A stretch of 64,000 nucleotides of DNA. It comes from Trichoplax adhaerens (Eukaryota > Animalia > Placozoa). Shown here one piece after another: positions 1 to 64,000 of the stretch. The notes under the pieces are model-generated. The model worked only from the letters and a program-made list of their open reading frames with translations. It made no database searches and was not told the origin of the DNA. The stretch is from positions 41,212 through 105,211 of the forward strand of contig NW_002060971.1 of NCBI RefSeq assembly GCF_000150275.1, given 5' to 3'. A program made the translations under genes and the position numbers. Each line of letters begins with the position of its first letter. Position 1 is the first letter of the stretch.

Positions 1-574
1 GCGTAGCTTTGCATAAGCATATTAGCAGAAATAGAACTAAATTAGGACTTTATTACGGTAAAGGCATCCAATAAGAGAATGTATAATATCATGTTAAATA
101 ATTATAAACAAATTGGATTTATTAAATATTCCGTAAAAATTGAAGCCTTCAATGGCCATTCTAGAAGGCATGGCATTAGTTTTTATCGGCAGTAAGATTC
201 TAAATCGACTGCAGCCCTTCATATTTCAATATCATGGGAAGAATTTTTGAAAATGATGCACTAAACCGAAAAAATCTTTAAACTCTAAATATAAGACATC
301 GGAAGGATGGGAGGGATTTCTTAATGAGAATTTTCATCAATAAAACAACGGAATTAGATTCTATTGTGATCAACGCTCCCCGAAGCGAAGGTGAGAAATA
401 ACACAATTAAATCAAATATTATTGCCTACGCCCAGTAAGGGTTTGGACAAAGTAAACTTAATTGACCTTTCTCGTATATAGAAACAGTTATGATTCACTG
501 GTGGATAATAACCACTCGATATATTGATGAAAATTGATCGTGGAAATAACATTGATTTTACCGCAGTCGAATGG

Positions 575-1240
575 CTAATAATACAATTTGACCCGCAATT
601 CTGATACTGATTATATATATATTGCATATATTATAATACAAAAATTAAACCCTACTTTTTCCTAAAGATGCCACCTAATGTTCTCATTGCTCAAGTCTTC
701 TGCGAACAACTTCAAACTAGTTGTTCTTAATTAAATTAAGCATAAATTTTAAATAAAGATGCCATTTAATATTCTTTTTGCTCTAACTTTTGGCTAACAA
801 CTCTAAATTAGTTACTCTCCACTTAATCACACATAAATATAACTAGGCACAATTATAGTTATTACTGACATGATAATAACACAACTTGACACACTGTCTT
901 GGTACTGGTTATAACATAAAAATTAAACCCTACTTTTCCTTAAGATGCAATTTAATGGACTCGTTACTTAAATCATCGGCTAACAACTTCAAACTAGTTG
1001 CTCTTCATCCAATTAAACACAAATTCGAACGAAGTACAATTATTAGCATACTAATGAAACAACTTGATCCTCTGTTTTGGTACTGATTATAATATAAAAA
1101 TTAATTAAACTCTGCTTTTCCTTAAGATGAAAGTTAATGTTCACGTTGCTTAAATCATCGGCTAACAACTTCAAATTAGTTACTTTTAACCAAATTAAAT
1201 ATAAACTCGAAGTAATTTAACTAATCATAACTATTGATAT
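575..1240. repeat. Degenerate intronic tandem repeat (aagatgcca..taatgttctc..ggctaacaacttcaaactagttgctctt), also at ~12590-13220
   Basis: About 4 diverged copies here and about 4 in the paralogous block, with a different unit arrangement. Confidence 0.75.
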
Positions 1241-2010
1241 GAATAATATCCTACGGATAGCAGATAAGTCGGTCAGTTTGGGAATACTGAGATAGTTGTG
1301 CATCATAGCTGATCTAATGTAATAGCCTAACTACATTCCCTTCTATGTACTCCATTCCGTGGATGATGACAAATTGATAGACAGCAAACTTATTCAAGGT
1401 GTGAAACTACTGGCGTAAAACTAGAAAGTTTGTACCGCAAAACTTGATTCTGAATTATAGCGTATTATTGTTAGTCTTGAAATTTTCCATCCGTGTAAAA
1501 TTACAAATGGATGCTTTTCAATCTTTTGCAATAGCATGACGGTATTTTATGGATAAGATTTCATAATTGGTCAAATAACGAAAGATTGAATGTGATTTAT
1601 CCAATTTTATGACACAAACTCAGAGCAGATTTAACTGCAACACTATATTCAGTATTTGCGTTAGCACAGTAAAAGAGCGGCAACATGCCTCAGCAATCAT
1701 ATCCATGCAATCAAAGTTCCTAGCACGGTGTTATAGCTTCATGATTTGGATCCATATTGTTTCAGATGCTTTACTGTATTGCCATGAATCGATTTTAATC
1801 CATTTTTTGGGGCCAGCTGTTGCAATAATTTATACTTTCATCAATACTACATCATCTACATGTGTTCCATAACTAGTCTATGCAAAGAGGCCAGTTGTGA
1901 TCTAACTAATAATAACAATGTCCTCCAATCCTATTTCGTATAGTCATATTTTACGATTCCCAGAAGCTAGACAATTTAGTCAACAGCGATTTATAAAAAT
2001 AAGTACGTAC

Positions 2011-2200
2011 CTCCGCCATTATCGTAGCAAAGATATGGAAATCGCCACAAGTTTCCAAACCCAACAGCATATCCTATGCAAGATAGAAAAAATTCGACTT
2101 TTTTGTCCCAATTATCTCGTTTCACCGGAGTATTTCCATCGTCAGCATTGAGGTTTTGTTTTTCTTCTGCGCCTACGTTAATATGCTCTTGGGAAGACAT
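2011..2200 (-). CDS. SLC6 (neurotransmitter:sodium symporter) paralogue, coding exon 1; rest of gene presumably left of the window
   Basis: MSSQEH...[36 protein letters not shown], the SLC6 TM1 signature. 190 nt ending in a phase-1 GT donor (G|GTACGT). Confidence 0.9.
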
Positions 2201-2638
2201 TTTATTGGAAACTAGAGTTTGTGGTTGGAATTTAAAGAGTCTTCTATGTTGAACTAGAATTAATCAAGCTTCAGCTACCGTCTATGATGGAGTATCTTTA
2301 GCGAAAGATTGGATATCAAATTAATCTTGGATGCAATATTTTTGCTCAATCTCGCTTCAACGACGCAGCCTGAAGGACTGTTGCTATTATCTTATCCTAG
2401 ACCCATATAAGAGATATTAATGAGATGCACTTCCATCAATACGATGCAATTGTTGAGCCCTATATTGTCTATTTTGACCTTTATAAACGGACTTCTTAAG
2501 CCAATTATATAATTACCTTAAAAAAACAAGGCAGTTCTACTCAATCAGGGCTATTATTCAGAAAGCAGTATGGCGACCAGTGGTCCTTTCTCTAGAAACA
2601 TCAAAGAGGATATTCGTACGGCATGGAACCTGTTGTTT

Positions 2639-4069
2639 ATAAACCAAAACAAGAGACCAAACCCCACCAAACCCCACCAAATCCCCCCAAACCCATTTTA
2701 TGATTGCGGATTCTCTTATTCTAAAGTTTATAAGATACTGTATACCAGTTGGTGTATAGCTACCCTGCGGCTATCAGTAATGGAATCAATTAATGCCACA
2801 TTGTAGGATGCATCTAACGGATAGTTATTACCTATCCAATGAAGCAGTAGATGAAGCCAAGCTAACGGTGATAATCTTGATCTAATTAGGAAATAGTATA
2901 GTAATAGTAATAGTATGATATACAAATCACGTTGTGAACACATTTTACGCTTGACGGATCTCTCATGCTTAAGGATATACGATACTCTATTGAAAGTTCT
3001 TCTAAAGATAACGAGGAAGATGGCAATCATTTTTGAGACTGTACTCTAAAATGTAGCGGTATGTGAAAGATATTTACTGCCACTCTAAGTACTGTATAAG
3101 GCTAAACTACGACTATCTCTAAAGGCGATCAGCAAAACGGTAACTCTTTTCCAGACTGCACTTCATAATGCATCGGTTTGTAGAAGATATTACTAGTATT
3201 CTAACGAAGCGCTATATGAGTCTAACCTGCAACTATCTTGCTTATTTTAGTGCAATAAAACAACAGTAGAAATAGAAATAGGATTTCCGTTCAAGTTGTA
3301 GTCCATCTCCGTTAAGAAGAGCTAATATCAAAATAGAGTAAACATTGAGTGATATGTGTGTACTTTCCACAAAATTAACGCCGATGAAAATGTTGATGTA
3401 CAGTAAGAGCTACCTTTGGTGAAAAAGATTTCTATAGGACAAAAGCTGCAAAATATTACATTCAATTAGGCATCAATAAGCAAATAATATTAGGTGTGGT
3501 ATACAGGTTTTTATTACCTGCCAATCATGAAAACAGTCATTCATGACCGATGGATTAAAATTCTATTGAATAGCTGTTACGATATATTTTATTGAATACA
3601 TATCAGTACGAGTACAATATACATGAATAAGCTGCTGTACAACATAGCTGGCGTAAATGGTTCTATCCATTAAGGTCTTGAATATCTTAGCAGGTCTGCA
3701 GTACTATAAATAGAATCAAATATTCTGAAGATAAACACTACTAATTAATTGGCTAAAAGTTTTCTTGATTATCTTAGCAAGTTTTTCAGCTTTTTATTAT
3801 ACTTATCGCATCTACAGTATTATGAATTAAACCAAATAATCTGAAAATAAACACTACTAACCAGCCGAAAATAGCTTAAATATCTTAGCAGGTTCTTCAG
3901 TTTCTTATTGATTGCATCGACAGTATTACCAATTGCATGAAATAATCTGAAGAGAAACATCACTAATTAGGCAAAAATGACGCTGTATCAGTATCAAGAA
4001 GTAATTTCTAATATAAAGCAAGTCGAGGGTTTGTCTTTTATCCTATTATAAACTGTGGTACTATTAGGT
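2639..4069. repeat. Segmental duplication block B, paralogous to 7785-9387
   Basis: Colinear similarity, e.g. aaccccaccaaaccc, gctaaactacgactatctctaaaggcgatcag, aagaagtaatttcta. The second copy has an extra internal ~190-bp duplication at ~8775-9150. Confidence 0.9.
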
Positions 4070-5294
4070 TTAATGTTTTACGTGTTTTTAATATATAACT
4101 GCATAGTTGTATAATATTATCTATAAACTCATAATTAATGTTTATTTCAATTTAGAATAAATTGACTGATTTTTCGATAAAGTTTAGGCCAAGGTTTGTC
4201 TAAGAGAGACTGATGGTGTCACTGTTTCTCCTGACCATAGGAGATCGTCAACATTAGGAGTCGCACTGTAGGTAGATATTGGGGAGGAAAAACCTAATAA
4301 TAGTCTCGTAGTATTAGTTTCCTGTAATATTTTTATTTTTCGTCGTTGCAAATTTAGATTTGCAACAGCTAGCCTTTGGATAAAATACGTTACTGACTTT
4401 TATAGATTTAACCGCCAATTTTAGTGACGACTTATACTTTCGTTACTGAATAATTCTAGTACTGTTTAAATAATTAGTTTTGATTGACTTTAAGAAAACC
4501 TTGTTAAAAAATATTTCTGCCGAGTTGTCACTATTCGATCCGATAGTTCATCTAAATTCGTCAGTTTTATCTTCTCCTAAAGTATTGCCGTAAATTAAGT
4601 GTGGGAGATTAGGAAAAATTTCTTTTGCTGTTACCCTAGGCTGTTGCTCGTTTATGATAATAAAGCGTATAATACTACTCCAGCTGTTGGTAGCTTCTTT
4701 GAGACTTAGAATACATTTAGTAGAAATTTTCTACTGCCTAAGCGTATATATCGAGTATCTTATTTCTGATAAAATGTTTAGAACATTGGACTCCCATAGC
4801 AATTTAGTTACGTTTAGACCAATCGGTAAAATGATTGGAGTAGTATAAAGTAGAATTAAAGATGTGCTATCCTTGAATTTTATGTTATATACGTAGCTGT
4901 AACGTCTGACCATGATATTAAGATACTGTGCTTATTTAATATATTGATCACTCACTAAATAATCAACGAAAAATTTAGGTTTCAGAGGTGATTTGTAACA
5001 TAAAAGTATTTTTCTTTCAAATATAAGCATGCAGCGTCGAGGTGCTACTTTAAAAGAATACCACAATTATAACTAAAATTATTGCCCTTACTCAAGCGGC
5101 TTGCAATTATTTCGTTAATAGACAAATTCATAATACTAGTTTATTTTAATTTCAAGTCTCTTGTCTTTAACAATAGGAATGTAGAGTTAGTAAAAATTTC
5201 AAGTTTGCAAAATTATTATGATTCACTAGGATCATACCGTCAAGAAATCACGAGCTAGTTGGCTAATTTCTGATCACGTACAATGCAAGCTTAC

Positions 5295-5490
5295 CTCCTC
5301 CATTATCGTAACAAAGATTTGGAAATTTCCACAAATTACCAAATCCAACTGCATATCCAATACAAGATAGTGTTAACTCAATCTTTTTATCCTAACTACC
5401 GCGCTTGCTGTCATCGCTATTTTCACTAGTATCAGAGATGTTCTCGTTTTCGAGGTCGATATTCTCTTTCTGCTCTGACGGGACAGTCAT
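5295..5490 (-). pseudogene. Pseudogenised SLC6 exon 1 (absent from the ORF track)
   Basis: [64 protein letters not shown] then G|GTAAG. TAG at 5392-5394 replaces the conserved Trp, and WRFPY has become WKFPN. Confidence 0.88.
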
Positions 5491-7734
5491 ATTGAATCGC
5501 TATTTCTGTCTTAGTTTACAGAATGTATTGACTGACTGTTTTTAGTGTTGCGAAGAAGAAATAAACTTTGCTAGGTAATAAATCAACTTAAACTGACTGG
5601 TAGTAGCTATTTAAAGTTCAATATTTCCGTATCAAACCCTAAAAGACACAATGACCTCATCTTAAAATTGAATTTACCTCGATGATCTCACCAAAAAATG
5701 ATCACATGATGGCAGCAGACTGTTTCCAACTGCAATTAATAACTAGGAGCAACAATAAATGATTATTCCATTGGATATCATGATCCATTAATATCCAAGC
5801 GCTTAAAGCAAATTACTCTTCAATTCAACCGAGCTATTGTCAATAGTTTCGAAGTTGTCTATACTTAAACATCAATTAGCGGTCCGCAATAGTGCAAAGA
5901 CATTAGCAATAAACTTTGAATTCTTAAACTATTCTTTAGCTCACGGTCTTTCTAACACAATATTATTATTGATCAAGTTATATAAAATTTCAATCTTGAC
6001 TATTTTCAACCATAAAAGATCTACATAAGTGAAAGGGTTATATAACAACGGTTACGCTAAACTGACTAATTAATGCTATATTTAAGTGGATAATAATATT
6101 CAGCGTTTATAACTCTAAAAGTAACAGTTTCAACTTCTGCTTTGTTATACTAACGTCAACGGCCCATAACGAGTCGAAAAATAGGAGCTAATCGTTTATT
6201 TGGAAGCAATAGCACAATAATGTCGATATTAGGAATAGACGATCCTCAAGAATTAGCATTATCATCGATCTAATAGCTGTCTAGATCACTGTATGCGTTA
6301 AAGAATTATCAAAGATTGCGCTAAATTGACTAAATTTATGCTCTCTGTTTAATTGAGTAATACTATCCAGCCTTTATTAATCTACAAGCAATAATGTAAT
6401 CATCTGTCTTATGCTAATGATACGGATGCTAATGATACGGATGCTAATGAAGCCAATAAAATATGAGCTAATCATTTATCAGGAAGCAGTAATACAATAT
6501 TATCGATATTAGGAATGAACAGTCATCGAAGTTTAGGATTAAATTCTATCTGATGGTTATCAAGTTCACTGTATGATCGAAATAATAAAGGATGTTATTT
6601 TAGTCAACCATTCGAAAGTAAGTTAAAAAATATTTCCGTTTATTATTCACATTTACCAAACCTCAGCCTATCTACATTAGACAGATATCTTAGGTTCTGC
6701 AATAAGTAGACATTTAAGCATAGCAAACTAGAGTATTCCACTTTCTGGAGCTACTGCATTCCATGTTACCATTGTAACTGGCTGAAATTACTATAGTTGG
6801 CAATCATAACTCATAAAATTGTTAATCGAATAGTATCTTATAAGTTTGCGTCATGAATAGGCATAGTAAAAAGTTAAGCTTTTCCCGCTATTCTGATATA
6901 TAACAGAAAATATACACAACCAGCTCACATTAGCTGTAAATCCTTTAAGATACTTAATCACATTGGCCAGTAAAAATCTTAAATTTATCATCCATTGATG
7001 AATACAATTTCCCATTTCGACAAAAGTGACTACATTCTTTCTATAAATTTTCAATTTCACCATTAATAGCTATTAGTACGATATATTATAATAATCAGGT
7101 TAACCAATCCTTGACTATCTATGGAGGATTTTTAAGCAAATTTGAATTTTTTTTAAAGTCATAATTATAAAGTTAGCAGTAATTTTATTTTGTGATAGTA
7201 ATGTTGCTGTAAAGAAAATTGATGTTGTTCCTGTGATCTGATTTGCATAAATAGTTTAGTATACACATCGGCAAATTAATTTTACCATCTTCGAGCACAT
7301 TCTGAATTACATCAGCATCACAACTTCTTTTCAAGTCTTTACAAACTTGAAGATCTAATACTCAAAGGAGGATGCATATTTATGAACGTTATTAATATTG
7401 CTTTTATTAAGGTATTATATTAAGCTTAAATAGTTATGCTCATAGGCTCTATTTCGATTTAGCAAACACATATTAAATCGATGCTTAAATGCACCAAGTT
7501 ATAAATGCCCTTAGATAGTCACTATTTCTTAAATCCCGAAAAATATACTTTAAATAATATTAGTTGAAATGTGATGTTACTAACTTCATATCTTGGATAA
7601 TAAGTCATGAGATATGAGATGCAGTATCTGTAAATTGTTACTAATGAGCTAAATTACTTACTTGTATACCACAGAAAATCATTATCGACATTAGGTAAAC
7701 TGCTATAATATACAGAGAACAAGAAATGCCGTAT

Positions 7735-7784
7735 NNNNNNNNNNNNNNNNNNNNNNNNNNNNNNNNNNNNNNNNNNNNNNNNNN
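7735..7784. other. Assembly gap (50 N)
   Basis: Run of N. Confidence 1.
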
Positions 7785-9219
7785 ATAAACGAAGACAAGA
7801 GACTAAACCCCACCAAACCCATTTTATGACTACCGATTCTCTTATCCTAAAGTTTATAAGATACTGTGTATCTACCCTGGAGGCTATCATTAATGGAATC
7901 AACATTTAAGACCGCATTGTTGGATGCATGTAAGCGATAGTTATTACCTATCCGACGCAGCTCTACATGAAGCCAAGCTAACGGTGATTATCTTGATCTA
8001 ATTAAGGAATAGTATAGTAATAGTAATAATAGGACATACAACTCACGTTATGAACACATTCTGTGTTTGCCAGATCTCTCATGCTAAAGGACTTATGATA
8101 CTGTATTGAAAGCTCTTCTAAAGACGATCAGGAAGATGGTAACTGTTTTCTAGAATATACTCTATAATGTAGCGGTATGTAAAAGATATTTACTGGCACT
8201 CTAAGTAGGCACTGCATGAAGCTAAACTACGACTATCTCTAAAGGCGATCAGAAAATGGCAACTATTTTTCAGACTGCACTCCATAATATAGCAGTATGA
8301 AGAAGATACTACTACCACTCTAGCGAAGCGCTGTAGGAGTCGAACCTGCGATTATTTTGCTTATTTTAGTGAATAGTGCAAGAGTAGGAATAGGATTACC
8401 GTTCAAGTCGTAGTCTATTTTTGTTAATTAAAGCTAATATCAAAATAGGGTAAACACTGACTGGTATGTGTGTACTATTCACTGGATTAGCAATGATAAA
8501 ATGTTGATGTTAGGGTTGCCTATGATGAAAATAATTTCTATAGGACAATAGTTGCTGAATATTCTATTCAATTAGGCATCAATAATTAATCAAATAATCT
8601 TCGGTGAGGTATACAGTTGGAGACTTTTACGTCTGTCAATCATGAAAATGGCCACCCATCACCTATGGATTAAAATTTTTGTAGAATAGCTGTTATGACA
8701 TGTTTTATTGAAAATACACCGATGCGAGTATAATATAAAAGAATAAGTTGATATTCAACATAGCCGGCATAAAACGATTTCTAATCATTAAGATCTTGAA
8801 TATTATATCAGATCTACAGTATTATGTTCGTAAATAGAACGAAATAATCTGTGGATAAACACCGCTAATTAATTGGCTAAAAGTATTCTTGAATATCTGA
8901 ATATCTTAGCAAGTTCTTCAGCTTTTTATTATACTTATCGCATCTACAGTGTTATGAATTAATGATTTCTAAATATGAAGACCTTGAATATCATATCAGG
9001 TCTACAGTATTATGCTCGTAAATAAAACGAAATAATTTAAGGATAAACTCTACTAATTAATTGGCTAAAAGTTTTCCTGAATACCTTAGTAAGTTCTTTA
9101 GCTTTTTATTATACTTATCGTATCTACAGTACTATGAATTGAACGAAATAATCTGAAAGTAAAAACTATTAACCGTCCAAAATTAGCTTAAATGTCTTCG
9201 CTGGTTCTTCAGCTTCTTA

Positions 9220-10342
9220 TTGATTGATGATCGATAGCATTATGAATTAAATGAAATAACCTTAAGATAAACAACAATAAGTAGGCAAAAATGATGCTGC
9301 ATCAGTATTAAGAAGTAATTTCTAGCATAAAATATGTAAAGGGCTTGTCCTTTATCCTATTATACAGAAACTGTGGCGCTATTAGGTCCTGGAGTGAACG
9401 CCCATAAATAAAGCAGTGATAAAATTAACAATTTTCAGGCAATCACAGGAAAGGCATCACTTCCGTCAACCAATTTCAAGTCCGAAATAGAGATGACCTC
9501 TATTAGCTTTATATTTTCTTATAGTATCAGCTGTGGCAAGAAGAGGGCACCAAACCCAATTTAAACTAACCTACGCGTGAAATAATTTATTAAAGATGGA
9601 AAATACGTTATCATTGTTATTATTTCAATTCGATATCATAAAAATTGCAAGAAATTATGACCTTTCTAATTTTTATAAACTACAAGTTTACCGAACCCAG
9701 TCTAGACAAGCTTAGGTATGGAATTATTTATCAGGGATAAGTAAAATAGGATCTTTAATTTTCTTATGAACTATAACTTTACTGAATCCAGTCTAGACAA
9801 GCTTAGGCATGGAATTATTTATCAGGGTTAAGTAAAATAGGATCTTTAATTTTCTTATGAACTATAACTTTACTGGATCCAGTCTAGACAAGCTTAGGTG
9901 TGAAAGAATTGATCAGGGACGCATAGGAATCATAGAAACTGCAAGAAAAATTGGGCCTCTAATTTTTCCATGAATCACAAATTTACTCTCGAACAAGCCT
10001 AGCTGTAAACTAATTTATCAGGATGGATAGGAACCATAGATATCGTAAGAAAAGTAATACCTTTAAATTTTTGTTATTCACTACGAGTTTATTTATGTGA
10101 TCGGGCTAATTTCTCATTCTATTTTTTCAGGGTATTACCTGTTGCAAAGAGAGCGCCAAACCTAATCTAGACTAGCCTAGGTACGAAATAATTTATCGAA
10201 GATGGAAAACATTGATGCAAGAAATTTGACCTTTCATTCTTTTGTGAACTACAACTTATCAAACCTGGTCTAGACAAGCCTAGGCATGTAATAGTTGATC
10301 AGTAAGGGATTGGAATCATAAATATCGCGAAAAAATAGAACC
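9220..10342. repeat. Near-identical copy of 14646-15679, including a 91-bp tandem repeat
   Basis: Almost base-for-base identity. The tctagacaagcttagg unit recurs at 9701, 9792 and 9883 (3 copies) versus 15128 and 15219 (2 copies). Confidence 0.93.
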
Positions 10343-10392
10343 NNNNNNNNNNNNNNNNNNNNNNNNNNNNNNNNNNNNNNNNNNNNNNNNNN
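10343..10392. other. Assembly gap (50 N)
   Basis: Run of N. Confidence 1.
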
Positions 10393-10422
10393 ATAGGTAT
10401 CTTGATAGTGAAGTAAAATTAC

Positions 10423-13400
10423 CTCCTAGTAAAGGACAAGCTTTATAAAATGCCTTTGCAGGACCACTGCGAAAGTATTGGCCAACTGCAAGTTCCAAAG
10501 TCATCAGAGGTATACCGCATGTTAGCAGAAATATAACGTATGGAATCAAGAAAGCACCTATATGGAAATATTAAAATATTTTCAGTTAGACCTAGAACGC
10601 TTTAACTGTCTTGATCTATTACTGTTATATTACTGTCTACGATGGTAAATACTGCATATTAATATTCACAAATTTCTACTAGAACATTAAAAATTTTTGA
10701 AAATTGAGCTATATTAATTTGCTTCGCTCTTCTATTTAAATTAATTTAACAATAATAATAAATTATATCGTAAGATATCATTCAAATTTAGTAGAAATCG
10801 TACAGAGAAGACATAGATTGATGGTTATAAATGGTTTTAGACGAGAATATGTGCACTGCAAATAGTTTGGTATAACATATCGATACATGAATTGAGAGGA
10901 TTAATTTCGCGATCCTTATTAAATTTATGTCGTAAGATCACCGTTAACATATGCTTAGAACCCTAGGTGATTTTATAATCACTCAATATTACAATCATTT
11001 GCTATCTGCTGAGGCTAACAGTAATAGTAAAATAACGGTTGTGCAACCGATAACACTATTTCTGGTATTTTCTTGATTTTATAGCTCCAAAATTGATCAT
11101 CTTCTAATCGCTTGATTGTCATCTATGACAAACATTTCTATTCTGAAGAAAATAGCTCATCTAAATTTTGACAAAAATGCAAGTTAATTTAATCGTTGGT
11201 TAAAGAAATACTAATATCCGTGATTTCGATAGTATTGAACATTTTTCGATCTGTACAAACAATTATAAGTTAGGGAGAAGTATTTTATTACTGCTGCGGA
11301 GATTACTGAAAATATTTCTCGCCAAAAGAAGTAAACAAGAGGTGTGAAAGATCTTGGAGTGTCAATTTCAGATACTTAATCCTATAAATGATATTATAGC
11401 GATTCATTGGATATCGTGATAAATCTATTTTTCAAGTAAGTTTACTGTAGTACACATAATATGCGATGTCTTGATGCTGAAGTAGTTTAGTTCCAATTGC
11501 AGTAGATCAGTATTATAGTGATATTGTAAGAAGTGGAAGATATCGGCCTATCATTTTAGACTCATAATCCTATCAGCGATATGAAACAAGGCGAAAGCAT
11601 CAGCTACAGTAATGTACGCTAGGAAGCAGAGATAGGCCTTAACAGATGAATAAGCGATAACTAAAATAAGGAGCAGACTATAACCTCATAAACTAAGCAG
11701 AGCGATTCGATAAGAAAGTCAATATCAATATGCCTTGTTGGATGCTAAAGTAGTGTAGTTCCAAAATGCAGTAGATCAGTATGATATCTGATACTAAGAT
11801 TGTATAAGTAGTCTGTCGCTACTACAAAGGTACCGTAGCTATAAATATCTCTTGTTAGAAGGAGTTAACAAGAAATGGAAGATGCCGGTCCATCATTTTA
11901 AGATACGTAATCCTATCAACGACATCGAAAAAGGCGAAAGCATCAACTACAATCCTACTATAATACAAATCCCCCCAACAACGAATGGACATTAATGTAG
12001 CTGGATCAACTCCATTCGAACATAGCGTAAGCTCTGTAGTGAGTACATAAACTGAAATGGAATTAAACTAGGACTTTATTACTATAAAGGCCTCCCGATA
12101 AGAGAATATATAATTATGCTAGATAATTATAAACCAACCAGATGTAATAAATATTCCTAGAAAATAAGCCTTTATTAGCCGTCCTATATAGCATGACGGC
12201 AGTTTTTATCCGTAGTAGGATTCTAAATCGATCACTTTCCCTGAGATTTCAATATCATAGGAAAAATATTTGAAAGTTATGCTGTAGACTGCCCCAAAAA
12301 TCTTTAATTCTAAATACAAAGACGTCGAGAGGATGGGAGGGATTTCCTAATGAGAATTTGACTAACATGACAACTAAATTAAATTTTATTGTGGTAAATA
12401 CTCCCTGAAGCGAAGGTGAGCAATAACGCAATTAAATCTAATATTATTGCCGACGCCTAGTAAGGGTTGGGCAAAGTGAAAATTAATCGAGCTTTCTTGT
12501 ATACAGAAACAGTTATGATTCGCTGGCTGATATGTTTGATGAAAATCGATCGTGGAAATGACATCGATTTTACCATAGACAGGCGGCTGGGCTAATGATA
12601 CAACTTGACCCGCAGTCTTGGTACTGATTATAATATAAAAATTGAATCCTACTTTTCAAGAAGATGCCAGTTAATGTTCTCACTGCTTAAGTCTTCGATT
12701 AACAACTTCAACTTAGTTACTCTTAACTTCATTAAACATTGATTCTAACTAGGCACAATCATTGATATGTTAATGGCATAATTTGACTTGTGGTTCTGGA
12801 ACTGATTACGTATAACTATAAATTAAACCTGCTTTTCCGATGCCAGCTAATGTTCTCGCTGCTCAAGTATTCGGCTAACAGCTTTAAACTAGTTGCTCTT
12901 AACTAAGTTAAACATAAATTCTAACTAAAAGATGCCAGTCAATGTCCTTGTTGCTCAAGTCTTCGGCTAACAACTTCAAACTAATAATTCTTAACTTAAA
13001 TTAAGCATAAATTCGAACTAGGTACAATTATTGAAATACTAATGATACAACTTGACACGCTGTCTTCGTTGATGATTTTAATATAAAAATTAAACCCTAC
13101 TTTTCTTAAGATGCCAGCTAATGTTCTCGTTGCTCAAATCATCGGCAGATAACTTCAAAGTAGTTGCTCTTAAGCAAAGTTAAATATAAATTCTAACTAT
13201 GTATAATTGTCGATATGAATAGTATCCTAAGGATAGCTGTTAAGCGGGTCGGTTAGGGGAATACTGAGATAGCTGTAAGGAAATAGTAATACGTTGCGTT
13301 AATAGGTGCTAGAATAGGAATACGCGAAGGTATATAATCATAGCTGATCCAATGTAATAGCCCAACTATATCTCTTCTATACACTGCATTCCACGGATAA

Positions 13401-14240
13401 TAGGCAAATTGATAGACAACATAATCAGACTTATTCAAGATGTGAAACTATTGAGGTAAAACTAGACAGTTAGCACCGCAAAACTTGATTGCGAGTGAAA
13501 GTATATCATTATCAGCCATGAAATTTCAATCCGTATAAAATTACCAATGGATGTTTTTTCAATCTTTTGCAATACCATTACTTTGTGGATAAGACTTCAT
13601 GATTGGTAGAATAACGAAAAGATTGAAAGTGATCTATCCAATTTTATGACAGACATAGAGCAGAACTGCTATGTGTGTTCAGTATCTGCGTTAGCATCGT
13701 AAAAAGAGCGGCAATAAGGCTTAGCAATCATATCTATATAATTAAAGTTTCTAGTGTGGTGGTATAGCTTCACGATTTAGATCCAAATTGTTTCAAATAC
13801 TTTACTGTATTGCCATAAATCGATTTTAATCCATTTTTGAGCCCGCTGTTGCAATAATTCATACTTTATCGATATATAATTAATACATTATCTACAGGTA
13901 CTCTATAACTAGTCTATGCAAAGAGACCAGTGGTAATTTATGGTAGTTAATAATAAAAATACCCTCCTATCTTATATCCCACAGTAATATTTTACGATTC
14001 CTAGGAGCTAGGTAATTAAGTCAACAGTGATTTCAAAACTGAGCATTTACCTCCGCCATTATCATAGCAAAGATATGGAAATCGCCATAAGTTTCCAAAT
14101 CCAACAGCATATCCTATGCAAGATAGAAAAAATTCGACTTTTTTGTCCCATTTATCGCGTTTTACGGGTGTATTTTCATCGCTAGCATTTAGAATTTGTT
14201 TTCCTTCTAGGTCCATTTTATTATCCTTTTGGGAAGACAT
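10423..14240 (-). CDS. SLC6 paralogue, partial: exon 1 (14051-14240) and exon 2 (10423-10557), truncated at a gap
   Basis: Exon 1 reads ...[36 protein letters not shown]. The 135-nt exon 2 reads [49 protein letters not shown] sites, phases and exon 2 length match the complete gene. Confidence 0.88.
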
Positions 14241-14595
14241 GTTATTGAAAATAGAGTTTGTGATTCGAATTCAAAGAGTCTTCTATGTTGAACTAGAATT
14301 AATCAAACCTCAGCTACCGCCTATGATGGAGTATCTTCAGTCAAAGTCTGGACATAAAATTAGTCCTGGATGAAAAATTTTTGTTTGGCCTAGCTTTGAC
14401 AACGTAGTCTGAAGGGCTGTTGCTATTATCCTTTCCTACTCCTATGTATTGTCAATTTTGACCTTCTTAGCCGGACTTATTAAGCCAATTATCTTAAAAA
14501 AAGGAAGTTCTAGTAAATTAAGGCTATTATTCAATAGCAGTATGGCGACCGGTGATCATTTCTCTAGAGACATCAAATAGGATATTAGTATTGCA

Positions 14596-14645
14596 NNNNN
14601 NNNNNNNNNNNNNNNNNNNNNNNNNNNNNNNNNNNNNNNNNNNNN
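14596..14645. other. Assembly gap (50 N)
   Basis: Run of N. Confidence 1.
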
Positions 14646-16912
14646 TTGATTGATGATCGATAGCATTATGAATTAAATGAAATAACCTTAAGATAAACAA
14701 CAATAAGTAGGCAAAAATGATGCTGCATCAGTATTAAGAAGTAATTTCTAGCATAAAATATGTAAAGGGCTTGTCCTTTATCCTATTATACAGAAACTGT
14801 GGCGCTATTAGGTCCTGGAGTGAACGCCCATAAATAAAGCAGTGATAAAATTAACAATTTTCAGGCAATCACAGGAAAGGCATCACTTCCGTCAACCAAT
14901 TTCAAGTCCGAAATAGAGATGACCTCTATTAGCTTTATATTTTCTTATAGTATCAGCTGTGGCAAGAAGAGGGCACCAAACCCAATTTAAACTAACCTAC
15001 GCGTGAAATAATTTATTAAAGATGGAAAATACTTTATCATTGTTATTATTTCAATTTGATATCATAAAAATTGCAAGAAAATTATGACCTTTCTAATTTT
15101 TATAAACTACAAGTTTACCGAACCCAGTCTAGACAAGCTTAGGCATGGAATTATTTATCAGGGATAAGTAAAATAGGATCTTTAATTTTCTTATGAACTA
15201 CAACTTTACTGAATCCAGTTTAGACAAGCTTAGGTGTGAAAGAATTGATCAGGGACGCATAGGAATCATAGAACCTGCAAGAAAAATTGGGCCTCTAATT
15301 TTTCCATGAATCACAAATTTACTCTCGAACAAGCCTAGCTGTAAACTAATTTATCAGGATGGATAGGAACCATAGATATCGTAAGAAAAAATAAGACCTT
15401 TAAATTTTTGTTATGCACTACGAGTTTATTTATGTGATCGGGCTAATTTCTCATTCTATTTTTTCAGGGTATTACCTGTTGCAAAGAGAGCGCCAATCCT
15501 AATCTAGACTAGCCTAGGTACGAAATAATTTATCGAAGATGGAAAAAATTGATGCAAGAAATTTGACCTTTCATTCTTTTGTGAACTACAACTTATCAAA
15601 CCTAGTCTAGACAAGCCTAGGCATGTAATAGTTGATCAGTAAGGGATTGGAATCATAAATATCGCGAAAAAATAGAACCTTTAAGTTTCTAATGAATTGC
15701 TAGTTCATTTATACTGTACGATCGGCTAATTTATCATTTCATGGAGGAAGTTAACAGACGACATAAATCTTTTAACTTACTAATTTTTGTAAAGTGCTTA
15801 TGAAGAGTTTTCATGCTAATTAGATTCTACCTGGTCGATGATCTTGCTGCTATTCCATCTCATAGAAGCGAGATAATGATCACTTTTCCGGTTTTTTATA
15901 GGGCCCTCTCGATCATCTTTTACGGCTACTTTACTCCGACCTCAGTTTTCTTACAGAGAACAGATAATCATTTCATCTAATTTCCTTGCAACAGCTTCCC
16001 TAATACTTCAGTTCTTAGATAGCAAATTAATTATTGGTCCTTCAGGATTCTCTGAAATCACTTTTTTGCTTTAAATCCACATTTCAAATATTAAGCTGCT
16101 TTACGCCTAACTTTGTGTTATAATTAGATTTTGGATCCTTACAAATTTTCTCCTATAATTTGTATAATCGTATGTAAGATGCACCTTTTCCTACACATTC
16201 CTTCTACAGTAGCTTAGCAATAGATTCAAGATCGTCAATTATACAGCCGTATAAAATGCATAGTACAATATTGCATAGCCAGCCGGGAAAGGAAGCATTA
16301 TTTATTAAAGTTAGACACCATCTCTACATCAATGCTTAAAGAGCAAGTAAAGAGTAATGGGCTTTGATTAATTTAGATTTTATATCCATTTCGTTGTTTA
16401 AAAAAACGGTGCAATAATATCTAAAACTAGTGTTATTACTAAATGCGATTTCATAACATTCGAAAATGATGTAATCATTTGTTAAAATAAAATGTAAGCA
16501 ATAAACACGACCAAACTCTTACTCACAGGGTATAAAAATCTTATAGTAAAAGGACTAGCTTAAACAATGTAAAAATTAATCATTTAATTTGTAGATATTA
16601 TATAAATCTAGGAATCACTGCATGTACGTTCATTACTACCAAAGTGAATGATATAATAAAGACTTGCTATCAAAGTAGTTCAATTAGCATAACAAGCTAA
16701 GCACTTTCGATAATCAATCATGCCCCAATATAACAACACAGTTACTGCATGTTAATGCTATCGTGCAATGAAGCAAAATTGAAACCAATCTAATTCAAAT
16801 TTGGGGGTTCAAAAACGCTAAATGTAGCCGAAATATATCGTAGATATATTTTGTGTAGGATCAAATCAAGATAGTCATAAACGGAAATTTCAACAATACG
16901 CATGTCAACAAC

Positions 16913-19900
16913 TTATACAGCAGTTTGATAAGTGCCTTGCGCTGTTAGACCGTTTTCTTCGTTCTCTATTTCTTTATCGCATGATAAGTCATAACTTTCC
17001 ATCTCTTCTTGGGTTTTAGGAACAAACAACAATTTTACAAACCGCTATAGAATAAGATAATACGTTTAGATTAATCAGTATGCTGTTATATCAGTCAAGA
17101 ATATTTTGCAAATGCTAATGCTTACTTCTATTACTGTTCCTTGCGTAGTAAATATTTTGTAAATAGCTCCAATTACAATACCGGATAAACATATGGCCAT
17201 CATAGTCCAGCCAGCAAATTCACCCCACCATGGATAAAGATTGCCATAACCGAATGTAACAGGTTTATAGTCAATGCAGCTGAAAATGAATATCATCTAG
17301 TAGAGTGAAATAAAATAAGGCTATTAAGATAGTAAGAATAATAGTTTTAATATCAATCTACCTTTAAGCAGGTATTACCCATCGAATAAGAATCATTTAC
17401 GAATGCTGTACAGTATATTGGCTATTAAGTACGATAATAAGACAGGTTGTCTTTATATCATTCTATCCCTAGGCCAGTATTATCGATTAAATAAGAATCA
17501 TTTATACTATATAAAGGCTGTTAAGGAGCAGGACGAATTGTTTTAATATCAATCTACCCCTAGGCTGTATTATCCATTGAATAATAATCATTCATGCTGT
17601 ATAGCTAATAAGTCTACATGATTTGAAGAAATACCATGATCATTGCCGGAGTCATAATATACCAAGAAATTCTCCATGGAATCCAGACTGGTTTATTTAT
17701 AATTCGACTAATATTGTTGGCAAATCGGTTACCTCCTTTTCAATTGGATATTAACAAGACAAAGTGAATAATAAAACAGTTAACATCTGAAATTGATACA
17801 TTTAAAATCGCTTGATACGTCTATTTATCCTGTACCGTAGCAATAGCTAACAGCTACCAACTCAATAATGGCAGTTATAAATGCTGTAAAATCTGCGGTG
17901 TACCAACTGAGTAGTGTGATAATGTAGAATCCACCCTGTAAATAGCCAGCTGATATTATACACTCATATCTAGATATTTTTGCATTTATGTTATAAAATA
18001 TTTGATTAAGTAACGCAAATAGTATATTCATTTGTTAGACTAAAGTATTTATAGTTCCAAGTTTTTAATTAGTAGTGTACTAACCCTAGTTACGCAAATT
18101 AATCCAGGAAGAAACATGAAAATACATACACCAAGCGTTGTACATGGCCTATATGGTAGTAATTTCGGCCATAAATCGCTGAATCCAGTCGTTATAGTTT
18201 CCAAAGCACCCATCTGCAATAGGAAAAAGCGAATAATTAATCTAATAAGACTACTAATCAATCAACTTGCTGTTAGCCCTTACTATTCAATAAAGCGGAG
18301 TAAAATAATATATTCTAATCTGTAAGGGTAAACAGAAATGATTTCTATACAAATATAGTATAGACTTACCAAAGTGTCGATGCCAAGTGTAATCAACATA
18401 GCGAAGAATAGAACTGACCAAACATTAGCTCCAGGTAGAGTCGCTAAGCCGGCTGGATAAGTCACAAATGCAAGACCAGGACCTATGGAACAGTACTGAC
18501 ATTGATAAATAAACTATACAACTGCCCTCACAATTGAAAACCATTTTGTGATAGTATAGCTTAGAAGACATTAATTATTATTTCTCTTTTATGCCCTAGT
18601 ACATCTTGTCAAGAAATGGAAAACCGGACAGTAGACTGATTTAATCGCCGTTATTTTTAATAAGTAAGAATTCACCTTGAGTGGCTACTTGCGCAATAGG
18701 AACACCACCTTGGTCGGATAGATAGCCAAGGATAGAAAAAACGACAAAGCCACAGAAGAAGCTTGTAGCATAATTAGTAAGACTGATGATTATGGCATCT
18801 CTATAAATTTGGTTGTTAAAATGGGGTGAAAATGAATTATTCATGGTCATTCATGAATATCTGTACTATTTCAGTGGATAAACATTATTCGAATAGAATT
18901 TTTTAGCCCAGATTACCTTAAAATATTATTGTTTCTTTTATTATAACTAGCCAAAGTAATTGTTGGGCCAATACCAGTACCTAAGGAATAAAATATTTGT
19001 GTTGCTGCATTGCGCCAAGTCTGTAAATCAAGTGAAATTGGGTTAATGAATTGGATCATGGTCTTCCAAAAAAAAGTCGAATTGAAGCGGTAATGCCTTC
19101 TTCTATTGTATGCAGAAGAAAGGAAAAGATTTTTCTGAAATATTTTGTTTTCATAGAAACCTACCCTTGATTGCTTCAGTTTATCCAAGTCGACTCTTAA
19201 ATAGAAATCAATACCCAAACCAGCACCCTTTAATGTAATCCCTCGAAAGAATAAAACAATTAACACCAAGTATGGAAATGTGACCGTAAAGTATACCACC
19301 TGTTCAATTGAAAACCAGTATAAGTAATTCTATTTCGATAAAAATTATTTTGGGATTATGCTATTATGTCACTTTACATCAATTATAATATTGATTGCAT
19401 AAAGCGATTTTTGCTAATAGGATATGATTATTCCATACTTATTCTATAAAATGTAGAATTACTGGATATATAGACTTATCCAAGACATTAGCTAGACCGA
19501 TTCAGTCTATGTCATCTCTTTACGTTTTATGTTCATTTATAGTGCAGTATTTTTAGAAACTGTCGGATTTACCTTTCCTGACCATTTGATACCCTTGAAG
19601 ATAGAAAAGTAAACAACAATCCAAGATATAAGTAATAGCAGTGCTAGTTCCCATTTAATTGGCCCAAGGTTACTAGGATGATTACTTATTTCAAGTAATC
19701 CATGACTAGAGCGATCAAGAAAATATGAAAGTGATGAACTTAGGAGTAGTATGAAGATAATGAACAGTTTAAGTACATAAAGTAGTTGTTTTTGCATGTG
19801 AATAAATTGATAACAAACATCATTTAGTGTAAATAATTACAAGAAAAATTCTTCACTAGGAGAAGTTCCTGATACGTTTGGCATTGATTCATTTCCAGTC

Positions 19901-21140
19901 AGGCAATTTTCTGTATTCCAGGCATTATCACATGTAGTCCAAGGAAGCGGATCGACGAAGCTTGCAATTAAAAAGTAAAACACCCAGGAGAAAAGGACAA
20001 CGTAATATATTCCAAACAAAAGCATCTGCATTATCATAGAGACACCAATTCCTGGAATAGACAGAAGAAATCTAACTAAATTATGAAATGCTAGCAATTG
20101 CCAGCTGAAATGAAGGCGAGCATAATTAGCACAATGCAACAGCATGGCCAGTCGAAAGCAATATTGTCATAGCTCATTATTACCTGTTAATAATGGACAG
20201 ATATTATTAAATGCCTTTGTTGGACCTTGACGAAAGTATTGGCCTATGCCGAGTTCCAAAGCCATCAGTGGTATACCACACACGAACAGAAATAACGTAT
20301 AAGGGATTAAAAAGGCACCTAACGTAGATAATTATACGTATACAGTGTTTTAGAACAAATTATATGCAGTTCTATGCTAAACAATATGTTTTCAAGTATT
20401 GAGAATTTTAATACGCAATTTATCAGCAAATGCTCTTATACTACAGCTAACGGAATATTGCTACCTGAATTCAAGCTGATATAAACAATTCGATAACCTT
20501 ACGATATAAACTGTAAGAATAATAAATAAATATTCTTCGATTTGTAAAGTTGTTGAAGCGATCTTGCACAATATTTAACAGTTAGCCTCCATCCTTTACA
20601 TAAAAATCCGATTAACTGCTAAAACTATTGTCTTCTACAAGGATATTAAATATTCTTCGATTTTTAAAGTTGTTGAAAGCAATCGCGTATAGCATACAAC
20701 ACTTGTCCTCTATCTTTTATATAAAAATGTGGCAAATGGTATCTTTCCGTGAGACAATTAAATATTCTTCGACTTACAAGGCTGTTGTAGGCAAATGCCT
20801 ATAACATTCTACAGCTATTCTCTACCCTTTACGAAAAATACGGCTAAGAGTCAAACTACAATCTTTCCGAAATCAATATCAACAATACTCTAATTGTATG
20901 GGAGCAGTCATCGATATCAGTAGCCGTGTGAGCAAATTAGCATCCGAGCTCACCTCCACCATTATCATAGCAAAGGTATGGGAACCTCCATAGGTTGCCC
21001 AGCCCAACAGCATAGCCTATACAGGACAGCAAAAACTCAATTTTCTTATCCCAATGGCCACGAGCATCTTGTGCTTCTTCATCATCTACTTTCTTCTTAT
21101 CCTGTTCAATATCGTTTTCTTGCTTTTCATTTGGAACCAT
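16913..21140 (-). CDS. Complete SLC6 Na+/Cl--dependent transporter, amino-acid (glycine/proline/GABA-like) type, 13 coding exons, 591 aa
   Basis: Exons 20954-21140, 20184-20318, 19841-20051, 19573-19705, 19165-19299, 18917-19020, 18676-18800, 18370-18482, 18085-18213, 17836-17935, 17635-17735, 17126-17296, 16913-17044 (1776 nt; GT-AG, phases consistent). Motifs: [75 protein letters not shown]. Confidence 0.95.
20520..20870. repeat. Intronic tandem repeat, ~115-120 bp x3
   Basis: aaatattcttcga recurs at ~20528, 20648 and 20760 with similar downstream sequence. Confidence 0.75.
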
Positions 21141-22959
21141 TTTTCGTTTCGGTGCCAGTAATCTGTGATTCTAAAGTGCCTGATTCAGATATGGTGTAAT
21201 ATCAACTAGAACTGAATCCAATGGAGAGCCAATACGGTAATTAATTATTCTAGCTAGTTTGACAAGGTCTCGCAAATTGAATTCAATTTGCTCAATAATT
21301 AATAGACCGCAAAAATAGTCGTGGTAAGGTTATATAAATATCAGTTGATAGGATTGCTATAAATGTATAGAAATCTTAATACATGACCAACAAACTACGA
21401 ATTAAGTGAAATAAAATTAGTTATAAGCATACAAAGCTCATATGACTGTTTTATTCGATTAATACTACGGTACCGCCCCAGGCTATCACCGTAATATTAT
21501 ATTATGAAAATACGTGGGTCTATATTAGAAAGGAACTGTGAGATTCTAATGTTTCCATTGCAACACTAAAGTAATGCCATAGAATATTTAACAAGAGCAA
21601 CTTGAATGCTGAGATTATCACGACCGGATATCAAAGACTGATTCAATTAAAGCTATTACCGATTAGACAAATTACGGCCATAACTAACTTAAATATAATT
21701 GATTGTTCCTGTAAGAAATCAAGAGATTATGTATATTGACATAGAACTTGATGGCTACCGTAAACGGGTTAGATGTACGCATATGTTGGGATGGTAGAAT
21801 ATTGCTTCATTTTTTTTAAATTTGCCAGGGCTTACAAGATTACGCTAGCTAGGATATAGCGGTATACTGTGTCTATGGAATACGAGGATCTACTTTATGC
21901 TTGATGATTTGTAGGAATAGAAAAGTAGGCAGACATTTTAATATGACCTACCTTTACTTTCTAGCAGCCTTGGATAATTTATAAATCTGTCAGTAAGTTT
22001 CAGTTATTTTTTGTTCATATTTTGTCGTTTAAAATAGAAACGACTAGTAAGTAATGATGACTTACGCAGGTGAATAAAGTTATATTTAAAACTAGCATAA
22101 TGCTTGATGGCCAAATTATTGCGTTTTTGCTAAAGATTTTTCTTATCAAAGTCTTAATACTGATCAATCTGCAGCTAATTTCGTTTTGGGTAATGAGATT
22201 AACTCTACTAATGGCTTAGACAATTGCTGTTATTATTTGACTGATTTTAATCCTACGTAGTGAATTTACTGAACAATTATTATGGAAGGATTGGTTCGTT
22301 TTCAATTATCATTTTCTGGGAATTAGCAATCGCCTCAGCACCATATGGTGCTCTTAAATGATATGGATCATGCCAATCTATTTTAATTGCTATTAGAAGA
22401 ATAGAATACAATTGGCTTTTAATTGCACCAAAAGTAATTTAAAATCCCATTTCGATAATTATCAGGATTGAAGGCAATTTTATGAAAGATATTTATACAC
22501 TCCCTTATTCAGGCATTTAAAAAGCGATTGCTAAACTGCCCCTATTCTATTTTAATCTAGTGAGTTCTAGGTATCCAATGGCATTCAGCACAATCGTTTT
22601 GTTGATCGAAAATCTATATTAGCAAGGGAAGGCTATCGAAAAGGAGATTAACTACCTGCTCTTTTCAGGCAAAGCTTGCTAGGAATAAATCACAACAGAG
22701 CAATTCTAGATATGGTCATCGTTATAGATGGGTCCTGATTTATCACTAGGTTTTGAGCACCTTTTAAAAGCCATTACTTCTTATATTAGTAAATATCTCC
22801 TTCAAAATGCCTCTAGAACTAAACCATTCGTATTAGAGAAATAAGTTTTTCTGATGGATCATAGGGATAGCAAGAATAAAAGCGTTCTTTCTATAGTAAT
22901 AATAAACTAGTACCGCACTCGGTGACAAAGCAATTCTTATATAACCTCTCAAGATTGAT

Positions 22960-23295
22960 GCTATTCGATTTCCCAAGCTAAGATCGAAACATCTCAGATC
23001 TAAGAAGTTTCTGATAGGATCCTAAAATTGATCCTAATCGATAGACTAAGCTAAGATCGAGAAATCTTAGATCTTAAAAATTTCATATAAGATCTTAACA
23101 TTGATCCTAATCGACAGCCTACGCTAAGATCAAGAAATCTTAGAGCTAAAAATTTTTTATAGGATCTTTACACTGATCCTAATCGATAGCCCAAACTAAG
23201 ATTTAGAAATCTTAAACCTAAAAAATCCCTTCAATGATCTCAATATTGTTGCTAATAGATAGCCCAAGCTACGAGTTAGAAATTTCAAATCTTAT
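22960..23295. repeat. Tandem repeat, ~73 bp x4-5, in the divergent SLC6/ADCY10 intergenic region
   Basis: gatcctaatcga at 23030, 23103 and 23175; gctaagatc..gaaatcttaga units. Confidence 0.85.
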
Positions 23296-23775
23296 TAAGT
23301 CCGGTTCTAAACCATCATTGATTGATTCAACTAGTAAACTCGATTTCAAATAATTGTTAAAGTGTTATACAAAAATAGACTGTTGTTTATTTTTAACATG
23401 AAATTTGCCGTATAACGTTGTCCAAAGATGACAATGATAAAAAATAATCGACACCAAATTTAGCTAATCTATAATCGTCAACAGAGTTATATATGGCTTG
23501 AAAAATAATGCCTGCATAGTTTGTTATGAATATTCATCTGCTCATGGGAAGAAAGAAAATATTATGAATTATGAGTAGGTAAACCAGTGGTAAACTAACG
23601 CAAAATTAGGCTATCGATATCTTTTCCCAGGTGTTTCTTTGCAGCATTACCACATCTGTGAAAAGACATCCAAGACTTGTTTCAACGAGTCGAAGATATC
23701 GCCATCATTGATTGATTCCATCTTGACGTTATCCGCTTATTCCTATGTGAAACTAGCAGTTCTGATCGTTTAACT

Positions 23776-26700
23776 ATGATGGAGGCAACTAGTAAAGATA
23801 TTCACTCTGATGCCAAGAAAAATGTTTGTCCGTTATTTCTTTTTCGATAGTGAACAGTCTGCAATAAACATTAACATTATATATTCATTTCGCCTTGTCT
23901 TGCTAAAGATCTTTTATTGATAACCGACATTAGGCTCAAGATTTCCAAATTATCAAACATGTACCTGATATTTTAGTCCAATTTCATCAAGTTTCTCGAT
24001 CACCTCCGTATAGACAAACTATACGCTGTGTCAGTATGATAGTAGATATAAAAGGTTAGTTAGTAGGATTTTTTCCGGATGTGATAAAACTGGCCATAGA
24101 CTCAATTTGTTCCGTATAGAGCAAATCTCCTAGCCCATTTTGAAGATTTCATGTATCAGTTTTACAGTTTAATCGTTTCATCTATGCCATCACGGTTATT
24201 ATTCCACCTTTATCAGATAATAGATATAGTCAGCTAATTTCTAGTCCAAGTTGCCCTCTATATCTCTTCTTTCTTAATTGGATAGGATTTACTCTTCTCA
24301 TTTATATACCTCTTTTCTAAATTGGATAGAATTTTACTGTTATGCTTGTTGAAATCTATCTTTTCTTAGTTGGATACGATTTACTGTACTGCTCTGCTCA
24401 TTGATACTGTCTCTATCATTTCTCAATTGGAAACGATTTACTACTCTATCCGTTAACATCGATCTGTTCTCAGTTGTATAGGATTTACTCCTTTCCTTAG
24501 TTACAGTACATTTTTCTTTTCTCAATGGGATAGAATTTGCTGTTTTACTCATTGTATCAACGTGTATCTTTTCTCAAATTAGATAGGATTTACTGCTTTG
24601 TTCATTAATATCTATTTTTATTCATTTGGTTAGGATTTACTGCTCTCTGTGAACGCTATACAAACGAAGTTGGTTATAGAGGCGCTGATCATTTAACTAA
24701 GACTCTTAATAAATATTTAAGGGTAATCATTGAAGGTGATTGAATATTTTATTATTTCACTCTGCCTACAATTTATTAGCTAGAAATTTCAATTTGTCTC
24801 TTATAAGAAAATTGAATATAAAGTCTTCTCCTTATTCTAGGTATCCTCAGATGTCAAGGGGATATATTAAAATTTGCTGGTAATATTCAAAGTTATGTCT
24901 ACTCTATTTCAATCCCTTTAACTTAAGCTGTATTGGCTTTTATTTACTATTATTCAATCAATTTAGGAGATGCTATTTTGGCTTGCTGGTATGGCTGTGA
25001 TAATAGCAGAAAAGCGGAACAAATTATACGAAAAGTCATTCTTTGCAGCCTCATGATTGAAGAAATATGCACCAACTGGGATACTGGAATTGGGGTTTAT
25101 CTATCAGTCAAAACAGTTATATCGTATGGTGATGTTGCTGTTTTATATGTTGGAAATGATCAATATGGAGTACGCCATTTCATCACTCATGGTCCTATCA
25201 TCGATGATATGAGAAGGGGACAAGAAATCGCATCTCGCATGAGCATTGGAATTACATTAGTTAGCCAGCTTGCTTGGAAATTCTTAGTATCATTCTCCAT
25301 CGAAGCTAAAGACGTCGAATTAGGCTTTAAGGCCGTATGTCATTTAGCAATTCATGATATCAGGAGTAATCAATAAAAATTCTTCATAATCAGTCTGACG
25401 TAATTAGCTATAATGTCGTCTTCAATCAATTTCTTTACTAGATCTACAAGCAAGAAAGTATCCATTGCCAAAGCTTTCAATATCAAATAGAATTTCCAGG
25501 TAAGAGAATGATAGTCTTTGCATCGCTACTGTCACTTGTATGTAAAGGGTTCAATAAAGTAGAACTATGGTCAAATCTCTCTCCTAAATCTTAAAATATT
25601 ATTATAGTTCGAGATAGCTTAGAAATATTACCTATCCAAAAAGATGTCGAGAAATTTATCTCTCCCGTGGTTATATCAAAGGTAATATTTATGATTATAT
25701 TTATAATTCTCTCGCACCCGCTTTATCGTTATTAGTGGTCATTATTAGCTATTATTTTACTTATGGATAAAATATCCTGCACAAAGTGAGCCCTAATTTA
25801 AAGTTTACTATTTGACTAGCTAATAATCAACGAATACATTAAGACATTTAATTAAATCACGTATAAAATATAATTTCATTAGTTTGATAGGTATTATTCC
25901 CTAAGGTTATGAGGAAGAGATTTTAACGTCGTTGAAAAATTTATTGATTTTTCTCTGGCGGCATGGACTAATAAAAATTTTAATACAGCGTTATTTGCTA
26001 GAATTTTATTCCTCAGATATTGGAAAAGAGATAAACTCTGATTTTGTGTTTTCAGTTTGCTTATATTAGTATTAATGATACACGCTGATCAACTTTAAAT
26101 ATTAATATTTTCTACTAAAATTAATTTCTTTATCTTATCAGTTACTATCGATTAAGAGGGGAATTTTGCTAGCTGCAGTAACATTTCCCGCATCTAGTGC
26201 ATCTTATGAGATATATCGAGCCATTTTTTACGTTTAGTTTAGGAAAAATTAAAAATAATATCAGCCATAACATCAAGCCATATCTCAATTAACTAGTGCA
26301 GCAATCAGGCTTGCTTATCACTTTGCATGTACAATTAATATTAAGGTTATGAAATACTTTGCTTAGTGGTATCCTTCGGTAACCCATAAGGAAAGCCTCT
26401 GTCATTGAAATGCTATTAGTGGTTCAATCCTATATATAAGAACACATTAGGAATTGTGATGACATTTCGTTTAAAAATTTATTTAATTACAACTAAAAAG
26501 AAGACGAGTTATTATTTGCATTTTCCAATTCACTTATATCATCAGTTCTATTTATATGTTAATGCCTTTGTCGACAGTATTTGGTGTAAAGACTTTCAAT
26601 TTACAATTTGAATGAACATCGATAATCTTTGGATATGTAAAATTTTCTCTTGTGCAGATTACTTCCGGTGAAGGAATTGAATACTTATCGGAAATTGTTC

Positions 26701-29700
26701 GAGCCTCCATAGTTTTCATCAATTTAGTTTTAAGTTTCGACCATTCGAGCTCATTAGATTCCGGGGAATACGCTACCAAGACCTTGCAAACTGCCTTCCG
26801 TACTGTTCAAGAAAATATCCATGAATTAAAAGGTGATACAGAATAATTTTCTCTCCATCGATCTATGTAATATCAGCTATGGATATTCATTTTGAGTATC
26901 TTATATACGGTTCTGATGAGCAATTAATACTTCTTAGGGCATATTAACAAAATCTTTATGTTTGATAAAGTAAGTTGACACCATAAAATGGAAGGAATCA
27001 TAGTGACGAGAACGATCATAATTATTATAAGCAAATTATTTTGACATTGAAATCTATATTTCGCCTTGATGATATTTTCCTGCAATCCCTTACTAGGGAT
27101 GCACTTTTTTAGTTATTTTTGGTATGCCAGGATTTAAGTGCGAAGATGTTGCCAATCGCGCGGTTATTGCAGCCGCTCGTATTAAGGAAGGTATTGATCA
27201 ACTCGATATTAGGTAAGCGCCTATTCCCTTCTCTTCCTTAATGTTCAAAGGACTTTAGCATGATGGATTCATTCTGTAATTATTTCTTCTCTTAATCATA
27301 TATTTTATGATCAATGCCCTATAGTGATGAAATATCAATTGGTATAGCAACGGGTAAAGTCTTTTGTGGTGTTGTCGGGCACGAATCATTCCGCCATGAA
27401 TATACAGGTTGGAATGAATTACCTTAAAGCTAGCTGCAATCGAGATTAAAGATAATTATTACACACTGCGATTCATTTCATTTGATTTTGCTACTTAAAT
27501 CGGTGGCTAATGATTGTAATGAATAGCGTGAGTGGTTTTAGCTGGTTGTAACTTTGTTAAATTTTGACTGTAACATGATAGTTATTGGTAGGAAAGTCAA
27601 TATGGCCGCCAGGCTAATGACCAATTACCGTGGCAAAATTATTTGTGATAAAGATACCTATGCAAACTCCAAACTTAAAAGATCCAATTTCCTTAATTTG
27701 CATCAGATTGATTTGAAAGGGATTGGTTTAGTGTCTCCATATGAATATTCTCGAGATATAAAGTGAGTTATTATTTCTTTAGCTACCTTTTGCTGGTGAT
27801 GAGTATTCCAGAACGTTAGTAAACCCACATACATTGCCGATGGAGAAGTTTAACTCCACTTTTCATATACAGTATGGCATTATTAAAATTTGTCACTACA
27901 TTTGCGATACTTAAATCTTATATTTATGCGTAGTAATATGATGAGTAGAATAAAATTAATTTCTATTTGGGCCATAAACTTATTCTATACAAAGTGCAGT
28001 TATAATAAATCTATTGCTATTAAAGCAACTGTTAATTGAAAAGAATTGACTATTAAGAGCTAATTTTGATGCCTCTGTATAGGAAAGATATTATGAAAGC
28101 TTGGGTGCAAGATATTCGCCAATTTAAATATCCGATGATAGGTATATTAGGGAAAAAACTGATCTAAATAACATTGATCTTGTTATTACAGCTACAGGAA
28201 TAAAGACAGGTTACGAATTGAGGTTCAAAGTTGTGAAATGTCGTAACATAAACCAATAGTTACATACAGATATTGATATTTCCAACTCTTAATGTGCTAT
28301 AGGTCGTAGCAAGGAATTAAAAGATATAGAGGATAGACTTCAGCTGATGAAGAACGAGAATGATATGCAAAAAATCATCATTGAAGGAACGGATGGAATA
28401 GGCAAGAGTCGCTTACTTTACGCTGTTTCTAACATCGCTCAATCTATGGGTTACAGGTAGATAATTTATTTCAATAATTACGCTAGAAATATTAAATAGA
28501 AGTAAGATCTACACGATTATAGCTGGATAGAGTGGAAATTAAAACATTGCTTTTAGTGGATTAAGTAGCTAGAATAAGCTAAGATTATGTGTGATTTTTT
28601 ATAGGTCGATATTTCTAAGTTTTTAATCTCTAGTTGTGCATAATATCGGATACAAGTTAGATTTTCTATTGCATTCAAATTTTCAATAGTATAATAATTT
28701 TTCGAAAAATTCAGCTCATAGTTGTCGTTCATTACTATTATCTAAAACTGAGTATAGTTTTAGATAGGACTTTTAACAGCATTAACATTTTTGAAATAGT
28801 GTAATATCGGCTGCTGGTGCATCGGATCATACGGATTCTCCGCTCTACTTGGCTCGAATGCTATTATTAAAAATTTTACATTTAGACATTTCTAATGAAA
28901 AAAAATCATTCGATCTAAATCAACTGGAAGCATCTTTATCACGCTATCATTGGTACAGGGAAAATATTTGGTTTTGGAAAGAATTATTCAATTTACATGT
29001 AGGTTCAATAAACATTAATTTTAACAAATAGTCATTGGTTTATCCTATTGGCAATTCGATAGCCAAAGTCTGTCATTGTCAATTTAATCCTTAATGAAGG
29101 ATCACGACTCTAATCCACTCTCATCTATATTACTAATGAAATGAATAGCCTAAGGAAGACTATGAAAAACATGAAATAGATACAGCTTTACCAGAGCAGA
29201 ATAAGAAAACTTCTCACGGAGAGATACTAAGTCGTACTCTACAGAGTGTAAGTATCTTTTAGATTGCTTATAGATAACGGAATTATCATGGCTAAAATTT
29301 TCAGTTCATTCCAATTCTATCTATTTCAATTTGGAATTGATATAGAATGTTAATTTACTTGCAAATAGTTGATTGAATTTAGCCACAACACTTTGATTTT
29401 CATCATTGACGATATCCAAGTTATTGATCAAGAATCCATACAAATATTGAATTATCTCTTACGCACTACCTTAGTTAAATTGGTAATAACGCGTAGTCTA
29501 ATAGCCAATGAAATGCAACAAAATAAATTAGAAACTAAGAATGACAACAGTAGCAAAAGAGAAACATTCTATATCCGGCTTGAAGGGCTTACCAAAGAAG
29601 AGCTTGTTAATTTTGCTTGCCAAGCATTAGAAGTAACCAAAATAACTTCTTCATTACAACGTTTAATTACAAAATATCATCGAGGAGGTAAGACAAGATG

Positions 29701-32700
29701 AAATTTGTGCATCCATTTCAATATCTACTATCTACCTGCATCCTAGCAGTCATTTACTACCAATTAATAATCGTTTGGAGCAATTTGCGCCTTTAGGTGT
29801 TCCGCTATGGTGTGAAGATTTACTTCATTGCCTGCTTTACGATGGGTATATCCATATAGTGCGGGCTAAAGAATATGATAGGATCGATGTTCGTCGTCAT
29901 TCTAGTTCCTCTACCGCTGGAAGTAGACGTAATTCTACCTTACTACTACCTTCATTTTGGTTTCGACGAGCATCAACTCGAAGTGAAACAGATCAAGGTA
30001 GATTTAGCTTGAATAAATCATCTTCTTCACGATCAGGCTCATCTATGGACGCTAGCCAGGATACTACCTCTAAAAAGAGTAGTATAGATCAAGCATCGAC
30101 TAACCAACGCAGAATTGCGTTTGCTACTGCCAATCCTGACTATTTACTCCCCTCCACATTAGAAGCAAATAACATTTGTGCCATTCCTAATGGCATTTCA
30201 TTATCAGCTATTAGAATACCTGATCCGATAGCATGTAAGTTTCATCAGCTGCTTTTAAAATTGGCTTTATACTATCTTAATTTTACTTGTCAGTTTTTTT
30301 ATATGAGATTAGGTTAGATCTGATATAGCTTTACTTGCTAATAACATGCGATGATATAGGCGGATGGATTATCATCTTATTCTATACTTTGATATAGAAA
30401 TATTTGCAAATCAATTCGTTTTATTATAGCTGCTGCTTGAATAAAGCAGATCAGATCTAATATACTTTTACCTGCTAATGTTATGCGATTAGATAGAGGG
30501 ATGAATAAATCAGCATCTTATCCTATGCCGATATTGAATAAGTTTGCAAATCAATTCGTTTTACTATCGCTACTAGTTGAAAGAATTAGATCAGATCTAA
30601 TATACCTTTACCTGATACTGTTATTCGATTAGATAAGCAGATAGATTATGATTCTAGTCCATACTTTGATATGGAATAACTTTTGCAAATCAGTTAGTTT
30701 TACTATTACTGCTACTTGAACGAATCAGATCATATCTAATATACCTTTACCAGCTAGCGTTATAAGATCTTAGAGGCGGATGGACTATCATCCTATTTTG
30801 TAATTTTATACCTGCTGCTTGAATGAATACTGATAGCTGATTGCAACATGCTCAGTAATGATGATATAGAGGAAATTAGTACACCATAGCAAAGTTAACG
30901 CTTTATTTTATTTATATTTTCACAAAATCAAATTGCATACCGGCACTTTCTCATAATGAAATCAATTTATGTAGACATGTAGGTTTGAACAGGATAGATT
31001 TTAACACTAAATTTAAACTTTTTATTTTATATTTAGCCGCAATTCAAGTCAAAGTAGATAATTTATCACAATTAGATCAATTAATCATCAAACATGCTGC
31101 CGCAATTGGAGTTATCTTTACTCTAGATACTTTACATGAAATATTATTAGTCAATCAAAGTATAACTTTGGATATACTGCAGCAATGCATTAACCGACTG
31201 AAAAAGAATCAGCTAATAGAATGCGGTTCCTTAAGCTATGGCCAAGTACAGGATCCATCGAAGCAATTCATATTGCAAAATTCATGCCAATGTCTAGAGA
31301 GAGAAAAGAAAGGATGCTATCAATTGCGTTTTTGTACTGATGGCATACAGAGCACAATATATGAATTATTAACTACCGAACTTCGAAAAGATTTGCATAC
31401 ACGTATTGCAACTTATTTAGAATCAAGAGCATGTCAATGTCAGTCTTGTGGTGGAAGCCTATTTCAAACTTCTCATCGACCAGTATTTTATTTGTCCAAT
31501 CGATATTCCATCGCAAGCCAGCATAGTTTAACTATGTATATCCCCAAAGATAACGATAAAAGTCAGCCTACGAAATTTAATACACCCAATCAAGATCAAA
31601 TATTATATGGCCGAAAAAAAAGTAAAGCATTTCCTGATGCATTATTTAAGCGCCGCCATACATTACAAACTGAATCGGAATTCTCTTCAAGAAAAAAGAA
31701 TCATTCTAAACGTCGCTTTACGCTTCAGGAATTATCTAAACTTCAAGGTGATGAAGATAGCAATCGTTTAAGAACTGGTGTGAGTAAGCATCAGGAAACG
31801 AGTTCTACATCCAATCTGAATCATTTACAAATGAATAAAAGCAATGCTATACGATTGGAAGAAATCAATGAGATTCATTTCGATAAGCATCATCAACAGG
31901 ATGATGATCCTAAACCCTATCATGATATTCAAACTATGGATGAAAATCCTTCTACCCTTGAAGATTCTAACATGAACAAGGGCTCGATAAGATTAGCAAG
32001 AAAAAGTAATCGACGCCGTTCTAGTAATCGCTATCGTCGAATTTCATTGTCATTTTTACGTCAAAAACATGAACGAAGTCTGTCTTATAATACTAGAACT
32101 GGAGCTAAAAGCCAACCTTCATCGGCTACGAAATTAGCCTTGAATCAAGTTAGTAGCATCCACGAAAGATTGGATAATCCTTCTCTTGAAGGAATGAAAG
32201 GTAGCAATCCGATCGAAGTAGCTATAATACAAGTTAGCCAATCTGTCTTGAAATTTAGCGATAGTATTACCTCAGATGAAATGGAAGGATATAATTGGAA
32301 TCGCCGAAATCGAGTCAAGTCTAAATTAAAAAATAGTATGATTCGAAACAGTTGGCGTAAAAGCATCAAACTTATGTACCGAAAAGATCAATATAAATCG
32401 CCCAAATTGCCACAGCAGGCTTCATTCCAACTCGATGATTACGAAAGCTATCTTGATCAAAACAAACAGCCTGAATCTCTCTCAGTTAATAGAACGAGTT
32501 GTTACGATGACGTGAACTCAGCTAATCCAACATCCAAATGTAAATGCGATATCATATTAAAATCAATCTATGAAGAATTAATCCACCATTGGCGTTTAGC
32601 CGGGAATACTACCAAAGTTTTCCGCTATTTAATTGAAAGAGGCGCTGGAATGATTAATACCTCACCTATTAGAGCTTTAAATTATTTACAAGAATCTAAA

Positions 32701-35700
32701 AAGTTGCTAATTCAAAATTTATCCCTCAAGCAATACTACCAAAACGTCGATGATATCACAATTAGTCTACAGCTATCTATGCAACGTGGTGATAATAACG
32801 ATTTATTTAAAGATGATCGATTGGATGTCAGTAAAGATGAACTATTTCATTTAGAGCTACTGATAGGCCAGGTAATGTGGAAAATAAGTTCTATTTAAAT
32901 GCAAATCGTGGCAGTGTTTTATTTGTAGAGTTTTTCTGCTTAAATATGGTATGCGATGCGTAGACTCCTTAGATTAACAATGATTGTTATTTTAGGCTTA
33001 CTTAGCTAGCGATAATATCAATCGAGCAAAAGAACATTTCAGTCAACTACTGAAGGAATTGAGTTGTCCACAGCCACAAAATTTAACAAAATGTAAGTGG
33101 CAAATACTAGTTCAACAAATTGTCCAAAAACACCATCGCCAGCTACCGGAACAACACTCAGCGAATTCGAGGTAATAAATAACTCGTTAACAGATAAAAA
33201 TATCATGTAATAGATTCTATATTCTAATTGGTTGTATAATTCATTAATCGTTAATACCGATAGAAAGATATCCATTTACAAGTAAATCCATACTCTATAC
33301 ATCCTAGATACTATGCTAGCCTTGAAATAGATATTCGCCATTTTGTTTGTTCATCACTAATTATACTTATACATTCGATTGTTGAATTACTTATGGCCAT
33401 TATTAAATAATTTGTAATTTATATTATAATTTTCATCATAAATCGATGGGCAAGTTGATATAAATCTTTCTTTTATTTTATATGCATCTCATATATTATT
33501 ATATCATGAATAACTAATTAGTCATATTAGAAGTAGGCAACAATGCAATTGATATTTACCATTTTGTTGGGTGTAATAGCTTCACATTAATGATTTTCAT
33601 TTGTGCTTTCGACTGGTAACCTATCTATAGCTATTGTCATTATAAACTAATGGGCATGATCTTATGATGTTTCTCTCGAGCTATAGAACCGCGGAAGAAG
33701 AACTTAAAATTGCTCAAGCTAAATGCTTAGCTCATCTATATTACGTCCACCGCTTAAATAACGACAATACTCGTGCTTACGTGACTGCTCTGTTGCAAGT
33801 GAATAAAATAGAACAAGTTGACCAAGAAATTGATCAGGTCATATTTCTGAAAATACAATAAAAATAACCATTGATAATAATTGATATTTATACCATTTCT
33901 CGTGTATTGGCATAATGATTTAATATTTTTACCCTAGAGAATTATTGCTTATGCAGAGTTAATTGAAATATCTTTCGATCGAAAAATTTATGAACTATCT
34001 GATCGTTTACAAGTGAAAGCCATGCAAAGGTATAGCTACAAAATTTTATTAAAGAATCTATAACAGGTCTGGCTTAAAATGCTAGGTTATAAATAGTGAT
34101 TTTACCATTACTATAGTATCAAGGAATATGAAAATGAAATCAATGCTAAACTTCTAGAAGCTATGGTTCATTTGCAGAGTGTTCTGTTAGTCACCAAATT
34201 AGGTCGTGGATTATTGCAACAAGCAGTTGAACATGGTATGATAGATCTTTGCATCATAGTTTAATGCTATAGTGAATTAGAAATAGCACTAATTTAAACT
34301 AAAAATCATCATCATCCTTGTAATTCTTATTGAATTGCTAGGCCATCAAGCATTGAGGAAAGCTAACTTATTAGTAAGCATGGCTGATGACCAAGAAAAC
34401 ATAAAAGAAGAATCAAGTAATTTGTCAATTACCTCGACAATAAGGGCAAGATATAATACAGCCAGTAAATCCAATGCAGTGGCTTCCAAAATGTTAATTT
34501 TACCCATTATAGTTCAGGCACTTTTATTATCTGGCAGGTCTATACTGGAAAAATTGTGATGTTAAATAGTGTTCTTGTTCTTCATATGATATTGAATAAG
34601 ACTCTAAAATCTTTCTATTTTGTGAGAATAGTGAATCACTCTGCCATGAACAAATTTTAAATCTAAAGTTATTAGCGGGAGAAAAGTCAGATATTTTTGG
34701 TTTAACCTGGTATCATTGCTGTTTACTAGACTTAAACTTAGAAATAAGTAAGTAATCACTTCTGTTTGGATAGACATTTAAGATAGATATAGATTTTCAA
34801 TGAATAGATTTTTATCACTATTTGCAGATCAACATATTGACGCATACTATACTTTTGCCAACTATGTTGGTCAAGTATTTTGTGAGAAAATTCGTGACGA
34901 TGATACAATCTTATTTTACTACATCACTGCTAATCACGCATTATGGTAAGATTATTTCATTTTAACGACCTTACATCTTCTTTTTAGTTATACTATTACG
35001 GGATTCTTACTACAATTATTCCTATGATACTTAGGAATGCGAGACATAAATTATGGAAGATGGCAAACCAATATATAGAACTCGCTACAAGTTTGTATTT
35101 TAATCGTCTATTTTACAATATTATTTATTTTGCTCTTTCTCTCGAAGTCTTGTTAATTAATCTACTTTAAGTGATTTCATGGCCTTAATTAAGGAATATT
35201 TAATGTATATGATAGATATGGAATCAGAACACTTTACTATACTTCTACTGATTTTATTCTTTCCCTGATGTGCTATTAATTTACCTGCGCTAGTGATTTC
35301 ATGACCTCAATTAAGGAATATTCAATATACGTGATAGATATGAAACCAAAACACTTTACTATACTCCTGATATACTATTAATTTACCTACATTAATAACT
35401 TAATGACCCTAACTAAGGATTATATAATACATGGCAGATTTGGAACCAAAATACTTTTCTATACTGATGGCAGCAAGAGCCTATAGTAAAATTGTTGAAG
35501 CTAATTTATTGTGTTGGGCACAGCAGAAAGGCAATAATAAATATAAGCTTCGTAGCAAAAAGGTACTATAGATTGGATTTATCCTTTGACATTTTAACAG
35601 TGAATGAATAACTATTAAAATTCACTTAATCAACAGTCGATGAAAACATTGCATGCTATTTCGCGGAAATATCCTGTTATAAAGTCTCGTTGGAATCATT

Positions 35701-35900
35701 TACGAGCTTATGGAGCACTTATTGAAGGAAAAGAACGAAAAGCTAAAAAATATCTAGCAAAAGGCTTAATATCAGCTTCTATTCCTCAGGATCATCGATG
35801 GATCAAATGTAGCCAACAACACTGGTTTGGAATTAATGTAGATAATTGCGGGGGCCAATTATTTCACTTACCTAAACCGAACGGAGATGATTCTATTTAA
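23776..35900 (+). CDS. ADCY10: Soluble adenylyl cyclase (type 10-like), about 29 coding exons: C1 + C2 cyclase domains, STAND-type P-loop, helical C-terminus
   Basis: Spliced motifs: HVPDILV, IVDIK|GFTALCE (23934-24054, 24634-24735), GDILKFA|GDAILACW, DDMRRGQ, YLSEIVRASIVFINL, INKIFMFDK|GCTFLVIFG, SIGIATGKVFCGVVGHESFRHEYT|VIGRKVNMAARLM, P-loop EGTDGIGKSRLL (~28383-28418), IIDDIQ, GVPLWCE, HHWRLAGN. Start ATG 23776 has an in-frame upstream stop; stop at 35900. Confidence 0.92.
24270..24650 (+). repeat. ~45-57 bp tandem repeat, about 8 units; the last unit is the functional ADCY10 splice acceptor
   Basis: Variants of ttggataggatttact at ~24278, 24322, 24370, 24427, 24474, 24526, 24579 and 24626. 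Confidence 0.8.
30312..30830. repeat. Intronic tandem repeat, ~138 bp x4
   Basis: agatct(a/g)atata..tttac-like unit at ~30316, 30452, 30592 and 30730; tttgcaaatca and ctgct(g/a)cttgaa recur. Confidence 0.85.
35160..35470 (+). repeat. ~100-120 bp x3 tandem repeat overlapping an ADCY10 splice acceptor
   Basis: gatAGatatggaatcagaacactttactatact, gatAGatatgaaaccaaaacactttactatact and the true ggcAGatttggaaccaaaatacttttctatact (exon starts 35438). Confidence 0.8.
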
Positions 35901-38375
35901 TTTAAGTAAGGACTGTAAGGTTGAGAAGGAAAATTATTAGAAGATTTGCATCCAATTTTAAATAAATACTTATAATATTTTCTACTAAGGAAATTGAATG
36001 TTATCGAAATTTACAATATAAATGAATTTGATACTAGATATTAAGATTTCCACAAAACATACTGTACATTTACTATAAAATAAGGATACGATGCATTGCA
36101 TATATTAATTTAAATTTTAATTCTGGATATAGGTTACTGCGGCTGCCTTACCTATCGGTAGGGCTCAAGTTGTAATAGTTGGATTGCATTGAGGATTTTA
36201 TAATATCTTATTTGCGTAATTGCGATAGTATTAATCATGTTTGCTATTAATAAACTACGAGATTAATGCTTGAGGCAACTGGCTTATTAGATAATTTTAA
36301 TTCCACTTATTCATGTATGTAACAGCAAGCCTTCATTGAAGTAAACTGAATGAGCATTATAATAGCATTATAATGCATTATAAGGCAGCTCTAATACATT
36401 TTATTATTGAGTGGCCGCAATTCTAATACATAGATTTGCTATTACTGAAAAAATAACTTTCGACTATTCATAAGAAGCCAGGACATACTTGTACTAATAC
36501 CACACTGAATTTTTACCAAAAACTGTTATAAAAACCTGAAAAATTGGTGGCTCTCAGACTAAATACTGATGATTATAGTATTAGAGTGGAAAACACGGAT
36601 GCAAGCGTCCGTATATAAACTTATAAATTCGATTAGTTTCACGGGATCTGTCATCAACTATTATCATTATGCCTTATTCTGGAGGAAAGATACTTACGTA
36701 AATAAATTATTTATTTATAACGGATATAAGCCTGACTCTTTCATGATTTTTTTAGTTTCTGAAGTGCGATAAAGTATCTTCTTAAAGATTCTACAAGAAC
36801 TATAGTTTCTTGTATACTTCACTCTATTATATAAGATCATGAGCCTTTTAGAAGGGTAGTTCTTAGACGTTATAGTAGCAGTACTATATTCTTACTAGAC
36901 CTTTCGACAGATTAGGGTAGTAATCTGTAGAAGCAACTCAAAGTAAGCGCTCACGTTAGACTAGTAAACTCGTTGGGAAGTAGTCCGTGACAGCCTTCTA
37001 TTTTCATTTTTTAATACAGACAGTGGAAAGTTATTCTATTTTTATTAATTTTATTATCTACCTAGGACTTATTTACAATACAGAAATGTTGTTTTAATCC
37101 CTGAAGCAAAAAAAGATAAGTTGGAGTGTGATTTGGTATAGTTATTGCAACTTTATAAACTTTGTTGATATTCTACTTGATTTTGTAGTTATTGACGACG
37201 TTACTGCTAGAAAGCCAAAAATTGATCAAGAGACAAGACAGTTTATCGCAAAGTAAGTCGGTCCAAATCTTAAAAAGGAGCTAAATAGAAATGATATTGG
37301 AATGTTATTCGTTATAAAGTAAATTAAAAAATTTTTTGATTCCAACACGTATGTTTATTATTTCAATTTCAAGGTACAATTTCCTGACTACTGTTTATAA
37401 TCTAAAACAGCTAATAAGCCATATCATTAAATTTAGCACAGACCATGACATAGTGAATTCAATAAATGTTATCCTATACTAAAATGAAGCTAAAATAAGA
37501 ATTTAACAGCAATTATGTTAATTTAAGGACAAATTCTTGTCCAATTTTAGATGAGCTACATCGAAACATGAGATCGCGTTATTTAAATAAGAGCTAGTTT
37601 ATTAACGAAGAATTATTAATATATTTAAATATCTAGCTATAATCTAACGATAGCCAAAAGTAACGGGCTGAGAAGAATCACGGCTGCAAGACGCAGCGCT
37701 AACCCTATCTCTAAAGCTGTGACTGCTCAATTTAATAAACATGTGTATAATTCTAATCGAAGTTTCTAAATGAAATATTTTATATCGTACAAGAGGTCTA
37801 ATTCTAAGCACACTAAATAAGTATGAATTACGTTTTACTTGGGAAATAGGAACTAAATTGGTTTTAATATTAGAGTTGAGGGAAACAAGTATATTTAATA
37901 TGTGAAAGGCAACTTTAGGTGATTATTTAACGATTGTGCTTAAAATACGAGTATATGGGCATTGATCACTTAAATATTATCTGCTCAAAATTGTAAACAG
38001 TTTTGCGGCAGTATATGGAAGATATGATGAATTCATAGAAATGTTCCCTTCTATTTCGCTAAAATATTCAAGATGAAGACATAACATGTTTATAATAGGC
38101 GAACAACATCAAGATGTGAAAAGTTGAAATTTTCTATAGGGTATTGGGTTAGATTTGACGGAGAATTTGCCTACCCATTGAAACTAACGAAAGCACAACT
38201 TCAAGTTAATAAAATTTCATCGCCACCAATAGAATAGCTATATCTATGCAACCTAATCAATGAGATGGCTATGAAATATTCATCAGTTTAATCTATTGCT
38301 TTAATAGGTCATCCTTTCGATTGGAAATGCTTTATTCTTGATCTGGAGTAAAAATTTGATTTTATTTGAGATAGA

Positions 38376-38723
38376 TTATGAATCTCCTTGACATGCACAT
38401 TGGACGTGATAGGTAGCGCGGATGATCTTTTTAAATCCATTAGAGCCACATTTTAGTTGTAAAGGAACTGTAGTAGTGTTAATAGATTGACAACATCTGA
38501 CAACCGGGCGATAAAAAGGAGGATCTATAGACGGGAATGAAGCAGAACTGCAGTAGCCAGCACAAGACTGAACAACTACACTGCCTGAACAAGTATCATC
38601 ACCAATTTTTTCACGATGTCTAAAGATATGTGTAACTGGAAGACAAGTCTTACTAGCTCCATGGCAATGCTGATGAAAGCAAATGATTGCCACTAAACAC
38701 CATAAAGCCAATTTATATACCAT
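38376..38723 (-). CDS. Secreted cystine-knot protein, glycoprotein hormone alpha-2 (GPA2/thyrostimulin alpha)-like, 115 aa
   Basis: Signal peptide MVYKLALWCLVAIICFHQHCHG. TCSGSVVVQSCAGYCSSASFPS, CCQS..VPLQLKC and CAC match the GPA2 pattern (TCxGSxVxQxCxGxCxSxxFPS...CC...VxLQC...CxC). NTT sequon. Single coding exon, with a probable 5'UTR intron (acceptor ~38768, donor ~39785). Confidence 0.85.
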   Translation of the reverse strand: MVYKLALWCLVAIICFHQHCHGASKTCLPVTHIFRHREKIGDDTCSGSVVVQSCAGYCSSASFPSIDPPFYRPVVRCCQSINTTTVPLQLKCGSNGFKKIIRATYHVQCACQGDS

Positions 38724-38824
38724 TATTACCGAATTTAGGATTGCAAATTGTAGTGTTATGCGTAAATCTATACAAAAAGAGAAAAGCAATGAATTCAAAA
38801 TGTTATACATAAGAAGAATTAGGA

Positions 38825-39240
38825 TATAGTTAATAGCATATTTAAAATGGCGATACCAAGATTTCGTATTTTCATGATCATAAAATTATATTATAGTAAA
38901 TTAAACACTATACGTGCACATTGTTTCTCGATATCGTTAATAGCATATTTAAAATAATGATTCCAAATTTTCGCACTGGTATACTCTTGATCACAAAATT
39001 ATACAACCGCAAGTTAAGCACTATATGTTTTTTCGATATTGTTAATTGCATATTTAATACAGCGATATCAAGTGAAAGCTTGGTATACTCTTGATCACAA
39101 CATTATATTGCCGCAAGTTAAACACTATATATTTCTCGATATCGTTAATAGCATATTTAAATAGTAATAGTAACTTTTCGCAATTGGTATTCTCTTGATC
39201 ACAAAGTTATATTATCCGGGAGTTAAATACTGTATGTTTT
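38825..39240. repeat. ~103 bp x4 tandem repeat in the putative 5'UTR intron of the GPA2-like gene
   Basis: gttaatagcatatttaa-like unit at ~38829, 38936, 39041 and 39143; ctcttgatcaca recurs. Confidence 0.85.
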
Positions 39241-42200
39241 TTTTGGAAGATGAAGCAATATCAGGAAATTGTCTATGACAAAAATCTAATTGAAAGTAGT
39301 GTATTATAAGTCTAGAGATATCACCTAGTAACTTTAACCTCTCAAGGATCGCTAATATAATACTTTTAGTACTGATTAGATTATTTTCAATATATTGCGA
39401 AGGTTTTGCTAACGTCGTCAAAGTTCTTTTCTCCATATTTTCGAACTAGAAATAGGTATCTGCATATCTTTATGCATTATGCAATATTTAAGCATATAGT
39501 AAGCCATGTAACATAAATAATGGAATGCCAGAAAGCATAATTTTACTAATATTTATGCGATATTATGCTAACTTTTATCTTTAAATGTAGGTATGATTAG
39601 ACAATTGTAATTTGTTACTAAATTAATTGGAATAGCGTAGAAAATAGTTCGAGAATGTAATATAATAATTCATAAATAACGAGACTATCCTAAGTGATGA
39701 CTGTTCGTTATTCTGTTTTACCTTAAAGATTTACAGATTTTTTTAGTATCAAATATCAGATATTTGCAATTTGATGTAAGCTTACCGCAATATCCTAGCA
39801 GATGAAGGAGTTTTCTCAATCAGTTTTAAAATGTAAATGTTCAAAGCTAAATATATCAGTGGCTTAAATAACCATTTAGCAAGTTAAATAAAAGCAGGTG
39901 AAATGAGTCTAATAAAGCATTTTGGTAATAGATCAGAATACGTATTGAAATTATACTTACATTTTATTACGAAAGAATAAGAAAGGTGATTTGTACTTCA
40001 TCAATTTTGTCTTGGTAACAAGATTAAGCTGTTAATTGAAGAAGGAGAACAATAAGGCTATTATTAGAGATACTAAATATAAATATTATCCCTAATATTT
40101 GTCTAAATTTACTATAAATAAGGCATAGTGAGCCTTTCAGCCTAGGTACCGATTTGTTACTTAATTAGATTAATTATTTTTTCATTCACAGTTGTTTACT
40201 AAACTATCGAAAAAGATCAATCAATGACTTGATTTTGATTTTCATCGCTGTTGCTAGAGTGATGGATACATGATTTCATTTTCTGCTATCACTTATTGCT
40301 AATGATAGCTTTATTATAGATTATTAGCGTGATAAATTAAAATCCAAATTAGTGCTAATGTTATTTTAAATTGTTGCGTAGCCATTTATCAAACTAGTGC
40401 TACTACCAGCTATGGGTAACTTGAATGATCTAGGAGATTCTGTATGAAAATGAAGAGAAAATTCTCCTATATTCAGTAAATGTTTATATTGTGCTTAAGG
40501 AATAAATTTATGACTAATTACCGGGGATAACACCGGAACATTGAAAAATGGACAAAATCGATCTATTTATAATATTTAATTTGCTATTCTCCATCGAAAA
40601 TCAATTCTGAGGAGACGCATATATTCTGACTTATATTTTTATTAAAACATTTAAATGTACGAATTGCAAGGCGGTTATTTCGGTATTTGTTTATATCATA
40701 CGCTACAATAATTAATCTATTAATCAAATTGCTTAGAATTTAACTCGTTTCATAAGTATTTCATATCTAAAGAATGAGCTAGAAATACTGAGTGCGAATA
40801 AGTCTACTACATTTAACTGACCAAGAATGAAAGTATTGTCTTGATTATATCTCGATTTAACAACAAATTAAATTTCATGAATTGTGTAAATGGAATATTG
40901 CCACTTTACATCACCAGATCATATATACGACTTTAATCTAAATAATAAAAGGTACGGTTAAAAGTTTTGTAATCCTCCATTACATTTATCAGTCTATCAG
41001 CAAACAAAACTATTTTGCCTTAAAATTCGATTATAATTTAGACATGAGCTTTAGATTTATTAAACTATAAATAAATCTAAATTAATTATAGTTAACTCTG
41101 TCTATAGATAAACGCTAACCTATTAAACAGCGCACGGTAGAATATAAAGGGTAAAGCTTGTGTTAAACCTTATCGTGTACATTTTAAAATTCAAAAAACT
41201 AGTTTTGTGTTGTGTTTTCCGTTAACCTTTTTGGAATTAAGCAAGCTTTAGTTCTGTATTCATTATGATTATATCTATGTAAAATGAAAACAGATGATAG
41301 CGATTGAATCAATTCACTGTATCAATTTCTTATCACAGATATTTTTGTATTTATGAGATATAAGCGATAAATTTTGCAGCTCAAATTTTCGAGTTCATTA
41401 TAACTAAAACTGTTTATGAAATCCCGGAATAAATTTAAAAATTAATATATTCTAGTTCATTTAAAATATGGACTTCTTAATATATTATGATAATGTGCAC
41501 CTATACCGTGAAGAGTATAATGATTTCATCTACGATACCGATGCCAATAACTGATAGCTATATTAGCTGAATTCTCTCAATTAACTTTATTAATTCTCAT
41601 AAATGTTGCCATAACATTAATTGATTCTATTAGTTTTATTGGATATTGACGATTAGTAACGCAAATTTAAATAAATTATTCATATAGCCATCCGGAATTT
41701 ACCGTAGGGAATAAATGATATACACAATTACCAGTTGAGCATTGCGATATACTTAATTAGATTTAGATTATTATCATGCTTTGATAGAGTATCCTTAATC
41801 AATAAATAATTGTAATAGGGATCGAAGTGGACGCTCGATGTAAGTACAGAAGGTACAATAACTTTCATTATCCTATTTCCTTTCTCTGTAGATGAAAATA
41901 GTTTAATAATTTACTTCATAATGTTTTAACTTACTCACATGGAAATAAGTTTATGCATAACTTTAGGCATAATCATGGTAGAAGTTTCCATTTTAATGAA
42001 TTGCAAACAATGGATCTACTTTTTACTAATCACTTGCATCTGACTTTAAATTTAAATCTAATTAGAAAATTTACAACCGATTTTAACTGGCTAGTATCAT
42101 TTAAACAATATATACTGGTCAGTGTCACGGTTAATAGAAATGTTAATAGCATTGTAGGTGAATAACACAGATTTAGTTGATTAATTAATTAATCAAACGG

Positions 42201-43279
42201 GAGCAGAGTATAATATAAAATGATTTTGTTAATGCTAGCAGAAATTTTGAATTAGAGTTGCTATTAGCATAGATCTAGTCATCATTCTAGTTTGACTATA
42301 TCTTATTAAACTAGCTTCATACCATTTTAAATGTGATATTGATTATGCCATACCTTCTAACACCGATATATATCGCTTTGCTACAAGCCTTAATATTTTA
42401 TGATTAAAGTATTTTGTGTCATGACTATATGTAGGTAAAGAAAGAATTATACTATAAATTACTTAATGCTGATCAAATAATTATTTCAGATTGAAGTTTA
42501 TTATGATAAATTAATGACATATTTCTAATTTAGGTAAATAAAACCGTTATGACTGCATTGAAAACAGAAGTCTTTTTTATAAAAAATTGATATTTTTATT
42601 TAGCTAGCGTATCCGTTAACAATTCATTGAGTAATGTGATTGCTAGGATTGCTCGGAAGTCATTGAATTAATTTGACAAGCTTTATTATTATAGGTTATC
42701 GTATATTCTTGCCACGCTGAGAATAAATAATTTTTCTGACATAATGGAAATAAATTAATTATCTTATTTTTACTGATTCTTTTCTTACTCTTTATATTTA
42801 TAGCAATTTATAGAATTTGACGATTCTTTTACTTGTATCTTTATCATTAACCAGGCCTGCGGCACACATATATATACAGGTAATTACGCTCAAAAGCTAC
42901 TCATTCAAATCTTCTATGTTAGAACTACCCACTCTGATAAAATTAAAGCTCAGAAGCAATAATCTAGTAAGTTTTATCGTCCAATAGTTTAATATTTATA
43001 TTAAAGCATAGATCAGAAATAGCAATCCTAGTTCAGTTTTATCTATAAACAATTTTAATTTTTAAAGTCTTGCAGCATTTAAATTATTAAATTTTAAATT
43101 TTTTTTTAACATTTCAATAAATGCCAGATTCCAAATAGTTATGCTGTAGTACTTTGTGTCTAGATCAATTTTGTTGAAATTGTCTAATTCATTTTTAATT
43201 TTTATATTTACTGTTGATAACTTCAAGATTTTCTGCTCAGCTTTCTTTTGCACTGAATTATTTCTAAGATTAGGAAAAG

Positions 43280-43609
43280 ATGGCTCTAGCAAAAGCAACG
43301 TCCATTACTATAACACTCATGATGATGATAAGTTGTTTCTATCCCGCTCAAGTGACGGCATGTGGTCCTGCACTTTATCAGGATTGGTTAAAATTACGCG
43401 GATGCCAACCACGTCAAGTTGCCTTGAAAATCTGTGAAGGTTGGTGTACTTCTTTTACAAGAGCTAAAAGCTACGGATATTCGACTACAGTTTGTCATCG
43501 TTGTGAACCTACTGGATTTAAGAAGATTCCCATCACAGTTATGTGCGATGGTGCACCTCGTGTAGAGTATCTTCGTTCAGTGACAGGATGCAGTTGTCGT
43601 AATCATTAG
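43280..43609 (+). CDS. Secreted cystine-knot protein (DAN/gremlin-, bursicon- or hormone-beta-like), 109 aa
   Basis: Hydrophobic signal peptide ending in ~VTA. Pattern C-x13-C-x9-CEGWC(TSF)...CHRCEP...C...CSC contains the CxGxC and CxC knot signature. aagATGG start context, TATATATA at ~42869 and a probable 5'UTR intron donor at ~42967. Confidence 0.88.
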   Translation: MALAKATSITITLMMMISCFYPAQVTACGPALYQDWLKLRGCQPRQVALKICEGWCTSFTRAKSYGYSTTVCHRCEPTGFKKIPITVMCDGAPRVEYLRSVTGCSCRNH

Positions 43610-45179
43610 ACTGCTTCCTATAAATGATCTTATACGCTAAATCATCGTTCTTCTGAGGTAGAATCAGTTGATTAAGGAAGGATTTAGTATATGCTGAAGT
43701 ATTATGGATGCTACAACAACAATTTGATAGACTGTCATCGTGAACTCTTTAACTGCTGAGCTCTATTTAATCCGATTCTATCACATCCGTATCCGCTATG
43801 CCAATATTAAATGAATCTAGTATCATTTGAAATATGGAATATTTATTTCTCATTAGCATTATTTCAATGAGGAGAAAATGTTCTTATATCAGCCATAATG
43901 ATATAATATAATTTCATTGATCTATACCGTCACTTAGAACGATCTGTGTGCGTAGTTAATTATGCCTTTGTTAAGTTTTACCAAAGGGCTCCTTGTAATC
44001 TTGCCCACAATTTGTATAATGATACGCAACATCCTTCATAATTACACTATTGTCAAGTTAATTTATGATTTCTAATTAGAAGATTATAATATTCTGATAG
44101 TGTCAAGACCAAACTGCTAAATTTTCATAGGTTGGAGTGTTTAGGTGTAATATTCTCGCTCTATCATAGAATCTATCCTAAATATGCCTCTATTATTCAC
44201 TTATAGTAGGGTAGCATAATAGTTTTGCTATCCTATTGGATAAATAACTACACATAGCAATAGAATTTAACTCTAGACATCCTTTCAACAGCTGCTTATA
44301 GTAGTGTAGCATAATAATTGTATTATTCATACAGGATAATAAAATATTTGTGTCAAGATGAATGCTTTTGATGTATTCTATCGATTAAATCTCAGGTCAC
44401 TGGTTAAGTGTGCCGTACATAATGTTCAAAAATAAGTCGTCTATATAGATTAATGCTTGTCGATAACAATTTATTTGATACATTACTTTACGCGTCTATA
44501 GATATTTCTGTTATTGAAGTATACCAAAGGTAATACTTGAATGTGCACGCTACAATATATTTTATTTCGGTAGAATTAAGCCGTGTTAGCAGTAGTTCAA
44601 GGAATAAAATCGACTGGCTAGAGCAAAATAGCCAAATAACCTACTTCTCATCATATCACAAAGCTTCCTATAAAACATTATATGCTACTCAGCATATAAT
44701 ACACACACTAACCGTAATGGCAATATCCTTCGGTCAAGGTTCTAATTTTACTATTTCCATTTCTAAATATATTTTTGCTAAGAAATACTCTAGCTTCACT
44801 AATTGCATTATTACGATTCGTTATAGATTTATTACTATTACAAAACGAAAATATCAAGGTGCGATCCCTAGTAGTAGATCGAATCGTTAATTAGTGCACT
44901 CAGTCGTACTAGATACGGACGCTAAAAATTTATGCTGCAAATATGATGCTACTGAGTAGTATTTAATTCAATTATTTTGGTCCTGTCTATATTGAAGTCT
45001 ACTAATTTACAAAAATATTGTGCTTTTCTGAATATACTTTCTAATATAATCTATTTTCCGGCTGCTATCCCAATGTTACGTAATAGCCATTAGTAGCAAA
45101 TATCTACTCTATTAATTAGGTAAGCCCAAAGTCTAAAAGTCAGTTGTTGGTCTTATCAACTTGCTAACGGAAATTTAAA

Positions 45180-46030
45180 AATTTTAGATGGCACCATAAT
45201 GAATTCAAGCCAAGTAACAGATATATTATTCTCCTAATGTTTTTAGTCTAACATGTCGAGCTTTCTTGTACCAGGATATTGCATACTGATACTGACACTG
45301 CTGTTGATAAACTAGTCCAATGGTGTTGTAGGAAGCTGTAACTTTTTAAGTTATTCTTTACTACCAATTGTAATTGAATATTTGTACCTTTATTAAACAT
45401 CGATAAAGAATTTACCTATTCGTTCTGGTAATAATATACTGATCCAATTTTATTATATATATTAGTAACGCCTAAGTTATTTTCTCCTAGTACATACAAT
45501 TGAACTTTGAGGCATTTTTGATACCAAGATAGCGCATCTTTGTATTTGCATCGATTCAGATGGATAAATCCAATTCTTTAATTGAGGTAGCAGTCATTAA
45601 ATGGCATTCACCCAATACTTTGAGACCGAGATTGAGGCCCTTATAACAATTTGATATAGCAGCGTCGTATTTACAATCTTTATGCTAGATATAAGCGATC
45701 GTACTGCAAGTGGTATTTTTACGCATTTCCAATCCATTGAAAGAGCATCCTCATCTTTGCCTTGACTATAATAGACAGATCCAATATCATAGTATCGATC
45801 TGCAATATTTGAGTTCTTTTCTCCTAAAATTTCCAACTGCACATTTAAGTTGTTGAAGTATCTGGATAAAGCATCATCATATTGACACTGTTAATAAAGA
45901 ATTTTTTCCAATAATGATATAGGAAACAGTAATATCTAAATATGATGCTCTCCAAATAGCTTTAGTCTAATATTTGAGGCTTTAGTATATTTAAAGTGAG
46001 CATCTTTAGCTGACTTTTCGGTTAATTTCC
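45180..46030 (-). pseudogene. Decayed TPR-repeat (kinesin light chain/nephrocystin-3-like) gene fragment
   Basis: Repeated units such as LQLEILGEKNSNIADRYYDIGSVYYSQGKDEDALSM, LKVQLYVLGENNLGVTNIYNKIGSVYY and ASYNTIGLVYQQQCQYQYAISWYKKA, interrupted by stops and frameshifts. Confidence 0.8.
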
Positions 46031-46174
46031 AATATAACTTGGAAGTAACTACAGGCTGGTCGCCTTTGTAAATCAGCTAATGCTGTATGGTACCGCTTTT
46101 ATTTGGTGTATTGCGATTATAGAGGTTGAATACTGGAATGCATCCAGGTTTGCTACTTTACAGTGTTGTATATA

Positions 46175-46868
46175 TACATATTAAAACAGATAGTTTACAG
46201 CATCGGATTAATTTGACGGTGTTGTACATATGAAAACAGATAGTTTACTGTATTGGATTAGTTTTACGGAGTTATACATATCAAAACGGATACTTTACTA
46301 AAACAGATACTATATCAAAATAGATAGTTTACTGCATCGGATTAATTTTACGTTGTTATACATATGAAAACAGATAGCTTACTGCATCGGATTAATTTGA
46401 CGGTGTTGTACATATGAAAACAGATAGTTTACTGCATTGGATTAGTTTTACGGTGTTATACATATCAAAACAGATACTTTACTAAAACAGATAATATATC
46501 AAAACAGATAGTTTACTGTATCGGATTAATTTTACGTTGTTATGCATATGAAAACGGATAGTTTACTGTATCGGATTAATTTGACGGTGTTATACATATG
46601 AAAACGGATAGTTTACTGTATCGGATTAATTTGACGGTGTTGTACATATGAAAACAGATAGTTTACTGTATTGGATTAGTTTGACGGTGTTATACATATG
46701 AAAACAGATACTATATCGAAACAGATAGTTTACTGTATCGGATTAATTTGACGTTGTTATACATATGAAAACGGATAGTTTACTGTATCGGATTCATTTG
46801 ACGTTGTTATACATATGAAAACAGATAGTTTACTGTATTGGATTAATTTGATGTTGTTCTACATATCA
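46175..46868. repeat. 50-bp minisatellite, about 13 units
   Basis: Consensus catatgaaaacagatagtttactgtatcggattaatttgacggtgttata. Exact 50-bp period at 46595/46645/46695; three units carry short internal insertions. Confidence 0.97.
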
Positions 46869-47555
46869 ACGTAATATAGGATTGTATAGGAATTGAAGGC
46901 TGCAAAGTATATTAAATTGGCCCTCGTCCTATCAAATCTAGATTGATTTTGTTTCCATCCTATACTGTACTCTACTCTATAGTGGACTAGTATATTGTAC
47001 TGTACTGTACTGTGCAGTACAGCGGTAAATTGCCATAGACAGTGCATATGCGCTCGCTCGGTCGAACTCATTTTTGCCAGTCACGCCGTCATGCCTGTCT
47101 GTAAGCGCACTGGTTTTTTTTTTTACCCAACACCCTACTGTACACCATGCAGTATGCTGGTGACACCTCTACCCCATACTGAGTACTGTACCGTACTGTA
47201 CTGTACGTGTACTGTATTTTTCTTCCCCTTCTTACCTCCATCGTGTTACAGTCCAGTACAGTCATGCGCAGACGTCTTTAGTCCAACTGGAGTGTACAGT
47301 ATCACTGTTGGTATGAAGTACAGTACTAAGTACTTGGTGAGTAGAGTACAAATACTGTACTGTGAATCTTAGATCGTCAAAAGTGGAGAAAGCGCCACAT
47401 TGCATTCTTGGCGCATGCGTACTGCTTTCTCACTTGGTCAGACTACGTATGTACAAGTGGACGGAAAGTTGCAAAGTGTTTTCCTCTCTGGTAGTAATGG
47501 TTAAAAGCCTTATAAATTAGTATTTTATTTATTTAAATTGGTAATCTCCTTTTCA

Positions 47556-50500
47556 ATGCGCCATCGCGTTAACGACAGAAGTAAAGTCAAATTAGCACGT
47601 CATAAGAAGCCAATCTTCATGGCCATCGGTGCTGTATTTTTGATAGTCTTAATTTACTACGCTCGAGGGGGAGATGCTGCCTCGTCGTTTGATCCCGATT
47701 CACCGTTATCCAGCTTGAAATCGACCACTGCCTTGAACGGTGATAGGCATATTTATGCTGCTATGTTAGATGCTGGAAGTACGGGTAGTCGGATTCACAT
47801 TTATCACTTTGCTAAAAGTGAACAAGGTAGGATAGGATGATTGTAGAAATAAGGGCAAGATAGAGCATGTATGTGGAGGCTATCATTTGTGCTAACTTGT
47901 ATCGTTGTTCAAGGATGACGAATGATAACTTTGCAGTTGAATTGATGACGTACACACTAATGAATAACGCATATTACTCTTCTGACTGACTACTATCCAT
48001 CAACTTGGTAAATTAACCCTTTACCTCGTGTCCATTCAAGACAAGAACTTGTAAAATCTCCTTCATCATCATCACATGGATAACTGAATCGAATTGTCCA
48101 TAGTTATGATGTTCAAGGACGGATCCCCCCTCCCTACGCAATCCACATCGAGCCAATAAGACGATCCATACTACAATTTCTTTTCTATGAATGGACGAAT
48201 GGACTATGTCATTAAATTGTACTGGGTTGTCTGCTTCATCAATCATCCCATCATGGAATACCTGTAGGCAATGGTAGCCTTCCTAGTCTGTACCAAATTG
48301 CTAATATGCCTTGTTTTTCCCTTCCTCTTGTCCATCTCGGATAATACTGTACAAGTAGACATCGCACAACCATACCTTAATCGTGACAAAGCGTTAGACG
48401 TAACATATTCAATGCTTTCCTAATATTCTCCATGTGCAAAGATTCCATCGCTTTCTTCCAATACACAGTAGAATTGCAATTTTTAGCTAATCGACGTGTC
48501 TAATTGACATGATACACAGACTAGACGTACAAGTATGTATATCTTGTTGGTCCTACTCTCCAATCTTGACTAAAGTTAAATTGAATAGGAAATGACTCAC
48601 CTGGTACGACGTCTACTCCACGCACTTATACCTTATACATATAGCCGGATGGCATGATTTGGCGCTACATTCAAGGCAGCCATCTAAAACTGTTTCCATT
48701 TTCTACAGTATATTGATCAACTATACTGTACAACTAGCTGAAGCTGTCATCACCTACACACAGTTACAATACCAAATCACTAAGACAACTTTTATCATTG
48801 TGTTTAGGCATTTTAAGATTAATTGATGAATACTTTAAGGAAAATCAACCTGGTATTGGTGCTTTTGCTAATAATTCAGAAAAGGTAGAGTATTTTTGAC
48901 TGCTACAGTAAATCCAGAACGATATCTTGATTTCACCTTACTGGACTATTCGATCGATCGCTAATGGTGGTTCTAATATCAAAATCGGAGTAAATTTGTT
49001 CATTAAGACTATGCTTAATTCTCTACTCATGGGCTCATACTGTAGGCCGGTGAAAAAATTCAAGCTTTGCTCGATAGTGGAATGCCTAAAATTCCGAAAG
49101 GCCAAGTCTCATCATGTCTTATCAACTTATTTGCAACTGCTGGATTGAGACGATTACCGGAAAAACAGTCCAACGCTTTATTAGATACGGTATGCAAATA
49201 TTGTGGTCAGCATATTATATCGGTACGTGTTGAATATTGAAGGTTCTTATACGATACATAGATTCGTGAAGTCATTAAGAAATCACCCTTTAAGAAGCCT
49301 AAAAGCTATGTTTCTATACTTAGTGGAGATAATGAAGGTTAGTACTAATAAATGTCATTGTTTGTTTTTATGGCATGCCTGTTTTGATGGCAGGGTTATT
49401 TAAATGGACATGATCTGAACTAAAATAGTCAATGGTTTTTTTAGTTACAAAGTATTCAACGTAATGAGTGCATAGGTAGTATAATCTACGGAGCAGAACT
49501 TATAGTCACATTTATGCGTATTTTTAGGTATCTATGCTTGGCAGACGCTAAATTTCTTAACAGGTATATTTTATTCTGAGTTAATAGCCAACTCGTGTAA
49601 CATGATGAGAGATTCCATGACGTTTTAACGTTCTTTCCTTAGGTACACTGAATAGCTCCAATACTGAGGCATCGTATGGAACGCTCGATCTTGGAGGTGC
49701 ATCGACTCAATTAACCTTCGCAGCAATAGATGAGGTTGATAATCATTAGATATATCATTAAAATGTTGACCGGATATTAATTAATATAGCGTTTAATATT
49801 TGTGATAGAATAATTCACTTCTTGATGCTTCGTATAATATACTTCTATTATCCGCTTGGAAAATCATTGCGTCTTTCGTTTTGAAAATTAGAAAACTCTA
49901 AAAAAATTTAAGGAGGACATTAAGACTGATGAAGTGCTAGAACAAAAATTTCGGCTATTTACTAAAAGGTAAAGAAGTATTACCATTGTATGTTATACAT
50001 ATAATGATAATAGTCAGGGGTTATCTATGACTGTCCTTCTTTACTCAGCTATCCTATCAATTGGTAATAGCCTTTAACGTTTCCTTTACTTTCATTTCTT
50101 ATAGCTACAAAGATATGGGCCTGAAAGTAGCCAGAGTAAAAGTACTAGCTGCAAATCCCAAAAGTTTGTACCATACACTTGGCTAAGATATATTTTATTT
50201 TGCCAAAAGGTCTGGCGTAATAATTAACTATAAATTTTTTCGAATTTGCAACGTAGGCAAGGATGGTAAATTTGTTACTGCCTGCTCCCCATCTGGAGCA
50301 AAATTTTCTTGGAAAGACTTTGGTGTGGAAAATAATGTGAGGTTTGTACTCAACATAAATGTTAATCCTGTATGTTCTTTTATTCTGAAATTTCTGTTGA
50401 ATGTATTTTTCCGTAACTCGATATGTCTTTTACTTTGATTGATAGTAACCCTTCGGATGAAAAATATGGATTTGAGGAATGTATGAAGGAAGTAAAAAAT

Positions 50501-51287
50501 TACCCGAAAACGGATAAGATTGGTACTTACGTCAAATTACTTCAATATTATACGTAAACATTATTTTGGTCGTATTCTTACAAAGATGATAATAGTTCTT
50601 TTCAATGTAATTTAAATGTGTTCTGTAGAGGAGTTGAAAGTTCGGAAAGCTTATGCTTTCTCATATTATTACGATATTGCTGTTGATCTTCACCTTATTG
50701 GTAAGTAGGCAGTATGGGGTGTATTTCTGAGGTTGTGAGTGTTGCTGCTACTACTTAGTATAAAGCACGTATTATGTATTCATTGCAGGTGCAAAAGGTG
50801 GAGAAATCGATATACAGAAGTTTTATGATGCAGCAAAGATAGGTAAACGTATTATTGACACACATGTTCTGCCTAGTTTTACTTAAAGGAATGAATTATG
50901 TGTATTGTTAATGACTTTTGCATCGATGGTATTAGCAAATTGATGGTAACGTTTTCAAATTTGGTCATTTTTAGAGTGCAATAAACCTAAAAGAGATCAC
51001 GATATGTTATGTTTTGATTCCGTGTACATTATAAATTTATTGACTGAGGGTTTTGGATTGGATTTGCAATCTAAATTAACTGTAAGTAAAAAAAGAGTTT
51101 GTTAAAATAATCTGTAGCGAGCGGTTGATATTACATCAGCCATTTATTACTAAATTTAAAATTGTTGTTGATTAGAATGCCTCGCAATTAACAATATTTC
51201 TATTCTTGTTTATAGATTGGAAAGAAGATAAACGAATTTGAATTATGTTGGGCATTAGGAGCTACTTTGGAAATGTTAGGAGAGTAA
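47556..51287 (+). CDS. Ectonucleoside triphosphate diphosphohydrolase 5/6-like (GDA1/CD39 apyrase), N-terminal membrane anchor, multi-exon
   Basis: All five apyrase conserved regions: LDAGSTGSRIHIY, ATAGLR, SGDNEG|IYAW, DLGGASTQ and WALGA. Also AFSYYYD. Basic N-tail plus a single TM helix; stop TAA at 51285-51287. Confidence 0.92.
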
Positions 51288-53022
51288 TCGTTTTCGTGAT
51301 AAAATATAGCACGTTCTATAAAAATGTGATGATAAAATCTTAATTAAAATGAACTGGGTGTCCGTAATTTTATTTAACATTAGCAGTACATTAGAGCTGT
51401 AACTGCGGTTGCGGATGGTTATAACTTATCGATCAATGAGCGTACCAGTTAACTGCAGATTGCGATTTTTAGAGCTAATGTGTTTGACCTTATTACCATC
51501 ACTCTAGCACTTTCCTACATTGTGTAAGGTCAGAGTTGTAAGTAGTGCATAATTTCAACAGCTGCATTTTACGTTTTCATAGGGCTTATGCACCTGTTGA
51601 TACGCGTACATGCCTCGATCTAGAGTGCAAAATTACAAATGTAAAGAATAGGCAGATTCTTTTTACAGATTTAATGCATCGCTTATAGTAATGAAGTCAT
51701 GAAATATTGAATAATGATATGACATTAAGAAAATCGCACAGATAAAGAAATAGAAAAGCTTAGTAATAAATTTTTGGAAGCGAAATGTCGGTCAATAAAT
51801 AACTGCTATGATAACTTACCTTTGAAGCTTACATCTAAATACAATGATTAGATAATATAGAATAAGATGATCGAAAAATTATTCTTTACGGTTAGCAATG
51901 TATTCTTAGCTAAGTGTCTGCAATGGCTCTGGGTGATAGTTTTAGTAGTTATGAGATATGCAAGTATATTATGTAATAAGACTGTAACTGTATAGAAAGT
52001 TTTTAGCATATCAGATATTCGTCTATCCAAAATAAAATGCGTTTGATCATCTGTAAACGATTCATGATCGCCTAAATACGTAACAGTACTACATTTAGGG
52101 ACAGGTAAAATTTATTATTAATATTATTTATAGCCTGACTATAAGCGTTTACTTGAATAGTATAGTAAAGTCACTCTTCGATGTACTGTACATATAAATA
52201 CCGGCAAAGTAAAATAGTTAAAGTAGGTAAAGAGTTGATGTATAAAAATAGCCCATAAGGTAAAAATAAGAACTGTAGCGGATAGAAGTAGCTAATTAGC
52301 TATAGCCTAGTCAATACAAACTTTTCATCCTTGATAATAAAATATCTAAATGAATAAAGTAATTATATATACATTCAAAAATACCCCTTTACAAAACCGG
52401 AAGTTGTTATGGGCTGCTGTTTGGTAGTTATTTAAATCTGCGATCTAATCTCTACTATGTGTAAAACTTGGTGTAATTGCTTATTTTTACTAATAAGGCT
52501 CCGTAATAAAGCAATCGTATAACAGTTTTATTATGTCATTACCATATTTCATTTTTACAAGTTGGAAGAAGAACTTTCCATTGTAAACCTTGGCTAAATA
52601 TTACGTACATATTTTATCTTAAACTTAAAATTCTATGATATTTTGTCGCTACAGAATATTTACAAGATTGATACATTACTACAGGGTAGTCAACGTACAG
52701 AAATTGAGAATATCATATAAGACTATGACGTAATAGTATGTATAACATATATATATACAAAATTTAATCTTCTTTAATTATACTACCTTATTGATCTAAG
52801 CGAATTGTTAATAATACAATCAATGATACCATACGCATAATAATAGCTTTAAATATGCATACGTGATATGTACTTTCATAGTTGACAAAATCAATTGCAT
52901 TTTATACTAATAGATCAATAACATTCTTAATTTTTAATCGATAGTATGATCATATTATCAGTACTTCCACTTTTAACAACGTATTTGTACGAGGTTGTCA
53001 CACATACTGTACACAATTATCA

Positions 53023-55369
53023 TCATTCGTCAACCACTAAGAGTGATACATAATCTTTGTAGTAGATGACACCTTTTTCTTGATCAACAGCTGCAGATTT
53101 CATTTCTTCTAATTCATCTTGAGTAAATGCTTCCCCTGTAATATACGTTAAGTGAAGAGAATCTTATCAGATCACCATGTTATGTTGAGAATCAATTTCA
53201 TCTATTATAGGTATAAACATTTAGAGAAAATTATCTACTGATTGATTAACTAATTAAATACCATATTCGGTCATAAACTTAGTAATTTCATCAATTGTTA
53301 AATGTTCTTTATGCTCTTGATCCAACACCTGATTTAATGAAAGAAAGTAAAATGATATGGTATGAATCAGTACGAACATTGGCAAATATGATACTATATG
53401 ACTGTACAGAAAATAGATAATGTTAGTAAACTAGCAAGGATAATGCATTAGCATTTGTCAGTTACACTTTAGTTGATTGCTTTCGTTACTATTGGCTTTA
53501 AATTTACCTCGAGTGCTTTCATAAGAATATCTTCACTTTGGGGCTTATATCTACGTTTGAAATTATTAAAGAGTGTATGAATGATATGCACTACAGTTAA
53601 ACTTTTAAGCGATATATTAAATAAATATTGAGATTTGTTAAAAGTCATACAGCAGATGATACTATAATTACGCTTCATGTACAATATATATAATGTACAT
53701 CTACATAATACGCAATATATTATTGTTGCATTCTAGTATTTACTTACTTCCTTTCGAGGATAACTTTCATCATGACTGGTTCAAATTTTTCGTATTTAAT
53801 GTATCCAGTTGGTTCTTCTTCTTCCATCTATCGTAATTATTATAATGATAGAAAATATGATATCTTACGATATACATAATTAAATGTGACCAACATAGTA
53901 TAAGTTTATAAATGCTCTCGCATTAAGGCAAGGACTGTACCTCTGTGATCATATCATTCAATTCTCCTTCACTTGGACAACAATTTAGTGACCGAATGAT
54001 CGTACCTATTTCTCTAATAAATTATAGCATACGACATTTAACGTATAGCATATGACTTTTTAAATTTTATTTAATTAAGAAATACATTTATAATCAGTAT
54101 TGAGCAAAGTTTATAGCACTACTGTAAGTACATCGATTTTATGCATGAAGATCATTCTTAATGTTCTATAACATGCTAATTGCTTAGATAGATATATGTT
54201 TAACAAGATTAAATCAATTATAACATAAATCCTACATTAATGCAATGGATATTTAATTGCTAATCTAGGAAATATGACTGTGACAATTGCGAATGAGACT
54301 TATGAGTGAGAAACGTATTTGTAATTAATATCTAAGCAGACATTTAGATCTGTAGATAGGTTGATTTTAAGTGTTAAGATCGTCCTTAATGTTTCATATC
54401 TGCGCTAATTGTTTTGATAAGAATATGCTGAGTAATACTCAATCATGATATAGCCTCTACATCAATGCAATGAATAATAAGTTTATACTAAGGAAAACAC
54501 AACTGCAATAATTGCGAATGAATGTACTTGAACGAAGTTTATAGTTGTAAGTAGATTAGCTATACTACTATTTAAGAAGCTGTATGATGCTCAATAGCCT
54601 ATCTGACTAGATTGGTTTGATAGTTATATACATATTTGAGATTGAATCAATTTTATAATATGTTCGTCAATAATATTTATAGAACAAGACCTGCAGTTGA
54701 AAGTAAATTGATTATTAATATTAAGAAGCTGTATGATGTTCAGTAAGTTATCTGTTTGAAATTATTCGCTAGTTGTATATTCCTTTCAGATTCAACTAGT
54801 TGTATAAATTTACAGCAAATAGAAACTTTATGTTGCGGCAAATACATTATCATCGACTAACAATATACATTGAATATCAATGACAATAAATTTGGAATCA
54901 GTATTAGACTAAACTTTGTAATTGAAAATCAATTTAACCTAATGATTGATCCATGATGTTGTATACCGGACGCAATAGTCTAGAAAGCCTAGAATCAGTA
55001 CTGGACTAAACTTTTACAGTTGAAAGTCAATTTAAGGTAAGGATTGATCAATGATATAGTACGCCTGATATAATGGACTAGATAAGCCGAATAGGCCTTT
55101 AGAATCTTGTTGGCCTAGTTTTGTTTTGTTTATGATTGATTCATCATCACCCGGATTTTATCCCATCCATACATTCATGTACCGCATATTGCTCTTTCTA
55201 CACGTACTATTCAAGCGAATTACCTAACATCCACGGTTTTATTTCCTTCATGATCAAATATACTAAAAGCATCATAGACTCTCTTTTGAATTTCAGCCCT
55301 TAAATTTTCATTTTCCGTCGCTCGATCGCGTTCCGCTTGAGAAAGTAATGCTGCTGCACTTGTCGCCAT
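53023..55369 (-). CDS. EFCAB2: EF-hand protein EFCAB2 / dynein regulatory complex subunit DRC8, 6 exons, 173 aa (missed by the ORF track)
   Basis: Exons 55224-55369, 53941-54013, 53748-53827, 53508-53550, 53262-53328, 53023-53135. Protein reads AFSIFDHEGNKTVDVREIGTIIRSLNCCPSEGELNDMITEMEEEEPTGYIKYEKFEPVM...FTQDELEEMKSAAVD...YYKDYVSLLVVDE. Confidence 0.93.
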
Positions 55370-55660
55370 CTTGTGCTGTCTTAGTCGCTATGACGACCCA
55401 TCAAGCATGCGCATTTCTAGTCTCCCGATCGGGACCTGTTCTGGCGCCGCGTTCTCGTCTGTCGTCGACTGACAGACAGACACCCACGCTATCACCATCT
55501 CTAGAGCATGCTCACTTGGTGCACGTGGGGCTATTCATACTAAAGTGTGCTTTCCACTGCTTTTGTATAGTGAAAGGGAAAAATTTGGTCTAGGGGTCGC
55601 CATCTTGTCTTGTGCAGTCAACAGTTGGATAAGTTAATTCTTCTCACAGATCCATTAGGT
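55360..55660. promoter_or_regulatory. Bidirectional promoter EFCAB2/hnRNP U with RFX X-box, YY1 and NRF1-like motifs
   Basis: GC-richer island. GTCGCTATGACGAC at 55384-55397, CGCCATCTTG at ~55364 and ~55598, GCATGCGCAT at ~55405. Confidence 0.65.
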
Positions 55661-55926
55661 AATGATTGATTCGTTATTAAAATTGGCCAATGATTGCCAC
55701 TATGGTTAGATTAGAGATGGATAGAATTATTAGAGATTGATCATGTCATGATAGGATTGTTTTAGGCAATTTTTTGCTAGTGATTGGATGATTTTTTTGT
55801 GTAGTCGATGAGTGCGATGAGTAGGAAAAAACTGAAAAAAAATGGCTTACGCTTGTTTTTCTCTCCTTTTAGATTGTATTTTTTCCCTTGTTTTAGTTAT
55901 TGCTACTATCATTGAATGATTGTAAC

Positions 55927-58900
55927 ATGGATGAACAACAAGCAAGAAAGCTAAAAGTGGTTGAATTGCGAACTGAAATCAGTAAGCGTGGCATCGTTCC
56001 AAAAGGTAATAAAGCGGCATTATTACAGACGTTATTGAATGCATTGAAAGAAGAAAGTGAAAATTCACCCCAACAAGAAGAACAAGCTATTGAATCGCCA
56101 GTACAAGATACTAGTGACAATGAGAAAGAAGTAGTACAAGTACAGTCGTCGTCGATTGAGGAAGAAATGGATGTTAGCCAACAAGATACTACTATCGATG
56201 ATACACTGGATGCTCGACCATCTCCTTCTAAACGACAAATGGCGAAAAAATCCGCACGTAATCGTCAAGCTAATGATGCCGCTAATGCAGATGATAATCA
56301 ACCATCAACACCGATTCAGAATATCTCGGTAGTAGAAGAGGATCAATCAACGGATGCAATACAAGCTACCATTGATCAGCGCGATATTGAAGGTAATGCT
56401 AGCGTCTAGCAGTGATGTCGAATTAAAGAAAGGAATCGATATCAGTCAAAATGACCTTAGTTAGACGCCAATTTAACGAGGTGGTAGTACAAAAGATAGT
56501 TTTACAATCGATCCTTCATCATTGAAAGATGAAGTTTCAAATCATTGCTACTGAAATACGGTGATGATAACGAGAATGATTCTATCTTTAGATAAAGTTA
56601 CTAGACAGTATAGAACGCTAGAAAACGTGAATAGGAAGACGTTGTTGACTAGTGCATGCATAGGACTAGGCAATACCTGGTCCAATTAAAGTCGTTATAG
56701 ATAGATCATCGTCTGGAATTCATTTTTCAATCATACTTGTCATCTAATTTACGATCTTTTTTTTTATTAATTTTAGAGAGTGATAGTAATAATGCACAAC
56801 AAGTAGAAGCTACAAGTCAAGCTACGTCGGAAAAGGAAAGTGACAAAGGAGTTGAAGAAGCCACCAATGAAATGGCTGCTGTTGTTGATTCTAAGCCTAT
56901 GGTTGAAGAATCTACGGGTGATAACGAAGTAAATAAAATGGAACAGCCTGAGCAAAGCATGACTACTGCTGTTGGTGGTCGTAAACGTAAAGCTGATGAA
57001 GCATTGGATAATGCTGATGATAGCAAAACTGGTCAAGATCAGGATGAGGGCAATAGCGCTGCTGCTGATGACGATATGCCTGCTTCTACTGTAGAAGCGG
57101 ATAGCAAGTCTACATCACGACAAAGGTTAGTTATTTTACTTGTCGAATTACCAACTATCTAATTCACCTTCCGTGCTTGATGGGAAAAAATTTTTGAACT
57201 TATCTATTTGATAGCCTTATATGTACAGAAGTGGGTTAACGTCTTCATAAGGAAGAGTTACTTGTTTGGGGTCATAAGGACTTAATTAGGATATACGCTA
57301 CAGTCGAATAAAAAAACGATAACAATTCGATGCAATGTTATTTGTAGTACTTATTGAGTGTTGCGATTCATCAATCTTTACTTACAATTACATATACTGT
57401 AAATTACAGTCTAGTAATTATTGTATCTTTTGTTAAATGTCATGCTGCTACTATTGATCTAATCAATATCACACATCAGATTTTATCATGTCAAATTCCA
57501 ATCTAAAATGTTATCTTCTTTGTATTGCAATTAACGAATTAATCCATATCCCATTTTAAATATTATTACTTATAGCGAAGAGCCAAGTGATTTCTGGTCG
57601 GAAGAATTCGACGAGTCGGCATTTGTGCTAGATCGATGTATGTATCAATCTTTATATTACATAGCTCGAAAGAGAGTAATGAGCAAATTTGTTTAAATTT
57701 TTCCTACAGTATTCAGGAAATAGTCAATTACTTATGAACTAGTACATTTTCCCACTCTTAATACTTTGCGTATTCGTACTGTCTAGACTGCTAAGTGTAC
57801 TATTATATTGTTATGATACTTCAGTATCGAATGAGCTATTCATAACGTACTATCGGCTGCATGAGTTGTATAAATTGATAGCCTAAGTGATGCAACTGAC
57901 TGCACGGATGTACAATATATGCTTTGACAGTAATGAACTTTATAATTCCTATGCAGCCATTGTCTTCAGTAGTTGAACTTAATGCCAAAAATTTCACCCG
58001 TTGTTAAGCAGTTATATGACTTTCCTTACAGACAATTCGGATTTGCACGTAAAAATCTCCAAGGATGGATTAATTACCGAAGACTATTATAAAGGTGGAT
58101 TTGCATATCTATGGGGAGGTATTCGTGCAACCTACGGCGCAAAAAGTGGCAAAGTCTTCTATGAAATCAAGGTCGATATTCCACTTTTTCAACAATTAAA
58201 AATTATTAGTATCAACATCGATTGAATACTTATCTATAGAAATGATTCTAATTTATTCAAATTAGATATTTTAATGGCTACTTTATGTATAGAAAAACTT
58301 CTTAACTATTCCTATTTTTGCATATTGTTTGATATTCTAAATCTTATTCAATCAAGAATCAATCAGTATCTGTCTGCTAAGCTGCGTCTGTTTAACGTAT
58401 GTTATCTTTGCTTTTCGATAAAGATTTTGCAATTTTCCTCGGTTGAATTACCGGATCCTGAAACTCATAAAAATGCTCTACGTGTCGGTTGGTCAGTGGA
58501 CAGTCCATATTTTCAATTAGGTTAGTAGTATTATAGAAATCTCAGATAAGGTTGTCGTTTGATTTACGCATTGCTATACGATATATGCGTGAAAGCCTTA
58601 CGGATACACTCTTATTAATCTTTTTTAATGACTTTGTTACAGGTGAAGATAAATACTCTTATGGCTTTGGAAGTTCAGGAAAAGCAGCGACTACCAGTAA
58701 CTTTTTCAGTTATGGTAAAGAATTTGGTGTTGGAGACGTTATAGGCTGTTATTTGGTAACTATCTCGTGTGCACTATATCAGCCAAACTTCTGTTCTAGT
58801 TATGATGTTATGATTTCGTTAATCCTCTTTTTAGGATCTTGAATCGGAACCTAGTACTGTGGGCTTTATGAAGAATGGTGAAGACTTGGGTTCTGCATTT

Positions 58901-60872
58901 CAGTTAGCTGTTGATTTAAGCGGTAAAGCACTCTTCCCTCATATTTATCTAAAGAATGCAAGAGTTCAAGTTAATTTCGGGAACGAGGTATGGATGTTTT
59001 CGAGAATGCATAGCTATTTCTCTTTAGTAATGGCTCTTATTTGACTTATTTAGGGAGAAATATGGTATAATCCTCCTGACGGCTATAGTTACATTGGAGG
59101 ATTGCGCCCTGACCAGTTAGAAAGGGCAGTTACTGGACCAACAAAGGATGATGATTGTGAGGTAACAGTCCACTATAAAATGATAAGCAGTGCCAGCCTC
59201 AGCACTACCTACTACTAGGTGTGATAACTACATAGCTTACTACCTGCAATTACTAAATTGACGGGCATTGTGCTTAGGTATTAATGATGATCGGTCTTCC
59301 TGGTGCTGGAAAGACAACTTGGGCTGAAAAACATTCAAAGGATAATCCTGATAAGAGGTTCTACGTGCTAGGCACTAATTTGATTATGGAAAGGATGAGG
59401 GTATGTGAATAGGAACCTTTTTTGCGATTTTATAAGACTTTAAATGAAAATGGCTCGTTTCCTGGTCATTTTAATAATGGAATTCTATCATATAGAATGT
59501 TGAAGAAAAAAGATTCTCGATTGCTAAAATGACTTTTCTTACTTACATAGGTTACTGGCTTGCAACGCAAATATAATTATCAAGGCAGATTTCAGGAGTT
59601 AATTTCCTTATCTACTGAGTGCTTGGGCAAATTGTTTGAAGTAGCTGGTAGAATGAAAAGGAATTATATTTTAGACCAGGTTTGCAATTTTGCAATGTTA
59701 TTATTGGAAGTTATTTAATAATAAAATTGTTTAAAGAATGCACTTTAACATTTAATTCTATTATATGAATATTAATGTCATCCTTTGTTTCTAGACGAAC
59801 GTTTACGCTTCAGCTCAGAAGAATAAAATGCGTTGGTTTGCAGGCTTTAGAAAAAAGGCCATTATCGTAGTTCCCAGGCATGATGAATTACAAAAGCGAT
59901 CATCGATACAAAAAGAGAAGGAGAATAAAGATATTCCATCTGAGACAATCCGTGAGATGAAGTGTAAGTAGCTCGATGCTTATTTATATTGTTAGCATTT
60001 TTTCAAAATATCTTATATTGTATATACTGAGATTTTGTTGCAATATCTTCCTTACGTTAGTCAATTTCACTTTACCAATCGTTGGTGACATTTTTGAAGC
60101 GGTAGAGTACGTGGAAGAGCGCGAAGAAATTGCCAAAAAGATTGTAATCGATTATCATCGTGAAGCATCATCAAGTGGCTCATCGCGCAAGCATCCACGC
60201 ACGGATAGTTATAACCGATACTATCCTGACAGGCAGCGTAAAGATAGGCATGGTCATTCAAACCAGAGCCATAGAAATAGTCATCAGGACAGACGCAATA
60301 TGGGAAACTCTTCACAACGTCGATGGATACCTGGTCAGGATCAGCGACGTGGAATGCCTCCCCGTTCGCGGCCTTCAGGAGGAATGCGGGGACATTCGCA
60401 CAGAGGATCAGGATACCAAGATCGTCCTAGAGATCGTAACGATTACAATTATCGCAGTTCCCAGTACAGTAGTGGACGAGATTCATCTTACAGGCATCCC
60501 GGTGTCCCACAACAGTCACATAGCATGCATAGTGGGGGAAGTTATTATAGCGGAGGACAAAATCGTGGAACACCTAATTACTATTCACAAAATTCGAGTT
60601 ATCCTAGCAGCTACGATCAGAGTAAGAGCTATCAGCAATCTTATGGTAGCAGTCAAGGCTACTCCGGCAGCAGTAGTAGCAGCCAGTATCCTCAAAGTTA
60701 TAGCCAATCAAGTTACAGTGGCAACCCTAGTCGCCATTATGATAGCAATTATGCTAGCCAATCATCGTACGATCAGTACAATCGCAGTGGATTCTCTGGT
60801 CATAGTAGTAGCAACAGGAGTAGCCAAGGCTACAACAGCACAAGTAGTGACTCGTATTACAGACGTAGTTAA
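55927..60872 (+). CDS. HNRNPU: hnRNP U / hnRNPUL1-like (SAF-A family): SAP, acidic linker, SPRY, P-loop, low-complexity R/G/S/Y/Q tail
   Basis: [32 protein letters not shown]; [54 protein letters not shown]; P-loop [14 protein letters not shown]; RNYILDQ|TNVY. Confidence 0.93.
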
Positions 60873-61892
60873 ATTATAATTGTTCTGAAAATTGTTGAAT
60901 AAGATAACCATGTTGTATTACTACAAATCTACTAGTTGTACAGGCCCCATTTAGTAACAGTTATATATCTTTTAAGTTTCATTTTCTTTTACTGGTTATT
61001 TGTATTCTGATGGTCACTTATTTTATTACCTGTATAATATGTTCCTTTCTTTACGAAGTGATTTATTTAGAAGTGACCACGTAATGCTCGTTTATTTCCG
61101 GGTTCAGTTGTAATTAAAAATTGCCTATACAGTTGAATGTGTCTTTTTAATTTAAACACGTAGCTAAAGTCTGTGCGTATTATCACCAAACGAAATCATA
61201 ACTTAGGCAAGTCATCTTTTTACGCTTGATTGTTGCCTAGCGAGCCCATCCTTGATGATATGATTTAAGTCGAGATTTACGCTGGCTCAGTGGTAGACGT
61301 ATCTATTTGCAACTTTTGAATGAATAAAAATTGCCTATTATATATGAAATGGGCTGTATCTGTGCACAATGTGCAGTAAGTTAGTTAAGAATGCAGTCTT
61401 TAGAATTAGATACCGAAACTTGATCTTACATTGATGTCAATAAGTGCACGCAATACGATACAACAGTATCATTAGCTTAGAGTATACCTGCAGTGAATGA
61501 AATACGTAGTAATCATACGAACTATCGGATCAATAATTAGGTTACTTTTCCAGCGCAAAACATGGACAGGTCGTAGTAACATTGAAAGAAACTGAAATAT
61601 TGACATTAATGCCTTTTATTTTAAACTTAACATTAAACATGTTTCAGCGATACAATAGATTGATTTAAGCCAACTTTGTACCTAATTATAAAGCTAACAC
61701 ATCCTATTTACATAGCGAAATTGTTTGTCCGTAAAGCAGAGTTGTATCCGTATGTACTGTACAATTATTTTGTAAAATAGTTTATATACACAACCGAACC
61801 TGATAAGATATCAATTTTAATCAGATAAACTTTAAAACTTTAGTGCCAAAGTATAATACTTTTATTGTCAAATTTTGCGCCACGATATTCTT

Positions 61893-63950
61893 TCACATTC
61901 TTATCTCATAAGATCCACTATATGATGAGAGAATTGTAAGCGTTAGCAATAGCTCTTCCTATGCATAATTTGATAAGTTAGTTACCTATGAGTTACGAGT
62001 CTTAACCAGCGATTGACGTTTGATCCTTTCAAAGCGTTGTTAATTTTCAAGTAAGTGATACGAAATTTTGAACAGGTAAACATTGGTACTTCGAAATCGA
62101 TACTATAACATAAAAAAGAATAGCTTTTAAACTCTTGAATTTTCAATAAATAATGAAAGCGCAACTCTCAATTGACCTGAGGGGATTAATTTCTTTACGT
62201 GATGATTTAGACCATTCATCAGAATTTAATTTAAGAAAAATTGCGGTATGAGATCCGCCATAAATTCTATTGATTTTCCAGATACAAATTTTACTAGTCG
62301 ATACATATTCCAAATTTTGACCAGGTCGAGATGTTGGCAATGATACACTAGATAAGCACGAGTTAATTTTTTAGTATTTCAGTGATAAATATAAAAACAT
62401 TGATGTAATAATGTTTTACCGACAGATTTAGAATAATGTGACAAAACAAAAACCTTGTCGTCGCCTTAGGTACAGGCATTCGGACTATAACGTTCATAGC
62501 ATAACTAAAAGAGTTCGATAAATAACGTTAACTTAACTATCACATAAATAAAACTGCGTATCATTGTCATGCTGATTACTATGTTGACGGTATTTCGCAG
62601 CTGAGCTTCAATGAAATTTCAAACGTTCTGTATAATAGTAAAAGTTTCTATGTTAGGTTTTATTGTGCTACTCAACTGTAAATAAAAAGAAGTAATTTTG
62701 CAACGTTATATGGGAACAGTATTATTATTACAAACTTTCCACTAGCGGATTGTTCAATGAAAGGAAATAAACGTAGAGGACAGCAATTGCTATCAATACC
62801 AGAAATTCGATAATTCATGACGGTTGCCTAAGTAAATTAAGAGGGTATCAAAATTTCGAAATAATTCATAATTACTAGATAGCAGGTCTTGAAATAATAT
62901 GCTAAAAATTTGGATGGAGGTAGATAAAATTTTGATGACTTTTTAGCTACAATTAAAAGTCAACTTCAATATATTTTCTTAAGAAATAAATACGATAGGG
63001 CTGCTATAAGTTACCTCGCCTTCCGGTAGTCTCATACTAATGACGCGTTCTTTCTCGAATCGATCCAATTCTACGGATTCGTGAAAGTTACAATCATTTA
63101 AACATATGCCATGATCATATCCTAAATTAGAAGATTAACAGATAAGTATTGTGCAATTGAAGAAATTGGTTCTTTCAGCTGGTACTAATGATTTACAGTT
63201 GTTAAGAAATGTCAGTAAAAATAGGCAGTATCAATTATTACACTGCTATTACAAAAATTACCTAATCGATCGATAGAATTAATAACCAGATCATCAGGTA
63301 ATCCTAAGTTAATTTCTACGAACAAATAGCCATTAATAGTGTTATTACAGATACCAATAAACCAGTTTCAATCAGTTTAAGTATAAAAATTTTCAAAAAA
63401 CACTTGCAAAACTGCTAGTACAAGACTACAAGGCAAAGTTGAGAATTGTATAAACAATAATAACATTCAGACCTGGAGAATCTTGGACATAATTTTTAAT
63501 TTCAATGCAGCCATTAATTTCTGAGTTAATGATGCTACCCTGGTGATCATAGCATCCATATTGGAGCATTAGAGAGACATTACTTGATTATGTTGAAAAA
63601 GCTACTATAAAGCAGGCAATAATTTAACAATTTTGCTATAAAGTCATTACGTTGGCACCAAAGACAACGTTTAATTTTTCTCGCAGATCTACGTACACTT
63701 CTTTGCTACCTTCAGGCTGAAAATATCATATGATAGGTAATGTTATCATAAAATGCGGAAACAATCGCTTATTCAATTCTGTATTGAATTTAGAATTACA
63801 AGATTGGAGTACGCGTATACCATTTATTTCTAGATTACATATAGATATAAAACGAATGCTTTACATTTCCGCGAGTAATTGAAATTGGTTTGGATTTAAC
63901 TTGGCTTGGAGCAGTTTTAGAAGTTGATTTAATACTTGCAGGGCCTAACT
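61893..63950 (-). CDS. AP4M1: AP-4 adaptor complex mu subunit, 3' exons (5' end beyond the window)
   Basis: Spliced reads: KTAPSQVKSKPI, EVYVDLREKLNVVF, LGLPDDLVI, LNDCNFHESVELDRFEKERVISMRLPEGE, VMNYR, IWKINRIYGG, SIDFEVPMFTCSKFRITYL, NRWLRLVTHS|GSYEIRM* (stop 61893-61895). Confidence 0.85.
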
Positions 63951-64000
63951 ATAGCACCATATATAAAAATTGCCAATTTGGGCTATTAGCATGGACAAAT

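Follow-up and report, generated by a model that had tools for sequence, protein, structure and literature searches.

The cystine-knot hormone group (CKHs; glycoprotein hormones, bursicon and DAN) is a family of dimers, and the dimers of Norrin and of the VWF CK domain are cross-linked through a CxCC motif. For bursicon and the 11-Cys CKHs, AlphaFold models place inter-chain bridges at 8-9', 9-8' and 14-14'. Covalent dimerisation is presumed for non-bilaterian CKHs whose Cys count is odd, and CKH subunit genes are typically close together (PMC9910494). According to Roch & Sherwood, homodimers are the likelier state outside bilaterians (PMC4079206). We describe here a placozoan locus in which two such genes adjoin and in which each chain keeps a different half of the CxCC motif.

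The window, 64,000 nucleotides of Trichoplax adhaerens contig NW_002060971.1, contains a minus-strand gene (chain A) and a plus-strand gene (chain B) that are immediate divergent neighbours, each encoding a signal peptide followed by a single cystine-knot domain. The first-pass annotation had described two divergent, small, secreted cystine-knot genes with single coding exons, ATGs about 4.56 kb apart and no recognisable gene between them, possibly from a nerve-less early-branching animal. This description holds: each coding region is one uninterrupted ORF, at 38376..38723 on the minus strand for the Burs/GPH-like chain A (115 aa, stop codon at 38376-38378) and at 43280..43609 on the plus strand for the DAN-pattern chain B (109 aa); the ATGs at 38723 and 43280 are 4,557 bp apart, and the source is a placozoan. 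The genes themselves are known. Chain A is letter-for-letter identical to 'B/GPH_Placozoan' of Roch & Sherwood 2014, and chain B is probably, by elimination, their 'Grem placozoan' from the same scaffold, such that at least chain A, and probably both, were already listed in that survey (PMC4079206). We found no published mention of the two as immediate divergent neighbours, or of nine-Cys chains with complementary halves of a CxCC motif, and no published heterodimer model of the pair.

The longest chain A ORF spans 38376..38810, the biologically sensible start being the ATG at 38723 (MVYKLALW...), which opens a hydrophobic N-terminal leader. The signal peptide covers about residues 1-22, and the mature chain (23-115) carries nine Cys (27, 45, 54, 58, 77, 78, 92, 109 and 111) and one conserved N-x-T sequon, N82. 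Upstream of the signal-peptide Met lies a putative intron (38768..39324, minus strand; GT at 39324-39323, AG at 38769-38768), which includes a 104-bp tandem repeat present three times at 38924-39239. A gene model of Trichoplax sp. H2, P0001, has the translation of 39436-39325 continue in the frame entered at 38767, and its N-terminal 37 residues match the ORF 39212..39436. The corresponding putative first exon (39325..39436, minus strand) is coding in this automatic model, but is more likely 5'UTR, because a signal peptide must be N-terminal. The 5'UTR intron proposed earlier for both genes is thus supported for chain A, indirectly, by the H2 splice and by the canonical GT (39324) and AG (38768) in the window. 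In chain B, the signal peptide covers about residues 1-27 and the mature chain, about 28-109, starts at or beside the first of nine Cys (28, 42, 52, 56, 72, 75, 89, 104 and 106), with a CxxCxP motif at 72-77 and no N-glycosylation sequon. Between the genes, an AT-rich spacer (39437..43279, neither strand; GC 0.28-0.30), unique in the genome, presumably holds the putative promoters of both. The ORF scan gave no ORF of at least 80 aa wholly within it, and searches between the two genes turned up neither Rfam families nor tRNAs nor genome-wide repeats. Listed ORFs of 93 and 78 aa overlap the start of the chain B gene and are not wholly intergenic.

Are both ORFs genes? Both are missing from the original JGI gene set and had to be predicted with fgenesh by Roch & Sherwood (PMC4079206), and the H2 orthologues, TrispH2_004944 (chain A) and TrispH2_004945 (chain B), are annotated merely as hypothetical proteins, as might be expected of chance ORFs or decaying copies. 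Against this, both ORFs are intact with signal peptides, and all mature-chain Cys are kept in the three or four placozoan lineages compared, with sequence identities of 64-83%. TrispH2_004944 is 99% identical to chain A, and orthologues in other placozoan-like assemblies are 70% and 64% identical; chain B orthologues, TrispH2_004945 among them, show 82-99% identity, with 82-83% in those other assemblies, so the two chains evolve at different rates (64-70% versus 82-83%). The motif VRCC...CACQGDS is found in all three placozoan lineages for chain A, and VCHRCEP in four of four chain B sequences. In addition, the AF2 monomer of chain A is a confident cystine-knot fold (pLDDT 82) matching VWF CTCK, Norrin, PRDC and C. 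elegans alpha2, and an AATAAA lies downstream of its stop codon. Non-functionality of either ORF is highly improbable, being effectively refuted by the conservation across placozoan lineages.

The 105.6-Mb Trichoplax genome yielded just four DAN/CKH-like loci, two of which are chains A and B. Trichoplax has about 11,500 genes, which puts the chance expectation of this adjacency at about 0.001; with two of four loci neighbouring, chance is not the explanation. The H2 orthologues also have consecutive locus tags. Divergent orientation adds little, since one in four neighbouring gene pairs is divergent. A profile-profile comparison of the two chains (21% identity over 82 columns, E 0.011) agrees with the earlier view that they are not recent duplicates. 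Both are anciently diverged secreted cystine-knot proteins of the GPH/bursicon/DAN group.

The nearest sequence relatives of chain A are 11-Cys cnidarian-type CTCK/'Burs/GPH' proteins, which have CxCC...CxCxxC, and a single-sequence search places C. elegans alpha2 (E 2.5e-4) first among its solved relatives. The 'GPA2 pattern' first assigned to it is therefore only partly apt: chain A has CC like GPA2 and alpha2 as best solved relative, but lacks the terminal Cys that defines GPA2, and its nearest relatives are of the 11-Cys type. Likewise, the 'DAN/bursicon-like CxxCxP' of chain B is present, but it is the DAN (gremlin/NBL1) pattern and not that of bursicon, which is CxCC. Chain B lines up with NBL1 at each of its nine Cys, CxxCxP included, and Pfam DAN (PF03045) matches chain B with 37.8 bits (cut-off 22), chain A remaining under the cut-off at 16.3. 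The AF2 monomer of chain B is poor (pLDDT 48). The best solved relatives of chain B are NBL1 (E 0.003), Norrin (0.03) and gremlin-2 (0.1), with C. elegans alpha2 at 0.5 and beta5 absent. No paralogue of chain B was found in the Trichoplax genome.

A rival reading, almost as probable as the one preferred below, takes the neighbours for paralogues whose functions differ: chain A would be a Burs/GPH-type LGR ligand acting alone, as homodimer or monomer, and chain B a minimal DAN-family BMP antagonist, trapping BMP-type ligands as a non-covalent homodimer, the pair being a relic of tandem duplication left unseparated in a compact placozoan genome. The exact nine-Cys antagonist pattern and the Pfam scores favour this, and BMP2/4, Bmp3, Gdf5 and a working TGF-beta pathway offer possible targets in Trichoplax. 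In structures of the DAN-family antagonists PRDC and gremlin, which share the nine-Cys CxxCxP pattern, the Cys equivalent to the lone one of chain B is unpaired in non-covalent homodimers, so complementarity between A and B may be coincidence. Adjacency can also be a duplication relic, since GPH, Grem and SOSD genes neighbour one another in animals where gremlin is no hormone subunit, tandem duplication having been proposed, and the placozoan 'Grem' was listed from the B/GPH scaffold (PMC4079206). Moreover, a single chain can suffice: in vitro, FSHR-1 can be activated by C. elegans alpha2 without beta5 and by beta5 without alpha2 (PMC11004728). However, cluster annotations show Pfam DAN on many GPA2 and bursicon proteins as well, and antagonism does not follow from a match; chain B has neither the N-terminal extension nor the FCYGQCNSF(Y/F)IP block conserved in gremlins (2014 alignment, PMC4079206), and CxxC is present too in a cnidarian-type protein, P0009. 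An HMM of cnidarian-type Burs/GPH-like proteins scores chain B at 32 bits, above Trichoplax NBL1 (20.8, from one exon only) and SOSD (13.0), and the nearest language-model clusters are GPA2 (0.93-0.90), then gremlin-2 (0.83). With its knot-only architecture, chain B thus looks more hormone-like than antagonist-like. Separate functions would also give no reason for the lone, conserved Cys77 in chain A.

We tentatively prefer, with a probability of about 0.4, to read chains A and B as an ancient tandem pair, most likely the subunits of a single secreted dimer acting as a ligand; the first-pass annotation, which proposed co-regulated subunits of a heterodimer, is in this respect partly supported. 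Chain A is the sole Burs/GPH-like gene in the Trichoplax genome, so a second hormone chain must come from the DAN-pattern genes. Each precursor would shed its signal peptide and fold with four internal disulfides, three knot bridges and an L1-L3 loop bridge, leaving a single free Cys per chain, Cys77 of A and Cys72 of B. These would be the two halves of the ancestral CxCC, of which chain A retains the second Cys only and chain B the first only; in relatives with 11 Cys, the first C of one chain is disulfide-bonded to the partner's second C. An A:B dimer of ancestral geometry could therefore close one inter-chain disulfide with no free thiol, whereas A:A or B:B would need a register change to do so. 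The genes would be co-expressed, and the dimer would act on one of the two type-A LGRs reported in Trichoplax (PMC9545775).

The predicted A:B heterodimer has an ipSAE of 0.77 over three runs; the best of three controls, which included no homodimer or paralogue, reached 0.02. In a calibration made mostly on microbes, 51 of 78 solved complexes attained this ipSAE mark, as did 2 of 108 mismatched pairs. Contacts agree by at least 98% between runs, with a partner pLDDT of at least 89. The lowest-error contacts join the CxGxC strands (A 53-58 with B 56-62), which form a central reciprocal sheet in C. elegans alpha2/beta5 as well (PMC9910494). The predicted interface of chain A is more conserved than the rest of the chain (27 of 33 versus 26 of 51 non-Cys positions, p = 0.005). 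Both free-Cys segments, A 75-80 and B 72-77, are inside the predicted interface, the A77-B72 pair being outside the 25 lowest-error contacts listed. Where a family has solved dimers, such a prediction may pass through memorised structures, and in the method's own tests close relatives of a true partner passed in 10 of 12 cases; as all family members dimerise alike, the model cannot tell a heterodimer from two homodimers.

Two homodimeric ligands in shifted register (77-77' in A, 72-72' in B), on different receptors (for example one type-A LGR each, or, in the manner of Norrin, a receptor of Frizzled/LRP type), seem unlikely to us. Norrin, which chain A matches closely in structure, forms homodimers and has several receptors, LGR4 among them. 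The ancestral state is considered homodimeric (PMC4079206, PMC9910494), the geometry is not absurd, a single 8-8' link having been the expectation of Gong et al. ahead of their modelling (PMC9910494), and Trichoplax has 46 LGRs (PMC9545775). Yet two independent register changes would be required, no data favour homodimers over the heterodimer, and the heterodimer model is confident relative to its three controls.

How does this putative two-chain ligand compare with known systems? By structure and by profile, chain A and its family match Norrin and the VWF/mucin CTCK domains best (VWF CK E 1.9e-9; Norrin TM about 0.5-0.6). These are homodimers with 11 Cys, the CTCK domains are ends of very large proteins, and Norrin signals via Frizzled4/LRP5 as well as LGR4. 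With the DAN-family BMP antagonists (NBL1/DAN, gremlin-1/2), chain B shares the nine-Cys CxxCxP pattern and the Pfam match, but it has no N-terminal extension or gremlin core motif, adjoins a hormone-type gene and resembles NBL1 and gremlin-2, its best solved relatives here, very weakly (E 0.003-0.1); BMP binding would be a candidate activity.

Bursicon alpha and partner of bursicon also have odd Cys counts and form a heterodimeric cystine-knot LGR ligand, with inter-chain disulfides modelled at CxCC (PMC9910494), and their genes are adjacent in some insects (PMC4079206). Both, however, have CxCC and a terminal Cys (11 Cys, three inter-chain bridges), which neither placozoan chain has, and the bursicon receptor is a type-B LGR, none of which is reported in Trichoplax (PMC9545775). 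Chain A was filed by Roch & Sherwood with the cnidarian 'Burs/GPH' (B/GPH1 and B/GPH2 of Nematostella, Acropora and Hydra), which occur in dissimilar pairs, two of them in Nematostella lying close on a scaffold that also carries SOSD (PMC4079206). Among the small CTCK proteins that make up the closest chain A relatives found, one comes from Clytia and another, judging by its source label, probably from Aurelia. In contrast to the 11-Cys cnidarian proteins (CxCC and terminal C), chain A lost two Cys, and Trichoplax has one such gene only, with a DAN-patterned neighbour.

Thyrostimulin, GPA2/GPB5 (C. elegans GPLA-1/GPLB-1, PDB 8ENB), likewise consists of small knot-only secreted chains of about 85-95 residues, usually encoded by adjacent genes, and type-A LGRs exist in Trichoplax (PMC9545775). 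Alpha2, the best solved match of chain A in the single-sequence search, belongs to a quasi-symmetric dimer with reciprocal CxGxC strand pairing, and the same strands pair in the A:B model; like GPA2, chain A has CC in place of CxCC. Pfam Hormone_6 did not match the placozoan pair. GPA2 has 10 Cys and a '9-14' bridge within the chain, whereas chain A has no Cys14 and hence an odd count; of Cys8 and Cys9, both absent from GPB5, chain B retains Cys8. Unlike the non-covalent alpha2/beta5, the A:B pair would be disulfide-linked.

The two genes are transcribed divergently, that of chain A from the minus strand and that of chain B from the plus strand, and the ORF listing places both at the coordinates proposed in the first-pass annotation. 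The longest frame for chain A (minus strand) runs over 38376-38810, with a signal-peptide methionine at 38723 that gives a protein of 115 amino acids; the chain B frame (plus strand) spans 43280-43609 and encodes 109 amino acids. The distance between the two ATGs, which had been put at about 4.56 kb, was measured at 4,557 bp, and the spacer is indeed devoid of any recognisable gene, with no ORF of at least 80 amino acids wholly inside it, no Rfam family and no tRNA. Its sequence is unique in the Trichoplax genome (assembly of 105.6 Mb, 1,414 contigs; the window has a GC content of about 32%). Each coding region consists of one exon, again as annotated. In Trichoplax sp. H2, the orthologues are consecutive genes, TrispH2_004944 (99% identical to the chain A protein) and TrispH2_004945 (chain B).

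An intron in the 5'UTR of chain A had also been proposed, and an intron upstream of its signal-peptide methionine is likely: the H2 gene model has an extra upstream exon, and the corresponding splice maps onto the window with GT at 39324 and AG at 38768. Since signal peptides are N-terminal by necessity, we take the upstream exon to be 5'UTR and not coding sequence. Inside this putative intron, positions 38924-39239 hold three copies of a 104-bp tandem repeat (76% match). In two placozoan chain A orthologues, P0002 and P0003, the called start lies just 12 residues ahead of the predicted cleavage site (MAVVCFYHHCFG...), which suggests that in these lineages either the signal peptide starts on the upstream exon or the gene call is truncated. 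Farther away in the window are a sodium:neurotransmitter symporter exon (18913-19299, minus strand, SNF PF00209, E 9e-25), about 19 kb past the chain A 3' end; a 637-codon open frame (30985-32898, plus strand) that is rich in Ser, Lys and Asn, matches no Pfam family and is probably a single large exon of some uncharacterised gene; and an open frame (55900-56409, plus strand) that falls just short of the Pfam SAP-domain cut-off (22.4 against 23.9 bits).

In other placozoan-like assemblies, chain A has orthologues at 70% and 64% identity, and chain B has orthologues at 82-83%. All cysteines of the mature chains are kept in the orthologues of both, and an N-T-T sequon is kept in those of chain A. 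Judged by these sequences, both genes are real and conserved; that the pair is non-functional seems very improbable. One chain B orthologue, P0018, is on an 8.2-kb contig, and metagenome scans for synteny of the pair elsewhere gave no match.

Neither gene is new. Roch and Sherwood (2014, PMC4079206) catalogued four Trichoplax members, B/GPH, Grem, NBL1 and SOSD, with 'fgenesh from scaffold 31' as the source of the first two. Chain A is identical in every letter to the B/GPH_Placozoan row of that catalogue. A genome scan with Pfam DAN returned exactly four loci, two of them, on other contigs, being NBL1 and SOSD as published, and the other two chains A and B. Since the other three members are thus accounted for, we infer by elimination that chain B is the 'Grem placozoan' of the same catalogue. 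The accessible portion of PMC4079206 makes no remark on the two genes being immediate neighbours, nor on their pairing. A search of the available literature found no later paper on Trichoplax ligands of the cystine-knot hormone (CKH) kind, and the two genes go unmentioned in the placozoan cell-atlas papers searched, the supplements of one among them. The genes are known; what is new is minor, namely their immediate adjacency and the complementary loss of cysteines.

Both chains are cystine-knot hormone-like proteins (GPH/bursicon/DAN/CTCK). They share the pattern C...C...CxGxC...C(C)...C...CxC of this superfamily, which is defined by six knot cysteines (among them CxGxC and a C-terminal CxC), an additional L1-L3 pair and a secreted domain of some 85-95 residues. 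The AF2 model of chain A (pLDDT 82) matches the folds of VWF CTCK, Norrin, PRDC, gremlin, C. elegans alpha2/beta5 and FSH beta. This model-based search confirms the superfamily and does not separate branches within it. The chain B monomer was poorly modelled (pLDDT 48) and was left out of the fold search.

To which branch does chain A belong? It scores under the cut-off for both Pfam DAN and Cys_knot and gives no Hormone_6 match. A single-sequence search gives C. elegans alpha2 as the best solved relative (8ENB chain A, E 2.5e-4; the entry is alpha2/beta5 according to Gong et al., PMC9910494). When 1.84 billion representatives were searched exhaustively with the chain A profile, the matches outside placozoans comprised two large repetitive proteins and six small CTCK proteins of 96-128 amino acids; one of the six is from Clytia and another probably from Aurelia, going by its source label. 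A profile built from chain A and the six small proteins finds VWF CTCK (E 1.9e-9) and C. elegans alpha2 (8e-9) about equally well, with C. elegans beta5, Norrin, NBL1 and gremlin ranking after them. The language-model clusters nearest to both chains are GPA2 (0.93), ahead of gremlin-2 (0.83-0.85), which we take as a lead only.

The first-pass annotation ascribed a GPA2 pattern to chain A. GPA2 has ten cysteines, with a CC motif and a terminal CxCxxC, the last cysteine of which forms an in-chain bond with the first C of CC. Chain A does have the CC, but it ends in CACQGDS and has nine cysteines, the same in three lineages; the terminal cysteine that caps the motif in GPA2 is absent, and chain A departs from the GPA2 cysteine pattern. 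The 11-cysteine B/GPH pattern, common also to bursicon, Norrin and sponge CKHs, does not fit either: the cnidarian-type relatives read CxCC...CxCxxC and chain A reads VRCC...CACQGDS, having neither the first cysteine of CxCC nor the terminal one. Its small CTCK-like relatives, its short N-terminus and its name in PMC4079206 place it with the non-bilaterian B/GPH peptides. From its sequence, the most fitting label for chain A is Burs/GPH-type, with a reduced set of cysteines.

Chain B has the sequence pattern of the DAN family (PF03045), that is nine cysteines with CxxC replacing CxCC, and its Pfam score of 37.8 bits clears the cut-off of 22. All nine cysteines align with those of NBL1, C72-H-R-C75-E-P falling over C-D-S-C-M-P. 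Of the 'DAN/bursicon-like CxxCxP' pattern attributed to it earlier, the DAN part therefore stands and the bursicon part, whose pattern differs, falls away. Among solved structures, its closest matches are NBL1, Norrin and gremlin-2, none of them strong (E 0.003-0.1), with C. elegans alpha2 at 0.5; PDB matches up to E 10 included neither C. elegans beta5 nor any GPH beta chain, and among Pfam families there was no Cys_knot match. GPB5 was considered and rejected, since chain B retains the first CxCC cysteine (GPB5 has one cysteine at this site and lacks both extra ones) and has no beta-chain similarity.

These features bring in the possibility that the neighbours have separate functions, chain A as a hormone and chain B as a BMP antagonist. 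The cysteines of chain B, in canonical DAN arrangement, and its best matches point that way, as do the Grem label and the GPH/Grem/SOSD neighbourhood known from animals whose gremlin is no hormone chain, both from PMC4079206. However, chain B is not a clear BMP antagonist, for three reasons. Firstly, Pfam DAN is also common to many GPA2 and bursicon clusters, which carry PF03045 too. Secondly, it is knot-only. In gremlins the knot is preceded by a long N-terminal region, and a FCYGQCNSF(Y/F)IP core is conserved from cnidarians to man (PMC4079206); in chain B the mature chain begins at or adjoining the first cysteine and the core reads ICEGWCTSFTRAK, so that, with neither the extension nor the gremlin core, it was rejected as a gremlin orthologue. 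Thirdly, it is closer than NBL1 or SOSD to the cnidarian-type proteins: with a local HMM of the six small ones it scores 32 bits, against 20.8 for Trichoplax NBL1 (an underestimate, since the NBL1 gene is intron-split, its exons were scored apart and 20.8 is the score of one exon) and 13.0 for SOSD. Likewise, the chain B profile prefers the six cnidarian-type proteins over NBL1, SOSD or chain A. Moreover, P0009, a cnidarian-type relative of chain A (ENA, 123 amino acids), has CxxC in place of CxCC and keeps the terminal cysteine, so the CxxC variant extends beyond canonical DAN antagonists. Altogether, separate functions are a serious contender, if somewhat short of an even chance.

Word-index and exhaustive protein searches yielded placozoan and cnidarian-type relatives only as tree material. 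The 14-row tree of these placozoan and cnidarian-type sequences has no starred branch and does not separate the families, with SOSD and NBL1 on long branches. As for further subunits, a genome scan with PF00007 matched the NBL1 and SOSD loci only, and family profiles run against the Trichoplax genome gave no paralogues of A or B. PF00236 (Hormone_6) had a lone match (L008 1501-1677, at G000:C1414:10432351-10432527) of 18 bits and E 0.19 with no knot pattern, which we attribute to chance.

Once the knot and the L1-L3 bridge are assigned by alignment, Cys77 of chain A and Cys72 of chain B would be free. In the modelled dimers of 11-cysteine CKHs and of bursicon, three bridges join the chains (8-9', 9-8' and 14-14'), and the Cys 9 and Cys 14 of alpha2/beta5 bond in-chain instead (PMC9910494). 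The same paper states that non-bilaterian CKHs with odd cysteine counts are presumed to be covalent dimers. In this numbering, where Cys 8 and 9 lie within CxCC and Cys 14 is terminal, chain A retains Cys 9 alone and chain B Cys 8 alone, and Cys 14 is present in neither. With the ancestral geometry, an A:B dimer could therefore close a single 9-8' bridge and would have zero free thiols. We found no published description of this complementarity. The argument has a weak point: 'Cys 8 only' is the norm in DAN-family antagonists. In the PRDC and gremlin structures, the Cys 8 equivalent is simply unpaired.

Alternatively, each chain could form its own homodimeric ligand. The authors of PMC4079206 prefer homodimers outside bilaterians; the same closure in A:A or B:B would need a register shift. 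Two homodimeric ligands seem unlikely to us.

The mature chains, A (23-115) and B (26-109), were folded together with ESMFold2 as a single pairing, in three runs and with three controls. The ipSAE was 0.77, 0.77 and 0.76 in the three runs, against 0.02 for the best of the three controls; the mark applied is one that 51 of 78 solved complexes attain, as do 2 of 108 mismatched pairs. The runs share at least 98% of contacts, with a partner pLDDT of at least 89, and the lowest-error contacts join A 53-58 to B 56-62, the CxGxC strands. The free-cysteine segments of both chains are within the predicted interface; the A77-B72 pair is outside the 25 pairs listed. Interface residues are conserved above the rest in chain A (p = 0.005), with no such excess in chain B. 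This model supports binding and does not show it. The pass may reflect only family likeness, because the superfamily dimerises alike and like complexes are solved.

That A and B form a heterodimeric hormone is, in our estimate, a reasonable hypothesis, not established, with a probability of about 0.4. In its favour are the immediate adjacency of two of the four family members, the presence of only one hormone-type gene in the genome, the complementary and putatively free cysteines kept across placozoans, the minimal, hormone-sized chain B, the confident alpha2/beta5-like predicted model and the two type-A LGRs reported in Trichoplax (PMC9545775). Beside the DAN character of chain B, its Grem label, the GPH/Grem/SOSD neighbourhood of other animals and the published preference for homodimers, it is weakened by a prediction that cannot discriminate and by chains that evolve at unequal rates.

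A more specific form of the heterodimer, which we put forward tentatively and would not call probable, is an obligate, singly disulfide-linked placozoan hormone made of a Burs/GPH-type and a DAN-patterned chain, with opposite CxCC halves, acting on a type-A LGR. Each chain having kept the opposite half, only the mixed A:B dimer could close the ancestral CxCC cross-link, and it would act on a type-A LGR in a nerve-less animal. If true, alpha/beta-style heterodimeric cystine-knot hormones originated before bilaterians, a DAN-type chain can be a hormone subunit, and the hormone and BMP-antagonist branches are tied to one tandem pair. On whether the first LGR ligands were homo- or heterodimers, published views conflict, and the relation between the hormone and DAN/BMP-antagonist branches is likewise contested (PMC4079206 versus PMC9910494).

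The test system available in Trichoplax is very small: one Burs/GPH-type gene, an adjacent DAN-patterned gene and two type-A LGRs. The chains, of about 85-95 residues, are easy to express, and the complementary single free cysteines make a sharp prediction, a reducible A:B band. Should it fail, the locus would be a tidy ancient tandem pair of cystine-knot paralogues kept side by side, adding nothing new to the 2014 catalogue. The known system with which the predicted A:B heterodimer compares is C. elegans alpha2/beta5, which has at its heart the same reciprocal sheet of CxGxC strands that the lowest-error contacts of the model form (PMC9910494).
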